A stretch of 28,643 nt of DNA, taken from an uncultured Alphaproteobacteria bacterium (GTDB lineage Bacteria > Pseudomonadota > Alphaproteobacteria > Geminicoccales > Geminicoccaceae). This document shows positions 1-28,643 of this stretch, one piece after another. The stretch covers positions 1 to 28,643 of the forward strand of contig CAVWPO010000023.1 in NCBI GenBank assembly GCA_963756905.1, read 5' to 3'. The position numbers and the translations under genes were made by a program. Under the pieces are notes generated by a model that saw only the letters and a list, made by a program, of their open reading frames with translations, was not told the DNA's origin and did no database searches. The stretch's first letter is position 1; each line of letters starts with the position of its first letter.

Positions 1-245
1 TGTTTCATCGCATTTGATTAAGGATACTATCAGTTCCGGACGTCGATCCACGATCAGCTTGCCACTACGTCTTCGATCGAGCTGGGAGGGGGTGGCGCTG
101 ATCAGCGGCAGCCGGGGCAAGCGGCGGCACCTGTCAATCGCCGCGAGAGCCGCTCAGCGCCGAGAGGTCCGCATCGTAGGGAGGATGTGACCATGACTAT
201 CGCCGAAGTCGGTCCCGCAAGTCACCAGCAGGGGACCGAACCAGC

Positions 246-707
246 GTGATCACCAATTCAATTCTGTTGACGCGGCGCATCCGGGAGTTGCAGCGCCGTC
301 GCCTGGCCCTGGTCGGCCGGCAGGAGCAGGTCCGGGCACAGCTGCCCGACTGGGCGGTCGAGCCCCTGCGTCTGGTCGGTCTGACCAACGACGAGATCCG
401 CAGCCTGGTCGCCAATCTGTCGTCGACGGAAGCCGAGGCCGGCCTCAACCAGATCGAGGCCGACCTCGAGGACCTGGACCGGCAGATCGAGGATCTCGAG
501 AACGTCCTGGTCGCGACGCCCTCGGACGGCCTGGACGAGATCGAGGCCGTGATCCGGCTGACCGTCGACCGCTTCCGCGAGATCATCGTCAGCGACCCCG
601 ACGATGTCTTCTACGACCACGGCGAGGCCCGCTTCCTGGCTCTGCTCGAGCGCGTGCAGGAGGATCTGAGCTGCATGCTCCAGCGCACGCGCCTCGACGC
701 CAGCTGA
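246..707 (+). CDS. hypothetical protein, acidic, coiled-coil-like
   Basis: 153-aa ORF with a GTG start. It has an Asp/Glu/Leu-rich heptad-like stretch (EADLEDLDRQIEDLENV). No family recognised. The start is uncertain: an 18-codon ORF (193..249) with a strong GGGAGG SD ends in a GTGA overlap with this start. Confidence 0.45.
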   Translation: MITNSILLTRRIRELQRRRLALVGRQEQVRAQLPDWAVEPLRLVGLTNDEIRSLVANLSSTEAEAGLNQIEADLEDLDRQIEDLENVLVATPSDGLDEIEAVIRLTVDRFREIIVSDPDDVFYDHGEARFLALLERVQEDLSCMLQRTRLDAS

Positions 708-988
708 GGTCCGGCCCTTCGGCCCTGGCGCCGGACCGGCGCGGGCCCGGCAAGGGTGCCTGGCGGCGCGCGAGCCCGGCCACGGTCGCCGCCGGCTGGC
801 AGGGCGTCATGAGCGCGCGCCGGTCGCCGTCCACGGAGAACAGCGGATAGCGCCTCGCCCGGCATCGGCGCGGCCGTGGGTTGCGATCGCCTCGATTCTG
901 TCCCGCCGCTTGCGGGGCGCGCCCGGAGTTGGCTATCGTCCGCCCGGCCGGTGCCGACCGGTCACGTCGCCATCGCCGGGAGCGTCAG

Positions 989-3091
989 GTGGGGCACCAG
1001 CAGGGGGCAGCGGCGCGCCTCGCGGTCGACATCGGCGGCACGTTCACCGACGTGGTCGTCGAGGCCGGCGACCGCCGGACCACGGCCAAGGTCCTGACCA
1101 CGCCAGCCGCCCCCGAGCAGGCCGTGCTGGCGGCGATCGGCCAGGTGCTGGGCGCCGCCGGGCTCGGCGCGGCCGAGGTCGCGCTGGTGATCCACGGCAC
1201 GACGCTCGCGACCAACGCCGTGATCGAGCGCACGGGCGCGACCACCGCCCTGATCACGACCGAGGGCTTTCGCGACGTGCTCGCGATCGCCGACGAGAGC
1301 CGCTTCGATCAGTACGACATCAACCTGGTCAAGACCGCGCCCCTGATCCCGCGCGAGCGGCGCCTGACGGTGCCCGAGCGCGTGGCCGCGGACGGCCGCG
1401 TGCTGGTGCCGCTGGACGAGGCCGCGGTCGGCGCCCTGGTGCCGCGGCTGCAGGCGCTCGAGGTCGAGAGCGTCGCGGTCGGTTTTCTCCACAGCTATGC
1501 CAACCCCGCCCACGAGCGGCGCTGCGCCGAGCTCCTGCGGGCCGCCCTGCCGGAGCTCTGGTTCACGCTGTCCTCGGAGGTCTGCCCCGAGATCCGCGAG
1601 TACGAGCGCTTCACGACCGCCGCCGCCAACGCCTACGTCCAGCCGCGCATCGCGGGCTACCTCGAGCGGCTCGAGCAGGGGCTCGCTTCTGCCGGCCTTG
1701 GCTGCCCCCTGTTCCTGATGACCTCCGGCGGCGGCCTGATGACGGTCGCGCACGCGCGCCGCGAGCCGATCCGCCTGATCGAGTCGGGGCCGGCCGGCGG
1801 CGCCATCCTGGCGGCGCGGATCGCCGCCGAATGCAGCCTTAAGCGCGTGCTGTCGTTCGACATGGGCGGCACCACCGCCAAGATCTGCCTGATCGACGAC
1901 TTCAGGCCGGACGCGGCGCGCCATTTCGAGATCGACCGCCAGGCCCGGTTCGTCAAAGGCAGCGGCCTGCCGCTCCGGATCCCGGTGATCGAGATGGTCG
2001 AGATCGGCGCCGGCGGCGGCTCGATCGCGCGCCTCGATGCGACCCGGCGGATCCAGGTCGGACCGGCCAGCGCCGGCGCCGAGCCGGGCCCCGCCTGCTA
2101 TGGCCGGGGCGGCCGCGCGCCGACCGTGACCGATGCCGACCTGGTGCTCGGCCGGATCGATCCGACCCGGTTCGCGGGCGGCCGGCTGGCGCTCGATCAG
2201 GACCGGGCGGAGGCGGCGCTGGCGGCCGGGATCGGGACGCCGCTCGGCCTCGATCCGAGCCTGGCCGCGATCGGGGTCGCGGAGGTGGTCGACGAGACGA
2301 TGGCGAACGCCGCCAGGGTGCACGCGGTCGAGCGCGGCGCCGACGTCGCGGAGCGGACCCTGATCGCGTTCGGCGGGGCGGCCCCGATCCATGCCGCGCG
2401 GCTGGCGGGCAAGCTCGGCATCCGGCGGATCGTGGTGCCGACCGCCGCGGGGGTCGGCTCGGCCGTGGGGTTTCTGCGGGCACCCGCGGCCTATCAGGTG
2501 GTGCGCTCGATGCCGCTCCGCCTCTCGGGCTTCGATCCGGCCAGGGTCAACGGCCTGTTCGCGGAGCTCGAGCGGGAGGCGCGCGCGGTCGTGAGCGCGG
2601 CCGCGCCGGGGGTCCCGCTCGAGCAGAGCCGGATCGCCTACATGCGCTACGTCGGCCAGGGCCACGAGATCGTGGCGCCGCTGCCGGTGCGCCCCCTTGG
2701 CCCCTCGGATCGCGCGGTCCTGCAAGTGGCCTTCGACGACGCCTATCTGAGGCTCTACGGCCGGTTGATCCCGGGCCTCGATGTCGAGGTGCTGAGCTTC
2801 GGGCTGAACCTCGCGAGCGCCGCTTTGCCGGTCCGGCCGGCAGCCGGCGCGCCCGCGGCGTTCGAGCCGACCCCGGCCGGCCGGCGGCGGCTGCTCGACC
2901 CGGCGGCGGGGGAAGCGCTCGAGGTGCCGGTCTACTGGCGCCCCGACCTCGCGCCCGGCGCCAGGCTCGACGGCCCGGCGCTGATCGGCGAGGACGATAC
3001 CACGATCCTGGTGCCCGCCGCCTGCAGCGCCAGGGTCGATGGCCAGGGCCATGTCTGGCTCGAGCGTCAGGCGGCGGAGGGACTGCCATGA
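989..3091 (+). CDS. hydantoinase/oxoprolinase family protein, A-type subunit (HyuA-like)
   Basis: Track ORF 881..3091. The N-terminal AVDIGGTFTDVV motif and ~700-aa size are typical of N-methylhydantoinase A/oxoprolinase. I moved the start to GTG 989, which lies 6 nt after GGGAG; ATG 881 would add an Arg-rich 36-aa extension. The stop overlaps the next start (ATGA at 3088). Confidence 0.85.
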   Translation: MGHQQGAAARLAVDIGGTFTDVVVEAGDRRTTAKVLTTPAAPEQAVLAAIGQVLGAAGLGAAEVALVIHGTTLATNAVIERTGATTALITTEGFRDVLAIADESRFDQYDINLVKTAPLIPRERRLTVPERVAADGRVLVPLDEAAVGALVPRLQALEVESVAVGFLHSYANPAHERRCAELLRAALPELWFTLSSEVCPEIREYERFTTAAANAYVQPRIAGYLERLEQGLASAGLGCPLFLMTSGGGLMTVAHARREPIRLIESGPAGGAILAARIAAECSLKRVLSFDMGGTTAKICLIDDFRPDAARHFEIDRQARFVKGSGLPLRIPVIEMVEIGAGGGSIARLDATRRIQVGPASAGAEPGPACYGRGGRAPTVTDADLVLGRIDPTRFAGGRLALDQDRAEAALAAGIGTPLGLDPSLAAIGVAEVVDETMANAARVHAVERGADVAERTLIAFGGAAPIHAARLAGKLGIRRIVVPTAAGVGSAVGFLRAPAAYQVVRSMPLRLSGFDPARVNGLFAELEREARAVVSAAAPGVPLEQSRIAYMRYVGQGHEIVAPLPVRPLGPSDRAVLQVAFDDAYLRLYGRLIPGLDVEVLSFGLNLASAALPVRPAAGAPAAFEPTPAGRRRLLDPAAGEALEVPVYWRPDLAPGARLDGPALIGEDDTTILVPAACSARVDGQGHVWLERQAAEGLP

Positions 3092-4755
3092 CCGGGCCGG
3101 TCATCGACCGCGCTGAGGCGCTGGCCGAGCTCCGGCGGCAGGTGATGTGGCAGCGGCTGATCGCCGTGGTCGAGGAGCAGGCGATGACCCTGCTGCGCAC
3201 CGCGTTCAGCCCGATCGTGCGCGAATGCGGCGATCTGTCGGCGGGCGTGTTCGACCTGGAGGGCCGGATGCTCGCCCAGGCGGTGACCGGCACGCCGGGC
3301 CACGTCAACTCGATGGCGAAGTCGGTCGGCCACTTCATCGCCGCCTTCCCGCTCGCGACGATGCAGCCGGGCGACGTCTACATCACCAACGATCCCTGGC
3401 TCGGCACCGGCCACCTGCACGACTTCGTGCTGGTCACCCCGGCCTTCCACCGGGGTCGTCTGGTGGCGCTGTTCGCCTGCACCAGCCACCTGGTCGACAT
3501 CGGCGGCATCGGCTTCGGCCCCGACGCCAAGGACGTGTTCGCCGAGGGCCTCGCGATCCCGATGCTGAAGCTCGCCGAAGGCGGCCGGATCAACCAGACC
3601 CTGCTCGCTCTGGTGCGCGCCAACAGCCGGGCGCCGGTCGAGGCCGAGGGCGACGTCTACTCGCTCGCCAACTGCAACGACACCGGTTGCCGGCGCCTCG
3701 GCGCCATGATGACCGAGTTCGGCCTCGAGGACCTGTCCGAGCTCGCCGGCTACATCGTCGAGCGGTCGCGCGCCGCCGTGCTCGAGCGGGTGCGGGCGCT
3801 GCCCAGGGGCACCTGGCGCTACCGGATGACCCTCGATGGCTACGACCAGCCGATCGAGCTGGTGGCGGCGCTGACCATCGCATCCGATGGCGTGGTGGTC
3901 GACTACGCCGGCACATCGCCCGTGTCGCGCTTCGGGATCAACGTGCCCAAGACCTATTGCGAGGCCTATACCGGCTTCGGCCTCGCCTGCGCGATCGCGC
4001 CCGAGGTGCCGAACACCGCGGGCTCGCTCAGCGTCTTTCGGGTCGAGGCGCCCGAGGGCTGCATCCTGAACGCCCCCTACCCCAGCCCGGTCGCGACCCG
4101 GCACGTGATCGGCCAGATGCTGCCGGACGTGGTGTTCGGCTGCCTGCACCAGGCGCTCCCGGACCGGGTGCCGGCCGAGGGCACGTCCTGCCTTTGGACC
4201 CTGACGCTCGGCCGGGGCGCGACCGCGGCCCAGGGCAACGCGCGCCGGTTCATGCTGAATGCGGTCCACAACGGCGGCACCGGCGCCAGGCCGCAGGCCG
4301 ATGGCCTGTCGGCGACCGCCTATCCCTCGGGCGTGCGCGGCACGCCGGTCGAGATCACCGAGCAGATCTCGCCGCTCGTCTACCGGCGGCGCGAGCTGCG
4401 GCCGGGCTCGGGCGGCGCCGGTCGCCAGCAGGGCGGCCACGGCCAGATCATCGAGATCGAGGCGCAGGACGGCGCGCCGTTCGGGATCTGGGCGGCGCTC
4501 GACCGCACCCTGCACCCGCCGCGCGGCCGGGCCGGCGGCGAGCCCGGCGCCGCCGGCCGGATCCGGCTCGACGATGGAACCCGCCTGGCCGGCAAGGGTT
4601 ATCAGGAGATCCCGGCCGGGCGCCGGCTGATCGTCGAGACGCCGGGCGGGGGCGGCTATGGTGCCCCGGCGGAGCGTGACCCGGAGGCCCTCGCCCGGGA
4701 CCGGCGCGCCGGTCTGATGGCGCCGGCGGCGACCCGCGGTGAACGGCCTGTCTGA
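3088..4755 (+). CDS. hydantoinase B/oxoprolinase family protein (HyuB-like)
   Basis: 555-aa ORF translationally coupled to the A subunit (ATGA). Family-typical stretches are present: SPIVRECGDLSAGVFD, ITNDPWLGTGHLHD and GGGGYG near the C-terminus. Confidence 0.88.
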   Translation: MTGPVIDRAEALAELRRQVMWQRLIAVVEEQAMTLLRTAFSPIVRECGDLSAGVFDLEGRMLAQAVTGTPGHVNSMAKSVGHFIAAFPLATMQPGDVYITNDPWLGTGHLHDFVLVTPAFHRGRLVALFACTSHLVDIGGIGFGPDAKDVFAEGLAIPMLKLAEGGRINQTLLALVRANSRAPVEAEGDVYSLANCNDTGCRRLGAMMTEFGLEDLSELAGYIVERSRAAVLERVRALPRGTWRYRMTLDGYDQPIELVAALTIASDGVVVDYAGTSPVSRFGINVPKTYCEAYTGFGLACAIAPEVPNTAGSLSVFRVEAPEGCILNAPYPSPVATRHVIGQMLPDVVFGCLHQALPDRVPAEGTSCLWTLTLGRGATAAQGNARRFMLNAVHNGGTGARPQADGLSATAYPSGVRGTPVEITEQISPLVYRRRELRPGSGGAGRQQGGHGQIIEIEAQDGAPFGIWAALDRTLHPPRGRAGGEPGAAGRIRLDDGTRLAGKGYQEIPAGRRLIVETPGGGGYGAPAERDPEALARDRRAGLMAPAATRGERPV

Positions 4756-4931
4756 CAACCGGCGTCCGCGCCCCGCGTCTGTCTGACCGCCGTCGCCCGC
4801 AGTAAACCTCGGTTAAGGGAAGGTCCGGCAGACTCCGGCCCTGCGAATTGCGCGTTCGCGTCGGTTCGCTGTTTGAGCGCGGCGCGCGATGCGCTAAGCT
4901 AAGCGGGAGGTTGGGGGAGGTCACGCACGCA

Positions 4932-5783
4932 ATGTACCGGCGCACGATCCTCGGAGCCCTTGGACTGCTCGCGGCAACGCCCGCGTTCGCCGCTCAGGCG
5001 ACGACCACGGACGAGGCCTACTCGTGTCGGAATGGCGAGCGCGAGCGGCGGGTCGAGCTCCAGCATGCCGACGCGCCCGATCGCCTGCCGTGCCAGGTGC
5101 TCTACTGGCGCGACGGCGCCACGCCGCCCGACGACGGCAAGTCGATGTGGCAGGCGGACCACGACTTCGGCTTCTGCATCGAGCGCACGCGGGACCTGGT
5201 CCAGCGCCTCCAGGAGGCCGGCTGGAAGTGCCAGAAGGGCGACGGCACGACGGCCCAGATGCAGGCGATCCCGGCGCTCGCGCCGAGCGGGCTGCCGGCG
5301 GGGGGCGGCGAGCGGGCGAAGCCGGGCGGGGCGGTCGCGCCGGGCCGGCTGCCGGTGGAGGACGGCGAGCGGACCAAGCTCGGCGAGGCGCTGACCCGCG
5401 ACATGCAGCGGCTGGCGCAGCTCACGGAGTCGCCCGGCGCCCGATTCGAGATCGAGGGCACCGAGCTCGGCGACCTCGACCACGATGGCCAGGCCGATGC
5501 CGCGGTGCTGCTCAACTATCAGTCCGACCAGCCCGGCACCGCCCAATTCCTGGTGGTCTACCGGTTCGATGGCAAGACCTTCGTGCCCGCCGCCAAGACC
5601 TACGTCGGCGGGGTCGGCACGGACGTGCTCGCGAGCGGCATCGAGAAGATCGAGGACGGCACCATCCACCTGCTCCTGGAGGTGCGCCAGCCGGGCGACC
5701 TGGAATGCTGCCCCTCCGGCCGCCGGAGCGAATCCTACGTGCTCCGGAACGGTGCGCTGGTCGCGCTCCGGTCCGAGAGCTGA
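4932..5783 (+). CDS. secreted hypothetical protein (signal peptide, Cys-containing N-domain, DxDxDG loop)
   Basis: Track ORF 4848..5783 trimmed to ATG 4932, which follows GGGAGGTTGGGGGAGG. MYRRTILGALGLLAATPAFAAQ looks like a signal peptide. The first mature domain has four Cys, and a DLDHDGQAD loop is present. No family recognised. Confidence 0.6.
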   Translation: MYRRTILGALGLLAATPAFAAQATTTDEAYSCRNGERERRVELQHADAPDRLPCQVLYWRDGATPPDDGKSMWQADHDFGFCIERTRDLVQRLQEAGWKCQKGDGTTAQMQAIPALAPSGLPAGGGERAKPGGAVAPGRLPVEDGERTKLGEALTRDMQRLAQLTESPGARFEIEGTELGDLDHDGQADAAVLLNYQSDQPGTAQFLVVYRFDGKTFVPAAKTYVGGVGTDVLASGIEKIEDGTIHLLLEVRQPGDLECCPSGRRSESYVLRNGALVALRSES

Positions 5784-5815
5784 GGCGGGGCCCGTCGCCT
5801 GGGCCGGGGTCCGGA

Positions 5816-6310
5816 TCAGCCGGCCGAGGCGATCTCCTGCTGAGGGGTGGCGGGTGCCCGCTTGGGGCGCCGCTGCCAGGGCAGGCGCAGCGTCTGCCGG
5901 CCCATGTCGCGTTCGATCTCGGCGGCGCTGTTCGCGTCCCGGCGCCGGCTGTGGCGTTGGACCGGCGCCGGCTCGGCTTTGGCCTCGGGCCGGTCGGCGA
6001 GGTCGAGGACCGGGATCGCCGCGATGTCGGCGATCTGCTCGCGGCAGCGGCGGACCACCCACCGATCGGTCAGGTCGACATCGAGCAGGACCGAATCGAA
6101 GCGCTCGTGACCGAGCCGCCAGAGCGCGTTGGCCATGCCGATCACCTGCACGATCTCGACCGGCGCCATGACCTGCGCCATGGTCCGCGCCAGCCAGGGC
6201 AATTCGCCCCCCTTGGTGCGGATCAGCAGGAAGCGCAGCGGCTGGTCGTCGACTTGAGGAGGGGTGGGCGGCGGCGGAATGAACTGGATCGGGGAGGACT
6301 GGGACAGCAT
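5816..6310 (-). CDS. receiver-like (CheY-fold) protein with degenerate acidic pocket, Pro-rich N-terminus
   Basis: This is the last 164 codons of track ORF 5816..7630, from ATG 6310. LRFLLIRTKGG...FDSVLLDVDLTD...IPVLDLAD follows the beta1/beta3/beta4 pattern of receiver domains. The usual DD after beta1 is replaced by RTKGG. No clear SD, so the start is uncertain. Confidence 0.5.
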   Translation of the reverse strand: MLSQSSPIQFIPPPPTPPQVDDQPLRFLLIRTKGGELPWLARTMAQVMAPVEIVQVIGMANALWRLGHERFDSVLLDVDLTDRWVVRRCREQIADIAAIPVLDLADRPEAKAEPAPVQRHSRRRDANSAAEIERDMGRQTLRLPWQRRPKRAPATPQQEIASAG

Positions 6311-6459
6311 GGTCGGAGGTGGCGGCTGAAAGCGCGGCAGGCGGCACTGTTGAGCTCCCTGGCGGTGGCAATTGCTCGGCGCTGAATGAGGTTTTATCAA
6401 CTCCAAGTTAAATATCAAGCGGAAATACAAAACCAGACTGCGTTGCGGAGTTCGGATCC

Positions 6460-7593
6460 TCAGCCGTCGATCAGCTCGGTCGTGGTGATGTCGATCCCGA
6501 AGCCCGCGAGGCCGATGTAGTGGCGGTGGCGCGTGGCGAGCAGCCGGATCGAGGTGACGCCGAGGTCGCGCAGGATCTGGGCGCCGATCCCGACGTCCCG
6601 CCATTGCTGGGTGCGCACGAGCTCGGTGGTCGGGCCGGCGGCCGACGCCTCCGGACCGGCGTCGGCGGCCTCGCTGACGCCGCCGGCCGGAACCCCGGCC
6701 GTGCCCTCGCGCAGATAGATCAGGATGCCCCTGCCCTGCGCCGCGAAGCGCTGCAGCGCTTTCGGGATCAGATGGCCGGGCGCACCGTCCCGGCGCGCGA
6801 ACACGTCGCTGATCACCTGCTCGCGGTGGATCCGGACGGGGATGTCGACGCCGCTGCCGAGCTCGCCCAGGATCAGCGCCACATGATGGACGGCATCGAA
6901 GGGGGTGGCGTAGGCGACCGCGCGCGCGGGCCCGACCTCGGTCGCGACCTCGAACTCGCCGATCCGCTGAATCAGCTGCTCGCGCCGCTGCCGGTAGGCG
7001 ATCAGGTCGGCGACCGAGATCATCTTGAGGCCGTGCTCGGCCGCGAACTCGGCCAGCTGCGGCAGCCGCTTGACCGTGCCGTCGTCGTTGACCAGCTCGG
7101 CGAGCAGGCCGACCGCCGGCAGACCCGCGAGCTTCGCGAGGTCGATCGCCGCCTCGGTATGGCCGGAGCGCACCAGCACGCCGCCGTCGCGGCCGATCAG
7201 CGGGAAGATGTGGCCCGGCCGGACGAAGTCGTCGGCGGCCGCGTTGGCGTTGGCGAGCGCGCCGATCGTGTTCGCCCGCTCCTTGGCCGAGATGCCCGTG
7301 GTCAGGCCGAAGCGGTAGTCGACCGAGACCGTGAAGGCGGTGCCGAGCGGGGCGTCGTTGCGCGCGACCATCGGATCCAGGCGCAGCCGGCGCGCGGTCT
7401 CGGACGGCAAGGGCGTGCACAGGATGCCGCTCGTGTGCCGGATCATGAACGCGACCGGCTCGGCCTCGGCCTTGGCGGCGGCCATGATCAGGTCGCCCTC
7501 GTTCTCGCGATCGGCGTCGTCGACCACGATCACGATCCGGCCGGCGGCAATCTCGGCGATCGCGGCCTCGACGCTGTCGAGCTGGATGGTCAT
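6460..7593 (-). CDS. ribB: 3,4-dihydroxy-2-butanone-4-phosphate synthase with C-terminal GTP cyclohydrolase II-like (apparently non-catalytic) domain
   Basis: 377-aa ORF. The N-terminus GRIVIVVDDADRENEGDLIMAA...HTSGILC is the DHBP synthase signature. The C-terminal half aligns by eye to RibA (GAQILRDLGV..IRLL). However, the Zn-binding Cys motif region reads RIHREQVISDVFARRDGAPG and contains no Cys. Confidence 0.9.
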   Translation of the reverse strand: MTIQLDSVEAAIAEIAAGRIVIVVDDADRENEGDLIMAAAKAEAEPVAFMIRHTSGILCTPLPSETARRLRLDPMVARNDAPLGTAFTVSVDYRFGLTTGISAKERANTIGALANANAAADDFVRPGHIFPLIGRDGGVLVRSGHTEAAIDLAKLAGLPAVGLLAELVNDDGTVKRLPQLAEFAAEHGLKMISVADLIAYRQRREQLIQRIGEFEVATEVGPARAVAYATPFDAVHHVALILGELGSGVDIPVRIHREQVISDVFARRDGAPGHLIPKALQRFAAQGRGILIYLREGTAGVPAGGVSEAADAGPEASAAGPTTELVRTQQWRDVGIGAQILRDLGVTSIRLLATRHRHYIGLAGFGIDITTTELIDG

Positions 7594-7632
7594 CGCTGCA
7601 GGTCCCCCCGGCGCGGCTGCTCGGGCGCAAGA

Positions 7633-8352
7633 CTAGCCGAAATAGGCCTGGTGGACCTCGGGATTCTCGGCGAGCACGGCGGGCGCGCCCTCGGCCACCA
7701 CCCGGCCCTTGGCGAGCACGTAGCCGTAGTCGGCGATGGCAAGGGTCTGATGGACGTTCTGCTCGACCAGGAACACGGTCACGCCCCGCTCGCGGATCCG
7801 CCGGATGATGGCGAAGTTCTGCTTGACGTAGATCGGCGCGAGGCCGAGCGAGGGCTCGTCGATCAGGAGCAGCCTCGGCGCCCGCATCAGGCCGCGGCCG
7901 ATCGAGACCATGGCCTGCTCGCCGCCCGACATGGTGCCGGCGAGCTGGCGGCGGCGCTCGCGGAGCTGCGGGAACAGCTCGAAGACCTCGTCGATCCGGC
8001 GTCGGACCAGCGTCTCCGAGGTTTCCTGCCAGCCGCCGACCCGGAGGTTGTCCTCGACCGTGAGCTTGGGGAAGACCTTGCGGCCCTCGGGGATGCAGGC
8101 GATCCCGGCGGCGATCACCTTGTGGGTCGCAAGGCCGGCGAGCTCCTGGCCCGCGAAGCTGATCTTGCCGGCGCGCGGCGGCGTCAGGCCGAGGATCGCC
8201 CGGATCAGCGTGGTCTTGCCGGCGCCATTGGCGCCGAGCAGGCAGGTGATGGTGCCCGACCGGACCGTGAGCGACACGTCCTCGAGCACGTCCGCCTGGT
8301 CGTAGCCCGCCCGCACGCCCTCGACCACCAGCCCTTCGGCCGCCGCCATCAC
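7633..8352 (-). CDS. livF: branched-chain amino acid (HAAT family) ABC transporter ATP-binding protein LivF-type
   Basis: 239-aa ORF with Walker A GANGAGKTT, an LSGGEQ-type signature (MSGGEQ) and Walker B LLLIDEPS. It overlaps the livG stop. Confidence 0.9.
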   Translation of the reverse strand: MMAAAEGLVVEGVRAGYDQADVLEDVSLTVRSGTITCLLGANGAGKTTLIRAILGLTPPRAGKISFAGQELAGLATHKVIAAGIACIPEGRKVFPKLTVEDNLRVGGWQETSETLVRRRIDEVFELFPQLRERRRQLAGTMSGGEQAMVSIGRGLMRAPRLLLIDEPSLGLAPIYVKQNFAIIRRIRERGVTVFLVEQNVHQTLAIADYGYVLAKGRVVAEGAPAVLAENPEVHQAYFG

Positions 8353-9125
8353 GCCAATCCCAGATAGGCTTCCTGCACCCGCCGGTCGGCCGCGACCTCG
8401 CGGTAGCTGCCCTCGGCGATCTTCTGGCCGTAGTTGAGCACGACGCAGCGCCCGGTGATCGCCTCGATCACCGCCATCTCGTGCTCGATGATGATGATCG
8501 TGAGCCCGCCGATCCGCTCGCGCACGGCCAGGATGTCGGCCATCAGCTGGCGGGTCTCCTCGCGGGTCATGCCCGCCGAGGGCTCGTCGAGCAACAGGAG
8601 CTTCGGCCGGCTGATGAGCGCCCGGCAGATCTCGATCCGCCGCCGGTCGATCATCGGGATCAGGCCGACCGCGGTCAGCATCCGCTCGGCGAGCGGCGGA
8701 TCGAACAGGGCGACCAGCTCCCTGGCCCTGGCGTAGCTCGCCTCGAGCTCGCGCCGGAAGGCGCGCCGCCGGAGCAGGTTGAAGCCGAGCCCGGCGTGCA
8801 GATGGGCGTGGTTGCCGATCATGATGTTGTCGAAGATCGAGAGCGGCAGGCAGAGCCTCGAGCGCTGGAAGGTGCGCGCGATGCCGGCCCGGTAGACCGC
8901 CTGCGGCCCGCTCCGGGTGAGGTCGACGCCTTCGAGCAGGGCCCGGCCGGCATCCGCGGGATAGATGCCGGTCACGACGTTGAAGAAGGTGGTCTTGCCC
9001 GAGCCGTTGGGGCCGATCAGCCCCAGGACCTCGCCCGTGTCGACGGAGAGGTCCAGGCGATCGAGCGCGGTCAGGCCGCCGAAGCGCCGGGTGAGCCCGT
9101 TTGCTACCAGGAGCGGGCCGCTCAT
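8349..9125 (-). CDS. livG: branched-chain amino acid (HAAT family) ABC transporter ATP-binding protein LivG-type
   Basis: 258-aa ORF. LTRRFGGLTALD, Walker A GPNGSGKTT and LLLLDEPSAGM are present. ATGA overlap with the livM stop at 9122-9125. Confidence 0.9.
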   Translation of the reverse strand: MSGPLLVANGLTRRFGGLTALDRLDLSVDTGEVLGLIGPNGSGKTTFFNVVTGIYPADAGRALLEGVDLTRSGPQAVYRAGIARTFQRSRLCLPLSIFDNIMIGNHAHLHAGLGFNLLRRRAFRRELEASYARARELVALFDPPLAERMLTAVGLIPMIDRRRIEICRALISRPKLLLLDEPSAGMTREETRQLMADILAVRERIGGLTIIIIEHEMAVIEAITGRCVVLNYGQKIAEGSYREVAADRRVQEAYLGLA

Positions 9126-10264
9126 CGGGGCAGGCCGCCCGGCAGGTAGCGGCGAAGCTCGCGCGGCATCAGTCCCTCGGGCCGGAAGCGGAGGATCAGG
9201 ATCACCATCAGGGCGTAGAGGAGAAAGCGGTACTCCTGGATGATCTGGAGCTTCTGCGGGACCACGACCACGATCACCGCCGCGACCGCGACGCCCCAGG
9301 GATTGCCGATCCCGCCCAGGAGCACGATCGAGACCAGGACCAGGCCGTCGGCGAAGGTGAAGTTGTTGGGCGCGATGAAGCCCAGCATCATGCCGAACAG
9401 AGCGCCCGCGATCCCGGCCAGCAGGTTGCCGAGGGTGAAGGCGGTGATCTTCCAGCGGCCGGGATCGATGCCGAAGCAGGCGGCCGCGGTCTCATCGAGC
9501 CGGACCGCATCCATGTTGAGCCCGATCCAGGAGCGCTCCAGCCGGCGCACCAGGGCGAACGCGATCACCACCAGGAGCAGCGCCAGCAGCACGTAGTTGA
9601 GGTAGAACGAGGCCTTGATCGGGCCGAGCTTGAGGTTGTCGTTGAAGGCCCAGCCGAACAGCTCGATGCCCTTGACCCGCAGCCCCTGCGGCCCGCCCAG
9701 GACGTCGTTGACCTCGAGGAAGGTCCGGAACAGGAGCGCGAAGGCGATCGTGACCACGGCCGCGTAGTGGCCGCGCGTGCGCAGCACCGGATAGAGCAGC
9801 AGGGAGCCGATCAGCGCGGCCATCAGGCCACCGGCGAGCAGCACCAGAAGATGCGGCAGGGCGGTGTCCGCGGCCAGCACGGCCGCCGTGTAGCCGCCGA
9901 TGCCGAAGAACGCGGCGCCGGCGAAGTTGAGGACGCCCGCGTAGCCCAGCTGGATGGTGAGGCCGAGACAGGCGAGGATCTCGACGAGCACGGTCGCGAC
10001 CATCAGGAGCGCGAAGTGGTTGGCGTGGAAGCAGGCCGCGACCACCAGCACGGCCAGCACGGCGGCCCCGCTCAGGGCACCCTCGTTGCGGGCAAAGCTC
10101 GCCTGGACGCGGGCGAGCCAGCCGAGCCGGCCGGCCAGAAGGACGGCGGCCGCGAGGGCCACGAGCAGGATCAGGACGGCGGTCTGGCTCTGGACCCAGA
10201 GCAGGAGCAGCGCTGCCAGGGTCAGGGCGGCAAGCGCCAGGAGTCCCGGCGCGAGGCCCGGCAT
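9122..10264 (-). CDS. livM: branched-chain amino acid ABC transporter permease LivM-type
   Basis: This is the hydrophobic C-terminal 380 codons of track ORF 9122..11416, starting at ATG 10264 (MPGLAPGLLALAAL...). It has multiple TM segments and a LivM-like core (LGYAGVLNFAGAAFFGIGGY). The upstream part of the track ORF runs antisense-frame through livH and is not credible. Confidence 0.85.
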   Translation of the reverse strand: MPGLAPGLLALAALTLAALLLLWVQSQTAVLILLVALAAAVLLAGRLGWLARVQASFARNEGALSGAAVLAVLVVAACFHANHFALLMVATVLVEILACLGLTIQLGYAGVLNFAGAAFFGIGGYTAAVLAADTALPHLLVLLAGGLMAALIGSLLLYPVLRTRGHYAAVVTIAFALLFRTFLEVNDVLGGPQGLRVKGIELFGWAFNDNLKLGPIKASFYLNYVLLALLLVVIAFALVRRLERSWIGLNMDAVRLDETAAACFGIDPGRWKITAFTLGNLLAGIAGALFGMMLGFIAPNNFTFADGLVLVSIVLLGGIGNPWGVAVAAVIVVVVPQKLQIIQEYRFLLYALMVILILRFRPEGLMPRELRRYLPGGLPR

Positions 10265-10272
10265 CGGCGGCC

Positions 10273-11193
10273 TCAGACCCGCTCGCTGACCGGCTCGGCG
10301 ATCAGCCCGGTCGGCCGCCAGGCCATGATCGCGATCACGACCGCGAAGGCGAACACGTCCTTGTACGCGCTCGCGAACGGCAAAGCGACCGCGCCGATGG
10401 TCTGCAGGCCCGCGAACAGGAAGCCGCCCAGGATCGCGCCGTAGAGGTTGCCGAGCCCGCCGACGATCGCCGAGCTGAAGCCGATCACGCCCAAAAGGAG
10501 GCCCATGCCGAAGTTGATCTCGTTGTAATAGAGGCCATTCATCACGCCCGCGAACGCGGCCGCGGCCGAGCCGATCGCGAAGGTGATCAGCACGATGGCG
10601 GTGACGTCGATGCCCATGGTCGCCGCGGTCTCGGCGTCCTGGGCGACCGCGCGGATCGCGAGCCCGAGCCTGGTCCGGTTGATCACGAGATGGATCAGGA
10701 CGATCACCGCGAGGCCGGCGAGCAGCAGGATCACGCTGTCGAGGCGCAGCGTGAAGTCGCCGAAGCTCATCCGGGCGGTTGGCAGCAGCGCCGGGAACCG
10801 CTTGGAATTGGCGCCGTCGGGATAGAACACGCGGATGCTCTCGCGCAGCGCGGTGCCGAGCATGAGCGTGATCAGGAGGGTGTTGAGCGCGGGCGCGCCC
10901 TTGAGCGGCAAGACCAGGAACCTGGCGATCAGGGCACCGAGCAGGGCCATCAGCCCGGCTGCGACCAGCACCACGGCGGCGATCTGGACGACGGGCTCGG
11001 TGATGCCGAGGGCGGTCAGGCCGAGCCAGGTCGAGAAGCCGGCGAAGGCGCCGACCATGAGCACGTCGCCATGGCTGAACTGGATCACGTCGAGGACCCC
11101 GAAGAACAGGGTGAAGCCGACGGCGACCAGGGCGTACATCATGCCGAGCATGAGCCCGTTGACGACGAACTGCCCGAGCAGGCCAAGGTCCAT
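10273..11193 (-). CDS. livH: branched-chain amino acid ABC transporter permease LivH-type
   Basis: Track ORF 10273..11349 trimmed to ATG 11193 (MDLGLLGQFVVNGL..., a typical LivH N-terminus). This start is preceded by GAGGAG 4-5 nt upstream. Polytopic membrane protein. Confidence 0.85.
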   Translation of the reverse strand: MDLGLLGQFVVNGLMLGMMYALVAVGFTLFFGVLDVIQFSHGDVLMVGAFAGFSTWLGLTALGITEPVVQIAAVVLVAAGLMALLGALIARFLVLPLKGAPALNTLLITLMLGTALRESIRVFYPDGANSKRFPALLPTARMSFGDFTLRLDSVILLLAGLAVIVLIHLVINRTRLGLAIRAVAQDAETAATMGIDVTAIVLITFAIGSAAAAFAGVMNGLYYNEINFGMGLLLGVIGFSSAIVGGLGNLYGAILGGFLFAGLQTIGAVALPFASAYKDVFAFAVVIAIMAWRPTGLIAEPVSERV

Positions 11194-11479
11194 GATGCTC
11201 CTCACTTCCGTCACCATCGTGGCCCGTTCGCCGATGCGGCCGCTCCACCGACATCCGGGGGCCTTTCTTGATAGGACCCCTGAGCCCCCGACGGCTCGAT
11301 CGCTCCATGCCGATCCGCCCGCCGACGGCACCCGCCTCGCCGTCCTCATGCAAAGACGGGGATAGAGCCTCGGTCAGATCCTCGGCTTGCCTTTCATAGG
11401 GGCCAGACCCGATCATAAGGGCAAGAGCGGGCGTTCACGACCGGCCAAGGTCCCGGTTTACCCAAAACAGGGGCTTTTC

Positions 11480-11634
11480 GACAGGAGGGACACCGATGTC
11501 GGATGACAGGCGCGACACCGACAGGAGCCACACCCACACCGGACGACCCGATGCCGGATGACCGGAGCGATGCCGATGTCGGACCACGAGAGCGACACCG
11601 ACATCGGACGACAGGAGCCACACCGACATCGGAC
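11480..11634. repeat. degenerate tandem repeat array, ~25-nt unit (consensus about GACAGGAGCGACACCGAYRTCGGAC)
   Basis: Four clean 25-nt units lie at 11480-11504, 11560-11584, 11585-11609 and 11610-11634. Rearranged or partial units lie at 11505-11559. The core CCGATGTCGG occurs at 11493 and 11573. Its reverse complement CCGACATCGG occurs at 11598 and 11623. Confidence 0.6.
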
Positions 11635-11706
11635 TCAAAGGGCCGCAATCGTCCGCCAAGCAGCGCCGGGTTAATCTTTGGTCAACCTTTCCCCGCCAGA
11701 CTTCGA

Positions 11707-11799
11707 GCTCCGTGGTCCATGCGACCGTAGGAATCCGCGCCCGGCCATTTTCCGCACGCGACAGACTCCCACGGTCGCATGGACCATCGGGCACGGAGC
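11707..11799. repeat. long interrupted inverted repeat / hairpin (8+14 bp stem, 42-nt loop)
   Basis: GCTCCGTG-GTCCATGCGACCGT (11707-11728) pairs with ACGGTCGCATGGAC (11771-11784) and CACGGAGC (11792-11799). A 7-nt bulge, CATCGGG, lies on the right arm. I verified the pairing base by base. Confidence 0.6.
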
Positions 11800-12031
11800 G
11801 TAGAATTTGTTGGTTAACCAGAAGTTAATCATCCGTTCCCGGCCTCCCTTTTTGGCGGTTTTGAGGTCAGTTCGTCGCCGGCGGTTGTCACAATGCCCGG
11901 TCGGGGGCTGCAGCACCGCGCGACTTCACCCACCTGAAGGTCGTATCCGCTCTGCCTTTGGCATCGGGCTTGAAGACCCCTTCGGGGGCCATCACGCGGT
12001 GGCGGTCAGAAGCCGCCGTGTGGTGTGCTTG

Positions 12032-12059
12032 GCAAGGCCCCGCTCCGGCGGGGCCTTGC
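12032..12059 (-). terminator. GC-rich stem-loop immediately downstream of the substrate-binding-protein gene (terminator/attenuator-like, no U-tract)
   Basis: A perfect 12-bp stem, GCAAGGCCCCGC/GCGGGGCCTTGC, with the 4-nt loop TCCG. It lies 8 nt past the minus-strand stop at 12068. No T/U run follows on either strand, so its function as an intrinsic terminator is uncertain. Confidence 0.4.
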
Positions 12060-12067
12060 TCTCCTGC

Positions 12068-13238
12068 TCATTCCGTCCCGGTCAGCTTGCGCTTGCCGCT
12101 GGCGTAGTCGCTGTCCTCCCAGACCACCCACTTGCCGTCCTGGACGACGTATTTGGTGATCAGGGCGACCGTGTTCTGGCCGTGGCCGTCGAAGGTGATC
12201 GGGCCGATGATCGAATCGTGGTCCTTGACGTTGGCGAGCGCCTTGGTGACCGCCTCGCGGTCGGGGCCGACCGCCTCGATCGTGTCCAGGAGCAGGTTCA
12301 TGCCGGCAAAGGCGAACGGCCCGTAGGCCTCGGCCGGCTCGCTGTAGCCCGCCTTGGCGTACTGCTCGGTGAAGAACTTGCCGCCCGGCAGCTTCTCGAC
12401 CGGGGCGCCCTCGCGGAAGGCGACCACGCCCTCGGCGAGCGGGCCCAGGCCCTGGATGAAGGCGTCCGAGACGATCCCCGACGTCCCCTGGAACTCGGCC
12501 TTGAGCCCGAGCTTGTCCATCTGCTGGCGGATCCGGATGCCGATCGGGACCAGCCCGCCGAAATAGATCACGTCGGGGTTCAGGGCCTTGGCCTGGGTCA
12601 GCTCGGCCGTGAAGTCCTGCTGATCCGCGGTCACCCCGAAGGTGCCGAGGACGCCGCCGCCCGCGGCCTTCAGAAACTTGCTGAAGTACTTGTTGTGACC
12701 GTTCCCGTAGTCGGTGGTGTCGTGGATGATCACCCAGTTCTGATAGCCGAGGCCGGTCATGAACTGGGCCGCGACCTCGTTCTGGTTGATCATCGTGCCG
12801 TTGACCCGGTGGATCTCCGGGTAGTCGTTGCCGTAGGTGATGTCGGGCAGCACGGCACCCCAGACCACGACCGGCAGACCGAACTTGTGGTAGATGTCGA
12901 CCGTCGCCATCGCCACCACCGAGCAGTAGTGGGTGACCGCGGCGATCACCTGGTCATCGGCCGCGAGCTTGGTCGCGACCTGGACGCCGATGTCCGGTTT
13001 GCACTCGTCGTCGAGGGCTGATCATCTCGTACTGATACTTGGCCTTGGGGTCCTGGTTGCGCAGCCTGACCGCGAGATCGGCCGAGTTGCGCCCGCCGAG
13101 GCCGACCGCCGAGGTCCCGCCGGTGAGCGGCGCGATGAAGCCGACCTTGACCACGTCCTTGGCCAAGGCGGCGGGGCCGGCGAGCGCCAGCGCCAGGCCG
13201 AGCGCGGCGAGCGGCGCGATGCGAAGGCTACGGTTCAC
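12068..13238 (-). pseudogene. branched-chain amino acid ABC transporter substrate-binding protein (LivK/LivJ-like), interrupted by a frameshift
   Basis: The N-terminal ORF 12954..13238 has a GTG start after GGAGGA, the signal peptide MNRSLRIAPLAALGLALALAGPAALA, and then KDVVKVGFIAPLTGG. The rest of the protein is ORF 12068..12949. The downstream frame, read upstream of its first Met, gives LDDECKPDIGVQVATKLAADDQVIAAVTHYCS. This joins directly onto ...KYQYEMIS if one base of the CCC run (plus strand GGG 13015-13017) is removed. Confidence 0.8.
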
Positions 13239-13326
13239 GACGGTTCCTCCCTGTCCAGCTCAGCGGCCCGCTAGACATACCGCCCCGCGCCGAGCTTGCA
13301 AACACCGCCTCGGGAGATCGCCCGCC

Positions 13327-13362
13327 TTGACGTCTGGCAGCAACGACCCATAAATATGGGTC
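13327..13362 (+). promoter_or_regulatory. putative vapBC promoter with palindromic operator
   Basis: TTGACG (13327-13332), then 16 nt, then CATAAA (13349-13354). The perfect inverted repeat GACCCATA-AA-TATGGGTC (13345-13362) overlaps the -10 region, 28 nt upstream of the vapB ATG. Confidence 0.4.
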
Positions 13363-13389
13363 AGTGGTCAAGGGCTGGCGGAGACCCCG

Positions 13390-13641
13390 ATGAAGACGAC
13401 GATCGAGATCAACGATGCCCTGCTGCAGCAGGCCAAGCAGGTTGCCCTCGATCGCAAGCTCAGCCTGAAGGCGGTCGTCGAAGCGGCCCTCCGGCAGTTC
13501 CTGGACCAGCCCCAGGCATTCCAGCAACCCGCCTTCAAGCTCCGCAAATGCACCTTCAAAGGTCAGGGGCTGCAGCCTGGCCTCGATTGGCACGACTGGG
13601 AGACGATTCGCGCCCTGATCTACGAAGGTCGGGGCGGGTGA
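13390..13641 (+). CDS. vapB: type II antitoxin, VapB family (DUF2191-like)
   Basis: 83-aa ORF. The N-terminus MKTTIEINDALLQQAK is typical of VapB/DUF2191 antitoxins. Its stop overlaps the start of the PIN gene (GTGA at 13638-13641). Confidence 0.85.
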   Translation: MKTTIEINDALLQQAKQVALDRKLSLKAVVEAALRQFLDQPQAFQQPAFKLRKCTFKGQGLQPGLDWHDWETIRALIYEGRGG

Positions 13642-14075
13642 TCGCGTTCGATACCAACATTCTCCTGCACGCCCATTGGGAAGATTCACCCTGGCACGAG
13701 CGGGCGTACGGATGTGTCACTTCACAGGCAGAATCCGGGCTGGCCTGGGCGATCCCCTGGCCATGTCTGCATGAGTTCCTCGCGGTCTCGACCCATCCGC
13801 GAATTCACGAGCCGCCGACTCCGTTGCATCGTGCTCTGGAACAGGTGAGCTCGTGGCTGGAGGCGCCGACCCTGCGCCTGCTCGGCCCCGGCACGGGGTA
13901 TTGGGCGGTCCTCCGCGGTCTTCTCGAGTCGAGCGAGACGACTGGCGGCAGAGTCCACGACGCGCACGTTGCCGCGCTCTGCCTGCATCACGGGGTCAGC
14001 GAGCTCTGGAGCGCGGATCGCGACTTCCGCCGCTTCAAGGCTCTGAAAGTCACCAACCCGCTGGTCGACGCCTGA
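13638..14075 (+). CDS. vapC: type II toxin, VapC family PIN-domain ribonuclease
   Basis: This is the C-terminal 145 codons of track ORF 13296..14075, from GTG 13638. VIAFDTNILLHA (first PIN Asp), VHDAHVAALC and ELWSADRDF match PIN acidic motifs. Confidence 0.85.
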   Translation: MIAFDTNILLHAHWEDSPWHERAYGCVTSQAESGLAWAIPWPCLHEFLAVSTHPRIHEPPTPLHRALEQVSSWLEAPTLRLLGPGTGYWAVLRGLLESSETTGGRVHDAHVAALCLHHGVSELWSADRDFRRFKALKVTNPLVDA

Positions 14076-14081
14076 GCTCGC

Positions 14082-14777
14082 TCAGGTCGGCACGTCGGCC
14101 TCGGTCACGCAGTGCACGAGCCGGTAGATGCCGCGCACCCGGCTCGAGGACGCGCCGTGCTCGGTCAGGGCGGCTTCCGAGAGCGGGTCGGCGCGGACCG
14201 CGGCCAGCGCTTCGCTGGCGTAGCCGCCGACCAGGATCACCCAGTCGACGAACTCGTTCGCATCGCCGCGCAGCTTCTTCTCCACGGTCTCCTGGCCGCT
14301 CGTGGTCGGCTCGCCTTCGAGCAGATGGGCGCAAAGGACGCCCGGGCGGCTGACCAGCTCGGGCAGCACGGCCTCGGCGAGCCAGGCGCGCAGCGCGTCC
14401 TCCCGGCCGGTCGCGGGCGACAGCAGGATCATGGTCCAGAACGCCGGCACGCCGCCCGCGCCGAAGCTCGCCGCGACCTTGCAGAGCGTCCGGCTGTTGT
14501 TGTTCATGTGCGGCGTGATGCGGCGCGTCCAGGGGGTCGGATCGTTGAGCCGGTCGAGGTACGGCTGGCCGGTCAGCGTCGCGAGGTCGTCGACCTCATA
14601 GAAGTTGAAATACTTCGGCGCGCCGCTGATCGCGACCGCGCGCTGGCCGCGGCGAAAGCCCTGGATGCCGACCCGCTCGAACATGTGCTCCTTGGAGTGC
14701 CACTCGTTGTAGTCGCTCTCGATCCCGGGCGCCGGATCGTGCCAGATGACCAGCGCGCCTTTGCCCAGAAGGGCCAT
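14082..14777 (-). CDS. conserved hypothetical protein (function unknown)
   Basis: 231-aa ORF, 15 nt downstream of the dehydrogenase gene on the same strand, so probably an operon. Composition is protein-like. No motif I can name with confidence. Confidence 0.6.
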   Translation of the reverse strand: MALLGKGALVIWHDPAPGIESDYNEWHSKEHMFERVGIQGFRRGQRAVAISGAPKYFNFYEVDDLATLTGQPYLDRLNDPTPWTRRITPHMNNNSRTLCKVAASFGAGGVPAFWTMILLSPATGREDALRAWLAEAVLPELVSRPGVLCAHLLEGEPTTSGQETVEKKLRGDANEFVDWVILVGGYASEALAAVRADPLSEAALTEHGASSSRVRGIYRLVHCVTEADVPT

Positions 14778-14792
14778 GCTTGTCTCCCCTCG

Positions 14793-15692
14793 TCACTCTT
14801 GTGGGCCGATCTTGACGCCGTTGACCTTGCCGAGCGCGCGGGCGAGCGCCGGCACGTAGCTCTCGCTCTCGCCCTGGGCGGCGGCGAGCGTGAAGACCTG
14901 GTGGATCGCCTCGCCGAGGAAGGCCGTGGCACCGACGCTCTCGGCCAGATGGGTGTAGTAGCGGACGTCCTTCTGGCCGTTCTTGAGCTTGAAGATCATG
15001 CCGCCCTGGCCGGAGAGCACCCAGGGCATGAAGCGCTGGAAGACCGACGAGTTGGCGCCGCCTTCGCTCACCACCTCGAACAGCTTGGCGAGATCGACGC
15101 CCGCCTTGGTCGCGGTCGTCACCGCCTCGGCGATCAGGGCGGCGGTACCCTGGCTCAGGAAGTTGTTGATCAACTTCATCTTGTGCCCGGAACCGATTGG
15201 TCCGACGTGGAAAATGTTCTCGCAATAGGCCTCGAGCACGGGTCGGATCAGGGCGAGCGTCGCGTCGTCTGCGCCGACCAGCGTGTTCAGCCGGCCGGCC
15301 TCGGCGTCCTTGGGCGAGCGGGTGAGCGGCGCATCGGCAAAGCCGACGTTCCTGGCGGCCAGCGCCTTTGCCACCCGCTCGGTCGAGGCGGGCTCGGCGG
15401 TGGTCGCATCGATCACGATCAGGCCCTCGTGCGCGCCGGCGAGGATGCCGTCGTCGCCGAACACGCAGGCCTCGACCTCGGCCGAGGACGGCACGCAGAG
15501 GATCACGAAGTCGCTCGCGCGCGCGAGCGCCGCCGGGCTCTCGGCCTCGGTGGCGCCGCGGCCCAGCAGGTCCTCGATCGGCTGCCGGTTGCGATGCCCG
15601 AGCACGGCAAGCTCGAAGCCCTTCTCGACGATGTTCCTGGCCATGCCGTGGCCCATCAGCCCGGCGCCGATGAAGCCGATCCGTCCGCTCAT
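14793..15692 (-). CDS. NAD(P)-dependent oxidoreductase, 3-hydroxyisobutyrate dehydrogenase family
   Basis: 299-aa ORF with the N-terminal Rossmann motif IGFIGAGLMGHGMARN. Length and layout are typical of the beta-hydroxyacid dehydrogenase family (MmsB/GarR-like). Confidence 0.85.
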   Translation of the reverse strand: MSGRIGFIGAGLMGHGMARNIVEKGFELAVLGHRNRQPIEDLLGRGATEAESPAALARASDFVILCVPSSAEVEACVFGDDGILAGAHEGLIVIDATTAEPASTERVAKALAARNVGFADAPLTRSPKDAEAGRLNTLVGADDATLALIRPVLEAYCENIFHVGPIGSGHKMKLINNFLSQGTAALIAEAVTTATKAGVDLAKLFEVVSEGGANSSVFQRFMPWVLSGQGGMIFKLKNGQKDVRYYTHLAESVGATAFLGEAIHQVFTLAAAQGESESYVPALARALGKVNGVKIGPQE

Positions 15693-15801
15693 GATCCTTC
15701 CCCCCGCTTCCGGTCCCCCGGCAGCAAAGCCGAGCCCGCGCGGCTTGTCATCCGCAAAGCCGCGTGCATTGGTGCCACGAGCCGCCCGGGAGCCCTGAGC
15801 G

Positions 15802-17319
15802 ATGCGTGCGATCCTGCTGTTGTTCGACAGTCTGAACCGGCGAGCGCTCGAGTGCTATGGCGGGACCACGGTCCGGACCCCGAATTTTTCCCGGCTGGCC
15901 GAGCGCGCCGTGCGCTTCGATCGCCACACGGTCGGCAGCATGCCCTGCATGCCGGCGCGCCGCGACCTGCACACCGGCCGGCTCAACTTTTTGCACCGGA
16001 GCTGGGGCCCGCTCGAGCCGTTCGACAACTCATTCCCGGCGCTGCTCGCCAAGGCCGGCATCTATTCCCACCTGGTCTCCGACCACTATCACTACTTCGC
16101 CGACGGTGGCTGGACCTACCACCAGCGCTACAACAGCTTTGCGTTCATCCGCGGCCAGGAGGCCGACAAGTGGCAGGCGATGGTCCGCCCGCCGCTCGAG
16201 CGCTTTGCCGAGATCTACCACCCCGAGCAGTTCGAGGCTAATCGCGCTGGCTTTCGCCTGCAGCAAATGATCAATCGCGAGAAGATCCGCGAGGAGGCGG
16301 ACTTCCCGGTCGTCCAGTGCTTCGCCAGGAGCTTCGAGTTCCTCGATGCCAACCGGGGCGAGGACAATTGGCTGCTGCAGCTCGAGACCTTCGACCCGCA
16401 CGAGCCGTTCCATGCGCCGGCCCGCTTCCGCAAGGACTACCCGACCAACTATGGCGGCCCGATCCTCGACTGGCCGCGCTATCGCCGGGTGCTCGACCGG
16501 CCGGACGAGATCGCCGAGCTACGCGCCAACTACGCCGCCCTGGTCGCCATGTGCGATCATTATCTGGGCCGCCTGCTCGACTACATGGACGCGCACGACC
16601 TCTGGCGCGACACGGCGCTGATCCTGACCACCGACCACGGCTTCCTGCTCGCCGAGCACGACTGGTGGGGCAAGAACCGGATGCCGTTCTACGACGAGAT
16701 CGCCCACATCCCGCTCATGATCTGGCACCCGGACCATGCGTCCGAGGCCGGCGCGCGCCGCGAGGCGCTGACCCAGACCATCGACCTGATGCCGACCATC
16801 CTGGAGCTGTTCGGCCAGCCGGTGCCGCCCGAGGTGCGCGGTCGTTCCCTGATGCCGTTGCTCGCCGGCGAGACCCGGGTCCGCGAGAGCGCGATCTACG
16901 GCATCTTCGGCGGCGCCACCAACGTCACCGACGGCCGTTTCACCTACTTTCGCTATCCCAGGGACCTGTTCGCGCAGGAGTTGTACGAGTACACGCTGAT
17001 GCCGGTGCACATGCGGGGCTTTTTCGAGCTGAAGGAGTTCGAGGGGGCAAAGCTCGTCGACCCCTTCGACTTCACCAAGGGCCTGCCGATGCTGCGGCTG
17101 CCGGCGAGGAGCGACGCGAGGCGGCCGCCAACCCAGGGCGGCGGCCTCGAGGACGCGGTGACCGTGCTCTACGACACCGAGGCCGATCCCGGCCAGATGA
17201 GCCCGGTCCGGGCGCCCGAGGTCGAGGAGCGGCTGGTTCGCGCCATGCTCGGCCACATGCAGGCGCACGCGGCGCCGGCGGAGGCCTACCTCCGGCTCGA
17301 TCTCGTGCCGCCCGGCTAG
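15802..17319 (+). CDS. sulfatase-like hydrolase (Cys-type, CxPxR motif)
   Basis: 505-aa ORF. LLLFDSLN carries the metal-binding Asp. SMPCMPARRDLHTGR contains the C-x-P-x-R formylglycine motif, and TTDHG is present downstream. Confidence 0.85.
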   Translation: MRAILLLFDSLNRRALECYGGTTVRTPNFSRLAERAVRFDRHTVGSMPCMPARRDLHTGRLNFLHRSWGPLEPFDNSFPALLAKAGIYSHLVSDHYHYFADGGWTYHQRYNSFAFIRGQEADKWQAMVRPPLERFAEIYHPEQFEANRAGFRLQQMINREKIREEADFPVVQCFARSFEFLDANRGEDNWLLQLETFDPHEPFHAPARFRKDYPTNYGGPILDWPRYRRVLDRPDEIAELRANYAALVAMCDHYLGRLLDYMDAHDLWRDTALILTTDHGFLLAEHDWWGKNRMPFYDEIAHIPLMIWHPDHASEAGARREALTQTIDLMPTILELFGQPVPPEVRGRSLMPLLAGETRVRESAIYGIFGGATNVTDGRFTYFRYPRDLFAQELYEYTLMPVHMRGFFELKEFEGAKLVDPFDFTKGLPMLRLPARSDARRPPTQGGGLEDAVTVLYDTEADPGQMSPVRAPEVEERLVRAMLGHMQAHAAPAEAYLRLDLVPPG

Positions 17320-17328
17320 GGTCTGCCG

Positions 17329-18270
17329 GTGCGCGCGCTCAAAGCCGCCTTCGGCAGCCAGCCGCCGATCGTCCGGGCGGCGCTGCTGATGACCCTCGGC
17401 GCGATCTCGGTCGCGATCCAGAACAGCATGATCCGGGTGGTCTCGGCCGAGGTCCACTCCTTCGAGGTCGTGTTCTGGCGCAACGTCTTCGGCCTGCTCG
17501 CGATGCTGCCGTTCATGCGTGGGGCGGGCGGTGGCATCCGGCTCGACATGTTCCGGGCGCGCCGGCCGAGCCGCATCCTGATGATGAGCGTCTTCCACGT
17601 CGGCGGCATGATCTGCTACTTCGCGGCGATCGCCTGGCTGCCGCTCGCCGAGGTGATCGCACTCGCCTTCTCCAAGCCTCTGTTCGCGACCGTGGGCGCC
17701 GCGCTGGTGCTCCACGAGGTGGTGCGCGCCAGGCGCTGGAGTGCGATCGGGATCGGCTTCGTCGGCGTGCTGATCGTGCTCCGGCCGGGTGCTGAGGCGA
17801 TCTCGCCGTTTGCCCTCTTGGTGCTGCTCGGCGCCCTGCTCGCGGCCGCCACCACGCTCATGATCAAATACCTGACCCGCACCGAGCGGGTGCCGACCAT
17901 CGTCTGGTACCAGGCGCTGTTCGCGACCCTGCTCTCGTTCCCCTTGTGCCTCTTGCACTGGCGGCTGCCGGATCTCGCCGGCTGGCTGCTCCTGATCGGG
18001 ATCGGCAGCTTCGGCACGCTCGCCTGGCTGACGCTCGCCCAGGCGGTCCAGCTCGCGGACGCCTCGGCGGTGGTGCCGTTCGAGTTCCTGCGCCTGCCGT
18101 TCGCGGCGCTCGCCGCCTACCTCTGGTTCGGCGAGGTGCCGAGCCTCTGGACCTGGCTCGGCGGCGGGCTGATCTTCGGGGCGACCATCTACATCACCGA
18201 GCGCGAGGCGCGCCTTGCCCGGCAGCGGGCGGCGGCCGCGACGACTGCGGGCCCGGTCACCTCGCCTTAG
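17329..18270 (+). CDS. DMT superfamily (EamA-like) transporter
   Basis: 313-aa ORF with a GTG start 10 nt after the sulfatase stop. About 10 hydrophobic segments in two similar halves, as in EamA-domain proteins. Confidence 0.8.
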   Translation: MRALKAAFGSQPPIVRAALLMTLGAISVAIQNSMIRVVSAEVHSFEVVFWRNVFGLLAMLPFMRGAGGGIRLDMFRARRPSRILMMSVFHVGGMICYFAAIAWLPLAEVIALAFSKPLFATVGAALVLHEVVRARRWSAIGIGFVGVLIVLRPGAEAISPFALLVLLGALLAAATTLMIKYLTRTERVPTIVWYQALFATLLSFPLCLLHWRLPDLAGWLLLIGIGSFGTLAWLTLAQAVQLADASAVVPFEFLRLPFAALAAYLWFGEVPSLWTWLGGGLIFGATIYITEREARLARQRAAAATTAGPVTSP

Positions 18271-18282
18271 GCGAGACTGGCG

Positions 18283-19536
18283 TCAGGTCTCCGCCGGACG
18301 GGCCGAGGCGGCGCGGGTGCGCGTCGGGCCGGGTCGCTCCGGCGCCAGGCGATAGATCAGCAGCGCGCCGAGCAGCATGGCCGCGAGCAGGGCGAACACC
18401 AGGCGATAGCCCGCGGCCGAGCCCAGCGCCTCGCCGCCGCGGGTGAGGCCCACGACGTAGCCCGAGAGCCACTGCGCCACGAAGGCGGCCGACAGCGCCG
18501 AGAGATTGATCGTGGTGACCAGGCGCCCGGCGCGCTCGATCGGCACGAAGCTCCGGCCGTGGGCGGTGAGCGTGACGTAGAACGGGCTCGTGAGGCCGAG
18601 GCCGAGGAACAGGACGACCACGAGCCAAAGCGGCGGATCCGGCAGGCCCGCGAGGATGGCGAGGATCAGCATGCTGCTGCCGGCGCCGGCCAGGACCACG
18701 CCGCGCCTCGTCCCGAACCAGCGGTCGAGCGGGCCATAGGCGAGCGTGCCGAGGTTGAGCATCAGGACCATGCCGAGCAGGACATAGCTGGTCTGGTCCC
18801 GGCCGAGGCCGTGCACGTCCCGGAGATAAGGCCCGGCCCAGAGCCCGCCGGTGCCCATGAAGGGTGCTATGGTGCAGGCGGCCATCGCGAAGATCCGCCG
18901 CAGATCGGGATCGCCGAGCAGGGACCCGAGGCCGCGCAGGCTCTCCGCCAGGCTCTCGCGGCCGGCGCCGCGGACGGTGGCGGCGGCAGGCAAATCGCGG
19001 AGCAGAGCGCAGGCCACGAGCAGGGCGAGCGCGCACAGCAGATCGATCGCGAGGTAGGTGGGCGTCCAGCCGAACCTGTGCAGGGCGAGCGCCAAGGGCG
19101 TGGTCGCGAGCAGGCCGCCGACGAGGCTGCCGAGCGCCAAAACGGTCGCCGCGACCGTGGCGAAGCGCTCCGGCGGTGCCCAGCGCATGGCGAGCAGCAT
19201 GATGCTCGCGACCACGCCCGCGAAGCCCGCGCCGATCAGGAAGCGGCCGGCCGCGAGGCCGATGAAGCTCGTGGCGCGCGCGAACAGGAGCGTGCCGAGC
19301 AGGGCGAGCGTCACCATCGCCGTGACCGTCCGGCGCGCGCCGAAGCGATCGAAGGCGAGCCCGGCCGGCAGCTGCGCCGCCGCCGAGGCGAGCAGCATGG
19401 CGCCGATCACGAGGCCGATCTGGCCGGCGCCGAGGCCAAAGCTGCGATCGAGCTCGAGCGCCACCACGCCGCCCGAGGCGCGATGCAGCTGCGCGATCAC
19501 GAGCAACGCGCCGGCGACGGTCAGGACCCGGAACAT
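18283..19536 (-). CDS. MFS transporter
   Basis: 417-aa polytopic ORF. The loop motif AFDRFGARRT after TM2 is typical of MFS proteins. Confidence 0.8.
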   Translation of the reverse strand: MFRVLTVAGALLVIAQLHRASGGVVALELDRSFGLGAGQIGLVIGAMLLASAAAQLPAGLAFDRFGARRTVTAMVTLALLGTLLFARATSFIGLAAGRFLIGAGFAGVVASIMLLAMRWAPPERFATVAATVLALGSLVGGLLATTPLALALHRFGWTPTYLAIDLLCALALLVACALLRDLPAAATVRGAGRESLAESLRGLGSLLGDPDLRRIFAMAACTIAPFMGTGGLWAGPYLRDVHGLGRDQTSYVLLGMVLMLNLGTLAYGPLDRWFGTRRGVVLAGAGSSMLILAILAGLPDPPLWLVVVLFLGLGLTSPFYVTLTAHGRSFVPIERAGRLVTTINLSALSAAFVAQWLSGYVVGLTRGGEALGSAAGYRLVFALLAAMLLGALLIYRLAPERPGPTRTRAASARPAET

Positions 19537-19601
19537 CGGCCCAGGATAGCCGGGCCCCGGCGCCGGCGTCGATCGCGGCAGGCGCCTGCAGCCGCGGGCG
19601 G

Positions 19602-20834
19602 CTACCGGCCCGCCGGTGCGGCCGCCGGCTCGCCCTGGCGGCCGCCCGCGAACACGACGATCAGGGTCAAGAGGCTGAGCCCGGCGATCGTCCAGAACAG
19701 ATTGCCGGGATCGCCGAGGTCGAGCACCAGGCCGAACAGGAGCGGCCCGGCGATGCCGCCGATGCTGAAGCCCGTGGTCACGAAGCCGAACACCTTGCCG
19801 CTCGAGCCCGGCGGCGTGACCGCGCTCACCATCATGTCGCGCGACGGCGCGACCACGCCCGAGAACAGGCCGGTGCAGGCGAACAGCACGCCGACCAGAA
19901 GGATCGGCGGCCGCAGCAGCGGGACCGCGGCCGAGAACAGGGCGACCAGCAAAAAGCAGCCGGCGACCACCTGATGATGCTGCCGGGTCCGATCGGCGAT
20001 CCAGCCGCCGAGCAGCACGCCCAAGGTGCTGGCCACGAGGTAGACCGTGAGCGGCACGGTCGCCGCCGCCAGATCGACCTGGTAGAGGGCCTCGATCGCG
20101 GCCACGCTGAAGCTCGTGTAGCCGCCGAGGCTGATCGCCAGCATCACGAAGAACACCAGCGCCATCAGGATCGGCCCGCTCAGCAGCAGGCGCCAGCCGG
20201 GCGCCGCGGCGCCGCTCCCGGCCGCCCGGCGGCCGGCGTCCGCATCGGCGCGCAGCACGCCGCTGTTGGCGAGCAGCACCGCGGTCACGACCAGACCCGC
20301 CATGCCGGCCAGCAGCAGCGCGAGCCGCCAGCCGAACAGGGTCGCGAGCGAGACGATCACCGGCGGCGCCACCGCGAAGCCCGCATAGCCGCCGAAGGTG
20401 TGGATCGAGAACGCCCGCCCCATCCGCCGCTGGTCGACCGCCGCCGACAGGATCGCGTAGTCGGCCGGGTGAAACACGCTGTTGCCGAGCCCGGCCAGCA
20501 CCATCAAGAGGAGCAGGACCCGGTAGCTCGGCCAGACCCCGACCAGGCCGATCGCGAGGCTGAAGAGGGCGAGGCCGGTCATCAGGATGCCGCGCGCGCC
20601 GAACCGGTCGACCAGGAAGCCGACCGGCGCCTGGGTCAGCCCCGTGACGCCGTTGAGCACCGCGATCGCGACGCCGAGCTCGACATAGCCGACCCCGAAC
20701 GCGTCCTTGAGCAGCGGGAACAGGGGCGGCAGGAGCAGGATGTAGAAGTGGCTGAAGAAATGCCCGGTGCCGATCAGGCTCATCACCTTGAGGTCATGGC
20801 GGGCGGGCAGAGCGGCAGTCTGGATCATGCTCAT
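19602..20834 (-). CDS. MFS transporter
   Basis: 410-aa polytopic ORF. The LVDRFGARG motif after TM2, about 12 TM segments. Confidence 0.8.
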   Translation of the reverse strand: MSMIQTAALPARHDLKVMSLIGTGHFFSHFYILLLPPLFPLLKDAFGVGYVELGVAIAVLNGVTGLTQAPVGFLVDRFGARGILMTGLALFSLAIGLVGVWPSYRVLLLLMVLAGLGNSVFHPADYAILSAAVDQRRMGRAFSIHTFGGYAGFAVAPPVIVSLATLFGWRLALLLAGMAGLVVTAVLLANSGVLRADADAGRRAAGSGAAAPGWRLLLSGPILMALVFFVMLAISLGGYTSFSVAAIEALYQVDLAAATVPLTVYLVASTLGVLLGGWIADRTRQHHQVVAGCFLLVALFSAAVPLLRPPILLVGVLFACTGLFSGVVAPSRDMMVSAVTPPGSSGKVFGFVTTGFSIGGIAGPLLFGLVLDLGDPGNLFWTIAGLSLLTLIVVFAGGRQGEPAAAPAGR

Positions 20835-20924
20835 GGCGCGCCAGATTGGCAGATTCCGAGGCTTCGGGAAAGCCGGATGCGGCCTCCGATCTCGCCGCTC
20901 GCCGGGTGATCTCGGGCGGCCGGC

Positions 20925-21809
20925 TCAGCTGCCCGGGAGGACCAGGATCCGGTGCCAGGGCAAGGTCGCGCGCGCGAGAGTGACGGTCGGGGTCTGGCTG
21001 ATCACGACATCGTGGCTCGCGCGCACAAGTTCGAGAAAACGGGCGAGCGTGAACGGGCTGAAGTAGTGCATCGGGATCACCAGCGCCGGCCGGATCTGCC
21101 CGATCACCTCGACCATCAGCTCCTGGGCCATGGTGAAGCTGCCGTCGACCGGCACCAGGAGCACGTCGATCTGGCCGAGCTCGCGCAGGTGGACGTCGGT
21201 CAGGAGGTGGTGCAGGTGGCCGAGGTGGGCGATGCAGAGCCCTTGGGTCTCGAACACGAAGATCGAGTTGCCGTTGACCCGCACGCCGCCCGCCTCGCGC
21301 AGGTTGGTCGGCACGTTGCGGACGTGCAGGTCGAGGTAGGTGAGATCGTGGCGGGCGATCCCGCCGCCCGGGTCCCAGCCGCGCAGCACGTGCTCGATCC
21401 GGGGATCGGGATGGTCGGTGTAGTGGGTCTCGTGGGCGTTGTTCATGGTCGCGATGGCGGGCGGCTCGAAGCCGCCGAGGAAGCCGTTGTAGTCGGTGAC
21501 GGCACTCGCCCCGGCCGGGGTCTCGATCAGGAAGCTGGAATGGCCGAGGAAGGTCAGGCGCACGCTGCCGGCCGGCACGGCGGCGCGTTGCCCGGCCGCC
21601 GGCACGATCTGCGCCGGGCCGTCGGCGACCGGGAAGCATTGCGCGGCCAGCCGGGCTGCCGGCGCCGGCCGAGCCGAGCGCAGCCAGCCCGGCGAGCAGC
21701 CAGCGCCATGCGCTGCCGGCACGGACCGTGGGCGATCCGGCTGGCCATGACCCCTCCGCTCGTCAGGCCCCTGCCCGGCCGGACCGGCGGCTCGCGTGGG
21801 ACTCGACAA
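20925..21809 (-). CDS. MBL-fold metallo-hydrolase (Lactamase_B_3-like); N-terminus uncertain
   Basis: The body contains RLTFLGHSSFLIETP, typical of the beta-lactamase-fold UPF0173/Lactamase_B_3 group. The first ~60 codons of the track ORF are Arg/Pro/Gly-rich and doubtful. An in-frame GTG at 21722 is an alternative start (see finding). Confidence 0.7.
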   Translation of the reverse strand: MSSPTRAAGPAGQGPDERRGHGQPDRPRSVPAAHGAGCSPGWLRSARPAPAARLAAQCFPVADGPAQIVPAAGQRAAVPAGSVRLTFLGHSSFLIETPAGASAVTDYNGFLGGFEPPAIATMNNAHETHYTDHPDPRIEHVLRGWDPGGGIARHDLTYLDLHVRNVPTNLREAGGVRVNGNSIFVFETQGLCIAHLGHLHHLLTDVHLRELGQIDVLLVPVDGSFTMAQELMVEVIGQIRPALVIPMHYFSPFTLARFLELVRASHDVVISQTPTVTLARATLPWHRILVLPGS

Positions 21810-21890
21810 CGTCGATGCGCTTGTTGAAACCTAGCCGCTCTGCCAGGCAGAGCAAGCCGGACCCCGCCAACCAGCCAGGAAGGATCGCCG

Positions 21891-22847
21891 ATGCCCGAGC
21901 CGAACCCGCAGATGGCCGCCATTCTGGCCCTGATCGCCGAAGCCATGAAGGGCCGGCCGGAGCGCACCTCGCTCTCGCCGGTCGAGGCGCGGGCGCAGAC
22001 CAGCGCCACGACCGAAGCCTTCTGGAACGCCGACCGGCCGGTCCTCTGGGCGGTCTACAACCACGAGATCCCCGGCCCCGGCGGGCCGCTTCGCATCCGC
22101 CTGTACGATCCGGGGGCCGCGCGGCCGGCGCCCTGCCTGATCTACATCCACGGCGGCGGCTGGGTGATCTGCAGCCTCGACACCCATGACGGCGTCTGCC
22201 GGCGGCTCGCCCAGGCGGGCGGCTTCCTGGTCGCGAGCATCGACTATCGCCTGGCGCCGGAGCACAAGTTCCCGGCGGGCCTCGAGGACTGCGTCGCCGC
22301 GGTCCGCTGGCTCGCCGAGCATGGTGGCGCCTGGGGGATCGATCCCGCCCGGCTCGCGATCGGCGGCGACAGCGCCGGCGCCAACCTCGCGCTGGCCGTG
22401 CTCCTCAGCCTGCGCGACGCCGGCGCCAGCCCGCTGCGCGCGGGCCTCCTGATCTACGGCGCCTACGCGGCCTACACGGCCGACTTCAAATCCGCCTCGC
22501 AACAGGCCTTCGGCGACGGCAGCTACATCCTCTCGGCCGCCGACATGCGCTGGTTCTGGAACCACTACGTCCGGGACGAGGCCGACAACCGGAACCCGCT
22601 CGCGGTGCCGCTGCTGGCCGACCTTGCGGGCCTGCCGCCGCTCCTGGTGACCGCGGCCGAGCTCGATCCGCTGCTCGACGACAGCACGGCGCTGGTCGCA
22701 AAGCTCGAGGCGGCCGGCAGCCCCCACCGCTACGTGCTCTGGCCGGGCGTCACCCACGCCTCGATCCAGATGACCCGCATGCTCGATGTCGCCAAGGACC
22801 ACACCGAGGCCATGGCCGCCTGGCTGCGCGATCAGGTGGAGGGGTAA
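21891..22847 (+). CDS. alpha/beta hydrolase, hormone-sensitive-lipase (Aes-like) esterase family
   Basis: 318-aa ORF. HGGG oxyanion motif (IYIHGGGWVICS), nucleophile elbow GGDSAGANLA, and C-terminal DPLLDD and H in GVTHAS. An SD GGAAGGA lies 7 nt upstream. Confidence 0.9.
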   Translation: MPEPNPQMAAILALIAEAMKGRPERTSLSPVEARAQTSATTEAFWNADRPVLWAVYNHEIPGPGGPLRIRLYDPGAARPAPCLIYIHGGGWVICSLDTHDGVCRRLAQAGGFLVASIDYRLAPEHKFPAGLEDCVAAVRWLAEHGGAWGIDPARLAIGGDSAGANLALAVLLSLRDAGASPLRAGLLIYGAYAAYTADFKSASQQAFGDGSYILSAADMRWFWNHYVRDEADNRNPLAVPLLADLAGLPPLLVTAAELDPLLDDSTALVAKLEAAGSPHRYVLWPGVTHASIQMTRMLDVAKDHTEAMAAWLRDQVEG

Positions 22848-23036
22848 GAATCGCGCTGGCCTGCATCGTGGCGGCGCACCGGCCGTGGTTGCGCATGACG
22901 CACGGTCGACCGCCGTTCGGGCAGCTCGCGGATCGCCGCAGCCGGCGATGTCCGGTGTCCTGGACGACGCAGCCGGGAACGGCCGCGGACCGGCGGGCGT
23001 TGCCGCCATGACGGGACCGGGAACGGGAGCAGAGAC

Positions 23037-23324
23037 ATGGCGACCTACGAGCCTCGGCCGATCGACACCTCGAGGGTCGAGCTGGACGAGGAGCTGCAGC
23101 AGCTGACCGAGCGGCTGGCCGAGAACGCCCACGACCACTGGGCCAGGCGGCGCATGGCGGAGGGCTGGACCTTCGGCCGGGTGCGCGACGACGGCGCGCG
23201 CAGGCACCCCAACCTGGTGCCCTACGACCAGCTGACCGAGGCGGAGAAGGAGTACGACCGCGAGACCGCGATGCAGACGCTGCGCGCGATGATCGCGCTC
23301 GGCTGGCGGATCGAGCCCGCCTGA
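23037..23324 (+). CDS. RyR (ryanodine-receptor repeat) domain-containing protein, stand-alone
   Basis: 95-aa ORF with an SD GGGAG upstream. LAENAHDHWARRRMAEGWTFG...RRHPNLVPYDQLTEAEKEYDRETA matches the bacterial RyR-domain pattern (E..H..W...R...GW.YG......HP.LVPY..L.E.EK..DR). Confidence 0.85.
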   Translation: MATYEPRPIDTSRVELDEELQQLTERLAENAHDHWARRRMAEGWTFGRVRDDGARRHPNLVPYDQLTEAEKEYDRETAMQTLRAMIALGWRIEPA

Positions 23325-23382
23325 GCCCGTGAGCGGCCGCCCGACCGCCGACCGGGGCGCCGGGCGGCGGGCAGCCGCGGGC

Positions 23383-24576
23383 TCAGGGGTGGTTCGCGCG
23401 CATCGATGCCGGCTGCCCCGGCAGCTGGAGCTTCTTGCCGGTATCGGTCACCTGGCCGCCGTCGACCTTGAGGATCGAGACGTTGCTGTCGAGGAAGTTG
23501 CCGACGTAGAGATGGCTGCCGTCCTGGCTGAACACGACGCCCTCGGGCAGGCGGCCGACGTCGACCTCGCCGGTCTTGGTGACCTTCTTGCCGTCGATCG
23601 CCAGCACCGCGACCTTGCCGGCCGGATGGGCGAACCAGGCGTCCTTGGCCACCCCGCCGCTGCCGTTCAGGAGCACGGCGGCCGCAATCTTGCCGGTCGG
23701 GCTGATCGCGAAGCCCTCGGGCGCGTCGCCGACCACCACCTTGTCGATGGCGCGCGGCGGGTCGGCCTCGAGGTCGATCACGGTCACCGTGTCGACGTGG
23801 CCGTCGGAGGTGCCGGCGTTGCCGTTGTCGGCGGTCAGCGCGAGCTTGCCATCCGGGGTGATCGCGAGATTGTACGGCCAGAGACCGACCGGGATGTCGT
23901 AGCCGCCGTAGGTGACCTTCTGGCCATCGATCGCCAGCACCGCGATCTTGTGGTCGGCGAACTTGGCGGCGAGCGCCCGCTTGCCGTCGGGCGTGATCGC
24001 GACCGCCGAGACCTGGGACTTCGCGTCCGCGGCGGCGACCTTTACGGTATCGACCAGCTTGACCTCTTTGCCATCGATCGCGAGCACGCCGATCGAGTTG
24101 TCGGCGCGGTTGGCGACCAGGGCGAGGTTGCCGGCGGCGTTGATCGCCAGCCCCGAGGGTTGCTTGCCGACCTCGACCGTGGCGATCGGCATCGGCGGGT
24201 CGGCCTGGAGGTCGATCACGTAGAGCTTGTTGTCCGGCACCGGCTTCCAGGCGCCGTCCTGCTTGGTCCAGGCCATCGCGTTGGTCGCGATCGCGAGCAT
24301 CCCGTCGGGGGTGATCGCGAGGTTGGTCGGCGGCCCGAAGACCGAGTTCATGAGCGCCAGATTGGCGATGATCTTGGGCTTCTCCGGGTCGGTGCCGATG
24401 TCGACGATCGAGATCGAATCGCCGCCCGGCGCCGCGGTCACGACCTTGCCGGCAGCATCCCAGCTGACCTTCTGATCGTTGCCCACGATCATCAGCTCGG
24501 CGCTCGCGATCGCCGGCAGCGCAGCCCAGGCCGCCACGGCCGCGCAGATAGGAAGGCACCGCCTGCTCATCGTCAT
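23383..24576 (-). CDS. secreted beta-propeller repeat protein (YncE/YVTN/lactonase-like)
   Basis: This is the C-terminal ~397 codons of track ORF 23383..25563, starting at ATG 24576 or 24570 after GGAG. The signal peptide is MTMSRRCLPICAAVAAWAALPAIASA. Blade motifs recur: LAITPDG, LAINAAGN, VAITPDGK, LAITPDGK, FAISPTGK, VVFSQDGS. Confidence 0.8.
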   Translation of the reverse strand: MTMSRRCLPICAAVAAWAALPAIASAELMIVGNDQKVSWDAAGKVVTAAPGGDSISIVDIGTDPEKPKIIANLALMNSVFGPPTNLAITPDGMLAIATNAMAWTKQDGAWKPVPDNKLYVIDLQADPPMPIATVEVGKQPSGLAINAAGNLALVANRADNSIGVLAIDGKEVKLVDTVKVAAADAKSQVSAVAITPDGKRALAAKFADHKIAVLAIDGQKVTYGGYDIPVGLWPYNLAITPDGKLALTADNGNAGTSDGHVDTVTVIDLEADPPRAIDKVVVGDAPEGFAISPTGKIAAAVLLNGSGGVAKDAWFAHPAGKVAVLAIDGKKVTKTGEVDVGRLPEGVVFSQDGSHLYVGNFLDSNVSILKVDGGQVTDTGKKLQLPGQPASMRANHP

Positions 24577-24894
24577 CGTCTCCATGTCTCTGTTGGCCGC
24601 GTCCGGTTGTCTCCGGCCGGCATCGGCGCGCGACTTCTCCGACCAGCCCCGGGCTCGCCGCGCGCGCTCTGATTGCCGACTATGACCGCCGGCGAGAGGC
24701 TCGACAACTCCCTTTGGGAAGGACGCTCGGGACGGCGACAACCGAAGAGCGTTTTCAATTCCTAAAGCTTTTCTATTCATGGGTGTGAAGGGGCTCACTG
24801 ACACCGGCCACGTTCCGTCCGATCCTCCAAGCATAGTCAATCGGGCGCCAGGCGTTGCCCGTGCATGGCGCCTCACCCTGGAGGGATCAAAACC

Positions 24895-25842
24895 ATGCAG
24901 ATCGGATTGTCCGACGCACCAGCGCCCTATCAGGCAAAGCCCAACGGCGCGCATCCAGTTGACGTCATTCCCGCCCTCAAGGAGGAGAAGAGCCGGCGCG
25001 CCAGGGAGCGCAACCTCATTCGCGTCTTTTTGAGCCACAAGAAGAAAGATTTCAAAGCCGCTAACCAGATCCGCGAAGTGCTGCGTATTCAATCTGCCGG
25101 TCACATCGAAGTCTTCATGTCCGAAAACATCACCAAAGGTGATGATTGGCAGGGGAAGATCGAGCAGGCCTTGTATGAGTCCGACTGGTTCATTCTGCTG
25201 TATTCCGGCGTCGACGACGACTGGGCGTGGTGCCACCACGAGGCCGGGATTTTCCGGGGTATGGTGTACCCCGATGCCGACCGCCTGGTCGTCCTCTACC
25301 CGCCCAACGTCGAGCTGCCCGACCCGCTCAAGAAATACCAGGCGGTCAAATGTCAACCGCCCCAGCCCGATCAGCCCGACGAGCTCGATCTGTTCTTCAA
25401 GGAGATTTTCGGCAAGCCGCCCTATCCGGGCCTGCCGCCGATCAACTCGGTATTCGCCAACGAAGCCTGTGCCACCCGGCAGGACGCCGCCGAGAAGATC
25501 GTCCAGGCCGTGGGCTTTCTGGTCGTCAACTCGATCGTACCCGAGAACGTCATGTATCTGCACGTGCCCGACGTCAATCTGCTCAAGTCGGCAGCGGTCC
25601 CGGATGGCATCAGCATCTGGCGCGGCTCGAGTGCCATGCGCCTGTTCGAGCTCGGCGACACCGGCTTTTCATGGCAACAGTTTCAGGCGCGAACTCGATG
25701 CCGATCTTCGCCAAAACCTCGATGCGACATTCTGGCCTGCGATTTACAAGGCGTGCGCCAAATCATTGACCAGCTGTCGAGTGGCGGCGACCTACACGGT
25801 CTTCCGGTCGCCGGCGCGACGGACACCACTATCTGCCGGTGA
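24895..25842 (+). CDS. TIR domain-containing protein (N-terminal TIR, uncharacterised remainder; C-terminal ~50 codons of this frame doubtful)
   Basis: ATG 24895 lies 10 nt after GGAGG; ATG 24865 is an alternative start. IRVFLSHKKKDFKAANQIREVL...GHIEVFMSENITKGDDWQGKIEQALYESDWFILLYSGVDDDWAWCHHEAG fits the TIR_2 pattern, including the WC..E putative catalytic Glu. GC is locally much lower than in the flanks. Confidence 0.8.
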   Translation: MQIGLSDAPAPYQAKPNGAHPVDVIPALKEEKSRRARERNLIRVFLSHKKKDFKAANQIREVLRIQSAGHIEVFMSENITKGDDWQGKIEQALYESDWFILLYSGVDDDWAWCHHEAGIFRGMVYPDADRLVVLYPPNVELPDPLKKYQAVKCQPPQPDQPDELDLFFKEIFGKPPYPGLPPINSVFANEACATRQDAAEKIVQAVGFLVVNSIVPENVMYLHVPDVNLLKSAAVPDGISIWRGSSAMRLFELGDTGFSWQQFQARTRCRSSPKPRCDILACDLQGVRQIIDQLSSGGDLHGLPVAGATDTTICR

Positions 25843-26399
25843 TCAATCGCGTCGACATCACTGGCGACAACAGTGCGACTTTCTCGATCAGCTTCGTGCA
25901 AACCGCCGCCGGCACCCAGAGCAACGTCCGCGAGAAGAGCGTCGCCAGGATCTTCACGGCGCTCAACCTCTCGCACCGCTTTCGCTGGGAGATCATCGAC
26001 CCCTACAAGGACGCCGATCGCCTCCGGGACTTCGTCGAGCACCGGGCGCGGGCGCTCGAGGGCGACGGGCGCAGCGGCGCCGGCAATGGCGGCACCGGCC
26101 TCGCGACCGTCTGGGAAGCGATCAAGCTCCTCGAGATCGAGTCGCGCAACCGCGGGGTCAACGATCAGGATGCGTTGCCGGCCGACTTCGGCCCGGGTGC
26201 GCAAGCGCGGGTGAGCGCGATGTTCGACCACTGGCAGACGATGCGCCAGCGCCTGCAGGATGCGGCCCAGGCCGGCGACGTCCCGGCCTTCGCGGCCGTC
26301 CTCAAGGAGCTCAATTCGGTCAATGTCGAGTTCATTTCCCTGGCCGCCAAGCGCCTGGGCGAACTGGTCCAGGCCGACGCAACTCAGCGCGAGAAGTGA
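25839..26399 (+). CDS. hypothetical protein, either the partner of the TIR gene or its displaced C-terminal domain
   Basis: 186-aa ORF with a GTG start overlapping the TIR ORF stop (GTGA). The sequence is protein-like, with a helical-looking C-terminus (VSAMFDHWQTMRQRLQDAAQAGDVPAFAAVLKELNSVNVEFISLAAKRLGELV). No recognisable motif and no SD of its own. Confidence 0.55.
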   Translation: MINRVDITGDNSATFSISFVQTAAGTQSNVREKSVARIFTALNLSHRFRWEIIDPYKDADRLRDFVEHRARALEGDGRSGAGNGGTGLATVWEAIKLLEIESRNRGVNDQDALPADFGPGAQARVSAMFDHWQTMRQRLQDAAQAGDVPAFAAVLKELNSVNVEFISLAAKRLGELVQADATQREK

Positions 26400-26423
26400 G
26401 CGGCGGTTGCGGCGATCGCGGAG

Positions 26424-27146
26424 CTATCCGGCCCGCTCGGCGCGGCGCGCCGCCGCCATCGCGGCGAGCGTCGGGAAGCGGAAGTCGGGGTGAACCTCGG
26501 TGTCCGGCCGGTGGGTGGCGCCATGGCCCGCCTGGCCCGCCCGCCGGTGGATCCAGCAGGTGGCGAGGCCGATGCGCTTGGCCGGCACGTGGTCGTGGTA
26601 GAGCGATTCCGCGGTGTGCAGGATCTGCTCGCGGGCGATGCCCTGCTCGGCGAGCCTGGCCAGCAGGTACTCGAAATTGCGCGGGTCGGGCTTGTAGGAG
26701 CCGATGTCCTGGGCGGTGTAGACGGCATCGAACGCGACCCCGAGCTTGCGTTGGCTGTGGGCGAATGAGGCCCGGTCGACGTTCGAGAGGATCACGAGGC
26801 GATAGTCCCGCTTGAGATCGGCGAGCGCCCCGGCGCTGTCCGGAAAGGCGGGCCAGTCCTCGATCGAGGCGCCGAACGCCTGCGCCGCTCCGGGGTCGGG
26901 GGCGACGCCGAAGTGCGCCGCGATCGCGCCATGGACCCGGCTCAGGAGCTCGGGATAGAGCAGCCCCGGGGTCGCCGCCTGCTGCGGCGCTTCGGCTTGC
27001 GCGAAGGCCGCCAGGATCTGCTCGCGGCTCGCTCCGACGCCCGCCCGCTCGAGCCAGGGCTGAAGCGCCTGCACGATGCCGCTCTCCCAGTCGATCAGCG
27101 TGCCGTAGCAATCGAAGGTCAGGACCGAATAGTCGGAAAGCCGCAT
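26424..27146 (-). CDS. HAD-superfamily hydrolase, haloacid dehalogenase type II-like
   Basis: Track ORF 26424..27335 trimmed to ATG 27146, preceded by GGGGAGGGGA. Motif I is LTFDCYGTLIDWE. Also present are VILSNVD and YKPDPRNFEY, typical of this family. Confidence 0.85.
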   Translation of the reverse strand: MRLSDYSVLTFDCYGTLIDWESGIVQALQPWLERAGVGASREQILAAFAQAEAPQQAATPGLLYPELLSRVHGAIAAHFGVAPDPGAAQAFGASIEDWPAFPDSAGALADLKRDYRLVILSNVDRASFAHSQRKLGVAFDAVYTAQDIGSYKPDPRNFEYLLARLAEQGIAREQILHTAESLYHDHVPAKRIGLATCWIHRRAGQAGHGATHRPDTEVHPDFRFPTLAAMAAARRAERAG

Positions 27147-27422
27147 GCCGTCCCCTCCCCGCGTCCGACGGTTGCCGCGCCCGGGCGCTGCCGTCGTCCC
27201 ATGCTCGAAGCCCGATCCTAACGCCGGCGATGCGGATCGCACCACCGCCCACCCTCGCGGCCTGGCAGCGCATCCGAGGTCCCGCAGGTTCGATTCCGGG
27301 TTGCCGGCAGGCGCGCGTGGCGTTAGCATGTTCATGTTTTGTTCATGATACGATCGGCACCCGTCCGGCGAAGCCGCCCGTTGCGGTCGCCTGTGCGATG
27401 CACAAATTAGGGAGGCTCCCCG

Positions 27423-28643
27423 ATGTCACGGGTCCTGGAGCGAGGCTTGGCAGGCGAGGCGATCATGCTCACGACGGCTTATCGTCCGGAGATCAGCCGG
27501 ATCACCGACTGGCTGGTCGAGCAGGGCCTGCTCCGGCTCAGCTTCGAGAGCCTGGTCGAGGGCTTCTGCGAGCGCCTCGTGGCGCTGGACGTGCCGATCT
27601 GGCGCGGCTACGTCAGCGCCCAGACCCTGCACCCCCGCTTTCGCGGCATGGGCGCCTCCTGGCACCCCGACCGGGGCATCAGCACCGACGTCTACATCCA
27701 CAGGCTGACCCCGGCGGAGGGCTATCTCTCGAGCCCGTTCAAGCGCATGGTCGACCTCGGCGTCAACGATCTGCGGGTGCGCCTGGACGGCAACGAGCCG
27801 ATCGAGTTCCCGCTGCTCGAGGAATTCCGCCAGGACGGCGCCACCGACTATCTCGCCCAGCGCACCTGGTTCGGGGTCAACGGCAGCCTCGACGACAAGA
27901 CCGGCCTGATCTCGTCCTGGACCACCAGGCGGCCGGGCGGCTTCACCGAGGGCGACCTCGCGGCGCTCAAGCACCTGATGCCGCGCCTGGCGCTGGCGCT
28001 GCAGGCGCGGCTTGGCTACGACATCGCGGTCAACCTGCTCGACACCTACGTCGGCCCCGAGGCGGGCCGGCGGATCCTGAACGGCGAGATCCGGCGCGGC
28101 ATGCTCGAGGTGATCGGGGCGGTGATCTTCTACGCCGACCTGCGCGGCTTCACGGCCAGCACCGATCGCCTCGCGCGCGACCGCGTGGTCGACATGCTGA
28201 ACGCCTACTTCGACTGCCTGGTGCCGAACATCGACGCCTTCGGCGGCCAGGTGCTGAAGTTCCTGGGCGACGGGCTGCTCGCGACCTTCCCGCTCGACGG
28301 CCGCCCGGCCGCCGAGGTCTGCGAGCTGGCGCTCGATGCCGCGGCCAAGACGCTGGGCGAGGTGCGGGCGCTGAGCGCCGAGCGCGCGCGGGCGCAGCAG
28401 CCGATCATGGACCTCGACCTGGTCCTGCACCTGGGCGATGTCTACTACGGCAACGTCGGCAGCACCGACCGGCTCGACTTCACCGTGATCGGCCCGGCGG
28501 TCAACGAGGCGGCGCGGATCGAGGCGCTGTGCGGCCAGCACGACCGCAACCTCTTGATCTCCGAAGCCTTCGCGCGCGCCGCCAGCCAGTCCGCCGACCG
28601 CCTGGTCTCGATCGGCCGCTTCGCGCTCCGCGGCGTGCGCACC
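27423..28643 (+). CDS. class III adenylate/guanylate cyclase domain protein, 3' end outside window
   Basis: Not in the ORF track because it is open to the window end (407 codons, in frame to 28643). ATG 27423 lies 6 nt after GGGAGG. My own translation gives AVIFYADLRGFTAST, KFLGDGLLATFP, LHLGDVYYGNVGS and DFTVIGPAVNEAARIE, the class III cyclase catalytic motifs. These follow a ~210-aa N-terminal region that I do not recognise. Confidence 0.85.
   Translation, partial: MSRVLERGLAGEAIMLTTAYRPEISRITDWLVEQGLLRLSFESLVEGFCERLVALDVPIWRGYVSAQTLHPRFRGMGASWHPDRGISTDVYIHRLTPAEGYLSSPFKRMVDLGVNDLRVRLDGNEPIEFPLLEEFRQDGATDYLAQRTWFGVNGSLDDKTGLISSWTTRRPGGFTEGDLAALKHLMPRLALALQARLGYDIAVNLLDTYVGPEAGRRILNGEIRRGMLEVIGAVIFYADLRGFTASTDRLARDRVVDMLNAYFDCLVPNIDAFGGQVLKFLGDGLLATFPLDGRPAAEVCELALDAAAKTLGEVRALSAERARAQQPIMDLDLVLHLGDVYYGNVGSTDRLDFTVIGPAVNEAARIEALCGQHDRNLLISEAFARAASQSADRLVSIGRFALRGVRT

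Follow-up and report, generated by a model that had tools for sequence, protein, structure and literature searches.

The TIR locus was found to contain a single gene, encoding a protein of about 500 residues in which an N-terminal TIR domain is followed by a conserved C-terminal module. We consider, with moderate confidence, that the product acts as a self-contained NADase whose TIR domain is gated by this module, and that the gene was anciently acquired and is probably intact here. The window, i.e., the whole stretch of 28,643 nucleotides that was analysed, carries the gene close to its end, in the following arrangement:

23383..24570, minus strand: gene for a lactonase-like, 7-bladed beta-propeller protein (Pfam Lactonase, 1.8e-15)
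24571..24894, no strand: intergenic region from which the beta-propeller and TIR genes diverge (sequence read)
24895..26399, plus strand: single gene for a TIR plus C-terminal-module protein of ~500 aa (intact 500-aa homologues and three-frame translation)
26424..27146, minus strand: gene for a hydrolase of the HAD family, converging on the TIR gene (Pfam Hydrolase/HAD_2; syntenic in the clade)
27423..28643, plus strand: class III adenylate/guanylate-type cyclase gene, running off the end of the window (Pfam Guanylate_cyc in orthologues)

The TIR gene is therefore wedged between two genes, as the first-pass annotation had described, being divergent from the beta-propeller gene and convergent with the HAD hydrolase gene. 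A Shine-Dalgarno sequence (GGAGGG) was located at 24880–24885, before the TIR gene. The intergenic region had a GC content of 63%; no sigma-70-like consensus promoter was found in the low-GC islet, including 24571..24894, and an Rfam search of the same sequence returned no match.

In the window, the gene is spread over three frames owing to two 1-nt insertions; when the frame was corrected, 24895..26399 formed one open frame of 500 aa. The ORF at 25839..26399 had been read from the letters as an uncharacterised partner or C-terminal region, and a partner was wrong because intact homologues are single ORFs (465–552 aa, of which P0001 was 95% identical); the ORF covers the C-terminal third of the one gene and was ruled out as a gene of its own. 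The two insertions were as follows:

25693..25693, plus strand: 1-nt insertion (GACTC to GAACTC) within a GANTC site, after which frame 2 is read instead of frame 1; not present in L001 or L009
25816..25817, plus strand: 1-nt insertion (GGCGGAC to GGCGCGAC), after which frame 3 is read instead of frame 2; not present in L001 or L009

The likeliest explanation of both is an error of nanopore consensus or assembly, with the actual gene being intact, because the sibling contig L009 lacks them, because one of them, like the insertion of L009, falls in a GANTC site, because the close relatives are nanopore-only metagenome-assembled genomes (MAGs), and because a housekeeping gene of the window is frameshifted too. 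L009 was 99.1% identical to the window copy at the nucleotide level (L001 was 92% identical) and had a different 1-nt insertion of its own. Two of the three indels, at 25693 and in L009, lay within GANTC (CcrM) sites, which is very non-random given that such sites occur about once per kb. [quoted passage not shown] Other genes were broken in both assemblies, namely the LivK-like housekeeping gene of the window, at a CCC run, and a split MmgE/PrpD gene in L009. It is rather unlikely that the window copy is a true pseudogene, inactivated only recently, with real mutations as its insertions and a non-functional locus in this strain. Such a history would accommodate two uncompensated frameshifts only 123 nt apart, with no other uncompensated coding indel along the ~11 kb that aligns with L001, as well as the insertion at 25816, which falls outside GANTC sites and homopolymers and in no known error-prone motif; four homologues from ENA assemblies (P0039, P0041, P0045 and P0051) were likewise called as broken genes. 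However, there was no excess of non-synonymous change: the corrected gene differed from L001 by 65 synonymous and 23 non-synonymous substitutions, the out-of-frame segment by 12 and 0, and the gene differed from L009 by 9 and 5. Judged by these counts, the TIR gene is under purifying selection. The apparent two-gene module probably conforms to a pattern of assembly artefact in which MAGs built from nanopore reads alone acquire indels at GANTC methylation sites, and the same pattern will produce similar false operons elsewhere.

Four features were delimited within the corrected gene:

25024..25356, plus strand: TIR_2 domain (Pfam PF13676, and the AF2 alpha/beta fold of aa 42–175)
25240..25242, plus strand: GAG codon of the putative catalytic glutamate E116, in the motif W-x-W-C-H-H-E-A-G (conservation)
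25420..25916, plus strand: middle alpha/beta domain, aa ~176–340 (AF2 models)
25917..26396, plus strand: C-terminal helical bundle, aa ~341–500 (AF2 helices 347–498 and conservation)

The claim of a TIR_2-like N-terminal domain was borne out, since the ORF at 24865/24895..25842 matched Pfam TIR_2 (PF13676) over aa 54–164 (E = 1e-11; 45.8 bits, the gathering threshold being 28 bits) and the segments VFLSH, DWFILLYS and WAWCHHEAG were all present. Within the last of these, E116 was invariant in 37 close homologues (alignment A2), alongside W110, W112, C113 and G118, and was conserved in at least 90% of 92 distant members (alignment A4). From published work on TIR NADases, we take E116 to be the catalytic residue, and its retention suggests that the domain is of the NAD-cleaving type. 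The AF2 model of the full protein was of moderate confidence (pLDDT 78.7, pTM 0.43), with pLDDT below 50 for the catalytic segment, 113–120.

The first-pass annotation had recognised no motif after the TIR domain, and this held for the ~325-residue module as a whole, which had no match in Pfam, NCBIfam, PADLOC or PDB sequences. In the AF2 model these 325 residues form an alpha/beta domain and a helical bundle. The former has conserved positions at F251, W260, W279/W280 and P314, and a Y-x-P...beta-hairpin, and is retained in short family variants of ~330 aa; the latter has the conserved motifs HRFRWE, ExExxNRG and LPxDFG, together with W446 and N476. When the module was compared with PDB and BFVD by Foldseek, the best matches were only PAS/LOV/PpsR/histidine-kinase-like and insignificant (E ≥ 0.02); the predicted middle domain is possibly PAS-like. 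A profile search with the C-terminal module recovered at least 354 clusters at 50% identity with E ≤ 1e-3, and 140 at E ≤ 1e-10. The module lay at the C-terminus of the family proteins, and 86 of 92 sampled module proteins had an N-terminal TIR_2 domain (E ≤ 1e-3). By this recurrence the module is a real, conserved unit, and the self-contained architecture proposed at first sight proved to be a stand-alone design, TIR plus module, conserved across phyla. The family was sparsely distributed among Proteobacteria, Planctomycetota, Acidobacteriota, Actinomycetota and others, with cultured carriers in Motiliproteus sp. SC1-56 (long form) and Pseudaquabacterium pictum W35 (short form).

Structural comparison of the full-length model raised the idea of an orphan TIR-APAZ protein, i.e., a SPARTA partner whose pAgo had been lost or separated, since the top PDB matches by Foldseek were SPARTA chains (8isy_B, E = 1.4e-3, probability 0.96, ~400 columns). 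This identity is scarcely credible and was rejected: the TM-scores were 0.19–0.22 with an rmsd of ~26 Å, and the marginal full-length matches vanished when the module was used alone, which gave no TIR-APAZ match and at best unrelated PAS/LOV proteins (E = 0.02). Nor was there any sequence match to the TIR-APAZ chains in PDB, or a Piwi/pAgo gene at any annotated locus.

Base composition set the gene apart from its surroundings. The gene itself (24895–26399) had a GC content of 62.6% against 70%, and was the lowest-GC stretch of the window; the islet at 24577–26423 had 62.9% against 70.5% on both flanks, making it the lowest-GC stretch of 1.85 kb in the window, about 2.5 standard deviations under the mean. 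Counts previously made by hand were reproduced at 47.5% for 25021–25140, 61.7% for 25861–25920, 58.3% for 26281–26340 and 70.0% for 23401–23460. At third codon positions, GC (GC3) was 0.82 for the TIR gene (0.77 for the TIR part) against 0.91–0.96 for neighbouring genes. The islet had been thought compositionally foreign; its low GC content was upheld but a recent insertion was not, since relatives with as little as 58% protein identity have the same low-GC gene at this locus. Mobile-element hallmarks were absent from the window's own locus. Atypical GC3 was also observed in the orthologues from L001–L003 and L008 (not in L007), and this persistence suggests that the TIR gene is an acquired accessory gene. 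Its atypical codon composition would place that acquisition long ago in this lineage, and the gene would now be fixed at a single place in the chromosome and subject to purifying selection.

Related loci were searched for with a 12-sequence alignment (A5). Within the window's clade, the order lactonase, TIR, HAD, cyclase was kept across a range of 95–58% protein identity, and the locus was fixed amid metabolic and transport genes in six GTDB species representatives (L010–L015) and metagenome contigs; no mobile-element genes were found at the clade loci, save for one IS in L002. The beta-propeller gene was syntenic in L001–L006, as a neighbour and not as a conserved partner. A metagenome scan for empty sites, with the cyclase as query, returned short contigs only, of which L077 had the alternative gene order of L007/L015 and L080 was uninformative. 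A fixed housekeeping locus of this kind is atypical for defence genes. It is one of the observations behind a non-immune reading, in which the TIR protein of this alphaproteobacterial clade is a vertically inherited enzyme of NAD or nucleotide metabolism, or makes a second messenger, possibly with the HAD phosphatase and the cyclase; purifying selection on the gene agrees with this, as do the absence of defence and mobile genes nearby and the failure of tblastn to find a match on plasmids or on phages. However, vertical descent alone predicts synteny among relatives, and none of the three local neighbours (lactonase, HAD, cyclase) had a homologue within 10 kb either side at 59 distant loci. 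Distant neighbours were heterogeneous, some of them being of conflict type, and the atypical GC3 of four orthologous loci suggests an acquired accessory gene. A non-immune enzyme is therefore considered unlikely.

The absence of the usual partners of bacterial TIR proteins was confirmed for ~7–10 kb around the gene, where no ThsA, CD-NTase, SAVED, STING, pAgo or NLR was found. Neighbour clustering at 22 distant loci identified no shared partner gene, and all-against-all clustering of neighbouring ORFs from 28 loci identified no conserved partner outside the window's own clade. Within 5 kb either side of the 22 distant full-length loci there were TPR-S sensors, a Trypsin_2+TPR-S+MAP3K_TRAF_bd protein, subtilase and patatin, as well as mad2/3/8, AriA, SduA and other TIRs. 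These defence-type matches were scattered among 146 neighbouring ORFs as isolated HMM matches, given as raw counts, and comprised no complete systems. It had been proposed that consistent housekeeping contexts would speak against a defence role; the clade loci were of this kind but some distant relatives stood beside defence-like genes, and these distant neighbours hint at a conflict context.

The first-pass annotation had overlooked the cyclase nearby. It begins 1 kb downstream of the TIR gene, and its orthologue matched PADLOC PycC (2.7e-25) over the catalytic domain only. With the cyclase no more than 1–3 kb from the TIR gene in each of the six clade species, and with the weak PAS/phytochrome-type structural matches of the middle domain, a Pycsar-like pair can be imagined, in which the cyclase product binds a PAS/GAF-like middle domain and turns on the TIR domain. 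Such a pair is improbable: the PycC match is limited to the generic Guanylate_cyc domain, a second such cyclase occurs within 10 kb in L001, and the cyclase was near none of the 59 distant loci examined. The convergent HAD gene separates the TIR gene from the cyclase, which makes a single operon unlikely. Furthermore, the TIR protein had neither a cNMP_binding domain nor a PycTIR match, and CAP12-PCTIR_TIR was matched by only one of 92 family members. A Thoeris-type, signal-producing TIR (ThsB-like) with its effector encoded elsewhere in the genome is slightly less probable still. The best matches of the protein to defence profiles, though weak, were to PADLOC ThsB (E = 4e-5, 21 bits) and NCBIfam type III ThcB4 (E = 3e-4); both scores fall far under the family cut-offs (for ThcB4, 19.8 bits where 220 are required) and reflect generic TIR similarity. 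Moreover, an effector gene was conserved adjacent at no locus, and the protein is 2–3 times the typical length of ThsB, with a conserved C-terminal module of its own.

Returning to the self-contained NADase, the protein would be cytoplasmic, with a TIR_2 domain, a middle alpha/beta domain and a helical bundle in its ~500 residues. As a sensor or a switch of assembly, the C-terminal module would keep the TIR domain inactive until released by a trigger, for which a link with phage infection is most plausible; TIR domains would then self-associate into a composite active site. The activated enzyme would cleave and deplete NAD+, so that growth stops or the infection is aborted. Phage defence would be a plausible role; given that no conserved effector gene lies alongside, an output that signals to a second protein is less likely. 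More tentatively, this could be a new innate-immunity protein, spread over several phyla and fixed in one alphaproteobacterial clade, in which a PAS-like and helical-bundle sensor directly recognises an infection cue and licenses the attached TIR NADase; in a rarer variant, the module would sense a cyclic nucleotide supplied by the class III cyclase nearby. The most recent systematic survey of TIR immunity in bacteria explicitly excluded stand-alone TIR proteins (10.64898/2025.12.03.692087), and the repertoire of stand-alone TIR sensors is largely unmapped because the survey set such proteins aside. The present family provides a conserved, TIR-linked module without a fold match, which, if it is a sensor, would be a new trigger-recognition domain for NAD-based immunity.

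Among known systems, the TIR-SAVED and TIR-STING proteins of CBASS and type III CRISPR had no counterpart here, since Pfam and PADLOC gave no SAVED or STING match beyond a noise-level SAVED_TIR (E = 0.057, over the TIR domain), and Foldseek gave no match to either fold with the full-length model or the C-terminal module. Pycsar PycTIR/PycC resembles the locus in having a TIR protein whose sensor domain is C- or N-terminal, and in the PycC-matching class III cyclase nearby, but here there is no cNMP-binding domain and probably no operon, the TIR domain is not of the CAP12/PCTIR type, and the cyclase is missing near distant family members. SPARTA TIR-APAZ likewise has an N-terminal TIR domain followed by a non-catalytic domain of ~300 aa, and a similar overall length; however, the C-terminal module alone is unlike APAZ, and a pAgo gene is absent nearby. 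Thoeris ThsB shares a bacterial TIR_2-type domain with a catalytic glutamate, but the protein here is much longer, has its own C-terminal module and scores far under the family cut-offs, and there is no adjacent ThsA or other effector in the window or in L001–L009, and none conserved at the 22 distant loci.

DSR2-type NADases are single proteins with a SIR2 head and a large C-terminal sensor. The analogy would lie in an NAD-consuming head fused to its own sensor in one polypeptide (PMC10973363); the catalytic folds differ (SIR2 versus TIR) and the sensor parts are unrelated in sequence and structure. Evangelion comprises single-gene, TIR-like NADases with an auxiliary region needed for defence (10.64898/2026.06.25.731849). 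The family described here differs from Evangelion (Eva01) and Swarozyc (10.64898/2026.06.25.731849; 10.64898/2026.05.01.722283) in its core, which is TIR_2 (45.8 bits) and not DUF4062 (PF13271: 15.7 bits versus a cut-off of 24.7, E = 0.018), in its module, which is long (~325 aa), kept across phyla and unrelated, and in being carried on the chromosomes of environmental bacteria, not on plasmids. Like them, it consists of one gene with no partner: a TIR-type alpha/beta core, bearing the putative catalytic glutamate, occupies the N-terminus, and the C-terminal part is a divergent auxiliary region that function would require; by analogy, the proposed output is also NAD+ depletion and abortive infection.

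As assembled, the low-GC region contained two open reading frames, flanked by genes on the opposite strand:

23383–24570, minus strand: lactonase-like beta-propeller gene, one flank
24865/24895–25842, plus strand: first ORF, with Pfam TIR_2
25839–26399, plus strand: second ORF, C-terminal part of the TIR gene, no Pfam or PADLOC match
26424–27146, minus strand: HAD hydrolase gene, the other flank
27423–28643, plus strand, running off the window end: class III adenylate/guanylate-type cyclase gene (PADLOC PycC)

The first-pass annotation had counted the second ORF to a partner or C-terminal region; it is not a partner, and 24895–26399 is one frameshifted gene. In three-frame translation, protein-like sequence moved from frame 1 to 2 near 25690 and from 2 to 3 near 25815. 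When the stitched protein was used as the query for homologues, 51 relatives were retrieved, nearly all of them single proteins (465–552 aa), including P0001 (500 aa, 95% identical). Alignment with the syntenic contig L001 (92% DNA identity) placed 1-nt insertions in the window at 25693 and 25816, the only uncompensated coding indels in the ~11 kb common to both, and removal of both bases restored a 500-aa open frame. The corrected gene starts at ATG 24895, preceded by a GGAGGG Shine-Dalgarno; searches of the TIR region for Rfam families and consensus promoters came back empty, and it has no convincing terminator.

The frameshifts were interpreted as errors probably introduced in the consensus at sites that are methylated or of low complexity. 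L009, a sibling-sample contig 99.1% identical to the window over 5.6 kb, lacked both window insertions and had the TIR gene broken by a different 1-nt insertion. The sites were compared with GANTC, the CcrM methylation motif of Alphaproteobacteria, which occurs here only about once per kb:

Window insertion 25693: GACTC in intact relatives, GAACTC in the broken copy; inside GANTC
L009's own insertion: GATTC in intact relatives, GAATTC in the broken copy; inside GANTC
Window insertion 25816: GGCGGAC in intact relatives, GGCGCGAC in the broken copy; not inside GANTC

The last has no obvious error context, and for this reason the window copy may instead, with lower probability, be a very recent pseudogene. 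Besides L009 and the GANTC sites, consensus error was supported by the origin of close relatives in MAGs of 'MFD' (Microflora Danica), a project that used deep long-read Nanopore sequencing on its samples (PMC12313526), and by breaks in other genes. The MmgE/PrpD gene of L009 was split, as was a housekeeping gene in the window:

12068–13259, minus strand: LivK-like periplasmic binding-protein gene (Peripla_BP_6), split in two frames near 13020

This indel falls at an AGCCCTC run (CCC), the frames joining as ...KYQYEMIS/LDDECKPDIG.... Lastly, the corrected TIR gene differed from L001 by 65 synonymous and 23 non-synonymous changes (12 and 0 in the out-of-frame segment), which shows the signature of purifying selection. 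Separately, window 25528–25532 reads GTC AAC TCG (V-N-S) where L001 has GTC GAT TCG, containing the GANTC site GATTC; the family consensus at this codon position is D/E, and the window's N may not be genuine but due to miscalling of a methylated site, as an error of the substitution type.

The first ORF matched Pfam TIR_2 above cut-off (E 1e-11, 45.8 bits, cut-off 28), confirming the domain recognised by eye; DUF4062 matched below threshold, and PADLOC gave only weak ThsB-type TIR matches (best E 4e-5). The motifs VFLSH, DWFILLYS and W-x-W-C-H-H-E-A-G were present. E116 (codon 25240–25242), the putative catalytic Glu of the NAD-cleaving type, was invariant in the close family and at least 90% conserved among 92 distant members.

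An AlphaFold2 model of P0001 (pLDDT 78.7) comprised:

N-terminal helix
aa 42–175: TIR alpha/beta domain
linker helix, after the TIR domain
aa ~219–336: middle alpha/beta domain
aa 347–498: helical bundle

Its best PDB matches were SPARTA TIR-APAZ chains, at marginal values (E 1.4e-3, TM ~0.2, rmsd ~26 A). When the C-terminal 325 residues were modelled separately (pLDDT 77.3) and searched alone, the TIR-APAZ match disappeared and that identity was rejected; nothing significant was found in PDB or BFVD, although PAS/LOV/PpsR/histidine-kinase-like matches recurred weakly (all E ≥0.02). Pfam gave nothing after the TIR domain, and PDB sequences, NCBIfam and PADLOC were likewise negative when searched by profile, in agreement with the earlier view that no motif was recognisable there. 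The module is nevertheless conserved, with F251, W260, W279, P314, an HRFRWE motif, F431, W446 and N476 retained outside the TIR domain, while absent from catalogues.

Searched against 1.84 billion representative proteins, the module profile retrieved 354 clusters at E ≤1e-3 (140 at E ≤1e-10). Most module-bearing proteins were 430–540 aa with the module at the C-terminal end, and 86 of 92 sampled members had an N-terminal TIR_2. Among GTDB species genomes, full-length members occurred in Alpha-, Beta- and Gammaproteobacteria (including the isolate Motiliproteus sp. SC1-56), Arenicellales, Desulfuromonadales, Deferrisomatales, Bryobacteraceae, Acidimicrobiia, Phycisphaerales and other Planctomycetota; none was found among the plasmids or phages searched. 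Short variants (~320–350 aa; e.g., L057 9998–10972, Pseudaquabacterium pictum W35) belong to the same TIR subfamily (W-x-W-C-x-x-E-A-G) and end in a Y-R-P-I-L-Y...V-T-I-V-L-D-P hairpin; they keep the TIR and middle domains without the helical bundle, and the C-terminal region therefore consists of two separable modules. Cultured carriers make the family tractable. A TIR fused to an unfamiliar domain would not surprise a specialist; what is noteworthy is a module so conserved and widespread without a fold match.

All earlier GC figures were reproduced exactly on recounting. No other 1.85-kb stretch of the window had a GC content as low as the TIR region (62.3–63%, window mean 70%), and GC3 of the TIR gene was 0.82 against 0.91–0.96 in neighbouring genes. 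A second lower-GC patch (~65%) held a pair joined through a GTGA overlap, with 6 GANTC sites within 350 bp (13605–13951):

13390–13641, plus strand: VapB antitoxin (Pfam VapB_antitoxin, 1e-6)
13638–14076, plus strand: VapC PIN toxin (PIN, 4e-9)

The window's clade consisted of uncultured Alphaproteobacteria, with a Geminicoccaceae MAG among them. Its gene order (lactonase | TIR | (small ORF) HAD | class III cyclase) was kept from 95% to 58% protein identity, more loosely in L007 and L015, among housekeeping genes, and most orthologues shared the reduced GC (L007 being the exception). Given this stable context, neither the foreign islet nor the defence module first proposed was established for this locus. 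In the 82%-identical relative L002, IS elements (12314–13260 and 16367–17707; DDE_3/HTH_Tnp and DDE_Tnp_1) lie between a HAD remnant, apparently split into two short ORFs, and the cyclase. L009 carries at 11512–12704 a large 1005-aa NACHT/AAA_16 gene of NLR-like STAND NTPase type, ~6 kb past the window's 3' end and not adjoining the TIR gene. The interval just upstream of the beta-propeller gene shows a small replacement polymorphism: window 22848–23362 corresponds to L001 6250–8454, where that 92%-identical relative has a 659-aa GGDEF-EAL gene and the window has the following ORF:

23037–23324: RyR-domain ORF, 95 aa (Pfam RyR, 1.8e-37)

The cyclase matched PADLOC PycC models (2.7e-25) through its generic catalytic domain only, and its orthologue has a ~225-aa N-terminal region without assigned function. 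It lies 1–3 kb from the TIR gene across the clade and is absent near distant members; the TIR protein has no cNMP-binding domain. Comparison of distant loci showed no conserved neighbour outside the clade, with lactonase, HAD and cyclase genes missing within 10 kb either side of 59 loci. The description as a self-contained TIR protein of undescribed architecture stood. Distant neighbours were mixed: some housekeeping (monomeric IDH, aldehyde dehydrogenase, ABC transporter, GGDEF-EAL), others conflict-type (TPR-S proteins, Trypsin_2+TPR-S+MAP3K_TRAF_bd, subtilase, patatin, mad2/3/8, AriA, SduA, IetS, other TIRs). This fits an autonomous single-gene unit, perhaps placed now and then in defence islands.

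The window protein was classed as a putative TIR enzyme in fusion with a regulatory module of its own. In TIR NADases (SARM1, plant TIRs, AbTir, ThsB, TIR-APAZ), the TIR domains must self-associate for catalysis, and domains other than the TIR gate this assembly; on that basis the module would most likely sense a cue and license TIR oligomerisation, whereupon the TIR would cleave NAD+. With no conserved effector gene in the neighbourhood, NAD+ depletion would be a likelier output than signalling. Stand-alone TIRs were left out of the most recent systematic survey of TIRs (10.64898/2025.12.03.692087), which may explain the family's absence from catalogues. Evangelion and Swarozyc, TIR-like NADases each encoded by one gene and dependent on an auxiliary region, are a recent experimental precedent for such a scheme (10.64898/2026.06.25.731849; 10.64898/2026.05.01.722283); their Pfam family differs from that of the window protein.
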